Below, piece by piece: positions 1 through 62,071 of a stretch of DNA of 62,071 nucleotides. Below the pieces are notes generated by a model. The model made no database searches and had not been told where the DNA came from. It saw nothing but the letters and a program-made list of their open reading frames with translations. Source of the DNA: Chiloscyllium plagiosum (Eukaryota); contig NC_057735.1 of assembly GCF_004010195.1 (NCBI RefSeq), forward strand, positions 11,286,441-11,348,511, in the 5' to 3' direction. The translations under genes were made by a program, and so were the position numbers. The first letter of the stretch is position 1, and every line of letters begins with the position of its first letter.

Positions 1-129
1 GCATAACTGGGGTCCTGGGCCACTACCCATGGCAACACCATTGACTTAAAGGTAAATTTGGTAGATGTTTTCAAAATCATCATGATGGGGTCTGGATAGA
101 ATAGCCAGGGAGAAACTGCTCATAACTGG

Positions 130-290
130 ATTGAGAACCAGAGGGCCCATTTCTGAAGAATTTCCAAAAGAAGCGTATGTCGTGTGAGAAGACAGTTTTT
201 CACTCAGTGAGTAGATGGAGTATGGAACATCTGCCCAGAAGAGTATTGGAGGAAGGTTCAACTGAGGCAGTCAAGAGAGCATTAGATGAT
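130..290 (+). mobile_element. Degenerate CR1/HER1-type LINE 3' fragment
   Basis: Resembles the CR1 ORF2 C-terminus seen elsewhere in the window (RTRGH...FFTQRVV..WN.LP..V.EA pattern). Confidence 0.5.
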
Positions 291-944
291 AGTCGAAATA
301 GAAACAATAGGGCAGAATCATCCCAGACATTGAATGTTCTGCGCTGTGGTGAAAAGTTTAGGAAATTTGAGTGGGATGTCCAATGAGGCCCTGCTCGACA
401 TCAAGACCAAACATTTGCATTTCCCACATAAGTATAGGAAGGCGAGAAGAGATTACAATTAGTGAGTGGTGAGAGGTGCATTATCTCCTCATTATTACTT
501 AATCTTGCTTCATGAAATACAGTCTCCAATTCTCCCACTTGCTGGATAGAAACTAGATGCTGAGAATTCCTCACATGACTGTTGGAGAGCTTACCTGGTT
601 GCCACTTACTCCTTGACCTCCATCTTGGATACACAGTATCTCAGGGGATTCTCCATGGGCAGTGAGCATTGATGGATGTTGGCGTATCACACATAGCAGC
701 CTCTTTGCATCTTCCTGGCACATCACCAATCCACTGAAGGACACTTCTACACTTCAGTGCTGGCATTTGGAGTGCACCGGTGTCTCTCATTGCAAAGCTG
801 CTGTGAGGACACTTTGCACACAGGAGCAGGCACCCTGTGACTGGATTGGATTGGATGTTGCAGCATCTCAAGGCTGCGTGCTCACTCCCTCAGCACTCAC
901 TCACTTTGCTCCTTCCTCAACGGCTCACAGCATCCCTGCCATTT

Positions 945-1445
945 TACAAAGTTAAAAATCACACAACACCAAGTTATAGTCCAATAGGTTTAATTGGAAA
1001 CACTAGCTTTCGGAGAGCTGCTCCTTCATCAGGTGGTTGTGGAGAGTAAGATCGTAAGACACAGAATTTATAGCAAAAGCTTACAGTGTGGTGTAACTGA
1101 AATTATATCTGGGCTGACATGACACCAATTGTTAAAGTTCACTTGAGAATGTAACTTTTAAAAGTTCTGCGATTCACATTTGAAAGAACTGAAACCAACA
1201 TGGTCATTCTAAAAGATGAAAGACTTAACAAACAATCCAGGTCTTTTTCAATATATAATTTTAGTTACATCACACAGTAAACTTTTGGTATAAATTCTGT
1301 GTCTTATGATCTTACACTCTACAACCACCTGAAGGAGAGCGCTCCGAAAGCTAGTGTTTCCAAATAAACCTGTTGGACTATAACCTGATGTTGTGTGGTT
1401 TTTAACTTTGTACTCCCCAGTCCAACACCAGCATCTCCATATCAT
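945..1445. mobile_element. Penelope-like (PLE) terminal-repeat element with inverted arms
   Basis: 945-1108 is the reverse complement of 1253-1412; same family at 44406-44620 and 48334-48724; hammerhead core on minus strand at 1004-1032. Confidence 0.8.
1004..1032 (-). ncRNA. Minimal hammerhead ribozyme core (PLE type)
   Basis: Minus strand reads CTGATGA-A-GGAG-cagct-CTCC-GAAA-GCTA: both conserved core boxes flanking a paired stem II. Confidence 0.6.
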
Positions 1446-1999
1446 GGATTTTTTTACACTTTGGCCTATCAGCCAGACTTTTAAGGCTTATTTCTGACTT
1501 GCCTTGCAGCTTAGTACAAACCCCAAGCCAGGCAGCTTGTGCTGGTTGTCAGCAGTCATGGGTCAGGGGGAGGTGGAGGGAATGTTACTATTTGGCACTG
1601 TGCTATGTCATTGTTACCCCTGCAGCAAGTACCAGCCACACATATACAAAAATGCTACAAGTGCTGCAAGCAAACAGCCATGACTCGCAATCTAATGAAA
1701 GTACTCTTTAGTAAGGTACAGGGTGTTATCCTTCACACTTTGAACACATGGATAAAGCAAGGCTTACAGCAGTCCATCTGTAAGAAAACAATTCTTGATA
1801 GTTCAACAGTTAATAATTTCACTCTGGGTCATGAAGGCATAACTTGTTGGAGTAACATTGTATAAAAAGGGAGATATTGTGAGTGAAAACTACAGAATAT
1901 CATTTTGAATTAGTACGTAGCACTTTCACCACTGAAGCAAGAAGTTTGTGAATTCAAGTTACCATCCAGAAATCTGATCCTTGGACACCCAAACGTTTG

Positions 2000-2690
2000 A
2001 CATTCAATGGCATCAACATTGCTAAATTCCCCCACTACCAACACCCTGGAGGTTACCATTGACCAGAAACTGAACTGAACTAGCCATTCTAAATAATTGC
2101 AGTTACAAGAACCAATCAGGGGCAAGGAATCCACAGCGAGTAACTTACCTCCTGATTGCTCAAAGCCTGTCCACCATCTACAGGGCACAAGTCAGGAGTG
2201 TGATGGAATGCTCCCCACTTGCCTGAATGGGTGCAGCTCCGACAATACTCAAGAGGTTTGACACCATCCAGATGAAGCAGACCACTTGATTGGCATTATC
2301 TCCACAAACATCTACTCCCTCCACCACCGACACTCAGCGGCAGCGGTGTGTACCACCTCAAGATGCACTGCAGAAATTTATCAAGGCTCCTTAGTTAGCA
2401 CCTTCCAAATCAACAATGACTTCCATCTAGAAGGCCAAGGGAATTATATATATGGGAATACTTCCAATCAAGTTCCCTTCCAAGCCAGTCACAATCCTAG
2501 ATCGCTGTTCCCTCTGTCAGTTTGGTGAAAATCCTGGAACTCTCTCCCAAACAGAACTGTGGGTCTACCTCCACCAAATGGACTGCAGTATTGTAGAAGG
2601 TAGCTCACTAATATCTTCTGAAGGACAACTAAGGATGAGCAATAAATGCTGGTTCAGGTGACACAGCACATTTCCAAAGAATAAATTAAA
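2000..2690 (+). mobile_element. L2/CR1-clade LINE 3' fragment
   Basis: Encodes decayed 'LEVTIDQKLN*TSH'; homologous to 11972-12600; ends in an AATAAATGCTGG tail. Confidence 0.7.
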
Positions 2691-3292
2691 ATAAGTTGAA
2701 CACTGACTGCACTCTTAGGTGGGAATGAAAACATCCCACTACATTTTGTAAAAAAGAGATAGGAACTCTCCCTGAACCAACAACTAAAAATCATCAGATG
2801 ATCTGGTAATTTAAACATTGGTGAGAGATTACTTCCTATGAATGGCTGCAGTATTTCCTACGTTAACTCATTGGCTGAGAAGAATTTTGGAGCGAGAGGA
2901 AGTTCTAATTAGCTCTGAATTCTGTTGCTGAGATAATTCAATATTTTTGAATAACTGACTTGTAAAACCTCTATTTCTAAGTTACTGTGAAGATTAAAAA
3001 GCCTGTAAATGAATTTGAACACAACCACCTAGAGTGGTTCAACATCACAATGAAGCAAGAACTTGGATCACGTGCTTCAACCATTAACTTCCCATCCAGA
3101 CATGTCAAACTTCAAAATAAATGGTTGAGTTAAGGGGATGAGCTTTTATTCTCAGAAATGCAGCTGTAACAATTATAACCTGCTCTCTCCTGAATGAGGA
3201 ACAAGCATATGAGGACGCCCATAAGGTATACTTAGCTGTCTGCAACCTCTGTAACACATCTCAAGGGAAGAAAGAAAACAGACATGAACCCA

Positions 3293-3398
3293 AGAAATCG
3301 GAAACAGAAAGCAAAATTGCTGGTGAAACTGTGCATGTCTGGCAACATCTGTGGAGAGAAAGCAGAAATAATGTTTCGAGTCCAGCGACCCTTCTTTT
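3293..3398 (-). mobile_element. Short PLE-terminal-repeat relic
   Basis: Homologous to 32095-32230, 36020-36118 and 56830-56980; decayed hammerhead core on minus strand. Confidence 0.55.
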
Positions 3399-3891
3399 GG
3401 GCTGACAGCAGTTTGGAACAGTTGTTCAAATTGCTGAAAACAGGGGATAGTGAGTGGGTAGGCAGAGATAGAGAGAGTGATATTGAGAGAGATATAGAGA
3501 GATGAAGTGGGAGATGGCACAGGACAGAGCGACACTAGGCACACAGACGCACTGAGCCTTCAGTTGGTCATTTGACACACAAGATGGCTGTCAGCCTACA
3601 ATGTAGAGAGAGATGGCAGAGCAAACACAGACACTGCCTGGGGCCACCAGAATGCCAGCACAATGCATTCACAACCTGGTTGATTAGTTTAAGGCGGTTG
3701 GGGGAGAGAATACACATGACTCACGTACGCTGCCATTGAAGTGTCTGGGTCCAGCCAACACCTTTGATAGAAATGCCAACAGCTTGATACGGACTCAATA
3801 CAGAGAGCTAATAGCCAGGGCTGCAGTAATCGTCCTTCTCAGAAACACCGATTGGCACCCATGACTTCAGCAATGGACTTCCACGCAGAAA

Positions 3892-3990
3892 TTGAAACTG
3901 ACTATGTCCACACTGAAACTGACAACGATCATGCTGAAATTAACAAAGGCTGCGCTGGAACTGACAATGACTACATCGAAACTATCAAAG
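3892..3990 (+). repeat. 21-bp imperfect tandem repeat (~4.7 copies) in putative U3
   Basis: ttgaaactgactatgtccaca / ctgaaactgacaacgatcatg / ctgaaattaacaaaggctgcg / ctggaactgacaatgactaca / tcgaaactatcaaag. Confidence 0.8.
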
Positions 3991-4135
3991 ATTTTGTAAT
4001 GTTACTATAAACAACCATGTTACAATGACAACAATCTCATCACTGACCTATTGTATCACAAGATGGATAAAAATATCTTGACATGTGCTCCGAGTTGAGA
4101 GAAGACTCGCAGCTGACCACTGTGCTTTGGTCACT

Positions 4136-4449
4136 GAGCAGTTGGTCACTGCTGGATGGTTTTGTAGAAGGGGAGAGAGTCTATCTCTTTCTCCTCTTGT
4201 ATTTTTTTCTAATGTGAATTCTAGATCCTTTCTCCTGCCCTCCAGCTCTTTAACTTTCTCCTAGTCCTGTTCCACCTACTCATGGAGGCACTCACTTGTT
4301 CAATTCGACCTGCTAATTGGTGCACTAGCATTACCCCTATCTTTTTAATTTTATTCTGTTTCTGCTTATCTATCCACACTCTCTGTTGTGCTAACGTCTG
4401 GGATGGGTTTTCTTCAATTCCTTCCGTCAGCCCTTGCCTGTCTGCCTTG
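4136..4449 (-). repeat. Inverted duplicate of gag segment 5177-5497
   Basis: Base-by-base reverse complement with few substitutions; minus ORF 4221..4496 and plus ORF 5124..5405 share PSQTLAQQRVWIDKQKQNKIKKIGVMLVHQLAGRIEQVSASMSRWNRTRRKLKS. Confidence 0.97.
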
Positions 4450-4544
4450 GTGTCTTTCTCTCCCTGGAGCTCCGGTATTTCCTTGTACACTGTCACTGAA
4501 CTCTGTCACTCTGACTCCGAGGCTGGTGATTTCCCCACAACAAT

Positions 4545-4562
4545 TGGTGCTACGAACAGGGT
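4545..4562 (+). promoter_or_regulatory. Primer binding site, tRNA-Lys(UUU)-like
   Basis: TGGTGCTACGAACAGGGT, 2 nt after the LTR-terminal CA; resembles the Lys3 PBS TGGCGCCCGAACAGGGAC. Confidence 0.65.
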
Positions 4563-5123
4563 TCTTATTACCGGTGCCTTAGTCAAAGGCCACAATCGGG
4601 GAGCCAGGGTAAGAACCAAATTGTACCTGCAAACGGGAAGAGACAAACTGGGCCAAAGGCACAGTTTAAAAGGTATACCGATTGTAATGTCTAAATTGTT
4701 GCAGTACTGAGTTAAACATTTTTAAAGTGCATGTCCGTGGAGAATAAATGATAATTGCATTAACTGTTGTAAGAACCTGCTGCTTGTGCTGAAACAGCCA
4801 GAGGACAAGGTAGTGCCTGTCTCAGAGACCCTGCCCTAAACCGGTTGTTAAGAGGGGTAGGGTAAAGAGTCCCACCAATAGAGAGCACACCCTATTGAGC
4901 CAGCATTCCCAACCGACTATTACGTACCGACTAGTAATGGTGGCCGGGGGGAGGGGGGGGGGCGGGGTTAGAGAAGTCCCACCAGTAGAGAGCACACCTT
5001 GCTAGGAGGCTGCTGCAGCCATATGGATGGTGCTGGGACAGTATTGGACGGGGGTGTAGAGAAGTCCCCACTGATCAGGAACACTTTACTGTTGGTGGTA
5101 TCCAGGGGCACACAATCTGCTAA

Positions 5124-6483
5124 ATGGCAGATCAAAATTTTAAGGGGGATACTGCAGGTTCCCTTATTGAGAAATACAAGGCAGACAGACAAGGGCTGAC
5201 AGAGCAATTGAAGAAAAGTGGTTGGGACCCATCCCAGACATTAGCACAACAGAGAGTGTGGATAGATAAGCAGAAACAGAATAAAATTAAAAAGATAGGG
5301 GTAATGCTAGTGCACCAATTAGCAGGCCGAATTGAACAAGTGAGTGCCTCCATGAGTAGGTGGAACAGGACTAGGAGAAAGTTAAAGAGCAGGAGGGCAG
5401 GATAAAGGATCTAGAATTCACATTAGAAAAAAATATAAGAGGAGAAAGGGATACACTCTCCCCTTCTATAAAACCATCCAGCAGTGACCAACTGCTCCCT
5501 CTGTTGGAAAAACCATACAAGAGGATAACTTAGCGCCATTAGAGAGGAGGGACAGAATCATAGCCCAAAGCGAATTATAAACCCTTCACTCCAGGGGAAA
5601 GGTAGCAAATTATGGCCTCCCTGGGCAAATTATAGTTCTGGAGTGCAAACACCAGGGAAGGGCTGGATAGTGTATGGGTAGGGCACCAACTACACCTGAA
5701 GGACCTACACCAGCTGGTCTGGGCAGCTTGCCCAGAGGACAAGTGGAGGCAGGTAGCTGGCGGACATGATGCCACAGCAGCCCGAGACTTTAGGGGAGGA
5801 TGATGGACACATGCTGTTGCCCCCACAGCTGAGACAGATGCCCAGCAAGCTCCCTTCACCGACTTTAAAGAAGAAATCCTGAGGGTGCTAGGAAATGATC
5901 CCACAATCTGGAGCAAGTTCACGACTTAAAGGGGAGGGAGCCTCTGATTATGGGGAATGATTATTTCGGATCTATCAGGAATGTTCAGGACAAGCGAACC
6001 CAGATCGGGGGGGAATGGGCATTCATCCAAGCTTTTAATGCTGGACTCTCTAGCACCCACCAAGCCATCCTGAAAATGGTTGTAATAATGTCCCAGGATT
6101 ATGAGGACCTAGTCGAGTGGGCTAGCGGAGTGCAGGATGCAAAAGCTCCCGCAGCAAAGGCAAGACCTGACAGGGCAGCCAACCGGAATGGAGGCAAGAG
6201 GACAATAAAATGATCCTGCCACAACTGTGGCCGACAGGGGACACTTTGCTGGAGAGTTTGGGTCCCATGAGCAGGAAATAGAGCAGGGAACAATGTAAAA
6301 TACTGCAGCCACTGCAACAGAATAGGACACATTGAGGCAGTGTGCTGGGGAAAGCATGGGGCACCCCCAAACACCAGCCGGAACACCGCGGAACCGCGGG
6401 AGTCCAAGGTCAGCAGAACTGTAAACAAGCTGCCCCCATTTGTGAGGGTAAGGGAGAGGGGAGAATTTACATCCCCACAGTAA
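5124..6483 (+). pseudogene. gag: ERV gag (disrupted)
   Basis: ATG at 5124 after the PBS/leader; CCHC knuckles at ~6217 (CHNCGRQGH.., frameshifted) and 6304-6345 (CSHCNRIGHIEAVC); several stops and frameshifts. Confidence 0.85.
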
Positions 6484-9400
6484 TGGGAGGGAGGAAATGT
6501 GAAACGCTAGTAACACAGGGGCGGCTGTATCTTTGACAAGCTTACCCTTACCCCACACAACTAAAATGATTCACTTAACTGGGGTAGGTGGGGATAAAAC
6601 ACCGGCTTACCTAAGCGAAACTACCCTCAAATTTACAAGTCACCTTGAAACTATTAAAGTGGCTACAGTCACCAGTGGGGACTGGAATCTTGAAAAGGGG
6701 GGCATTCGGAGCCATCTGCGCCTCCATCCCCCGAGCATGGGCAGAAACAAAGTTAGATACAGGTCTAGTTAACTTAGACCCGATAACAGTTCCCAGACCG
6801 GAGCATAAGCCCCACCGGCAATACCCAATAAAACCCGAAGCAGAAAAAGTAGTTGTGGAGATAGTGAAAGGACTAGTGAAACAGGGAGTCCTGAAAGAAA
6901 CCACAAGTACAACTAATTCCCCGATGTGGCCAGTACTAAAGCCTGATGGGAGCTACAGGCTCACCATTGATTATACAGGGCTAAATAAGGTCACCCCTAA
7001 ATTGCACCCCATTGTAGCAGACCCCTCCACTATTTAAATGGCTTGGCCCCCCACCCGAGCAGAAGATTTTTATTGTTTTAGCCATTGCCAACAGATTCTG
7101 GTCTATCCCGTAACACCCTGAGTCCCAGAACAAATTCGCTTTTTTCAGTAAGGGGCGGGCAGTATACATGGACTCGCCTGCAACTAGGGTTCCACAACAG
7201 CTCCACTATTTTTCACAGGGTGATGAGCAGATTTACCAGAGGATAGCACTGCCCTGCAATATGTAGATGATATCCTAATTGCCTCAGAGTCCGAGTCAGG
7301 ACACCAGGAAGCTTCATGTCTAGTATTGCAGGAATTGGCAACCACAGGGTTAAAAGTTACAAGGCACAAGGGCACAAATTGGCAAAACACAAGTCTTATA
7401 CCTGGACGCCTCATATCCAGGCGACTCAAAGAAATGCCCAATGACTGTAAGGCAGCAATCCAACCGATGCCACAACCTGCCACTGTCGGGGGGAGGGGGT
7501 CAGAAAGGTCATGGGGCTATTCAACTACAGTCAGCACTTTATACCCAAATTCACAAATTGGCTGAACCAATCGAGATCTTAATTAAAGGAGGCAAACCCG
7601 CTTTGTAACCTGGGGACCAGAACAGAAGGAGGCATCCAGTCTGTTTAAAACTTGACTCATATGGATCCCAGTAAGGAATTTTACATCCCCTGTAATAATG
7701 AGGGAGGGTTTGACTCCGCAGTGATCACTCAAGACCGTAATAGCAAGAGAAGGCCCGTAGGGTACCACTCAACTACAGAACGGCCAGTAGTCACCGCATT
7801 GCCCAGGTGCACAGAGGCCTTAGACTGTGCTGCTTGGGCCATTAGGGTTAGTGAGTTCATAGTAATGACAGGAAATGTCATCCTCCACACTAAACACACC
7901 TTCGTAGAGATGCTAAACACAGGGAAACTGAGAGCTGTATCCAAAATGAGAAGGGCAAAGTGCGAGGCAGTTCTTTTACCCCCAAGTCAGTCCGTGGTAA
8001 TAGTTAGGGATACAGGAGAAAACCCAGCTAGGGGAATTCTAGACACAGGGGAACCACACAACTGTGGGGATATAGATGGAGATGAGGATGGAGGGAGAGT
8101 AAATGATACCCCCATAGACACAACCGAGGAGACCCTCTTCATTGACAGGTCACAAACATACGTAGCTGGGTCACCACGAACAGGATGGGCTGTGGTAAGT
8201 GATAAGTTAGAAACAGAGCTGAAAATGTGTTGCTGGAAAAGCGCAGCAGGTCAGGCAGCATCCAAGGACCAGGAGAATCGACGTTTCGAACATAAACCCT
8301 TCTTCAGGAACGTCGATTCTCCTGTTCCTTGGATGCTGCCTGACCTGCTGCACTTTTCCAGCAACACATTTTCAGCTCTGATCTCCAGCATCTGCAGTCC
8401 TCACTTTCTCCGATAAGTTAGAAACAGTGATGGCCAGAAGGATTGATGGAAGTCAGTCTGCACAGGTAGCAGAATTGGTAGCACTCACCAAAGCACGTGA
8501 ACTAACAAAAGGAAAAATTGTGAATATATATATATACGGACAGTCAGTATGCCTTTGGTGTAGTCCATGACTATATGGTGACATGGGGTAGAAGAGGTTC
8601 AACACCGTGGGGGGGACGTCCCTATGAGACACGAAGTAAGACTTCAGGCACTATTGCGAGCCAGGGAACAGCCAAAAGAGGCTGCAGTAATCAAATAAAA
8701 CCTCATCAAAATGAGCCAGCAAAAGAGAACCCAGGTTTGCTACAGTTCAAAGGACACCAGGCAGCAGGCCAAGCAGCTTAGAGAACCCTCGAGCAAGAAG
8801 CCATGAATGAGGCTGCAATAGCCACTATTGAATTAGCAAAAGACGCTATCCAAATTCAGCGGCTACAGGAGGACACCCCGCAGGAAAAGAGAGAACAATG
8901 GAAACTGCAGGGGGTACTCTAAGGGGAGGATAGTGGCTGGAGGGGAGCAGATAGGGTGGTAGCACCAGCCTGTATACAGAACACATTGCTTGAACTGCAC
9001 CACGGACTCTCCCATACAGGTAGAGAGGCCATGATAGCAAGCCCTGGGAGAGAGTGGTGGTGAAAGGGAATGGGAAGACATGTGGCCAAGTACTGGCACA
9101 GATGCATGGTTTGTGCACAACATAACCCAGAGAGACCCATAAAAGTTAGGATGGGACACCAGCCCAGAACTAGAGGACCCTGGGAACACTTTCAGGTGGA
9201 TTTTACAGGGCCACTATCACCTTCCCGTGGGAAAACGTACTGCCTGGTCATCATAGACCAATTCACCCGGTGGGTAAAGCATTCCCAACCAAAAGCTGCA
9301 CTGCAATCACTGTGGCCAGACTATTAGCAAAGGAGGTAATCCCGAGGTGGGGGATACCCCTCCAGATCGACTCTGACCAAGGGACACATTTTCTGGCAGG

Positions 9401-9990
9401 GTCATGAAGACTGTCTGCCAAGTACTCAGCATTAGACAACAATTTCACATTCCCTATCACCCCCAGAGCTCAGGGATGGTGGAGAGAATGAATAGAATGC
9501 TCAAAAATACTTTAGCTAAGGCTACGCAAACCTCAGGCAGAACGTGGGCCGAAGTGCTGCCAGCCAGACTAATGAGATTAAGGGCCACCACAAATCAGGC
9601 AACCGGGCCAACACCATATGAATTAATGACCCCCGGGCGAGCAATGCAATTGCCAGAGACAATAATTACTGGTGGCACCGATGTGGGTCCACTAAAAGAC
9701 AAAATTTGCCAATATGTGATAGAATTAAATGCCCAATTGAAAGGGGATGCAGAAATCTGTAATTGACAAACAGGACAAAAAGGACAGGGGAACTCCAAAT
9801 CTTCCCAGACGTCCCAGCAGCAGGAAGCCATGTCCTGGTGCGAGCATTGCCTGACAAACTAGACTTTGCCCCAAAATGGAATGGGCCATACGACGTGATA
9901 ATAAGTGGGGATACCTGGGCCTGCATAGACATTAAAGGAAAAGGCACATGAAAGCACTGGACCCAACTAAAGACTCCTGTGACCAAACTA
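6342..9990 (+). pseudogene. pol: ERV pro-pol (protease, RT, tether, RNase H, integrase), disrupted
   Basis: LV(D)TGAAVS at ~6507-6530; QYPI..NSPMWPVLKPDGSYRLTIDY; YVDD at 7260-7271; tether ~7650-7980; RNase H FIDRS..GWAVV / SAQVAELVAL / YTDSQYAFG; integrase HHCC, QVDFTGP, DSDQGTHF, SSGMVERMN, KWNGPY. Confidence 0.95.
8217..8411. mobile_element. Palindromic PLE-derived mini-element inserted in the ERV RNase H
   Basis: 16-bp TSD GATAAGTTAGAAACAG at 8201-8216 and 8412-8427; internal inverted arms; hammerhead core on minus strand at 8281-8307. Confidence 0.9.
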
Positions 9991-10150
9991 ATGTCATTGA
10001 CCATTCCCCGGGTGCAGACAGGAACAGCGGAGAAGACGGTCATCCCGGGGGGAATACAGAAAACACAACAGAACAAGCTGTACAGAGGCACAACTGCACC
10101 AACTGATGAAAACAAACACTTTGACTGTTAACTTTATTTTAACTGCAAGA

Positions 10151-11100
10151 ATGTATATACCTGTATGTATTGCACTGTGTTTAAGTGTCATGACTGTTGG
10201 GAGCATGTCAGGATTTAAAGATACCCTCTTCTATAAAACCCACCTAAGTTTCCATGGGAACCAAACTGTCTGCTACCCACTGGTGTAATCAATAGAATCC
10301 CTCGGTATACAGTAGACACCTTGGGAGTGCCGCGTAAGGGAAATACAAACGGGGACTCAAAGGTAAATGTATGCAGTTGGGCAGGATCACAGGCCCATGA
10401 GGCCAGCTCCCCCAGCCTAGGGAGGGGATTATATCTGTCATAATTATATTAAATGGCTGAGCAAACTCAAGGGGCTAAATGGCCTACTCCTGCTCCTTAT
10501 TCTTATGTTCACACGATTTTTGTATCGATGGACTGGCCCCATACAGCACTGCAGTGTTGGCTCAGACTCTCTCAGCTAATGCATCTTCTTGGGGCAGGGT
10601 GTGCTGTTCTTATCTCGGTCGGCATTTCCAGTGCAGGATTGAGGGATTGCTGCCCTATAGGATGGAGATGTAATGTTTCAGATAAAACATTAAACTCATC
10701 TACCATTTCAAGAGGCAGAGCAAGATCCCATTGCACCATTTCAAGGAAGAGCATGGGGTTTCTTCCTACTATTCTAACCAATACTTATCCCTCAGCAACA
10801 TCATTAAAACAATGGTCTGGTCAGTGACACATTGTTATTTTCTGTTGTGCGCAAGTTGGCCGATCAATTTACAATATGATATCGGAGACAGCGCTTTGTT
10901 AGTATATGGCTCTAAAACATTTTGGGACTTCTCCACTATAAGACCCTGTGCACGATGAAACTTTTTACACATAGTGCCACATCCAGGTAAAGGTTTGGAT
11001 TATATTAAACTACATCGGTGATTGAAGAAGGATCATGGAATAAAGTCATCAAACAAGGTCATCAGGAGACACTGAGGACCCATCGTATTATTGGAAATAT
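10151..11100 (+). pseudogene. Putative env 5' remnant, interrupted by repeats
   Basis: Lies just after integrase; signal-peptide-like MYIPVCIALCLSVMTVGS, sequon NQT and Cys; non-repeat sequence resumes at ~10830 (CYFLLCASWP...); no TM subunit seen. Confidence 0.45.
10545..10830 (+). mobile_element. Deu-domain SINE (SacSINE/AmnSINE-like)
   Basis: CCAGTGCAG..TGAGGGA..GCTGC..GGAG..TTTCAGAT.A.ACATTAAAC..AAGATCCCAT core; similar copies at 18250-18530, 25545-25915, 13460-13680(-), 22560-22700(-), 39860-40210(-). Confidence 0.6.
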
Positions 11101-11168
11101 AGTCTTTTAGCAAAGGCATGAATCTCAGGCTCACACAGTCTGTGTTCACGAATGAAGGTAAAGCTGAG

Positions 11169-11945
11169 GAACAGAGAAACATAGCAGCAGGAGCAGGCCA
11201 TTTGACCTCTCAAGCCTGCTTCTACTTTCAACATGATTACGGCTGATCATTGAGCTAATCCCACCTTCCCTCCAAGATACCCCTTGATTCCCTTCAACCA
11301 CAAGAACTATATCTAACTCCTTTTTGAAAACAGTCAATGTTTTGGCCTCAGCCACTTTCTGTGGCAGTGAACTGCACAGGCTCATCATTCCCAGGTTGAA
11401 GAAATTTCTCCCCATTTCAGTTCTAAAAAGGTTTACTACTTATCCTCAAACTGTGATACTTGATTCTGGAATCTCCCCACTATCAGGAACATCCGTCCTG
11501 CATCTAACCTGTCTAGTCTTGTTAAACTATATAGGTTTCTATGGGATCCTCCTCATTGTTCTCATCTCCTGTAAACACAATGCTAATTGGTTCAACCTCT
11601 CCTCATACGTCAGTCCTGCCATCTCAGGAATTAATAGACCTTTTGCTGCATCCCCTCCACAGCCAGAGCATCCTTCCTTAGACAAGGAAACCAATACTCC
11701 ACACTATATTCCAGATGTGACCTCACCAATGTCCTGTATAATTGCAGCAAGAAATCCTCGTCCCTGTACTTAAATCCTCTCACTATGAAAGCCAACAGCC
11801 AGTTTGTCTTCTTTACTGCCTGCTGCAGCTGTGTGCTTACTTCAAGCAACTGGTGCACTAGGACACCCAGGTCTCATTGAACATTCCTCTCTCTCAATTT
11901 ACACCCATTCAAATAATTATCTGTCTTCCTGTCTTTGCTACCAAA
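11169..11945 (-). mobile_element. CR1/HER1-type LINE 3' part
   Basis: Minus ORFs LLQLYRTLVRSHLEYSV.. and GRNFF..LCSSLPQKVAEA. Confidence 0.9.
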
Positions 11946-11971
11946 ACCTCACATGATACAACATCTGCCAT

Positions 11972-12600
11972 GCAGTACCATTGACAGGAAACTCAACTGG
12001 ACTTGCCACAGTGGCTACAGGAGCAGGTCAGAGCCTAGTAATACTGCCGTGAGTAACTCACCTCCTGACTCCCCAAAAGCCTATCCACCATCGACAAAGC
12101 AAAGGACAGGAGTACGATAGAATACCCCTCACTTGCCAAATGCATGCATTTCAACAACACACGAGCTTCGTACCGTCCAGAACAAGCAGCCCACTTAACA
12201 AGCATTATATCCACTCCCTCAATCAATCGCACTCAATAACAGTGGTGAACTATACCCAAGATGCACTGCAGAAATTCACCAAAGGTGTTTTAACAGCACC
12301 TTCCAAACCCACAATCACTTCCATCCAGACGGACACAAGCAGCAGATGCATGGGAACACCACCAACTGCAAGTTGCCCTCCAAGCCACTCACCATCCTGT
12401 CTTGGAAATATATTGTCATTCAATTACTGTCGCTGGGTAAAAATTCTGGAATTCCCTCCCAAAGGGCATTGTGGGTCAGCTTACAGCCCATGGGCTGCAG
12501 TGGTTTAAGAAGGCAGCTCACCACCACCCTCTCGACTGCAGCTAGGAACAGGTCAGAAATACTGGCCCAGCTAGCGATGCCCGTGTCCCACAAGTGAAGC
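11972..12600 (+). mobile_element. L2/CR1-clade LINE 3' fragment
   Basis: TIDRKLNWTCH; homologous to 2000-2690. Confidence 0.7.
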
Positions 12601-14439
12601 AAATAAATTTGCCCACTCATTAAGATTGGTCCAAATCACACTGCATCCTCCTCACACCTCACACTTCCACCAAGTTTGTGTCGTCTGCAACTTTTGAGAT
12701 ATTACATTTAGACACTTTCTCTCAATCGTTAACGTCTGTTATGAGAGGCTCGGGTTCTAGTACCGAATTCTAAGACGCCCCACCAGATACTACCTGCCTC
12801 TTGGAAAAAGACTTATTTATTCTCACCCTTTGTTTCCTGTCTGCTAACCAAATTTTCCATGAATCTCAGTACACTGTTCACAATCTCATGCACTTGAATT
12901 TTATACATTAACCTTCCACATTACACATGCATAGGAGTTCTTCCTGATACCCTCCATGCTGTAGTGAGGAGTTTTCTATTTTAAGATGCATTTGTAGAGT
13001 GGTTTCTGTTTCACGCAAATGCTCACTGTAAAGTAATTTTGAGGTAAAATACTGTAGAATTAATAAAGAAAGCAGCACAGTGATGACAAGGTCTGTCCCA
13101 GGCTTAAGGGAAACAAATGTGCCCTCTAGAGGCTGAATGAAAAATCTGCAATTTGTAATTAGGGAGATTCAGGGTCTTGGTGATGGTTTGTGATACAGGT
13201 TGTTCTGCAATAACGTACGTTTCATTAACATGAGTTCACTATAATGCGATTGATGAAGTGGGGACACTGTTCCTAAGGTGCAAAGCTTTAAAGCATGTAT
13301 TAGTCAAAACTCGATTCCAGCACCATTAGTTTAAATGATGCTTATAACATGGGATTGCATGAGAACGGAATGATCATGTGAAAGCAAATCTGACTAGATT
13401 CCTATTTCCTACTTCCTCCCTCATGCCAGAACTCAAAATCTGAAGAGTTGCATTCTTTCGCAACCACAGGCATTCCAAAGCATTTTACATCCAGTGATTA
13501 CTTTTGAAATGTCATTGCTGTTACCATGCAGAAAGCAAAGCAGCAAACCTGCACACAGCAACATTCCCACAAAACAGCACTGTATAAATCAAATCATCTT
13601 CTTTTTGTGATCTCCATTGAAGGATAAATATCAGAAAGGATGCTTGGGAAAAGTGCCTTGCCCTCCTTCGAATCAAGGAACCTTTAGCTCAGAGGCTAGG
13701 CATGGATTCAGATTATCAGCTCATCTGCTCCAGAGGTATATAATGATAACTCTGAACAAGGTCAATTCAATAATATCTGTACTCATCAGTGTTCGGTTTA
13801 GCTAGGTCATTCTTGTAGCTTGTGTGCAGGATGGATGCCCAACTACCAAAGACAGCAATCTGAGCAAGGAACCCTCAGTAGGTGACATCCCAAACTTGGG
13901 TGTGAAGACAGCATGAAAACTAAAGAAACCTTTATCATCAGGCAATGTTGAACTTTGCAAAGAATGAAATCAGAGCTCAGCACAAAGCCATCCATCCAAC
14001 CCATACACTGTGCAGTATTTGTAATCGGTTATGCAAACTGAGACTTGGCTAAACATCAAACATGAGAAAACACCCACTAGACTGGGAACTAGTCCTTTAA
14101 TTTTCCTCTTCTGCTGAACATTCACCCATCAAAGTGCTGAGAGAATCTATCACAACTCTTCCTGTGTAATGGAGGCTGCTCAGTACATCAGGCCTGCATT
14201 TGACAGGAAATGTCCTCAGTTGACTCCTGTTCGTTTGCTTGTGACCTTGTTTCTATATTACCTCATTACTGAACCTTTTGCAATGGGAGCAGTTTCTCCT
14301 TATTTTCTCAATCAAATCCCAATGATTTTTAAAGGTTGAGCTTAACTTTCTTGTTTTTGCCTCTATCAATAAAGCCTTCACTTTTTAACAGCTTTCTCAT
14401 CTTGTCCAGTCACCTTCAAAGGTTTGTATATGTAGTCAG

Positions 14440-14635
14440 TAAAGTACCATAGTCCTACCTGACCATAAAGCTGCTCTGTCATCAGAGAGAGAGGTGATTT
14501 AACCTGAGGGTCACCACATCTCAGGCGATGGGAGAGGTTAAGAAGGAGAGCCCTCAGCCAGTAAGGGAACCCACACAGTTGGGATCACTCTGCAACACAA
14601 ACCAGCCATCCAGCCAAATGAGCTAACTGACCCTA
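14440..14635 (-). mobile_element. tRNA-headed SINE (third family)
   Basis: Homologous to 20365-20590; the minus strand starts with a tRNA-like GGGTCAGTTAGCTCA.TTGG head. Confidence 0.55.
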
Positions 14636-14822
14636 TTATATGCATCCTGAATGTCTCTCAATTCTCACATCCAGTCTAAAACTGTACAATGTAGTTAATA
14701 TTGCCTGCCTCCATTCTTCTTTCCAAATGTAGAATTCACAATTCAACTTGTTATGTGTCATCTTCCATGTGCCTGCCCATTTCCTCAGTCTTCCTATGTT
14801 CTACTGAAATATTTTATACAGC

Positions 14823-15410
14823 CATAGAGTCATACAGCATGAAAACAGACCCTTCAGTCCAACCAGTCCATGTTGACTATATTCCTAAAATTAACTAGCC
14901 CCACCTACCTACACTTGGGCCGTTTCTCCCAAAGCTTTTCTATTCATGAATTTATCCAAATGTCTTTTCAATGTTGTAACTGTATCTGCATCCACCACAT
15001 TCTTTGGCTGTTCATTCCACTCATCAGTGACTCTCCGTGTAAAAAAATTTATCCCTCGCGACCTTTTTAAACCTTTCTCCTCACACCTTAAAAATATGCC
15101 CCCTAGTTTTGAACTCCCCAACCCTAGGGAAAAGACCCTTGTCATTAACCTTATGAGTTTATCATGATTTTATCAGCATCAATAAGGTCAACATACAACC
15201 TCCTATGCTTCGGTGAATAATGCCCCAGTTTTTCCATGTCTTTCCATGTCTCAAGCCCTCCAGTCCTGGTGACATTCTGGTAAATATTTTCTGAACCCTC
15301 TCCGGTTAATATCCTTCCTGTAACAGGGTGACCAGGACTGCACACAGTACTCCAGAAAAGGCCTAACCAATGTCCTGCATAGGTTCAATATTGTTGAGAT
15401 GTTCCAACTC
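14823..15410 (-). mobile_element. HER1/CR1 LINE 3' fragment
   Basis: LCRTLVRPFLEYCVQSWSP; NFFTRRVTDEWN; KRHLDKFMNRK. Confidence 0.9.
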
Positions 15411-15849
15411 CTCATTATGTATTTTTGCCACTGCAAAATTTTGAAATTTTGTCCTTTGCACCCCTGTCCAAATCATTTCTACATAAAGAATCCTAATATG
15501 GTGATGAGGTGAATGCTACTAAATACTTGTTTTCAATCAAAACAATGACCAACCTTCAAAACTTGAGTATTGCTGAAGGAAAGCACAATTTGTACAAGGT
15601 TATCATCTTGCCCTCATCAGAGAAATTCACAAGAATTTCTAATTTAAAGGGGAGAAGCAATAGAGAGTGTAAAATGTTATTTCCCTTTAAGTCAGTTTTT
15701 CTTGCAGATTGTCCTGACAACACTAAAAACCTTGTGTAAAATGTCTTTTGTCATTCACTATTACTCTCCCTTTCCTTTGGTCTAATTTGCATTCGCATTA
15801 GGATGGCTCTTTTATTTACATGTGCTCCAAAACTGCCAAAAACTCAGTT

Positions 15850-16420
15850 CTGTGGTACATCTGGAGCACTGTATGCAGGTTTTGTCCCTTTTAGATGTAG
15901 AAGGAAGTAATTGCATTGGACGCAATTCAGAAAAGGTTCATTTAATTCATCCCAGAGATAAAAGGCATGTTTTATGAAAAGAGATTAAGCAGTTTTGGCC
16001 TATACTTGCCAAAATTTTGAAGGGTGAGAGGAGATCTAATTGAGGTAAATCAGATGCTAAAGGAGATTGACAAAGTGGGCGCAGAACAGATGTTTCCCCT
16101 TGTGGGGCAAACTGGAATGAGAGGGCAGAGTTTTAGGCTCAGGGGTGACACATATAAAACAGAGACGCAGAGGAATTATTTCCCTCAAAGGGTCACAAGT
16201 TTGTGGAATTCACAATCACAAAGGGTGATGGAAACTGGGACACTGAATAAATTTAAGGAAGAGAAACAGATTTTTAATTAGTAATGGCTAACAAGATTAT
16301 GAAGAGCGGATAGGAAAGTGGAATTGAGGCTGAGATGACACCAACCATAAATCATTGTCAAATATTGGAGCAGGTTCGATGGACTGAAATGCTGATTCCT
16401 GCTCAGCATTCTTATGATCT
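15850..16420 (+). mobile_element. CR1 LINE 3' fragment
   Basis: RGDLIEV..RNYFPQRVTSLWNS. Confidence 0.85.
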
Positions 16421-17019
16421 TAGGTTTAAGTGGAATTTCTATCTTCTGTTATATCTATTTGTGGGTGTTTCCTATTGCTTATTATTTCATAATAAGCAGA
16501 AGGTTTTTAAAGGCACCAGTGGAAGATTATTTAGATTGGGTTAGGCTCAGGATCTCAAAAGGACTTGGATAACAAATTGTACTTACTGTCTAATAGAAAG
16601 GCCCAAAGAGATTTCTGGCATTTCCCAAGAAGCAGTTCTGTTGTTAAAACAAAGATAGTGAGATTTTGGGTATAAATTATTGCAATCTTTCCCATTCTGT
16701 CAGTTCATACAAAACTGCCACTGCTGGTTTCACGAGGGTTAAATATTGTTTAGTGAAAAGGAAGTTTTGAAATTATTTCATATTTCCTTTGCTTTTTTTT
16801 CTGCGTGTCACATGAAGCAACAACAGGAGTTAAGTATGCATTTATACGTCAAAAGCAAATGTCTATTGTCACAGTTTCAAAACGGATCTCCCCATTTTCA
16901 CCAGATAGAGGACACTTGCCTCCATCAGTATCCATTACGCTGTCCCAGTCCAAAAACCTGCCATTCAATTTACATGGCCAAGATATATTTGATGAACTGC
17001 CAGTTGTGAGAGAGTGGAG

Positions 17020-17345
17020 AAGTATTATAAATTCATGAGGGGTATAGATAGACTTAATGGTACATGTATTTTCCTTAGAATGGAGGATTCCAATACTAAG
17101 GGGCATATTTCTAAGGTGAGAGGAGAGAGTTTTAAAAAGGCATGGAAGGCAAAGCTTTTGCACAAAGGGTGATTCGCATGTGGAAAGAGCTTCCTGAGGA
17201 AGTGATAGTTATGGGTGCAATTGAAATGTTCAAAAGACACTTAGATAAGTACATGAACAGAGAAGGCGGGTGGGACTACTTAGTTTGGGATTATGTTCAG
17301 CATGGACTGGATGGACCAAAGGGTCTGTTTCTGTGCTGTATACTT
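17020..17345 (+). mobile_element. HER1/CR1 LINE 3' fragment
   Basis: FAQRVIRMWKELPEEV..FKRHLDKYMNR and a GGACCAAAGGGTCTGTTTC tail. Confidence 0.85.
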
Positions 17346-17354
17346 CTGAGGAAT

Positions 17355-17660
17355 CACTGGCTATGTCAGCATCTATTGTCCATCCCTAATTGCCTCGAGG
17401 GCAGTTTAAGAGTCTGCTACCTTACTGTGGGTCTGGAGTCACATGTGGGCCAGATCAGGTGAGGATGGCAATTTCTTTCCCTAAAAGACACTAGTGAACA
17501 AAATGGCCTTTTCCAACAATTGGCAATAGATCCATCATCATTGTTAGACTCCTAATTCCAGGTTTTTAAAATATTGAATTCAAATTCCACCATGTGCTAT
17601 AATGGTATTCGAACCTGAGAACCCTAGGATATTACCTGGCTGTCTGGATTGGGAGTCTAG
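17355..17660 (-). mobile_element. tRNA-derived SINE (second family)
   Basis: Homologous to 29930-30555 and 37900-38205; GGTTCGAA B-box on the minus strand; tail shared with the LINE at ~2630-2655. Confidence 0.7.
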
Positions 17661-17848
17661 TTACTTCTTACATTATTTATCATTGGGTTAGTAAAATGTT
17701 TGCTGCTAACATTTTTAAAAATGATTTTAAAAACAGGAGGAGGTTATGACAGGATGCCAAATTTGTATATCCTTTGAATTGCTTCCTAAAAGGCTGAGGG
17801 TGGAAATTAGGTGCCTCTTAATCTTAACAGGCAGGTTTGCATGATCAG

Positions 17849-18027
17849 GCAGGCAAAAGTGAGGACTGCAGTTGCTAGAAACCAGAGTTTAGATCAGTGG
17901 TGCTGGAAAAGCACAGCATCCGAGGAGCAGGAAAATCGATGTTTCAAGCAAAAGTCTTTCATCGGGAATCTTTCCTGATGAAGGGCTTTTGCCTGAAACG
18001 TTGATTCTCCTGCTCCTCAGATGCTGC
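17849..18027. mobile_element. Palindromic PLE-derived mini-element
   Basis: 17-bp TSD CAGGTTTGCATGATCAG at 17832-17848 and 18028-18044; hammerhead core CTGATGAAGGGCTTTTGCCTGAAAC at 17975-17999. Confidence 0.85.
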
Positions 18028-18533
18028 CAGGTTTGCATGATCAGTCTGTTGCATAGAACCCCAGGGCACAGTCCAGATCGTCATTCACCCATGCCCTGTT
18101 CAGATTTCATTGCGAGCTATCACTAACGTGGAGAAAGTGCCAGCTAATATCATCAAGAAGATGTCCCCAAGCCCAAAACTGACCTCCCACTTTGGAATGT
18201 ACAAAGACCTCCCATTATTTTGAATCACAAACCCTTCAGGGCTCCAAGTTTTACTTCAGGGTTTGAGTACAGAATTCAGGACTGGTGCCTTAGTGCAGTG
18301 CTGAGGGTGTGTTGCACTGTTCGAGGCCCCATCTTTCCAATGAGACATTAAACCAAAGTCCCATCTTCCTGGCCAAGTGAATGGAAAAGATCCCATGGCC
18401 TTGTTGAAAGAAACTTAGGGGAGTTAATTCCAGAATCCCAGTCAATGTTTGTCCCTCAACATCACACAAAAAAAATTAATTAACTGCTGATTACTTCATA
18501 GCATTTTTTAATAGCAATTTGCAAAATACATAT

Positions 18534-18877
18534 GGGCGGCATGGTGGCACAGTGGTTAGCACTGCTGCCTCACAGCGCCAGAGACCCGGGTTCAATTCCT
18601 GCCTCAAGCGACTGACTGTGTGGAGTTTGCACGTTCTCCCCATGTCTGCGTGGGTTTCCTCTGGGTGCTCCGGTTTCCTCCCACACTCCAAAAGATGTGC
18701 AGGTCAGGTGAATTGGCTATGCTAAATTGCCCGTATTGTTAGGTAAGGGGTAAATGTAGGGGTATGGGTGGGTTACGCTTCGGCGGGTCGGTGTGGACTT
18801 GTTGGGCCGAAGGGCCTGTTTCCACACTGTAAGTAATCTAATCTAATCTAATCTAATCTAATCTAATCTAATCTAAT
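18534..18877 (+). mobile_element. HE1-type tRNA SINE, full length
   Basis: GGGCGGCATGGTGGCACAGTGGTTAGCAC A-box, GGGTTCAATTCC B-box, HER1-shared tail and (TCTAA)n. Confidence 0.95.
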
Positions 18878-19943
18878 TATATATCCCTTCCATTCCAACA
18901 GTGACTGTACTCCATTATCAATAAAAGGGCTTTGATACATGCAATAGTTATGAAATAAGCCATATATTTTAAATTTTAAAGAAACTTTGAAATTTAAAAG
19001 TTAAAAATGAATCAATCAATAGAAATTTTCCATTTGGAAAATTTCTTAAAATTTTCTCTGCAACTTTCTCCCCATTTATTTTATTATTCAACAATACCAT
19101 TCTCCATGCATTTAACGATTTACTTTAAGCAAAATCATATTTTTTCCTTCTGATCAATTTGGGATTAGAAGCAAGATATACACAAGACTGATTTTTTTAA
19201 AAAGTGAGCAGACATTTTCAAAAACAATAAGAAAGGCAAGAACATTGGATATCAGTGAAGGGGCAATAAATATGGTTTGTAGTGTATTGTAATGGTGTCA
19301 GTTGGTAAAAATGTTCCAATTTTGAAATGGACTGCCTACTGAGCTAATGGGTACAGTTACTGAAGTAGTTTTCAAAAGGGAATTCAGTAACTGCTTGAAG
19401 AAGAAAAATAATTGCAGGGTTACGTGGAAAATCAGAGGCTTGGAATCTACTGGAACTAGCAGAGACTAGATTGGCCGAATCACCTCCTTCTACCCTATAG
19501 AATTTGTTTTATGTTGGAGGTCTCTGAGTTTGCTTTACTGAAGGAACCTCGAGTACCCAGCCCTCCTTATCACACCCCTTCCAGCATAAGGCAAGTCATG
19601 TAAATAATCACAGAAGGTCACTGATGTACATTTTTAAAATCATATTTCTTCCATATTTTGGCTGATCTTTCTTCTAATTTGTTGTGTAGCTTTTGCCCAT
19701 TGTATTGTGAAACATGAGTTGCACAAAGCATTGGTTAATACTTAAGCTTCTGCAAACAATTTATTGCTTAGTCCTCGAATATAGAGTCTTTTTTTTAACT
19801 AAGTTTCACAATCTTTACTTTTCACTAACTTCTAGTACGAGTTAAAACTATTGTTTTTTCTCCTTCCTATCAAGATGGATCTGGCAACATATATTTTTAC
19901 CCAATGTTAAATACTGATTTTTTTCTCATTCTTTATTACCCTA

Positions 19944-20280
19944 GGGGCAGCACGGTAGCTTAGTGATTAGCACTGCTGCCTCTCAGCGCCAGGGACCCAG
20001 GTTCGATTCTAGCCTTGGACGACTGTCTGTGTGGAGTTTGCACATCCCCCCTCCAGGTCTGTGTGGGTTTCCTCCAGGTGGTCTGGTTTCCTCCCATAGC
20101 CCAAAGATGTGCAGGTTAGGCTCAATTGGCCAAGCTAAATTGCCCACAGTGTAGGTTATTAGTCAGGGGTAAACACAGGGTGCGAGAATGGGTCTGGGTG
20201 GGTTACTCTTCGGAGGGTCAGTGTGGACTTGTTGGACCGAAGGGCCTGTTTCCACACTAAGGGATTCTGATTCTAATTCA
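19944..20280 (+). mobile_element. HE1-type SINE
   Basis: Homologous to 18534-18877, more diverged. Confidence 0.9.
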
Positions 20281-20364
20281 AATTAAATAATTACCACAAT
20301 AACAGATAGTACATTTTAAAGTATCTGATGATATATTTGTGACATGTTTGCTTTCATCTTGAAA

Positions 20365-20590
20365 AGGTAAAGTTGGCATAGACTTACCAGACCATAGGAC
20401 TGTTTGCTCACTGAAGAGAGATGATTGGTGGTGGTTTAACCAGAGACAACCACACCTCAGGCAAGGAGAGAGGTTGAGAAGGAAAGTCGTTTATGGTTGC
20501 CTCAGCCTATGCAGGAATTGAACATATACTGGCCGGTACCATGCTGCATCTTAAACTAGCTTTCCAGCCAACTGAGCTAACCAATCCCAC
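20365..20590 (-). mobile_element. tRNA-headed SINE (third family)
   Basis: Homologous to 14440-14635. Confidence 0.55.
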
Positions 20591-20677
20591 TTTCATAGCA
20601 TTTAAGAAGAAACACAATTGTTTTAATGAGCTTAATATTCCTTATATTAGTCTTTGTCTTAACTAATTCTCTGTTGT

Positions 20678-20800
20678 TACTGAAGAAAGGTTAGACCCGA
20701 AAAGTTGTCTTCTCTACCTCCTGATGCTGTCTGGCTTGCTGTGTTCTTCCAGCCTCCTGCTTGTCAACCTTGGATTCCAGCAACTGCAGTTTTTTTGTCT
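20678..20800 (+). mobile_element. PLE terminal-repeat relic
   Basis: CTGAAGA..GAAA core followed by GATGCTG.CTGGCTTGCTGTGTTCTTCCAGC. Confidence 0.6.
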
Positions 20801-21435
20801 CTTTATTACTAACCAGGCCAGCACTGATTAGTCATCTTAGTTATACTTGGCAAGTCCATGGTTGACCTTAAACCTGACGTTTTGTGGCCCATGTTGTGAA
20901 TATAGTGACTTTGACTGAGGGAAGATGAAGAGACAACAATTCATGTTCCTAGTGGCAATGTTGTGTGACCTGGAGTGGAGCATGAAGACAGGACATTCCT
21001 ATAAATTCTACCCTTCTAGGAGTTGGAAATCTCAAGTTTGAGAAATCCAATGGTTTTCCTCAGCAATCTTGACCCATGCCATTTTTCTCTCACATTTCCA
21101 CAGATCAGGAATGTTCAGTGTGCAAATTATGGTAAGATGGGCATCCTCATTATAAATCAAGGATGAAAATCCAATTTCCTCCCCAACACTGTTATGTCTT
21201 GTGACCCAGGAGTTTCAAAGTATATTAAAAACACATCAGGTGCAGACATTTGCGTAGAAACTGGAAAGCCTAGTGAGAAGTCAGGACTATTCCAAAATGT
21301 AAGTGCAAAGTGTGTCATTGGGCATTATATTATAATGTGAGTGTATTTTTAATGCACTGATTCAGCATAAGGATCTGTCCCTGAAAGGTGAATTGACTTT
21401 TCCAACTTATGCATTTGCTCACATACTTTACACTA

Positions 21436-21962
21436 CTTTTCCAATAGAAAAAGGACCATAATGCAATGCTTTTCCAATAGAGAAAGCACCACAATGCATT
21501 GCCTTTCCAATGGAGAAAGGACCATGATGCATTGCCTTTCCAATGAAGAAAGGACCATGATGCATTGCTTTTCCAATGGAGAAAGGACCATGATGCATTG
21601 CTTTTCCAAAGGAGAAAGGACCATGATGCAATGCTTTTCCAATTGAGAAAGGACCATGATGCAATGCTTTTCCAGTGGAGAAAGGACCATAATGCATTGC
21701 TTTATCAAAAGAAAAAGGACCATGACGCAATGCTTTTCCAATAGAGGAAGGACTGTAATGCATTGCCTTTCCAATGGAGAAAGCACCATAATGCATTGCT
21801 TTGCCAATGGAGAAAGGACCATGATGCAATGCTTTTCCAATGGAGAAAGCGCCATAATGCATTGCCTTTCCAATGGAGAAAGGACCATGATGCAATGCTT
21901 TTCCAATGGAGAAAAGACCATAATGCATTGCTTTTCAATGGAGAAAGTGCCGTAATGCAATG
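21436..21962. repeat. 33-bp minisatellite, ~16 copies
   Basis: Unit ~TTTTCCAATGGAGAAAGGACCATGATGCA(T/A)TGC; 11-aa periodic ORFs on both strands. Confidence 0.97.
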
Positions 21963-24074
21963 AAAAGTGTTTTAATGCTTCTTGTCATGCTGTCATCTAA
22001 ATTGCTCTGTAATTTTAAAGAAAAGCTGGTATTGTCACTTGAGAAAAACCTGACCATTGAGTATCTTATATTGATTGACAGAAACACTGTTTTGCAACTG
22101 AACTGAGCACTTTCCTCTTCTTTCCCAGAGACCAGTTGATTATTTAAGCATTTGGAACCGTTAGTATTACCGAATTAAGTTTCAAACATGAATGAATTTC
22201 AGCACAGTGGGTGCCCCTTTCACATGAAAATGAATGATCGTTTTTACTAATAGCTTATGACTTGATGCAGTTTCTGTTTTAATATAATCTAATAAAATTG
22301 TATGGTTTCATTAAAAAGTGTTTTCTTGTTTTGGCATGGACTGGTTGGACGAAAGGGTCTGTTTCTGTGTTGTATGGCTATGACTCTATGACTCTGGCTG
22401 GAAATGTTGGTTTCTCAATATATTTTCCAGTGAATGCAAAACATTTTCCATTAATTTTGCAGGAATCTGAGGACTGTACCTAGTATGTACAAAGTGACAG
22501 GCTATGGAGAGCTACAGAGTGTCATGGGTGCTCTGAGAGAGACGGTGGGGTACAGGCATAGACCCGGCTCTTCCTCAGAATAGGGTAATGGAATCTTTTT
22601 GAATCCACCCAAGTAGGCAGCTGACTTTAACACCTCATCTGAAATCTGGCACCTCTGGCAGTGCAGCACTCCTCCACTACTGCATCAGACTAGTAACCTT
22701 GTAACTGGAAGCTTATGATTTGGGAACACCAGGACTGTGAATGACACACATACACACATCAATTTTTTGAAGGCAGTCTGGCATCTGTTCAGAACAACTA
22801 GGGATGGACAATAAGTATGGCCAAGCAGATATTAATTACACTTTCAACAAAGAAAGTTACTTAAGTTTAGATATTTTACACTTCAGTCTATAAGGTACAA
22901 CCACACACATTCTAAACTAGGTTATGTAGCAACCCAAACTAATGCTTCAAGGTCATAGGCTTGAAGGTCAGTATATAACAGTTACTCTAATAAACAACTG
23001 TTTGATTCTTCAATACTACAACATCCACATCCAGTTTCTTATGTTGTGAGGGATAATATGAGCATCAGGTAACATAACCTGTTGGAGATAAAATCATATC
23101 AAACAGCACCTGCTCCAGGCCAATAATGGGTGGGCTATAAATACTGACCTCATCAGCTCTGACCATATTCTGTGAACGATTAACAAAGAAAACTCCAAGG
23201 TGAGAATTGAGCATATTTTCCTTTGGATATAATTAAGATTTTTATCCAAATCCATTCGATAGGCTGTTTTGTCAAAATAGCTGATTGCAGCATAATAGCA
23301 GCTGAAGGTTGTTATGATTTCAAGAAGGAATCAATATCAGCAAAAACTGTAACACATTACCAGAAACCAAAGAATTAGGGAAGTATTAAATATCCTTATT
23401 TATCATAGTTCTGGCAGCAAAAGAATGGACTTATTTAACTTAATTAATATTGCTGAGCCTTCCCAAATGGTTAATAGAAGTGCAGTCAGCCAAAGTCTGA
23501 TACCAGACCACACACACAGATATTAGTACAGGCATTCTGAAAGCATGATTAAAATGAAGTATTGTGGAGATTCTTGATGGACGACAGAGCAGATTTAGGA
23601 GGGAAATCTGGAGCTGAGGACCTAGAATGCTGAGGATACCACTACTAATGGTACAAAGAAGGGAGTTGAGTAAGAGGAACATAGAATTCATGGAGAGTTG
23701 TAGGATCAGATGTAATTATCAAGAAAAGAAGGCTGGGGAGAGATTGGGACACAATGATACTTGGTGACAAGATGACAATTTAAAATCTGACATACTGCTG
23801 GACCTTGAGTTAACTATTTTACATTGCAAAATGTTTTCCAGTGTAATACATATGTAATACATATGATTTTGTCAGCAGTTTTGGTAGGAGTTGTTATTAT
23901 AATGATAATAATTATAAGTCATTGAACAGAGTACAGAAATCCCACATGAAGTAATACAAGCCACATAACAGATCGTAGAAAAAGATTTCCATCTTTTGAA
24001 ACAAGTTGATTGGGATTTGATATTTCCTGCAGTTGCAAAAGCCAAAGGTATTTCTTAGTTATGCAGGACACTAC

Positions 24075-24203
24075 TCCTGATGAAGGGCATATGCCTAAAA
24101 CATCGATTCTCCTGCCCCTCGCTTGCTGCCTGACCTGCTGTGCTTTTCCAACAACACATCCTCGACTCTGATCTCCACCATCTGCAGTCCTCACTTTCTC
24201 CTC
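24075..24203 (+). mobile_element. PLE terminal-repeat relic
   Basis: CTGATGAAGGGCATATGCCTAAAAC ... CATCTGCAGTCCTCACTTTCTCC. Confidence 0.8.
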
Positions 24204-25119
24204 GGACACTATTTACATACATTTGAGGAAATGAGAGAGTCTGATCAGTGAACGGACCTTTATTTTACTTTGTCAGAAAAGACTTTAGACGGTCCCAAGG
24301 TGTTTCACAGAAGTATTATCAAGCCACATAAGGTGATATTAACATCGGGTCTACCGACAATGATCACTCTCCAATTGAAATAATTGGCCTTAAGGTCAAG
24401 AAGACTATTGCAAACAATTGACCATTAAAGTTCAGTTGAAGACTATGCTCTTGTGTAGTTGGGACAGAAGGGCAAAAAAAAGCAAAAACTTCCTCACAGA
24501 ACAGTTTCGAAACCACACAAAATGCACTGGAGTAGAAACTGGTTCATGTGATCTGTGGGTAGGATTTATAGAATCCTGCACTGGAGTACATGAGGCCAAT
24601 CCCTGAACAGATTTGAGTATTGACACTCATTTTAATAAGAATGGCAAGCTGTCACTGCCGAGTGTGCATGCCTTGCTGACTCACTGGCGAAGGCTATGAT
24701 AAATAATCATACCAGACTCAAAACATTAACTCGACTTCTCTCCACCAGAGGCTGCCAGGCCTGCTGAGATTCTCCTGCTCTCTCCAAATGTGTTCAATAA
24801 ATATCAGGCTGCTGTGATAGAGGTGGCCACCCTCTGGTAAGCTGCAGAAGAATTGCTTTGAAGAGAGTAGAGGAGATGGGGCAGTGATCGAGAGGGTTTA
24901 GTCCCACCCACCCCCTCAGGAATCCTGCTTCTACATTAGAAGTACATTGTTTAATATCATGGTTCATTCATCTAGGCAAGTGTTTCAGATTAATGACGAT
25001 TAACGCTTTCAGCCAACTTTTAAAAACAGGATAACTTGGCATTCCATTAATATTAACTTACTGCTTGATTTGATTAAGCACCCAAAAATCATCCTTTTAC
25101 TAATAGCCTTCACTTTGTC

Positions 25120-25250
25120 ACACTTCCACAGTCGGAAAACATACCCATCTAAGGTTAAATTAATCCATCTTGTCACATGTTCCTCCTCATTCCTCAAAAT
25201 ATCCTGGAAACTGGAAGTGAAAGAGACTTGAATTACCACTTCACTTTCAG
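25120..25250. promoter_or_regulatory. Putative leukocyte promoter of receptor gene 1 (Ets/PU.1 and IRF motifs)
   Basis: GGAAGTGAAA (EICE form GGAAnnGAAA) at 25213-25222; GAGGAA twice on minus at 25180-25195; GAAAGTGAAGTG on minus at 25237-25248; 75-200 bp upstream of the ATG. Confidence 0.45.
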
Positions 25251-25325
25251 TTGCATTGCTCAGTAAAGCTGAGTGAAGGGATAAAGTAAGAACAATTCTA
25301 TAATTTTCTTTGCATCACTTAAAAT

Positions 25326-25365
25326 ATGGATTTTACATTCCATCTCTTCATGCTGTCCTTCTCAG
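25326..25365 (+). CDS. CD300/pIgR-like receptor gene 1, exon 1 (signal peptide)
   Basis: MDFTFHLFMLSFS+G, then GTAAG donor (phase 1); same 40-nt length as the paralogous leaders at 40802 and 58533. Confidence 0.85.
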
Positions 25366-26999
25366 GTAAGTAACACAAATTGCATTAAACTTCACTGGGG
25401 AAATTAAATAGTGTGCATTAGACCAGGTTTTATAGAAACATAAATTGTTAGCGGAGGTCTCTTCTAGTCCTACTGTCTTATTATGCTTGGAATCCTTGCT
25501 ATCCAATCATCCTGTAGCAAATCCAGTCTGCAGAACATCCATTAGTTCTGGCTCAGTTGTGGAACAGTAGCCTTGGCATTCAGAATATTATGACTCAAGT
25601 CCCACTCTAGGAGACTTCAGCACCGAAACTATGGTAACACACCAGAATAGAACTGAAAGCTGAGACCCCCACCTCCCTTCTCCAGAATGTGAAAAAGGTT
25701 TCATGTTGTTAAGTTGAAGGAGATCAGAGGAATGATCTGCCCAATCTTTCTTCTTCAGTCATCTACAAACAATTCATTTAATTGTTAGTTTAGGGAGTTT
25801 ACTGACCGCAAATTAGTCAAGGTATTCCTTTCTCACATTGTGATAGTGACTGTAACTACAGCATATTTTATTGGTTCTAAAGCACTCTGAAGTCATTTAA
25901 GATGCTATGTAAATGCAGCCTTTCCTTATTTTTTATCATTAGCCTAACATCTCTTGGCAGTCTCCTAGGATTCCAGGCAGCTCACCTCCCCATTTCAGCC
26001 CCAGAGTGGGGATTCAGCCTCTGTCATACAGTTCAACACTATGATTGATTGAGATGTACAAAATCAAGGCTGACCACTACCCTGTGAGTGCCACCCGTCT
26101 GCAGCAGGTCCAATTGAGCATTCAGTCCTCTTATCCATCACTTGCCTTTCCACACACTATCAATTGCAATAACTTGATTTTAAAGAGCTGCTGGGGGAAA
26201 TGAGAGAGGTTTCACACCATGTATTATGCTTAGGTGGTTTGATCTGTCTTGAGCCACACTGTGAATTATGAAGGAAACTTCTTCCATTTAGGATGAAGCA
26301 AAGCAGGCTGGCGTTGAGCAGGTGCAGTAAAAAGAGATGATTGGAAAATCACATTCTTGCAAAAATCTAGCTACAACCTGATTAAGTATGCTCTGTCTTC
26401 CTGACATTGAAACCGTCAAAGGTTTTGTGGCTTTCTGTTAAAACTGATGTGGTAGCAGGCGAGAGCAGTAGCTCTCTATATCGGTTAGCCTGATCCTTCA
26501 AACAGGATGAGTGCTCTGTCACATCGTGTTGATTTATGTTGTAGCTCTTTCTAATTCTTTTCTACAAATTGGAATGAGAGGAATTTTTTTTTAAACTCAT
26601 GGCCATCTGATTACTATCTGATTGGCAGGGTTAAGCTTTCAAATTTTCCGTGGAGACTTCCTGGATAGAAGTTTGTAAAGGTCTAAATAATGTGGGCTAT
26701 GGCAAAATTAGGTGATAATTACTAAAAGACCCATCTCAAAGTCGAAATCATCTCACTCCTTGAACATCTGACTGGCCAACTATTTGCTCTCAACAAAGGA
26801 AGAAGGAATCCATCGTGTTACACGGTACAGGGCCAACCGTACCCAACCAAAGTACATCTAATCAGATATATGTACAGACCTCTATGATCAACCCTTTTAT
26901 GTATGTCATTGATCATGCAAGAATTTTGTTCCTTGCCACACGTTCCGATTTACTTTAAACATTAAGGGCATAAGGACTATCTCATAATACTGTAGTTGT

Positions 27000-27275
27000 T
27001 GTGGTTCTGTTTGCCGAGCTGGGAATTTGTGTTGCAGATGTTTCATCCCCTGTCTAGGTGACATCCTCAGTGCTTGGGAGCCTCCTGTGAAGCGCTTCTG
27101 TGATCTTTCCTCCGGCGTTTGTGGTTTATCTCTGCTGCTTCCGGTTGTCAGTTCCAGCTGTCAGCTGCAGTGGCTGGTATATTGGGTCCAGATCAATGTG
27201 TTTGTTGATTGAATCTGTGGATGAGTGCCATGCCTCTAGGAATTCCCTGGCTGTTCTCTGTTTGGCTTGTCCTAT
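27000..27275 (-). mobile_element. Penelope-like element 3' fragment
   Basis: Minus strand encodes ..GQAKQRTAREFLEAWHS (GIY-YIG C-terminus) and a CTGAGGA..GAAAC hammerhead core at 27040-27070. Confidence 0.8.
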
Positions 27276-27840
27276 TACTATACATCAAGAGCAAATTCTG
27301 AAAATCTAGCTAAATTGATATTTCAGGCAGGATATGGGTCAGCTCTACTCCTGATATGCAAATGCAACTCTTTGGACTTTAAATAGACACACATGTGTCA
27401 ACAATTGAACAGATGTTGATGTTAATGCGCTCCTTATGAATCATCTTATTTGATCACTGGGAGTTGCTCCAATCTTCTATGTTTCTGTCTGCTGAGAGTA
27501 TCTCCCTCTCAGTTCATTCCTGTTAAGCCTGATCTACGTTTTGAAACTATTGCCATCCAACAGAAAAATAGTTTTCCTTCACCTAATCCCTTTACAATAT
27601 TGACAAATTGAAGGATTGCAAGCTGTGTACAATGTCTCCCCGTAACAAAGCCCTTGGAGCTGATAGTCCCAAGGGGAGCAAGGTTCCAATTCAGAATGCT
27701 TCCTGCACAACTTCTCAAGATGCGCTGGGCACAGGAGTCCCTTGAAAATGTCGTTAGAATGATCAAAGTAGGAGTTTAAGTTGAGGAGTCTCAATGTCCA
27801 TTTTTAAGTGTTAAGTATTCGAGATACATTCTACAGCTGT

Positions 27841-28155
27841 GGGTGGCATGGTGGCACAGTGGTTAGCACTGCTGCCTCACAGCACGTGAGACCCAGGTTC
27901 AATTCCCGCCTCAGGGGACTGACTGTGTGGAGTTTACACATTCTCCCCGTGTCTGCGTGGGTTTCCTCCGGATGCTCTGGTTTCTTCCCACAGTCCAAAA
28001 ATGTGAAGGTTAGGTGAATTGGCCATGCTAAATTGCCCATATTGTTAGGTGAAGGGATAAATGTAGGGGAATGGGTCTGGGTGCGTTGCGCTTCGGCGGG
28101 TTGGTATGGAGTTGTTGGGCCGAAGGGCCTGTTTCCACACTGTAAGTAATCTAAT
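27841..28155 (+). mobile_element. HE1-type SINE in intron 1 of gene 1
   Basis: Homologous to 18534-18877. Confidence 0.95.
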
Positions 28156-28226
28156 TACTCATCTGTTGCAGTGATTTACTTTATTGAGTTTTAATGCATA
28201 TTGTGTCATAATTTCTCACTGAACAG

Positions 28227-28559
28227 TTTCAGGCGCCATACTAACTGGAGCTGCTGTCATAAATGGATCAGTGGGACAATCCATTATCATCAGGTGTAAA
28301 TACAACAAACATTACAGCAGTTCTCCAAAGTACTGGTGCAAAGGTGACAACAGGGAAGACTGTGTAATTTTAGTCAAAACCCAACATTCGAGGAAGACAA
28401 ATTCTGATGGAAGAATAACCATAGAAACTGACAATGATGCAGGAGAATTCTTAGTCATGATGGACCGCTTAACAAAGAGTGACCAAGGGCTGTACTGGTG
28501 TGGAATTGCAAGGTTTTTGTGGGACTTGTTGAGTCCTGTGGAACTTAATGTTGCTGAAG
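28227..28559 (+). CDS. CD300/pIgR-like receptor gene 1, exon 2 (IgV domain)
   Basis: AG acceptor at 28225-28226, phase 1-1, GT donor at 28560; GQSIIIRCKY..KYWCKG....C..DQGLYWCG has the extra C-C' Cys pair of CD300/TREM/pIgR V domains. Confidence 0.95.
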
Positions 28560-28857
28560 GTAGGATGTTAAAAATTTTATTATTGTGCTCGTTTCCCAGC
28601 TGGATATTTGAGTTTGTTGTATGGTAGATAACATGTTTTTCAAACATTTCCACTTTTCAGTGGGCAGTTGGAAACCTAGTAAATAATGAAAAATGACACT
28701 GAGCCAAGTCTAATGGGATGTTTCTATCTCCACCCAGAGGAGTATGGGATACCCACCCAGCACAGGAACAGCAGTCTTGCCGCAATCTAGCAGCTGATTG
28801 GCCATTCATTGGGTGCATCCGGGTTCCTGGTCCAAAGAACCAAGGAATCCCTGGTCC

Positions 28858-28890
28858 CTGATGAGGAGTCATCCAGACTCGAAACATTAG
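28858..28890 (+). ncRNA. Minimal hammerhead ribozyme core (PLE type)
   Basis: CTGATGA-G-GAGTC-atcca-GACTC-GAAAC: perfect 5-bp stem II. Confidence 0.6.
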
Positions 28891-29024
28891 CTTGCTGTCT
28901 CTCCCTGGATGCTGCCTGCCCTGCTGTGAGCTCCAGCATTTGTTATTTTCACCCCTGGCCTCTGATTGGCTGGAGTTCTCCGAGGGAAAGCTTCCTGTCT
29001 CTGAGGCATGGAGGCCCCACCTTC

Positions 29025-29515
29025 AGGTTCTAAGTTTGCTTGCTCAGCTGATAGGTTTGTTCTCAGATGGTTCGTCACCATGCCAGGTAGCATCATCAGA
29101 GAGCCTCTGGTGAAGCGCTGGTGTTCTGTTCCCGCTTGCGGTTTGTGTGTCTTGGTCTGTTGTGGTGGGTGATATCACTTCCAGTACTTTTTCTGGGAGG
29201 TTGGTAAATGGGGTCCAAATTAATGTGTTTGTTAATGGAGTTCTGGTTTAAATGCCAGGCCTCTAGCAATTCCCGTGCGTGTCTCTGTTTAGCCTGTCTT
29301 AAGCTGAATGTGTTGTCCCAGTCGAAGTGGTGCCCTTCTTCGTGTGTGTGTAAGGATACTAGTGATAGCCGGTCACATCTTTTGGTGGCAAATCGGTGTT
29401 CTTATATCCTGGTGGCTAGTTGCCTGCCTGTCTGTCGGGTGTAGTGTTTACTGCAGTCCTTGCAGGGTATTTCGTAAATGACATTCACTTTGGTTGTTGG
29501 TATAGGGTCTTTCAT
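29025..29515 (-). mobile_element. Penelope-like element, GIY-YIG region and terminal repeat
   Basis: Minus strand NVIYEIPCKDCSKHY..QTGRQLATRI*EH; CTGATGA core near 29093-29099. Confidence 0.85.
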
Positions 29516-29929
29516 CACCTAAGTCCCACTTCAGTTTGTGGCTTCTCACCTGGACCACACCAGAAGGCGTAGGAGAGGGTGTTGGGTATGGGTGTATGGG
29601 TGATTATGGTGAGTTGAGGGGGTGAAACTGGGGCAGGGATTGGGATCAAACTCAGGGGCGGAGAACAGAATACCCAACATTGTGGCCACCCTCCCCACCT
29701 TGCCACAGCTACAACAAGGAAATATGTCGGACTGAATGTTTGGCAAGAGCCTTCCCACATACTTATCGAATCCCAGCAGCTGTAGGATGACGTGCCTAAG
29801 GTTTGTTTCATATTCATTCATGGCATGGGAACGTCACTGACTAGGCTGGCTCCTTGGATGCTGCCTGACCGGTTGTGCTTTTCCAGCACCACACTCTCAT
29901 TTCTGACCTGCAGCCCTCACTTTCTCCAT

Positions 29930-30555
29930 TTATTGATGGTCCCTAATTACCCTGAGGGGAGTTAAGAGTCAACCACATTGCTGTGGGTCTGGAGTCATGT
30001 GTTGGCCAGACCAGGTAAATCCTTTCCTGAAGAGCATTAGTGACTGAGATGATTAGATTAGATTACTTACAGTGTGGAAACAGGCCCTTCGGCCCAACAA
30101 GTCCACACCGCCCCGCCGAAGCGCAACCCACCCAGGCCCATTCCCCTACATTTACCCCTGCACCCAACACTACAGGCAATTTAGCATGGCCAATTCACCT
30201 GACCTGCACTTTTTTGGACTGTGGGAGGAAACCAGAGCACCCGGAGGAGACCCACGCAGACACGGGGAGAACGTGCAAACTCCACACAGTCAGTCGCCTG
30301 AGGCGGGAATTGAACCCGGGTCTCTGGCGCTGCGAGGCAGCAGTGCTAACCACTGTGCCACCGTGCCACCCCTTTGGGTTTTACCTGACAATTAGCAATG
30401 GTTTCACAGTCATCATGAAACTCTTACTTCCCAATTTCTTTTACTGAATTCAAATTCCACCAACTGTCATTTAGGATTTGAACCCAGATCTCCAGACATT
30501 ATTTGGCTCTCTGGATTAATAGTCAATCAACAAAACTACTCAGTCATCAACTCCC
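29930..30555 (-). mobile_element. tRNA-derived SINE (second family) split by an HE1 insertion
   Basis: The two halves match 17355-17660. Confidence 0.7.
30052..30371 (-). mobile_element. HE1-type SINE
   Basis: Reverse complement of the 18534 element with a (GATTA)n tail. Confidence 0.95.
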
Positions 30556-30849
30556 TGTGGGGCATGAATAGCCTACATGGGCATCAATTGGTCTAGCTCT
30601 GGGCCAGCAGGCTTTGTAAAAATGTAGAGGGCAGCACTGAGTAGGTTGTTGGCAGATATGGGATTAGATGTACCCCCTTACTTTTAAACCTGTCAGCATT
30701 AAAATCAACCCACAATGCCTCTTTTTCATGCTAATTCTATCTTAGCAAAGTTTCTTCATTTTTTATCTGCAAATCTCTGATTGCTTAGACTGTTGTGTAA
30801 TACAATTTTGTGGGGGTATAATCTAATATATTTACACCGTTTTTGACAG

Positions 30850-30898
30850 ATCCCAAGGTATCTCTTTCAGGCTCGCCAGCAGAAGAGGAAATTCTGAG
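30850..30898 (+). CDS. Receptor gene 1, exon 3 (short stalk)
   Basis: TTTTTGACAG acceptor, 49 nt, (D)PKVSLSGSPAEEEIL(R), GTAAAT donor; phase 1 to 2 bridges the V and TM exons exactly. Confidence 0.7.
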
Positions 30899-33274
30899 GT
30901 AAATGTTGTACTTACCTAAACCTAGTCCTTTCTGAACTTCTGTCTGCAGCTTAATGATCACACGAAAAACATGAGACAGCAGGAATATGTGAGGATCATG
31001 CCATGGCTGAAACATATTAGCTCTGAGGAATGATTGGAGAGGCAATGATCATTTCATTGGAACAAAGAAGGCTGAAGAATGATTTAATTGAGACGCATAA
31101 AATCACATGGGGCTTGGGCAGAGTCAATTGGACAGACAAACCTTCCTTAGCAGAGTACACAATAACTCTAGGATACAATATTTAATAGAAGATTGAAAGG
31201 GAGAATGGGGCATGTGTGGTAAGGGTCTGAAAGTCACTGCTCAAAGGGCTAGTTGAGCCAAAAACCCTCTCTGGTTTTGGATTAGTCAGAGATGGAAGAT
31301 GGGTTGGGAGACCCTATTGGTAACTAATGCACAGATGCAGTGAAATTGTTCAGAAAACTTACACTGGAGATGGATTCACCTTCTGCAACCCTCCCTGATG
31401 CTGAGCTCAGGGTGGAGACGTGTGCTGGGTATGGGGAACCTGCCTTTTTGCTTTGGAAATAGCCTGGCCAAACTGATTAGCATTCAGTGGGGCCCAAGTC
31501 AACATCATAATGAAACTCATCTAAACACCCCCAATGAGTGACTACAAGCCCCTCCTCACCTAACCCCCAGTCCTGACTATTCCTGAAACCCTCCCATATT
31601 GCCCACTCACCTGCCTCAAAAACCTCACACATTCACAAATCTGTTCAATTACTCACCCATTCATGAACTCATTCACTTACAGAAAAACTTTGACTTTTAA
31701 AAGCTTAACTCAATGGGGCATATACTATTGTAAAACAAAATCATGTCCTCAAGATTCCATCTCTTCTTGTACCTGACATTCTCCACTTGAGAGGCTGGGA
31801 ACTTCAACTGGTTTCAAAGGCATGGCCAATAAACTATAAAAGGGTCAGGCCACAGACCTCTCCATGGGCAGTGCCAATCTACTCTACTGACCAGATAAAT
31901 CTGGACCATTGTATTTAAAAAATACTTGGACATGCAGTTAAGGTATTTTAATCCACAGGGCTACAAACCAGTATAAAGAAGTTGGAATTAAGCTGGATTA
32001 CTCTCTCTTGGCTGGCAAAAGAATTCTGGGCTGAATGGACTCCTTCTGTCCTATTTCTTTATGTTTGTAATGAGCAACTTCCCTCTACAATAAAAACAGG
32101 AAATGTGAGAGAAACCTAGCAGATCTGGCAACACCTGTGGAGAGAGAAAAAGAGTTACCATTTTGAGTTTGATATGACTCTCCTTCAGAATTCTCTGTAA
32201 ACTTTATTTCAGATTCCCACCATTCACAGTACTTTGCTTTCACTTGACAGTCCTCCTGCAATTTAGGAGACTGATTAGCATGCAGGTCAATGATTGCAGT
32301 GTATGGGAGGTCAGTGCTGTGGAATGGATTTTATACAGACATATTTGCAATATTGAACTGGCAGCCAGCTTCACATCTTTCCTGTTGAAACTTAGGAAGG
32401 TCACCTATATTAATTGGTCACTTCATGCACTCTGATGCCCAATAGACCAGCCTACAGATGCAGATACATCAACTACATCTTTGTACTTTACTATCCTTTA
32501 GCTGTGCAAAATCATGAAATCATTCCAGGTCGTATAATGGATCTCTGAGTTTTAGTTAAAGAGTTGCACACAAATGAGCATGGAATTCTCATTGTCTTGT
32601 CATAGCTTTAGTAGATGAGAGAAATCCCAACTGAAATGGTGCAAACAGCCATGACAGTGAGAGATCAGCTTACCATGGATTGAAATTTCACATCAGCCAT
32701 TCATTTCTCAGAATGATGGAGAGCAATGAAAACCTAATCTGCCCAGCAGTTGGACAATATCTAGTCCTGATGAAATGTTACTCCATTACATTTCTCAAAA
32801 AAACTAAAATGATCAAGTACAATATTAGTTTTGCAATCTCCACTGCCCCACTCTCAACACCAATCTTAACATTGGCCAAGTATATGTGACAGTGTTCCAT
32901 CTCATCCTAAGTGTTTCTTGCCCAGACTTAAGTTAAAATTATTCCCATCTTTTCACTAGCAATATGCACTTCATTTAAAACCCACCAACTAACATCATCC
33001 ATTTATAGTATTGGTTGAGTGCTAAAATCAAAACATGAAAATACTTTTTAATAAGAACAAAAACGAAGATCCTTTATATAACTGCATCTGCGCTGAAAAC
33101 AGTTAAATTATCATCCCAGATTGCACATCTGTTACTGCTGATGGACCTTTTTCCTCAGCTTATATTTCATTTTCAATTGTGTTTTTCACAGCAAAGTGTG
33201 TTGGTAGAAGCTAATTCATGTGTTATGCTGTCATTGCAGCATGATGGGTATTGAAAAAGAAATTGTTGGAATGT

Positions 33275-33810
33275 TGCATGCAATTCTGGTCTCCTTCCTA
33301 TTGGAAAGATGTTGCAAAACTTGAAAGGGTTCAGAAAAGATTTACAAGGATGTTGCCAGGGTTGGAGGATTTGAGCTATAGGGAGAGGTTGAATAGGCTG
33401 GGGCAGTTTCCCTGGAGTGTCGGAGACTGAGGGGTGACCTTATAGAGGTTTATAAAATCATGAAAGGCATGAATAGGGTAAATAGACAAAGTCTTTTCCC
33501 TTGCAGGGGGGAGTCAGAACTAGAGGGCATAGGTTTAGGGTGAGAGGGGAAAAATATGAAAGAGAACTAAGGGGCAACTTTTTCACACAGAGGGTGGTAC
33601 TTGTATGGAGTGAGCTGCCAGAGGAAGTAGTGGAAGTTAGTACAATTACAACATTTAAAAGACAAGTGGATGTGTATATGAATAGGAAGGGTTTGGAGGG
33701 ATATGGGCCGGGTGCTGGCAGGTGGGACTAGTTTGGGTTGGGATATCTGGTCGGCATGGATGGGTTGGACCGAAGGGTGTGTTTTGATGCCATACATCTC
33801 TATGACTCTA
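33275..33810 (+). mobile_element. HER1/CR1 LINE 3' fragment
   Basis: RTRGHRFRVRGE..FFTQRVV.VWSELP. Confidence 0.92.
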
Positions 33811-34069
33811 TTTACCACTGTATCACTCTTGGCACTTGGTAACACTGGGATTTGTGCCTTTCCAACATGGTGCTTGTTGTCTGCTCACTTTAATGGTTAG
33901 AAAGCCATGAGTCAAAGTGTGTAAAAATGTCACATGCTCCAGGAGAACAAAAGCCGAAAAGTATTTTTGATTATCTGCAAGTGTAGCCAAATAACTCACA
34001 GATCCAAGCTGACTCTATGGATTCTGAAATCTATTTTGATAGAAATAATTTTGTCTTCTATCTACCTAG

Positions 34070-34166
34070 GCAAAATTCTACGTATTATTTTATCTGGAGC
34101 ATTTTACGTTGGTTATTCTTTGCCATTCTCCTCATCTGGGCCATTTTAATCAAACTGAAAATATAG
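34070..34166 (+). CDS. Receptor gene 1, exon 4 (TM with Arg, short tail, stop)
   Basis: TCTTCTATCTACCTAG acceptor; (R)QNSTYYFIWSILRWLFFAILLIWAILIKLKI*; strong CAG|GTAAGT donor at 34180/34181. Confidence 0.8.
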
Positions 34167-35180
34167 ATGACGAAATACAGGTAAGTTGTTGACTTGAATA
34201 ATTTCTGTGTACTTAAGCTTAAGAAAAAAATTGGAAGGATTCTCTGTACTCACTATCAATATTTTAAAAAAGATAGTGTAACCATCAGATCATCACATTT
34301 CTGAAATCAGCATTCACTAATTTCATCTTCCTCAGAGAATATTACCAGAAAAGATATTTGGTAGATTATGGTAGATACAGTCGGCATTCATTTCATTAAC
34401 CTTCTAAATATAAAGTACTTTACATTCAGAATATTAAATGGATGAATATTTTACACAAGTAGAATGATAATTCCAAAACATACCTATTAAGATGTCCCAA
34501 AATACAATGGAGGGATTTCCTGCTTTAATGTAAAGTGAGTGGACAGTTGGTTAAAATATCTGAAGTTGACAATGCATTATGAAAATGAGAGCAACCCATA
34601 AATGTCTGCTTTAACTTCAACCCAATTTCCTTTCCATGGAGCACCCCCAGGAATGAGGAGGGTTTTAACTTTATTACGCAAAGACCTCACTATCACTATG
34701 TGATTCTGAATGTAACTGCATTTACAAAGGTGTCCTGAGTTTTTGTGAAACTTAGCAAGAAAAATAAGCTATGAGGACAATGAAATTTGAGGGACTGAAC
34801 AGCTGACAGAGTAGCAATTGTTAAAATACTGAAATCTTGCTGACGTGAACACCTTTTATTTGAAGTCTTGTTCTGAGAATGTGATTTTACTTTGTTAGTA
34901 GGAAGGGGTCATGAAGTGAGACTGGTGAACATGGATGGGGTGTGAGAGTTATGGGGTTGTGCAGGCTAGGGAGATTGAACATGGGGAATGCAAGGTTTGG
35001 GGTGGGTCTGGTGGGATACACTTCCAATGGTCAGTGTGAACAGGTTGGGCTGAATGGCCTGCTTCCATGTTGTAGGGACTCTATGATCTTCTACCATCTA
35101 AAGGGGCTTGAAGGGTTTGGATTGTAGGATTCATTTATTGTTTGTTTTTGAAGCTTCAGTGCAGTGCCAACAGTGCTATG

Positions 35181-35396
35181 ATTAGATTAGATTACATTAC
35201 AGTGTGGAAACAGGCCCTTCGGCCCAACAAGTCCACACCGACCCACCGAAGCGTAAACCACCCATACCCCTACCTAACACTACGGGCAATTTAGCATGGC
35301 CAATTCACCTGACCTGCACATTTTTGGATTGTGGGAGGAAACCGGAGCACCCGGAGGAAACCCACGCAGACACGGGGAGAACGTGCAAACTCCACG
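35181..35396 (-). mobile_element. HE1-type SINE, 5'-truncated
   Basis: Matches the 3' two-thirds of the 30052 copy. Confidence 0.9.
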
Positions 35397-35984
35397 TTGC
35401 AGATCAGGATGTCCTACTTTGCTGTCCTCAATAGGTCTTTAAACCACTTGCAGGAGGAATGGTTCCATGTCTTCTGGCTTCCTCAGTGACCTCCAACCAC
35501 CTCGCGATTGCAGGCTTTAATCCAATGTCACTGGCAAAGTGCTGAATAACCTTAATCTATCAAAGTGATGGGCTAAAGTGAGAGGCCATTCAGCCCACTG
35601 CCAACAATCTTTCCACCTTACCCTCCCACTGTCAGCATTGAAAAGCTGAAAAGGAAGTTTTATTTCTAAAATCTGCCTTTAACCCAGTCTCAAAAGAACA
35701 GAAGCAAATATAAATAGAAATTGCTGGAAGGAAGGATAATGGACTCAAAATGTTAACCCTCTCACACACTTTCTGTGGATGCTGTCCACGTCTGTTGTGT
35801 TTCTCCAACAATTTCTGTTTTTGTTTTTTTCAGAACTCCAGTATCCACAGTTCTTCATTTTATCTCAGCAAAGGAACACCTCAATAAGATTAATTAATAT
35901 GATTATGAGAAAGAGAAGAAAGGGATTCTCATTCTCCAGCATGTTGATTCCTGTATCCCAGGAAACAAAACAGCATTAAGTGTG

Positions 35985-36900
35985 ATAAAAACCAAAAGTA
36001 CTGCGGATGCTATAAATCAGAAACAAAAACAGAAATTGCTATAAAATCTCAGCAGGTCTGCCAGCATCTGTGGAGAAAATCAGAGTTAACGTTTCAGATC
36101 CAGTGATCCTTCCTCAAGACTGATAGAAGCTAGGAAAATGTTTATGTGCAGGTGATAGGATAGGGAGGAGAGGTAAGGAGGAAACAATAGAGGCCAAAGA
36201 GAGAGAAGAAAAATTGGACAGTCAAAGGAGTGATGATGATCTGGCGAGGATGATAAATAGCTGTTAGTGGGGACTGTTAGTGACTGGCAATGGGTATTGT
36301 GTAATAGCAGACGGTGTGGTAACAAGGCAGGATGTGAGGGGGTGGGGGCTGGGACATAGGAACGTTTAAGTCCTGAAGTTATTGAACTTGATTTTGGATC
36401 CAGAAGGCTGCAGGGTCTCTGAGAGGAAAATGAGGTGCTGTTCTTCCAGCTTACACTGAGCTTCTCTGAAGCACTGCAGCAAGCCTGAGAGAGTGATTTT
36501 GGCCAGGAAACAGGGTGGGGTGTTGAAGTGGCAGGCAATGGGAAGCTCAGTGTCATTTTTGCAGACAGAACGTAAGTGTTCTGCAAAACGGTCACCTAGT
36601 CTCCACTTCATTTCCCCAATGTAGGGGAGAGCACATTGTGAGCAGTGAATGCAGTAGAGTAGATTATGTGAAGTACAGGTTGAGCATGCTTCATCTGGGA
36701 GGTGTGTTTGGTCTCTTAGATACTGAGGAGGGAGGAGGTAAATGGGCAGGTGTTACACCTTTAGCCATTGCAGGGGAAGGAGCCTTGGGGCTGTAGGGTG
36801 GGGTGTGGGATGTTGAGAGTGAAGGAAGAATGGACCGGGATGTTCCGGAGGGAATGGTCCCTGCAGAAGGCAGAAAAGGGAGGGGAGGGGAATACGCATG
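35985..36900 (-). mobile_element. Penelope-like element 3' part (GIY-YIG and terminal repeat)
   Basis: Minus strand YCIHCSQC..YIGEMKWRLGDRFAEHLRS; PFSAFCRDHSL. Confidence 0.88.
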
Positions 36901-37899
36901 TAGTTTGAATTGTGTTACACTCAAAATTGATCTTTTCACTGAACATATTCTCTCAATTCAATACCTTCTCCTTTTAACTATGTTGAAACCTAATGTCTGC
37001 GAAGAACAAATTGACTTTGAACACAATGCCTGCTTTCTATATGATAATATTTGAAACACATTTTGCTTTAACTTCCAGGACAATAGGATTTGTAACTTCA
37101 GCTGACTGTATCATCAGGACCCTCAGTGCTTTAAAGTATGGCCTGGCAATCGAACAACGAAACCATTTTTGTCATTTGCCACATATATGGATGGACTCAC
37201 TGGGTAATATTATGTAATAACCCTGCTATGTTCTTTCAAAATCATTCATTCTCTTCAAGGGTCAGGATGACCCAATGCAGGGTAAACACTGCATATAGGT
37301 CTAGTTGCTGTATAATTTGAAAATACCAACAAGGTTAGGTCAACCCTCAGTGATAGAGAAGAGCTGAGTAGTTCCAACAAAGCCAGAAGGTGGAACGTTG
37401 AAAGAATTATTTGGATCTTCACAAATTTAAGGGGAAACTTCTCTTCCCACAGCTATTCAATGGCAGAGATTCATCTGAGTGATGGATTTCTGCAGCAGTG
37501 CCTGAACTACAACCCCATGTTTCAATTTCCATTAATGAATGGATGTATGGGTTCTCACACAAATGGCGATTTCTAAGCTTGTAAGTTTAAATGGAGGCGA
37601 CGACACTAATGACTATCATTAGTTTATACACAATAAAGACTGATAGATTAATAATGGATGTTTGTCAAAGCATCAATTCTTCATCCATAGCGTTGATAAC
37701 TGAAATGCTGTTTTTCCATTTAATGCATGTGTACCTGCAGTGTATATTATGGACTAGAAATTCTTTAGGGGTTCTCTCGAGTTTTTGTTCCAATATCCTG
37801 TCAAAGTTATGCAGGAAATTTGGGAGAACCACCATAGAATTCAATGAAATAATCACCTATCAGCACTTGTTTTTATTCATTCACAAGATATGGGCCCCA

Positions 37900-38205
37900 C
37901 TGGCTAAGCCAGAATTTACTGCCCAATGTGCAGTTAGACTCAATCACATTTCTGTGAGTATGGAGCCACAATGAGGCTAGACCAGGTAAGGATGACAGTT
38001 TCCCTTCCTAAACAACAAGTGTGAACCATATGGGTTTTTTTCTACAATTGACAATGGATTCACTGTCATCATTAGATTCTTAACTCTATATTTCTATGGA
38101 ATTCAAATTCTGCCATCTGACATGGTGGGAATTGAACCAATGTCCCCAGAATGGTACTTGGATCTCTGGATTATTCTGGATATCACTAGGCCATTGCTTC
38201 TCCTC
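37900..38205 (-). mobile_element. tRNA-derived SINE (second family)
   Basis: Homologous to 17355-17660. Confidence 0.7.
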
Positions 38206-38644
38206 CACATTTATACATTTGCACTTTTGTGAGAGAGCCTCAATAGCTGGGAGACGTTCCCTAGGAATTCAGGCGTGATTCCCCAATCAATTCAAGTCAT
38301 GGTGAGGAAGATGTCTGTTTGACCAAAGTACATGCATATGATACTCTCTCCAGGTAAGAGAGGCTCTGTCAGAAGCTAGCAGCCAAGAATTTGTTTCATA
38401 GTATGAACTGATTTCTTATTTGTATTCCATAACTATTGATGCAGTTTTGTCCTCAAAAAGCATTTATTTTGTAGCTCCTACTGACTATGGACAATTTTTT
38501 GATAAATTAGAATCTGATAACTGCACGGTATGTTTGTAATGCATTCCCATTTCCATACACTCACATTGGTGGAGAGGTTATCACAACAGCCATCAAGGTA
38601 ACACAATTATCAGATCATACAAACAAATTTGACGTTACTCCCTC

Positions 38645-38735
38645 CCCTATACAATGTTATGACACACCTCTGGAGTAGGTGGGATTTGAACGCAGGTGTT
38701 CTGGTTCAGAGGTAGGGGCACTACCACAGCGCCAT
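38645..38735 (-). mobile_element. Short tRNA-like SINE head
   Basis: TGGCGCTGTGGTAG..GTTCAAATCCC on minus; related copies at 55955-56045 and 56085-56140. Confidence 0.5.
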
Positions 38736-40424
38736 AACGATCCATAATGCAGCCTTTGTTAGGACACTCAATAGCTAGGAATTGTGCTTCCTCACCAGTT
38801 AAGCACAGTGGGTTGGAATTGCTCCTGATAGTGGAGGTCAAATAGGCCCCTGAGCAAACAGGGCTCTACACCAATGTTGAGAGAGTAGAATCCAGATGAG
38901 GAGAGAGTGAGTACCTTAACTGAAGGCAGGAGAAACTCAGCAGGTCTGGTAGCATCTGTTCAGAAGCAGAGTCATTTTGGATTCGAAAGGTTAATTTTGT
39001 TTCTCTGTCCACCTTTGCTGCCAAACCTGCTAAGATTCTCAAGCAATTTTCTGTTTTTACTTCAGTTTTCCAGCATCTGCCATACTTTGCTTTTATTGAA
39101 GTAAGGACACTAGTCTACAGTTTTCAAACTAATCCGATACAAAATGATCATGCCTGCTAGTGCTTAATCCACTCTTCCAATTTCTTATAAAATGTGCTAT
39201 AAAATAAACGCAATGGCATGGAAATGTTAATCCCTTGCACCTTCAACCTTTGATGTACAATCAATGTTGTCGAGGTATGAAACGAAGAGTGTGGTGCTGG
39301 AAAAACACAGCAGGTCAGGCAGCATCCATGGTGCAGGACAATCAATGTTTCAGGCATAAGCCCTTCATCCTGATGGGTCTGGGAGGGATGCTCTTCAGAG
39401 GGTCAGTGTGGAATTGATGGGCTGAATGACCAGCTTCTACGCTGTAGGACTACTATGACTCTGTGAATCTCAGCAACCGGTGCATCATGAAATGCAATTA
39501 GTTTCAAGGTGTGGACCAGAATGATAAGTATCTTTTGTCAAATTTGTTTCAGGCAGATTACTGTCATCCAGTACTGAATGGAAACTTTAATCAGATGTAA
39601 ATCAATCACTTGGTCCTGGCAGAAAATTAAGCTCATGTATTGCCGCAACATTAGATTAGTCTTTTCATCTGTTCCTTGTTATTCTTTTTATATCTCAATG
39701 TTACATTTGCATCACTTGAATTGCAATTAAAGAAGAAAGAAAAATGTCAAGTAAGGAAAAGAAAGTCAAACAATTTTGCAGGGCCACCCTCATTCCATCT
39801 GCTGTCTCAAAGCATCATACAACCAATAAAACCCTTATTTCTTGAAGTGAAGTCACTGACCTAATGGAGGAAACACAATAGCCAACTTGCACACTATAGG
39901 AATCCCATAGCAACAATGTATCAATCAGGAGAAAATCTTTTTCCTTATTGTGTTGATTGAAAGATAACTATTATCCAAGACACCAAGGATAATTCTCCTA
40001 ATTTTTAAAAAATAATGCAACAAGATCTTTTATATCTATCTCAGACAGCAGGCAAACCTCTGGTGCTTTATCTAATAGACAGGATCTCTGACAGTGTAGC
40101 ACTCCCGCAGTGCTATGTCGATATTAGCTATGATTGCTTTGTTCAAATCTTAGAGTGCGACTACTAGAGCCTTCTGACTTGTTGTGAAAATGCAACAACT
40201 GAGCCACAGCTTACACAGCATGTGAATTTATTTACTAAAGCCTTCCACCGAGATCTTCAGAGCATTGAAGTTCTGTTTCTGAATTTTTAGAATTTCTGGG
40301 AAACTCTTCAGAGGTTTGGTGTAGATTTGATGGGGCTAACGGCCTGCTTCCACACTGTAGAGATTCTACAAAAATGTGAGAAGTAATTTAAACACATTAC
40401 AAAGCACATTTAATGAAATGCAGA

Positions 40425-42270
40425 GTTTAAATGATTTAACAGAGATTGTAGCGGTTGTGCGATTATAACATAGCTCTCAATATTCATTCTGTCACTAACA
40501 ATTGAACAGTTGATCTAATTCTTCAAACAACACTAAGAAGCAAAACAATTAGGCTTTTATATAGCATCGGAGTGTTATGCAATAAATGGGTTTGGTGATT
40601 CTTCTTCCAAACCAGTTGGAAAGTGTCAGGATGACATAACTGAAAACTGTCCTTGCAGTCCCCATATATGGTAAATTCAACCTCTCAAGTGTTAAAGGGA
40701 AAGAAATGAATGGTTAGAGACTACCTTCCAAAAGCCGGGCCAGTAAAGGCCAGGAACCAAAGATCTGAGTATGGATCGTGGAGCTGCAAAGCGCTTAAAT
40801 AATGGGTTTCACCTTTCTGTTGTCCATTGTTTTCCTATCAGGTAAGACAGTAATGGTGTTTGGATTTTTGGGAGTATGGAAAGCTCATTCTGATAGGAAA
40901 TGTGATCGGCTGATAACCTTCTGACATTGAGACAGCTGGTAAGGGTTTGGGCAATTTTTTACTTTTCAAGAAGGGAAATGTTTTCAACATCTTTAATTTG
41001 TCTATAGAGAAAAAGACTAACGCATCCCCTATTTTGACATGAACAATACAATGGAATCTTATTTCCAAATTTCAAATCTCCTGCCTTATTACTTATTTTG
41101 TTTTGGTTGATGTGAAACTAGAATCTTAAATGAGGATGAGGTGAATTTTCTGAACAAGCAGATTAGTTTCCTGCTTGTACTGAATTTATAATTATGCAAT
41201 TTAACACAGACTTGGATTACTATTGCTCAAACCTCTTTATATTGGCTGACTTGTTAAATTGATTATAAAGTTTCACCTTAGAGTTTAGTCAGAGAAACAT
41301 CAATGAATTTTGGGTTAGAGCTGATGCAGATTAGATATGATCATTAAATGACATTTTCTTTAATACTGCATTCCTTTTGATCTTCACAACTACCAATGCA
41401 GAAAAGTGAGAATATTTTGTTCTATCATTCTGCAATATTTTTAAATGATGGTTAATGTGGAAATGTTATCCTCCAATCTTTTAACAAACTTGTCTGTGAA
41501 ATATGGTGATGGAGTGGGGTATGTGAAAAAAATCCTGTCTTTAAGGAGTGATGGAAAACTTCTGTATAAATCCAGTTAAGTAGCTTTGTACTCATCTTGA
41601 CCAAACATCGTGTTTACATACGAAGAAGTCAAAATCTTACAACTGATTGATTGTAGCAGTTGCTGGTTCTGCCATGTTATATGTGATTATTATTGATTTA
41701 TTTGATCTTTTAAATAGTGAAATACATTTTCAACTACCAATAAGCCACATTTGCTTCTGTTCAGTACCTGTGAGATACACTTAGTACCACTAACGAGCAG
41801 AGGACTCCAGTTTGGTTCCATTTCCAACTACTGTATTCTCCAGTCCCTCACATCAACAACCCAACCCATTTAGATTTCAAGACCCTAACCAAAAATAGAA
41901 TTCTTACTTCCTTAAAAGAAAATGCTGACCTGAAGTCATGCACTGATATCTTTCTCTGCCCAACATACAAACCAGCTGGGAAATCACTATCATCAGAAAA
42001 TATAAGATGCAATTGTTGTTTTTAAGAGTGGTGTACAGATCCATTGTGCCATCATAGTCCTTTCTCCATTATTCCTGGTAATTTCATGTCAGTGTAAGTG
42101 GGTTCAGTGTAAATGGGTTCAGTGTAAATGGCTTGGTGGGTTGAGGGTGACTCAACTATTGTTGTGTTGCAACATTGAAAATCTGCAGCCAAGTTCAGAC
42201 GTTCAAAACTGTTGGAAAAACCTTCTGTATCTGTAATTATCTGAAAAACACAATAGTATCCATCCTTCCC
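40425..42270 (+). repeat. Segmental duplicate A (promoter, exon 1 and start of intron of gene 2)
   Basis: Colinear with 58162-59945; homology resumes at 47270-48150 vs 60270-61170. Confidence 0.92.
40802..40841 (+). CDS. CD300/pIgR-like receptor gene 2, exon 1 (signal peptide)
   Basis: MGFTFLLSIVFLS+G|GTAAG, phase 1. Confidence 0.85.
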
Positions 42271-42381
42271 ACTTTGAGCAGAATAGGTTCATTAGTCCAA
42301 GTAGCTCTGTCAATAAAAATTATATACTTATGGATAATATAAATTAGCAAGTTTAGAGAAGAGTTGTTGCTCAGGTTGAGG

Positions 42382-42571
42382 TTCTGGATGTAGGTTTGCT
42401 CGCTGAGCTGGAAGGTTCAGTTTCAGATGTTTTGTCACCATGCTAGGTAACATCTTCAATGGGCATCCAGACGAAGCTTCATCCGAAGGCTCACTGAAGA
42501 TGTTACCCAGTACGGTGACGAAACATCTGAAAATGAACCTTTCAGCTCAGCGAGCCAACCTCCATCCAGAA
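42382..42571. mobile_element. Near-perfect 190-bp palindrome of PLE terminal repeats
   Basis: Arms mirror around GAAGCTTC (42473-42480); hammerhead core CTGAAGA-TGTTACC..GGTGAC-GAAAC at 42494-42524; same family as the 29025-29110 end. Confidence 0.85.
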
Positions 42572-43394
42572 GATATAAATTCTTTGAGCTGCACTGATAG
42601 TTTACGGCTGATTTAATAGGGTGGGGCAAAAACTCCTTGAAGTAATTACATTGACAGCTCCTCTTCCTCCTGGACAGGAATAACAGCTACTTGTCATAGT
42701 TCTTTCTTAAACAGAAGAATGCCCTTGTTAGATCTTACATTTTTCAATTCCTTAATATCAGATTTCTCAGATTTTAGAGCATATTGTCAGACAATTTCAT
42801 CTGAAGAAAATTAAATTTTCAAAATTCCAATTTTCCCTGTTTTTTAAGAGCACAATTCACATTAATTAACGTTTAATATTAGCAAATCTTGTCTTCCAAA
42901 AGTAAACCTGTTGGACAATAGCCTGGTGTTGTGTGATTGTAAACACCAGAAGTAAAAATTCACTTGTGGTTAGAATGATATTTGGAAATTCATTCCAGCC
43001 AGGAAATGAAATTCCAAACTTGATAATTCAATTACAAAGATTCTGAAATTAAGTAATTACACAGCACACTTTCTCAAACGGCACAAAACACAAAGTATAC
43101 AGTATTTTAGGAAAGAGGAAATAAGCCATTCCAGTTGACTTGATTACTTTCAGCATCAATTAGCTTTCTTCAAGCAATTCCAAATAAGTACTTTTATTAA
43201 CCAAGCTACTGAGAAACAAATTCTAAATCAACATTTCTTTCTTTTAGGGAACTGATAGTCAAAGCATCCCCAGATCTCAAGCTCCATGGAGCAAAAACAC
43301 ACAAGACAATTTTTAACAACTATTAATGAAATGGACACAAACCAGACATCAAAGAGTTAATATTTGGTTCAGGGACCATAGTACAAAAACTGTT

Positions 43395-43575
43395 TTCTCT
43401 CTGTTTATCTCTAAATCGCTCTGTCTCTCTAACTCTTTATCTTTCTATCTCGATCTCTCTCTATCTCAATGTCTCTCTCTCTAACTCTCTAACCTTCTCT
43501 CTATCTCTCTATCTCTCTTTCTCTATCTGTCTCTCTATCTTTTTTTTTTCTCTATCTCTCTCTCTCTATCTTTTT
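43395..43575. repeat. Degenerate (CT)n/(CTAT)n microsatellite
   Basis: Visible low-complexity tract. Confidence 0.9.
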
Positions 43576-44405
43576 CCTACAACTTATGAACACTTCTTTT
43601 GCTTCCTTTCAAACTCAGCTTTTAACTTGCTGCTTTTCTCAGAGTGAGAGTGGAATGTACAATTAGTTTTACGTCCAATTTTTCACATTCCAGAACGAGT
43701 AGCCATCGCATACAGTCACAATGAGGGAGCTTACCTCAATGCATCTCAGCTGTGATAAATATCTGCTGACCAAAGAATTTCTCTTTTAATTATTCACGGT
43801 GGTTCAGGGGTTGCTAATATTGACCCAGCTAGCATTCTGTTTGGCACCTGTTGTCTCCCCCTCAAATGATTCAAGCATTTTGTTAATTCATCGTGAGCTT
43901 GAAGTACTAATATGAAGACACTGTCCTCTCTGTTTCTCTTTCTTTGTTAAGCACACTCTTTCAAAAGAGGTGGGTTTGTTGGGGCTCCAATTAGCTTTAG
44001 CCATTTGATCAATTTATTTCTTATCTAATGTTTGGTCAATGTTTTCTCCCTATTCAACAGTGGGGTACTTTATTGTCCCAGGTGAATTAGGGCCTATCGA
44101 TTGTCCACACACAGCTCAACTCCTTTCTCTCTCTTAGTTCTTTCAGTGCCACAACTTACAGACAGAATCAACTACACGGTTTGTCCTCTACCTGAAGAGC
44201 GGTAGCACTAAACATTCTTCCCCATTTAGGGACCAGATAGTCAATAGCAGATCAGTGCAGCACCCTGTTCCCAACAACAATTGTTGGAGATGGATTTTAA
44301 AGGAAATCTGAGTCCCATGTTCAGCTGCACAAATCAATCTTTATTTGGAGCTCCTTGTCACTCAGTCTGGGAAAGGTTCCTTGGACAATCCACCTTTCCC
44401 AATTA

Positions 44406-44620
44406 AGTTAAAAATCATGCAATAGCAGGTTCTAGTCCGACAGGTTTATTTGGAAGTACAAGCTTTTGGAGTGCTGTGTTTTGTCAGGTAGTTTCCTGAT
44501 GAAGGAGCGACGCTCCGAAAGTTTGTACCGTACTTCCAAATAAACCTGTTGAACTATAACCTGGAGTTGTGTGATTTTTAACTTTGTCCACCCCAGTCCA
44601 ACACTGGCCACTCCACATCA
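44406..44620. mobile_element. Palindromic PLE mini-element
   Basis: Same family as 945-1445; core CTGATGAAGGAGCGACGCTCCGAAA at 44496-44520. Confidence 0.8.
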
Positions 44621-44710
44621 AGTTTCCCAGTAAAGTACAGGATATTCATACGTTCCACACTATAATGGTTACATGCAACATTGGCATCAGTGCTTTCCAG
44701 AGTTTAGCTT

Positions 44711-44960
44711 AGAGTGGTGCTAGAAAAGTGCAGCAGGTCAGGCAGCATCCAAGGAGCAGGAGAATCAATGTTTCGGGCAAAAGCCCTTCAGCAGGAATGG
44801 GGGTAGGGAGCCGCCAGGGTGGAGAGAGAACTGAAGGCGGGGGGGGGGGGCGTGTGGATGGGGAGAAGGTAGCAAAGCAGGTAGGACAGGTCATGAGGAC
44901 AGTGCTGAGCTGGAAGTTTGGAACAGGGGTAAGGTGGGGGAAGGGGAAATGAGGAAACTG
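44711..44960 (-). mobile_element. Penelope-like 3' end
   Basis: Terminal repeat with CTGCTGA..GAAAC variant; homologous to 57700-57905. Confidence 0.7.
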
Positions 44961-44984
44961 GTCCTGACCCCAGTTCCAACCTTC

Positions 44985-46290
44985 AACTTCCAACGCTCCA
45001 GGGAAAACAGCCCCAGCCTGTTCAGCCTCTCCCTGTAGCTCAAATCTTCCAACCCTGCAGCATCCTTGTAAATCTTTTCTGAACCCTTTCAAGTTTCACA
45101 ACATCTTTCCGATAGGAAGGAGACCAGAATTGCACACAATATTCTAACAGTGGCCTAACCAATGTCCTGTACAGCCGCAACATGACCTCCCAACTCCTGT
45201 ACTCAATACTCGGACCAATAAAAAAACGCATACCAATCGCCTTTTTCATTACCTATCTACCTGTGACTCCATTTTCAAGGATGCATGAACCTACACTCCA
45301 AGGTCTCTTTGCTCAGCATCACTCCTGAGGACTTTACCATTAAGTGTATAAATCCTGCTAAGATTTGCTTTCCCAAAATGCAGCACCTCACATTTATCTG
45401 AAATAAACTCCATCTGCCACTGACCAGCCCATTGGCCCATCTGGTCCAGATCCTGCTGTAATCTGAGGTAACCCTCTTCGCTGTCCACTACACATCAAAT
45501 TTTGGGATCATCTTCAAACTTACTAACTGTACCTCTTATGCTCACATTCAAATAATTTATATAAATAATGAAAAGTAGTGGACCTAGCACCGCTCCTTGT
45601 GGCACTCCACTGGTCACAAGCCTCCAGTCTGAAAAACAACCCTCCACTACCAACTTCTGTCTTCTACCTTTGAGCCAGTTCTGTCTCCAAATGGCTAATT
45701 CTTCTTTTATTCCGTGAGATCTAACCTTGCTAATTAGTCTCCCATGGGGAACCTTGTCAAACTCCTTACTGAAGTCTATATAGATCACATCTACTGCTCT
45801 GCTCTCATCAATCCTCTTTGTTACTTCTTCAAAAAACTCAATCAAGTTTGTGAGACATGATTTCCATCGCACAAAGCCATGTTGACTATCTCTAATCAGT
45901 CCTTGCCTTTCCAAATACATGTACATGCTGTCCCTCAGGATTCCCTCCAACAACTTGCCCACCACCGAAGCCAGGCTCACTGGTCTATAGTTCTCTGGCT
46001 TGTCCTTACCACCCTTCTTAAACAGTGGCACCACGTTAGCCAACCACTTGTCTTCCGGCACCTCACCTGTGACTATCAATGATACAAATATCTCAGCAAG
46101 AGGCCCAGCAATCACTTCTCTAGCTTCCCACAGAGTTCTAGGGTACACCTGATCAGATCCTGGGGATTTATCCACCTTTACGTGTTTCAAGACATCCAGC
46201 ACTTCCTCCTCTGTAATATGGACATTTTGCAAGGTGTCACCATCTACTTCCCTACATTCTACACCCTCCATATCCTTTTCCACAGTAAAA
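44985..46290 (-). mobile_element. HER1/CR1 LINE ORF2 (RT) fragment
   Basis: ORF 45495..46304: KSPG.D, NYRPVSL, QHGFV, DFSKEFDKVPH, GVPQGAVLGP. Confidence 0.97.
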
Positions 46291-46519
46291 TTAATGATAA
46301 TCACTTAACTATTAAAATAAATGTCTGAGATCTATACAGCGACCACAGAAACAAAAGTGCAAAACTGCACCACTTTATAATGTGCATTGTAAAGACAACA
46401 GGAAAATGGCACTGAGGTCCAGCTGTAATCTCACTGTTTCACCCTGAACAGCAGCACCCTTTACCACACCAACTTGCCCTGTATCGAGGTGCTAAACTCT
46501 CAATCCCAGCTCTGGGACA

Positions 46520-46870
46520 TGTCATTTATGGACAGGACACCAGATTCCCAAAGCAACTGTTCCATTCACAAGTCTACCTTGGCAAAATGTTTCCACAAGG
46601 ACAGAAGAAATGGTTTGGAGATGTCTTCAAAGCTTCCTGAAGAAATCAAAAGTAACTATGTCATATGGGAGTTCCTGGTTTGTGACCAACCAAAATGGAG
46701 AAGGCTTGTTTCAAAAAAGCAACTAATATGTTCAGCAACTTTGAAAACTGAAGATGTGAATATTAGAGGAAGTGCACAAACTTTCAAACAAAGCCTTCCA
46801 TGATCCTTCAATCAGCACATGACAGAGCCAGCAGATACACACTGGAGAGGTTCAGAACCCATTGAATCAG
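46520..46870 (+). mobile_element. Degenerate RTE-like LINE 3' fragment
   Basis: GH...D.RFPKQL motif; similar to 49950-50160 (LGHIIHIQDSRFPKQLF). Confidence 0.5.
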
Positions 46871-47589
46871 AGCAGAAGCAAGCCTTTGGTACCAGCGAAC
46901 TGCTTTCGGGAAAGGTAATATTCAGATCTCTGATGGTTTTAAAAGCCCGACAGTTTGCACTTCCTTGCACTCACCTTGTTCTGTGATGCCCAAGTGCATC
47001 TCATGTCATATCTTGCTTTTGTAACAAATCTTCAAATAGCAACAAATGTCAGAGGAAGTTTGTTTCAAAGGTAAATATAGATGTGGTATTGAACCACACA
47101 GGCAGATTTACTGTGTGTTTCTTGTACTCAATAAAGGAAATCTGAGGATGACTCGGGGGAACAAACTGCTCTAAAAACACACCGCAAATTCCCATCAGTT
47201 AAACTATGGTTTGGACCCCACATCCCAGCCAAGTTCTCTGGATGCAGTAGTTCACAACTTCATCTGTCCTAGCTCTAAGTCTCTTCCCTCCCCAGAACCA
47301 ACTCACTCATTCTAGAGCTATATCTTCTCCTTCTCTTCCACAAACTTCTGCATCCGTTCTGTCAGTTCCATTCCTTTCAGTTGACTTCCATTCTGCTCCT
47401 CTCTTTGCCTGAAGTCTCCAGTGCTTCTACCACACACCTTCTCACCTGAAAGAGAGGCAGTGTGACAGCCATGGATATTACATGGCTGGGTGATGGGTAC
47501 CACAACAATGTGAACCATTATTTCTCAGACTGGATGAAGGCACATGATGTAACTCTCCACTGGTCACCGACAGGATGACTGCTTTTCTT

Positions 47590-48170
47590 GATGCATGGTA
47601 ACGATCCAGACTGGGATTGCCACGATACAATTTCAACGTTTACAGATGCGATAAGGCTTAGAAACGTTGTGAGCCATGTGGGGGATAGGAAAAAATTTCA
47701 AGAAAGCATACATGATATGGTGGAATGGGTAGACAGGTATGTTATGAAATATAAAAATTGAAAAATGTGAGGTGCTTTGCTTTGGTAAGAAAAACGAGGA
47801 GAGGCAATGTAAGTTAAATGCTATAATCCATAGGAGGCAGAGAACCTGGTGTTCTCAAAGCACAAATCGTTGTCTATGTTAGGGAAGCTTGGGGAAGTGA
47901 TTAATGGAGTGTATAACTTTATAAATAAATGCATAGTGTACTAGAGTACATAAGCTGTGGTGAACCTTTTACAGACACTGAATTAGTCACAACTGGAGCA
48001 TCATGACCAATTCTGGATTCCTCACTTTAGGAAGGGTGTGACAACATCAGGGATGATGTGGAAATGATTAATAGGAATGGTTCCTATGATGAGTGTTTAT
48101 AGTTGGAGAAGCAAGTGATGTTTCCTTTTGAGAAGTGAAGGTTAAGGAGACATTATTTAGAGAGGTACAA
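47590..48170 (+). mobile_element. Old CR1 LINE fragment shared by both duplicated blocks
   Basis: Decayed W.MK...KCEV..FG and QLE....FW.PHFRK motifs; counterpart at 60645-61505. Confidence 0.65.
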
Positions 48171-48333
48171 AATCTAGAGTGGTCAGTTGTACAAGGTAAT
48201 GATTCTGAATGGGTGAAGTTGTTAACTCCATGCAATCTCATGATGTTGCACACTCTTGGGTACAGAATGGAAACGTTGTGCTTGAGATCGCAATGTAGTC
48301 TGACTGTGATTTCAGTTTCCTAACGCTTATTGA

Positions 48334-48724
48334 ACAAAGTTAAAAATCACACAAGATCAGGTTGTAGTCCAACAGGTTTATTTGGAAGTACTAGCTTTCA
48401 GAGCACTGCTCCTTCATCAGGTGGTTTTGGAGCAGGATCGTAATACACAGAATTTATAGCAAAAGATTACGTGTCATCAACTGAAATGGTATATTGAACA
48501 AACCTAGATTGTTAGAGCTTTGTTCAGTATACCATTTCAGTTGCATGACACTATAATCTTTTGCTATGAATTCTGTGTCTTACGATCCTGCTCCACAACT
48601 ACCCAATGAAGGAGCAGCGCTCCGAAAGCTAATGCCTCCAAATAAACCTGTTGGACTATAACCTGGTCTTGTGTGATTTTTAACTTTGTCCACCCCCATT
48701 CAACACTGGCTCCTCCACATCATG
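48334..48724. mobile_element. Palindromic PLE mini-element (~170-bp arms)
   Basis: 48334-48500 is the reverse complement of 48519-48689; 8-bp TSD GCTTATTG at 48325-48332 and 48724-48731; hammerhead core on minus at 48392-48420. Confidence 0.88.
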
Positions 48725-48979
48725 CTTATTGGAATTATTCCAAATAGTTGAAGTAGCTTATAGCTACTGCTATCATTCACTAAACTGCACCTTGCTTTTA
48801 GCACAGGTGCCTCATCTTGTTAGTGCATCGCACTCGCTGGTGCATCATCTTCCACTACTGGTAACCAAACAGACTGTCAGGTACAGTAAAAGAAATAAGA
48901 AATGGGACTGCACTCTACACCATTCATTACCTGTGAGTGAACACAGTACATGCAGCAACATCTGTGGGAACAGGGTTAA

Positions 48980-49800
48980 TTGATTTATTGTCACGTGTAC
49001 CAAAGTACAGTGAAAATCTTTTTTTTACAAGCAGTACAGGTGGACCAGAGTAAGCAAGGATGTACAGATCAAAGTGACTTAGACAGAGGCATTCAGGTTA
49101 CATTGTGTGCACTAGGTGCGATCAACATTAGCAAGATCAGCATGATTTGAGGCTAGAGAGTCCATTCATCAGTTTAATAATGGCCAGGAAGAAGCTGGTC
49201 CCAAACCTGCTGGCGCATGTGTTCAGGCTTCTGTATCTTCTGCCCAGTGGAAGAGATGGTAGGAGGTCATTATTAGGGTGTGATGACTCTTTGATGATTT
49301 TGGCAGTGAGCCATGTAAATGGAGTCCATGGATGGGAGGTTAGCTTCCATGATGGTCTGGGCTGTGCACACAACCTTCTATAATTTGTTATGGTCCGGGC
49401 AGAGCATTTGCCATACCAGGCCGTTATGTACCTGGACAGTATGCTCTCAATGGTGCATCTGTAGAAGTTGGTGTTGGTCCTCATGGACATGGTCAATTAC
49501 CTAAGCCACCTGAGGAAGAAGAGGTATTGTTGTATCTTCTTGATTATCGCATCTACAGGGGAAAGTCCAAGACAGGTTGTCGATTATCGTCACTCCGAGG
49601 AATCTGATGTTGTCCACCCTCTAAACCTCAGTTCTGTTGATGTAGTTAGGAGTTTGTTCTCCTCCTTTCTTTCTGAGGTCAATGATCAATTCCTTGGTTT
49701 GCCGACATTGAGAGAGAGGATGTTCTCATCACCCTTTATCTTCCGTCTGTATTTTAACTTGTTATTATTAGCTATCCATACAACTATGGTGATGTCACCA
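48980..49800 (-). mobile_element. Rex1/Babar-like LINE 3' fragment
   Basis: TNFYRCTIESILSRYITAWYGKCS; LPLGRRYRSL. Confidence 0.75.
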
Positions 49801-50249
49801 CAGAAAAAAGTCCAAAACTTCACCACAGATTTCTCCATTGTGTATTGTAAAGATAACACGAAAGTGTAATTGGACACTCAGATTCATGTCCAACAGCAGG
49901 CACCCTCTACCAAGCCAATTTGCCCCTTATCTGATTGCTAAACACTCAATCCCTGTGCTGGGGCATATCATCCATATACAGGACTCCAGATTCCCAAAGC
50001 AGCTGTTCCGATCAGAACACTGCCATTGGAGGATACTGACAGGAGGGATGTCTTCCAAGCATTCCTGAAGATGTCAAACTAAAGCATGACTTATGGGAAT
50101 CATGGCTTGTGACCAAATGAATGGAGAAGACTTGTTTTTGAGTGAACAAGAATAATGAGACAAAATGAGTTAAAGGACAATGAGGAAGGCAGCCAGCAAG
50201 AATTAAGGAGAGAATGCCAAAAAAAAAAGAGAGAAGGTCACAGGAAAGA

Positions 50250-52995
50250 TAGGTAAGCTTGCAGCATGGATAGGTACCTGGGCCTTAGATGTTATGGCCA
50301 TTTCGGAGACATGGATAGAGCAGGGTGAAGAATGGATGTTGCAGGTTCCAGGGTTTAGATATTTCATTAAGAACAGGCAAGATGGTAAAAGAGGGGGAGG
50401 TGTGGCCTTGTTAGTCAAGGATAGTATAGTGGTGGCTGAAAGAACTTTTGACGAGGTCTTGTCTACTGAGGTGGTATGGGTTGAATTTAGAAACAGGAGA
50501 GGAGAGGTCACACTGCTTGAAGTTTTTTTTATAGGCCTCCAAAGAGTTCCAGGGCGGTGGAGGAGAGGTTTGGCAAAATTATTCTGGATAGGGGTGAAAA
50601 GAACAGGGTGGTCATTATGGAGGACTTTAACTTCCCAACATTGTGTGTATAGGAGGGTTTCCTGACACAGTATGTCGAAGGGCCGACAAGAGGGGAGGCC
50701 ACACTGGATCTGGTGCTTGGTAATGAACCAGGCCAGGTGTTTGATTTAGTATTAGGTGAGCACTTTGGAGAGAGTGACCATATATCAGCTACGTTTAGCT
50801 TAGCGATGGAAAGGGATAGGTACATGCCACAGGTCAAGAGTTATCAATGGGGCAAGGGCAATTATAATGCAATTAGGCAAGAATTAGGATGCATAGTATG
50901 GGGTTGCAAAATGCAGGGGATACAGACAATGGAAATGTGGAGGTTTAAGGAACAGATATTGCATGTCCTTGATATGTATGTCCTGTCTGGCAGGGAGGAA
51001 GTGGTAAAGTAAGGGAATCGTGGTTTACTAAAGAAATTGCATCTCTTGTTAAGCGGAAGAAGGAGGCTTACGTGTTGATGAGGCAAGATGGTTCAGATGA
51101 GACGATGGAGAGTTACAAATCAGCTTGGAAGAATTTAAAGAGAGAGTTAAGAAAAGCAAAGAGAGGACATGAGCAGTCTTTAAAAAATAGAGTAAAGGAG
51201 AACCCTAAAGCTTTCTATAGGTATGTGAGGAATAAAAGGATGACTAGGGTAGGAATAGGGTCAGTCAAAGACAGAAGTGGGAAGGTGAGTATGGACCCTG
51301 TGGAGATCGGAGAGGTGCCAAACAAACACTTCTCATCGGTTTTCACTCAGGAAAAAGAGAAGAATAGGATATGAGATATTAGACGAGAAAGGATCAAGGT
51401 TAGTCACAAAGAGGTGTTATCAATTCGAGAAGGAGGGAAAGTAGACAAGTCCCTGGGCCAGATGGATTTTATCCAAGGATTCTCTGGGAGGCTAGGGAGG
51501 AGATAGGAAAGCCTTTGGCTTTGATATTTGAGTCGTCATTTTCTACAGGTTTAGTACCAGAGGACTGGAGGATTGCAAATGTTGTGCCTTTATTCAAGAA
51601 AGGCAGTAGAGATGACCCAGGTAATTATAGACCAGTGAGTCTTACTTCTGTTGTATGAAAGGTTTTGGAAAGGATTATAAGAGATAAGATTTATAATCAT
51701 CTAACCAAGCAACAATTTGATTTCAAATAGTCAACATGGTTTTGTCAAGGGCAGGTCGTGTTTCACAAACCTCATAGAGTTTTTTGAGAAAGTGACCAAG
51801 CATGTAGATGAGGGTAGGGGCAGTTGACATGGTGTACTTGGACTTCAGTAAAGCCTTTGATAAGGTTCCACATGGTAGGCTGTTGGAGAAAATGCAGATG
51901 CATGGAATTGAGGATGATTTAGTAGTTTGGATTAGAAACTGGCTTTCTGAAAGAAGGCAGCATGTGGTGGTTGATGGAAGATATTCAGCCTGGTGTCCGG
52001 TTACTGGTAGTGTGCCACAAGGATCTGTTTTGGGACCACTGCTGTTTGTCATTTTTATAAATGACTTAGACCCAGGCATAGGTGGATGGATTAGTAAATT
52101 CGCAGATGAAACTAAAGTTGGTGGAGTAGTGGACAGTTTGGCAGAATGTTACAGGTTGCAGGGGAACTTGGATAAATTGCAGAATTGGGCTGAGAGATGA
52201 CATGGAGTTCAATGCAACTAAATGTGAGGTGATTCACCTTGGGAAGAATAACACGAAGGCAGAGTACTGGGTCAATGGAAAGATTCTTGGTAGTGTGGAA
52301 GTGCAGAGGGATCTTGGAGTCCATGTACATAGATCTTTGAAAGTTGCCACCCAGGTGGATAGTGCTGTTAAGAAGGCATATGGTGTATTAGGTTTCATTC
52401 ATAGAGGGATTGGGTTCCGGAGCCGCAATATCATGCTGCAACTATACAAAACGCTACAGCAGCCGCACCTAGAATAATGTGTATAGTTCTAGTCGCCTTA
52501 TTTCGGGAAGGATGTGGAAGTATTGGAAAAGGTGCAGAGGAGATTTACCAGGATGTTGCCTGGTCTGGGGGAAGGTCTTATGAGGAAAGGCTGAGAGATT
52601 TGGGTCAGTTCTCATTGGAAATAAGAAGGCTAAGAGGGGACTTGATAGAGACATACAAGATGATCAGAGGATTAGATAGGGTAGACAGTGAAAGTCTTTT
52701 TCCTAGGATGATGACGTCAGCTTGTATGAGACGGCATAACTACAAATTGAGGGGTGATAGATTTAAGACACATATCAGAGGCAGGTTCTTTACTCAGAGA
52801 GTGGTAAGGGCGTGGAATGCCCTACCTGCCAATGCAGTTAACTCAGCCACATTAGGGAGATTTAAACAATCCTTAGATAAGCACATGGATGATGATGGGA
52901 TAGTGTAGGGGGGACGAGCCGAGAATAGTTCACAGTCGGCGCAACATTGAGGGCCGAAGGGCCTGTTCTGCGTTGTATTGTTCTATGTTCTATGA
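50250..52995 (+). mobile_element. HER1/CR1 LINE, most of ORF2 (APE + RT), disrupted
   Basis: AISETW..GGGVALLV; SDH; YLDFSKAFDKVPH; SVPQGSVLGP; FADETK; (TTCTATG)n tail. Confidence 0.97.
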
Positions 52996-53102
52996 AAATA
53001 GTGTGGAAACCAAGAGAAGGGAATATTAATGTTAATGTCCTTTTGTTTCAATTAAGTGAAAAGTATTACATTTTAAAGTTTACTATGTTTTAACATTTAC
53101 AG

Positions 53103-53438
53103 TTACGCATGCTTCAATTAGTGGACCAGAAGAAAAAACTGGACATGTGGGAGAATCTGTCACAATCCAATGCAGATTTGACACATATTTTAGAAATTAT
53201 CAGAAGTGCTGGGGCAAAGGCTACTATAGGAGAAGCTGTACTGTTTTGGTACAAACTAATGGCCCTGAAAGGAGTAGTCATGATGGCAGAATAAGAATTA
53301 CAGCTGATAATGCAAAAGGACAACTTACAGTACTTATGTACCAGATAAGAAAAAGTGATAAAGGATGGTACTGGTGTGGAATAGATAGACCTAACCTTCT
53401 GAATCCATTAACTCCCATACAACTTAAAGTTCTTAAAG
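53103..53438 (+). CDS. CD300/pIgR-like receptor gene 2, exon 2 (IgV domain)
   Basis: TTTACAG acceptor, phase 1-1, GTAAAG donor; GESVTIQCRF..KCWGKG....C..DKGWYWCG; clear paralog of 28227-28559. Confidence 0.93.
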
Positions 53439-53784
53439 GTAAAGCGCAACATATGCTAACTGGTCTGTTTATTTTTCAACAGTATATTTTTGTTCAATAA
53501 TAAGTTGATATAAGATCCTGACTTTTCAGTAATGTATTAAAATTGTAATATTGTGAACTAGAGTAATAGCTAAAAGCAATCTGCTGCTCTTTGTTTTTTT
53601 TCTATCTAATTAGCATTTCATGTTTATCTCAGTAAACACAGCTAATTCCTCTTCATAGTTTAGTATAGAGCTATAACATCTGCATCTGCAGTCATTTTTT
53701 TTACCATGTTATCGATGGGCCAGGCCTCATGCCATTCTGTGGCAGGCTTGTACTTTACATGTTAACGATCTAGATGAAGGAACA

Positions 53785-54197
53785 CTTGATGGAGTTTAGA
53801 AGGAATGGTGGGGGTGGAGGGGGAAATCTAATCGACACATACAGAATGAGGAATGACCTGAACAGAGTAGATGCTGGGAAGGTGTTTCCATTGGTAAGAG
53901 AGAGTAGGACCCGAGGGCACAGCCTTAAAGTAAAGGGAAGACCTTTTAGACCAGAGATAAGGAGAATCATTGTCAGATAAGGAGAAACATCTTCTGTGGA
54001 ATTCATTGCACCAGAAGGCTGTGGAGGTCATTATATTTAAGACTGAAATAGATAGGTTCTTGAGTATCAAGCGGATCAAGGGTTACAGGGACAAAGCAGG
54101 AGAATGGAGTTGAGGAACCTATCTGCCATGATTGAATGGTGGAGCAGACTTGATGGGCTGAATAGCCTAATTTCTGCTCCTATGTCTTATGGTCTTA
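53785..54197 (+). mobile_element. CR1 LINE 3' fragment
   Basis: FPLVRESRTRGHSLKVKG. Confidence 0.85.
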
Positions 54198-55030
54198 CTT
54201 ATAACAACTTGCATGGCATGAACATGCATTTTTGTAAATACGTCCAGCCCTCAAGATCAAGTCAGCAGAGCCCAAGATGCTCAGCACACTTGGTCTACAT
54301 AGATTGAAAGGAGCCATATACAAGTTGCTTCCTACAGTTATGTCTGTGGTTCATCAATTTTCCTGATTGAATGCTGTGGCACACAGGAGGGGTTCAGGAG
54401 AACACAGCTTCCATGGAGGTTCGATAATGGCAAGGGTACGGGTCAGTCGTGAGGGTGAATGGGGCGGACAGTGTTAAAGGCCATAATAGAGAAGAAAAGG
54501 CATCAAAGGGAGGACAGAGGTTGAAGTTAGGGGATGGGATGTTGTATATTCCTTATTTTTCTAGAGGGTTAGTGATGTATGAACTGCACTCATTAGACTC
54601 TGTAGGACCAACCAGTTGCCTTTGCCAATCAATAAAGCAATCACTATTTGAACCTGCAAATGGTCTTTAATTGCAGGTGAAGTAACACACAGGCCTGTGC
54701 CTGTTTCACAGGGAGCTCCTCAAAACCCATACCTCTTGAAACTCTCAGAGCCTTTTGAGGCCCCAGCCCAGCTCGAACCTGGCTTACAAAGGGTTACTTA
54801 TAGCGAACATGGTTGATGACATCAGTTAGGCATCCCTGGAGAGCAGCAACAGAGCAATTCAAGGTCATTTTCTAAATAGATTCATTATTACTTTTGCTGT
54901 TGACACATTGAAAATGAGTTTTCACTGCCTTGAGCACTGACTCTGCAGAGCCTACTACAGAGGGGACCCCAAATAGCTGTGGTCTGCTGTGTACTGCACA
55001 CTCCACTGTGCAACAGGGTCATCTTACAGC

Positions 55031-55145
55031 AGGAGAAAGTGAGGACTGCAGATGGTGGAGAGTCCTGATGAAGGGCTTATGCCTGAAACATCGAGTCTCC
55101 TGCTCCTCAGATGCTGTCTGACCTGCTGTGCTTTTCCAGTACTAT
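55031..55145. mobile_element. PLE mini-element
   Basis: Core CTGATGAAGGGCTTATGCCTGAAAC at 55065-55089. Confidence 0.75.
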
Positions 55146-56829
55146 CTTTTTTGACTTTGCATTTTACAACAGGGCAAGCACACAGAGCTCCACTCCTCCT
55201 CAGATCAGACTGAGTTATGTGAACTTGAGGAGGAAGCCATGAATGTGAATGAGTCCTAGACAAATGTACTGGACTATCAGGGTCAACCTTATATTGGCAC
55301 GGTTTGCCCAAGAGTGAGGCACAACCACGAACACTACCTCTCTAATGCCTCTCTGGGATGTCGACCTATTCAACCCATTCTATCACACACAACCAAAAGT
55401 CTTACTTCTTCCTAAACTGAGGAGATTCCAAATCTCCTGGTTAATTTTTTAAAAACTTTTTTTTGCTATTTTCCCCCGCACTACTGCCTAACAACGGTAG
55501 TGCTTATATTTTCCCCAACATCCATGTTGTGTGTGCGAAGGTTGAGACACAGTGAAAGACAACAGGTGTACAAATATTTATTCATTTCCCACCACCAGGA
55601 AGAAAGGAGACACCAGAGTGGCTAGTAATAAGCAGTGCCCTTCACATCAAAGGACAATGCTGCGTGATCAAAATGTGAAGGGGAGGGCAGGGAATAAATC
55701 AAAATAGAGTTGGTGGGGACCAAAAGTGTCTTATTCCTAACACCAAATCATCTGAGGTACTTTTTATCCAATATCCGCCACCAACAATCATTAGTTTCCA
55801 ATTAATCAAATTATGTGCAAAGTCTATTGAGGGCAATAACACTAAAGCTGAGGAAGTGAGGGGGAGGATTAGATCAAAATGAAGTTGGAGGGAGAGTTAA
55901 AGCACTCCATCCCTGTGGTGCATTAATTGCATAATATTAATATTTCCTATTCAACCTGTTCAGAAATACTATGACTCACCTCTGGAGCAGGTGAGGTATC
56001 GTAAACCCAGGTCTCCTGGCTTAGAGGTCGGGACACCATGACATCACCTTTAACCAATTATTTAATATTGATATTTTCTAATCAACTGTTCCGAAATGTT
56101 ATTACATGCCTCTGGGGCAAGTGGGACTAGAATCCAGGGATTTAGTTAATATTAGCTCTGGCACTTACATTGGTCACTTGTGTCGGCCTCTGTGAGTACA
56201 ATCAGCTGAGAAAATCTGTAGGCAGGGCATTAGCCAACAGGTAAAGAGAGCTAAATTTGTTTATATTGGAATGCAAGTTTATTCAAATTGGACAAAAGAT
56301 ATTGGATTGCCTTAACTGAAAACTAAATAAATGAAATACTTGAGTTGGAACCCAAGATCAGTGCAGTGTAACGCAGTAACCCAGAAGACAGGAATATTCT
56401 GTTCCTGAAAACTGACAATTGGAGTTGCTGAATTTCCTGACTCATCCCTTGCCAGTCCACACAGCCATCTTGTGTGTTTAATATCCTGGTGTAAGAAAGA
56501 CATGATACCCTGACATAATGCATTTGGTATTAAAACATCTTTGCCCTTGTTTATGTTCTTTTCTCATTTTTTTACCTAAGAACCTGTACTGAAGTATCTG
56601 TACCTAGGTAATTTTGTACCTAAGATCTCACTGTAAGTGGCGACTTTCACTGTATTCATGTGAGTACATGTGACAATAAAGCTAATCCAATTCAAAACAA
56701 CTTGTCATGATATACCAAGTTTGTCACTGTAAAGCTAATAGGAACAAATGTTTTCAGGACCTTCTTTAATCCTATCAGATCTCTCCAGGATAATAATCTT
56801 TTTTAAATGTAAAAACCAAACTTCCCCAG

Positions 56830-56985
56830 AAGCTGGAAATCAGAAACAAAATCAAAAGTTGCTGGAAAAACTCATCAAGTCTGTTTAATTCTGAAGAAGG
56901 GTCATTGACCTGAAACGTTAAGTCTGTTTTCTCTCCACAGCTGCGGCCAGGCCTGCTGGGTTTTTCCAGCAATTTCTGATTTTTA
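56830..56985. mobile_element. Palindromic PLE mini-element
   Basis: GCTGGAAAAAC / GTTTTTCCAGC arms; core CTGAAGAAGGGTCATTGACCTGAAACGTTA at 56891-56920. Confidence 0.7.
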
Positions 56986-57214
56986 AATTTAACTCTTGTG
57001 GTTTCATGTATTTAGGAGTTGCCAATTACAACTCTTCACACTGGCTCTGGCCAAAGTTTAACACGGCAAACCTGAGAAGGTCTGGAGCATGAACATGAAC
57101 ATCAAGAGGAATATCTTGGCCTTTGCTTGGGTAAACTTTAATCTGATCAGGTCAGAAATAGGGTTTCTGACTCTGATCAGTACATCTGGACTAATGTGTT
57201 ATACTGTCTATTGG

Positions 57215-57905
57215 CCCACCCATCTGCATTCCGCAGATACCATTCCCTCTGTGACTCCACGCTCCCCCCCCCACCAACCCACCCTCCACTCCGGGCACCT
57301 GCCCTTGCCACTGCAAGAAGTGCAAAAATTGTGCCCACATCTTCCCCTTCACCTTCGTCCAAGGCTATAAAGGATCCTTCCACATCCAACAGAGATTTAC
57401 CTGCATTTCCATACACATCATCCACAGTGGCCATTGTTCTCGATGTGGTCTTCTCTACATTGGGGAGAAAGGATGCCAAATTGGGGAATATTTCAGAGAA
57501 CATCTCTGGGACACATGTGCTAAACAACCCTACCATCCTGTGGCCGAACACTTTAACTCACCACCCCCCCCAACTCCGCCAAGGACATGCCTCATCCACC
57601 ACTAAACTCTAACCACCTGATGCCTGGAGGAAGAAAGCCTCATCTTCCACCTTGGGACCCTCCAACCACACAGGATCATTGCCAATTTCACCAGTATCTC
57701 CCTACAACAACCCCCCACCCCCACCCCTCCCCCCACCCACCCACCACCATTTATCTCTCCTCCTTAGGCCATCTCTATTCCAGATGAAGAATGCATGCTC
57801 GAAACGTTGACTGTTCTGCTCCTCGGATGCTGCCTGACTGGCTGTGCTTTTCCAGCACCACACTTTTGACTCTGATTTCCAGCATCTGCAGTCCTCACTT
57901 TCTCC
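57215..57905 (+). mobile_element. Penelope-like element 3' part (GIY-YIG and terminal repeat)
   Basis: AFRRYHSLCDS; HCSRCGLLYIGE; terminal repeat ending CAGTCCTCACTTTCTCC. Confidence 0.85.
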
Positions 57906-58161
57906 TAATAGATACATTTGTCTTACAAACAATATACGCTTAGGCCTTTTCATGATAGATCCACCTTGAGAATCAAGGACATCCTGGAGTAATAGTGTTG
58001 CATAAGGCAAGATTTTGTTGACAGAACCTGCTGAGGGAATCAAAGACATGTTGGTTAGCATTTTTCTACACAATAAATCATGATTTAGTTGGGACAGAAA
58101 GGCTTTTCTTGTACCTATATGCAACGATTGTAAAATGTGTCTTAAAGAACAATGTCCACAA

Positions 58162-59945
58162 TTTAAATGATTTAACAGCAATTGTAGAGGTTATATGATT
58201 TTACCACAGCTTGCAATAGTCATTCTGTCACTAACAATTAAACAGTTGATCCAATTCTTCAAACAACACTAAGAAGGAAAACAATTAGTCTTTTATATAG
58301 CATCAGAGTGTTGTACCACGAATGTACTGGTACTTATTTATTCAAACTAGACATTTTGTAAAGTCTGAGGGTGTCATAACTGAAAACTCTCCTTTCAGTC
58401 CTCACATGTGGTAATTCTAAGCTCATGAGTGTTAAAGGGAAGGAAATGACTGGTTAGAGAGTTCATTCCAGAAGCAGGGCCACTGAAGTAAAGATTTGAG
58501 TGTGGAACGTGGTGCTGTAAAACATTAAAACAATGAGTTTCACCTTCCTCTTGTCCATTGTTTTCCTATCAGGTAAGAAAGTAATGGTGTTTGGATTTTT
58601 GGATTTTTGGGACGTTTGGATATATGTAATTAAGTGACTGATAAAGTATGATCAGCAGAAAATGTTGCGACATTGAGAGAGCTGACAATAAATGTATTCT
58701 GCTTTCCAAAAGTGGTTTCTTTTTCAAAATCATCAATGATTGTCTTCAGGGAAAAAAGATTACCACATCTCCTATTTTATGTACAAACAATACAATGAAA
58801 TCTTAGTTTTACGAACTCAAATCTCTGCTTTATAACTTATTTTCTTTTCATTGATTTAAACCAGGATGAGGTGAATTTTCTGAACGGACAGATTACTGCT
58901 TGTGCTGAATTAGTAATAATGCAACTTAAGAAAGGGTTTAAATTCTGTCGTTCAAAGCACTTTATATTGACTGACTTGTGCAATTGGTCATAAGGTTTTA
59001 GTTCATTGATCAGTTGACAGATACCAACCAAATTTGAATTAGAGCTTAATGCAAGGAGTTGTTTGAAATCATGATCAATGTAGTGTGAATATTAAGTAAG
59101 ATATTTCGTATTCATCACTTGAACATCCCAGTTCCTGTAACATACACCAGAACAAATCAAAGAAATAAAATATCTTGTTATTTTTGAATGTCTGTTAACG
59201 ACATTGAGATTTTATTCTGGAACATTTGAATAAACTTGCTTGGTGACAATGTTTAACATGGATATGAATCATTGCCTTTGGGAATCTGTATTAATGCCTT
59301 AACTTATAAATTAATAAAACAGCTTTGTACTCATATTGACTAAAAATCAAATCTGGTGTGCTAAATAGATAGAATGTTACAACTAATTGTTTGCATAAGT
59401 TACAAGTCTCTGACTTTTTATCTGTAGCTATTATTGATTTATTTAGCTGAGGTTTAAATTACAATGGATAATAGACCACATTTGTTTATATATTTTAACA
59501 CTGATAAACAGAGGACTCATTTAGTTCCACTTACATTGTCTTTCTGACTAGAGAATGATTCTATATTCCTCCACTCCTAAAACCACCCCTAACCTAACCC
59601 TCCACACCACCACTCCGAAACCAAGGATGGTATTTGAAGACTTTTGCCAGACAAAAGAGTTGTTAGTTATGCAAAACAAAACTCCTGCTAGGTAAGTTGT
59701 AGGTAAGTTGTAGGTAAGTTGGGAAGCCCCCATCACCAGAAAATATAAAATTAAGAAATGATGCACAGATATATTGCGCCATCCTTTCTCCATTATTCCT
59801 AACAATTTCATTTCAATGTGAATGGAATCAATTCTACTAGAGCTAGGGCTCTGCAGAACCAACATAAGTAAAGTTGGGACCATTTCAAGAGCCATTAACA
59901 TTGAGATTTATGTCAAAACACATAGAAACATTGGTCTATCCTTTA
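58162..59945 (+). repeat. Segmental duplicate B (promoter and exon 1 of gene 3)
   Basis: Colinear with 40425-42270. Confidence 0.92.
58533..58572 (+). CDS. CD300/pIgR-like receptor gene 3, exon 1 (signal peptide); V exon expected beyond the window
   Basis: MSFTFLLSIVFLS+G|GTAAG; 12/13 aa identical to the gene 2 leader. Confidence 0.85.
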
Positions 59946-60644
59946 GTTGTAGAAGATTATAACAATGTGAAAATTGATGCAAAAATATTGAATAAATTAT
60001 TCTTTATACATTAAAGCTTTATGTATTAAATTATACTGATTGTCTCAATATGTTTGGCTAATAATGTGAACAGATGTCAAAGTTGGTTACAAAAGCAGTT
60101 TCACTTCTTGTTTCTTGAACTCAATGGGACAAAATATGAGAATGGCTAAGAAGAAACAAACCGTTCTGTGAATGCACCGCAATCTTATTCCGGTTCATTT
60201 AAATTGTGTCCAGACTCATGACAGGCAAAACGTTCTAGGTGCAATCTGTGAGAAGACTGTAGCCAGCTACATCTGTCCCAGCTCTGAGTCTCTTGCCTCC
60301 CCAGAACCAAGTCACTCATTCTAGAGCTGCCTCTGTTCCATCTTTGCCACTGAATTCTGCATCTGCTGTGTCAGTGCCATGACCTTCTTTGCGGTAAAAT
60401 AATTCCAGTTCTACTCTTCTACGTGCCTGAAGCTTTAGTGCTGCTCCATTACATCTCAGCAATATAAAGTGCCACATATCAGCTTGTCTGCAAAGATAAG
60501 GCCAACGAAATGAAAGTTTGGCAGCACCAGTACTGCGCAGTTGAGTGACATGACATGCAGCAGTGCCAGTGGTGAACAGTCCCTTCTCAGGCTGCAGGCA
60601 ATGACATGCTAGGGTTCCCCATTGCTCGGCAATTAGACCACTGC

Positions 60645-61505
60645 TGTTCTTGATCCATGTTAATGATCCAGGGCACAATTTTAAAATGTGCTGATGACAC
60701 AACATATAGACACACTCAGAATTGTGAAGATGACAGTGATAGACAACAAGAAAGCATTCACAATGGAATGGGCAGGCAGGTGTCATATGAAATTTAATGC
60801 AGAAAAGTGTGAAGGGATTTGTTTTGGTATGAGGATTGCAGCGACCATTGTTGACTATGGCAAGATAGGTTATGGAACTGATTAATAGATGTTACAGAAT
60901 CCTGGGCTTCACAAATAAATGAATAGTGTACTAAAGCAAGGAAGCTATAGTGAACCCGTTATAAAATATTAGTTCAGAATCAATTGGAGTACCATGTCCA
61001 TATCTGGGCGCCTCACTTTAGGAAGGCTGCAAAGATATTTGAGGTGGTGCAGAGAAAATGAAAAAGAATAATTCCAAAGATGAATATCTATAGTAATGTG
61101 GACATGTTAGTATTGTTGTCTTTTAAGGAGTTTGAGAAGAGATTAGGTAGAGATACAATCAAAAACATGAGGGATGTTAACAGCGTAGCTACAGAAAAAC
61201 TGAACACTTTGGCACAGGAGTTGAGAAACATAAAGCATCGAATTAATGTGAATGGCAAAAGAACCAAAGGTAACTTGATGTAAAGCTGTTTTACAGCTCA
61301 AGTGGTCAGAATCTGGAATGCACTGCCTGAGAACATAAAACAGGCATGTTCAATCATAGCTTTGCCAAAGATCATTACCTGAAAAGAAATGAATTGCTGG
61401 ACTATAAGGAAAGTGCAGGGGAGTTAAGTGCTGAGTTGCTGCTGCATGGCTCCAGCAGGGAAGCAATGAGCTAAATGGTCTCATTTCGAGCAATGCATTC
61501 TATGA
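60645..61505 (+). mobile_element. Old CR1 LINE fragment
   Basis: EWAGRCHMKFNAEKCE; QLEYHVHIWAPHFRK. Confidence 0.8.
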
Positions 61506-61822
61506 TTTAGTGAAGGTTCTGAAACCTCACGTTGTAAATCTAAAGTGACAGTGGATTGGAGATCAAGATTTGGAAGGTTAAGAGGATGAACTTTGGGGCC
61601 ATTTGATTTGCTGCTCCTAGTATATTTTAGAAATATACTGAAGTAACAACAGGATCAATCTCACGTTGAGGGGCTATCATGCACTGAATGATACATCCAA
61701 TTCACTCGGAATGTTTCTCTATCACAGTAACTCTTCCTTCAACCCTGGGGGCAAACTTTACTCTCTCACCGCTTTACCCATGCATTGTCCCATTCTCAAA
61801 ATGTATGGGTTTACTGTAATTT

Positions 61823-62071
61823 ACCAAACCATCATCTCCCAGACCATCCATAACCTCATCACCTCGGGGGATCTCCCATCCACCGCCTCCAACCTCATAG
61901 TCCCACAACTCCGCACCTCCCGCTTCTACCTCCTGCCCAAAATCCACAAACCTGACTGCCCCGGCCGACCCATTGTCTCCGCCTGCTCCTGCCCCACCGA
62001 ACTCATCTCCGCATACCTTTACACCGTCCTGTCCCCCTTAGTCCAAGAACTCCCCACCTACGTTCAGGACA
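61823..62071 (+). mobile_element. Penelope-like element RT region (continues beyond the window)
   Basis: Open frame ..RFYLLPKIHKPDCPGRPIVSACSCPTELIS.. Confidence 0.92.

Follow-up and report, generated by a model that had tools for sequence, protein, structure and literature searches.

An inverted copy of gag inside the 5' LTR of a shark endogenous retrovirus, probably a late scar of template switching

In the genome of Chiloscyllium plagiosum an endogenous retrovirus (ERV) carries a piece of gag in antisense orientation inside its 5' LTR. This raises the question whether the locus encodes a hairpin RNA that silences its own family, as proposed in an initial annotation made from the letters alone, or whether it is an assembly error or a leftover of DNA repair. 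We analyzed the surrounding stretch of 62,071 nucleotides (contig NC_057735.1, positions 11,286,441 to 11,348,511, forward strand), which is called the window below. With a probability of about 0.8 we regard the insert as a late germline copy, inverted, of the provirus's own broken gag, made by a template switch during repair or replication, and as a scar without function, not as a gene that works through a hairpin RNA. The template switching and the predicted stem of the initial interpretation hold up; the event itself would be a late chromosomal one in a broken copy, and silencing in trans finds no support.

The inverted copy and the provirus around it

A BLAST comparison of the window with itself confirms the antisense gag copy inside the 5' LTR: positions 4136-4449 (left arm, minus strand) are the reverse complement of gag 5177-5497 (right arm and donor segment, plus strand), with 300 of 324 columns identical (E 2e-138). 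The arms are spaced 727 nt apart and differ by 11 substitutions (in 311 columns) and three gaps of 2, 10 and 1 nt. Eight of the 11 substitutions fall in 4136-4405, in agreement with the eight or so that had been counted by hand over the best 270 bp.

The LTR (3503-4542, beginning with TG) belongs to a large family: a first look gave 1,143 candidates, and among the best 40 of these that were scored the closest other copy is 86% identical. All 19 other LTR copies that were fetched align at 81-86% to 3503-4131 (plus strand; U3 and the start of R) and then run straight on at 4447-4542 (plus strand; the rest of R and U5), without the insert. The inversion is thus kept in none of these 19. The same comparison sets the net insert at 4132-4446 (315 nt), with TTGGT flanking both sides. 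LTR sequence does resume behind the insert as annotated, but the exact point is 4447 instead of 4450, TTG being common with the donor. Among the best 40 of 937 candidate matches, both sides of the left junction are covered by the window locus only.

The TATA-like box annotated upstream of the insert was found as GATAAA at 4066; by motif count it is kept here and occurs in 16 of the 19 other LTRs. An AATAAA behind the insertion point is likewise present in 16/19, and is missing from the window copy. Polyadenylated reads of other LTR copies (run X21) end just behind the family AATAAA (window 4447-4489), from which the insertion point would lie within R, given that the start site follows the GATAAA box. 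By the same read ends, some other family LTRs are poly(A) sites today.

Downstream of the LTR lies a primer binding site (PBS) of the tRNA-Ser type (4545-4562, plus strand), of which 15/18 letters match the end of a tRNA-Ser gene of the same genome (median 16/18 in 24 other copies). It is followed on the plus strand by a 5' gag frame of 93 codons (5124-5405), with a premature stop at 5403 that closely follows a one-base gap near 5365, common to both arms, and by a broken pro-pol (6500-9950; RT, tether/RNase H and integrase) in many short frames. The start of the env region covers 10000-10428 (plus strand), and homology to other copies ends near 10428. The 3' LTR and the rest of env are absent from the window; the provirus ends near 10428, early in env and at a short repeat. 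A search of the genome found no duplicate of either flank that shows an empty site or the lost 3' end. In the RNase H region the provirus is interrupted by a palindromic element (8214-8411), relatives of which sit in other family copies; further small multi-copy palindromic elements of the window are located at 945-1412, 42382-42571 and 48331-48692.

Lokiretrovirus env is related to the paramyxovirus fusion protein (PF00523), and foamy-like ERVs usually have a tRNA-Lys primer site and a foamy-type env. Neither assignment fits: PF00523 matches 0 of 18 env frames from 13 copies, and a typical foamy-like ERV does not fit the tRNA-Ser PBS and the lack of the foamy env family among these 18 frames, despite an RT piece that is nearest to foamy Pol among solved structures. 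Together with the PBS and RT, the matches that the 18 env frames do give (TLV_coat in two, an Ebola-like HR1-HR2 in one) point to a class III-like ERV primed by tRNA-Ser. It has the primer type and the foamy-nearest RT in common with spuma-related ERVs of class III that use a serine PBS, for example HERV-S (PMC5210030, in the part available), whereas the env pieces of its other copies resemble neither foamy nor paramyxovirus-like envelopes. The likeness to HERV-S or to snakehead retrovirus is set by features and not by a tree that includes named viruses, and is best taken as a lead. Shark ERVs are treated in Han 2015 (PMC4422223, in the part available).

An artefact of assembly would be conceivable given the 101,977 contigs of the assembly; moreover, none of the pieces listed for the runs bridges the right junction, and run X1 is possibly the sample that was used for the assembly. 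However, the left junction is bridged in X1 by a 135-nt contig that spans 4099-4231 with one difference and has 33 letters on the LTR side. In addition, depth over the near-identical arm stretch rises to 16 in X1 (otherwise 8-11) and to 24 in X3 (otherwise 7-14), runs of two studies, which is about the doubling expected from two collapsed arm copies. The arms are furthermore 3.5% diverged, with indels and filler, so the argument from divergence made in the annotation stands. The antisense copy inside the front LTR is therefore confirmed as real as far as tested, and the probability that it is an artefact is negligible.

Donor, age and mechanism of the insert

The left arm differs from the provirus's own gag at p=0.035, against 0.103-0.191 between that gag and 28 other copies. 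Thirteen letters of the own gag are rare among the 28 copies; the arm has 10 of these 13, any other copy at most three. The one-base gap in gag is common to both arms, with extra sequence at that place in 25/28 other copies. In a tree, arm and own gag form a sister pair with a support of 0.999, though on an alignment that is poor beside the 10-nt gap: the multiple alignment misplaced letters there (p 0.058, 18 differences) and pairwise counts were used instead. These comparisons show the donor to be the same provirus's own gag, and given the frameshift gap in both arms, gag would already have been broken when it was copied.

The arms have a K of 0.036 (p 95% CI 0.018-0.062), and none of 23 family LTR pairs is as young (K 0.067-0.167, median 0.127). 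These pairs result from 43 dating tries, one provirus having been used two times; the 20 tries that yielded no pair of LTRs were left out. The pairs represent the top-scoring copies plus four pattern-picked pairs. Judged by these values the insert is younger than the provirus, made at roughly one third of the provirus's age. In absolute terms, the rate that Han 2015 assumed (PMC4422223, in the part available) translates into ~80 million years and that of the epaulette shark into ~26 million generations; as such figures depend on the rate, only relative ages are relied on.

In a related species (organism B) the provirus occupies the corresponding site, as seen from a contig across flank and LTR with 24 differences in 339. 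In two of its runs from two studies (X9 and X10), one contig per run covers the start of the arm, beginning exactly at 4136, and continues for ~200 letters past 4136 that misfit the LTR and that we infer to be gag. Compared with the arm start this contig has 10 differences and no gap, against 18 or more plus a gap in all 28 paralogues, and hence it is taken as the orthologue. Of the six private changes common to both arms in this part, the orthologous gag is without two (8 of the 10 differences were listed), so these two would have arisen after the species split and before the duplication or before the last conversion. At the orthologous locus, where the annotation had proposed to look for the inversion, organism B yields a gag contig without an LTR-joined arm in two runs, though not an identifiable empty site: contigs are better at showing presence than absence, and none could be named as an empty orthologous LTR. 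In a third species (organism C) no contig was tied to the flank of the locus.

Might the inversion instead have arisen during reverse transcription or at integration, the arms being homogenised later by gene conversion? Arm-to-arm conversion would likewise make an old event look young. The insertion point lies in R, and R is the site of strand transfer in reverse transcription. Another provirus of the family (L088, described below) has an inverted insert whose arms are 12.4% apart, much like its LTR pair (K 0.123), which demonstrates that inserts of this kind can be as old as integration. On the other hand, arms that are less diverged than the LTR pairs (0.036 against a median of 0.127) and that have private damage in common speak against fixation at integration. 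The common private letters and the differences are spread along the whole arm, so conversion would need to cover both ends exactly, and in either study of organism B the start of the arm is covered by a single contig that has no connection to the LTR. We consider an origin at integration very unlikely. The low arm K, the common private letters, the frameshift and the organism B gag without two of the changes argue for a duplication in the germline after integration.

The junctions are informative about how such a duplication could have taken place. At the left junction (4127-4151, plus strand; within the X1 contig) a TTGGT microhomology with the donor is combined with a short filler (4132-4135) and with two copies of TTGGTCACTG, at 4127 and 4142, that is at a 15-nt period. 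The short repeat had been noticed before; its two copies can be explained by a short first copy followed by re-priming 15 nt back. The right junction has TTG in common with the donor, there is almost no loss of LTR sequence and no poly(A) tail is present. The microhomology at both ends and the 15-nt re-priming slip support the template switching that was suggested from the repeat. A break or stalled fork in R of the 5' LTR may have started the event, upon which the 3' end of the minus strand would fold back, or invade the sister chromatid, and prime on a 3-nt microhomology ~730 nt away; about 320 nt of gag would then be copied with one 15-nt slip before the LTR is rejoined. The simplest route would be a break in R at which the end of the minus strand folds back on itself. 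In terms of event class this corresponds to a four-point template switch of type 1-4-3-2, to an MMBIR-like templated insertion and, in its size, distance and junctions, to a repair-mediated duplication.

The insert is ordinary in kind and belongs to a known mutation class, of which it offers a clean and datable example inside an ERV. The available text of Pace et al. 2009 (PMC2671141) describes repair-mediated duplications that interrupt transposable elements (824 cases in human, others in chicken and zebrafish, at a density of 0.2-0.65 per Mb), with a length of 50 nt or more and up to 619 nt and with donors no more than 5 kb away on the same chromosome, most often at about 1.2 kb. Here an insert of 315 nt interrupts an LTR that is contiguous in the other copies, with a donor 0.73-1.36 kb away. 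As in those cases (PMC2671141, same part), the closest copy is the proximal donor (p 0.035, against 0.103 or more elsewhere), and junctions with microhomology, filler and short deletions compare with TTGGT/TTG, the filler and the missing tail seen here. In contrast to them, the donor is the element's own gag and the copy is inverted and placed behind an LTR promoter. Judging from the junction anatomy, SDSA or a related repair pathway may have made the copy. That nearby DNA is copied in inverted orientation between microhomologies and gives a new inverted repeat also recalls the type 1-4-3-2 events of Loytynoja and Goldman 2017 (PMC5453318, in the part available). According to the available parts of PMC5453318 and PMC8421209, extra switches lead to complex junctions and template switches are present as germline variants. 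Both studies deal with events of short range, with templates within about 100 bp in PMC8421209 (in the part available), whereas the event here covers ~1.3 kb and 315 nt.

The predicted hairpin and its possible effects

For a transcript of 4080-5560, one long stem formed by the arms is predicted (-825 kcal/mol, a raw value not calibrated against shuffled sequences of such length), the longest perfect arm stretches being 86 and 63 bp. If the LTR is transcribed, a stem of ~300 bp with a loop of ~730 nt, as annotated, is thus reproduced in silico. With the TATA-like box kept and the own poly(A) signal lost, any transcript would read through the whole stem, which is itself a prediction and depends on the locus being transcribed at all. 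Masking of the 5' part of gag by the stem, another effect that had been proposed, is moot since gag was already frameshifted.

In RNA run X21, a poly(A) single-cell run of which 2% was covered (12.96 million records), no read from the window locus was found; 21 reads fall on 3990-4640, of which none is 99% alike and none lies on the arm. The test is shallow, as it comprises one sample and one poly(A) single-cell library. In another run (X22) no read aligned to the region at all, which says nothing on the locus itself. The substitutions between the arms consist of three G-U, four A-C and four transversion mismatches, next to 13 gap letters, and by side six changes fall on the LTR arm and three on the gag arm. 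The changes show no lean towards pairing, although with 11 changes this is a weak test. Neutrality of the insert is likely, as judged by these 11 changes only.

An origin as described above may be combined with transcription in some tissue, the stem being ADAR-edited or diced at a low level without a selected function. Its source could be the LTR itself, or an intron or read-through transcript of the pIgR/CD300-like cluster, same-strand exons of which are present on both sides (Ig V-type exons on the plus strand, at a distance from the provirus start of ~22 kb on the upstream side and ~24 kb on the downstream side). The predicted stem, the GATAAA that was kept, the AATAAA that was lost and the transcription of other LTR copies, visible as poly(A) ends in X21, are in line with this. 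Nevertheless the X21 records contain no read of the locus, and two inverted SINE pairs of equal size and 91-95% identity are found within 30 kb of the provirus. With such pairs nearby the stem would be one of very many and would not stand out as the ADAR or MDA5 substrate that had been suggested. Low-level transcription of this type is unlikely in our view. A striking fold within a repeat is no sign of function, and the neutral scar left by a template switch remains the preferred reading.

For silencing of the ERV family in trans, the strongest claim of the initial annotation, no support was obtained. In maize, Mu killer (PMC3440606, in the part available) and reportedly Ac killer are rearranged elements in which part of the sequence is duplicated in inverted orientation, with a predicted hairpin RNA directed at their own family. 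The inverted duplication of an element behind a promoter box (the promoter being predicted) invites the comparison with such killer loci. The shark locus as a vertebrate counterpart of Mu killer would require small RNAs from the hairpin that act on other copies. Among 294 arm 21-mers, 27% match a typical other copy with at most two mismatches; exact matches have a median of 1% and reach at most 5%. Moreover, none of the 23 dated proviruses is as young as the insert, and in a set of 27 LTRs even nearest neighbours are separated by a K of 0.066 or more, which leaves no active target in sight; the family looks to have stopped spreading before the hairpin arose, as far as the top-scoring copies and the four pattern-picked pairs can tell. 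To this are added the missing bias towards pairing and the lack of a locus read in the shallow X21 test. Mouse cells, from which sharks may differ, convert long dsRNA into siRNA inefficiently except in special settings (PMC6391682, in the part available).

Transcripts are made from Mu killer (PMC3440606, in the part available) and reportedly from Ac killer, and the DNA transposons that these plant loci silence are active and near-identical to them. The hairpin here is short, its targets are 10-19% diverged and seemingly long inactive, and no transcript of it was seen in X21. An active near-identical target at the origin, typical of killer loci, is not seen, with 0/23 LTR pairs as young as the arms. 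We regard a counterpart of Mu killer as extremely improbable. It is also very improbable that the repair slip turned a dead provirus into an LTR-driven hairpin gene, with small RNAs that damp residual transcription of the family or of a related virus circulating at the time. On ERV hairpin silencer loci of this kind only reviews were found in the literature library, to which subscription papers do not belong. If small RNAs were found, the locus would rank among the rare hairpin silencers of vertebrates that derive from a retrovirus.

Similar inserts and genomic surroundings

Inverted inserts of family sequence were found in two of 39 other proviruses screened, one or two of them similar to the window insert. 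The first (L088, G000:C5; 3581-3896 and 4906-5224) is a 316-nt inverted pol copy inserted with microhomology into gag ~1 kb upstream and, by the divergence of its arms, about as old as the integration. The second (L067, G000:C7; 5983-6076) is a 94-nt inverted pol piece, with the stretch that it matches ~340 nt away; as this template is more similar to other copies than to the insert, a self origin finds no support. Two events in the ~0.2 Mb of 39 proviruses lie above the 0.2-0.65 per Mb in the available part of PMC2671141. This genome may have a higher density of such inserts than mammalian genomes do, although the numbers are tiny and the methods differ. A further provirus (L091, G000:C25; 1850-2710 and 8635-9471) contains a large internal inversion with two LTR-plus-leader stretches in opposite orientation, 86% alike.

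A second inverted repeat of 317 nt, 28 kb upstream, was considered as a twin event and rejected, as it is a pair of SINE copies. Inverted pairs of this very common 315-nt SINE are located at 27841-28164/30047-30371 in the window (91%) and at 5572-5885/6975-7291 in the upstream stretch L110 (95%). The former flanks the V exon at 28223 in an arrangement like that of inverted Alus.

Three Ig V-type exons were found, at 28223-28627 and 53060-53500 in the window and at 1066-1377 in L109 (all plus strand). They are most like pIgR and CD300/CMRF35, and no recombination signal was found at them. By these likenesses the provirus appears to lie inside a pIgR/CD300-like cluster and shares its strand. An inverted duplicate (88%) of part of the region upstream is found ~270 kb away (L112). 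Finally, window 21436-21959 holds a tandem array of 16 copies of 33 nt that is open in three minus-strand frames, one of which gives a Colipase-like Pfam match (E 1e-11), possibly from cysteine spacing alone.
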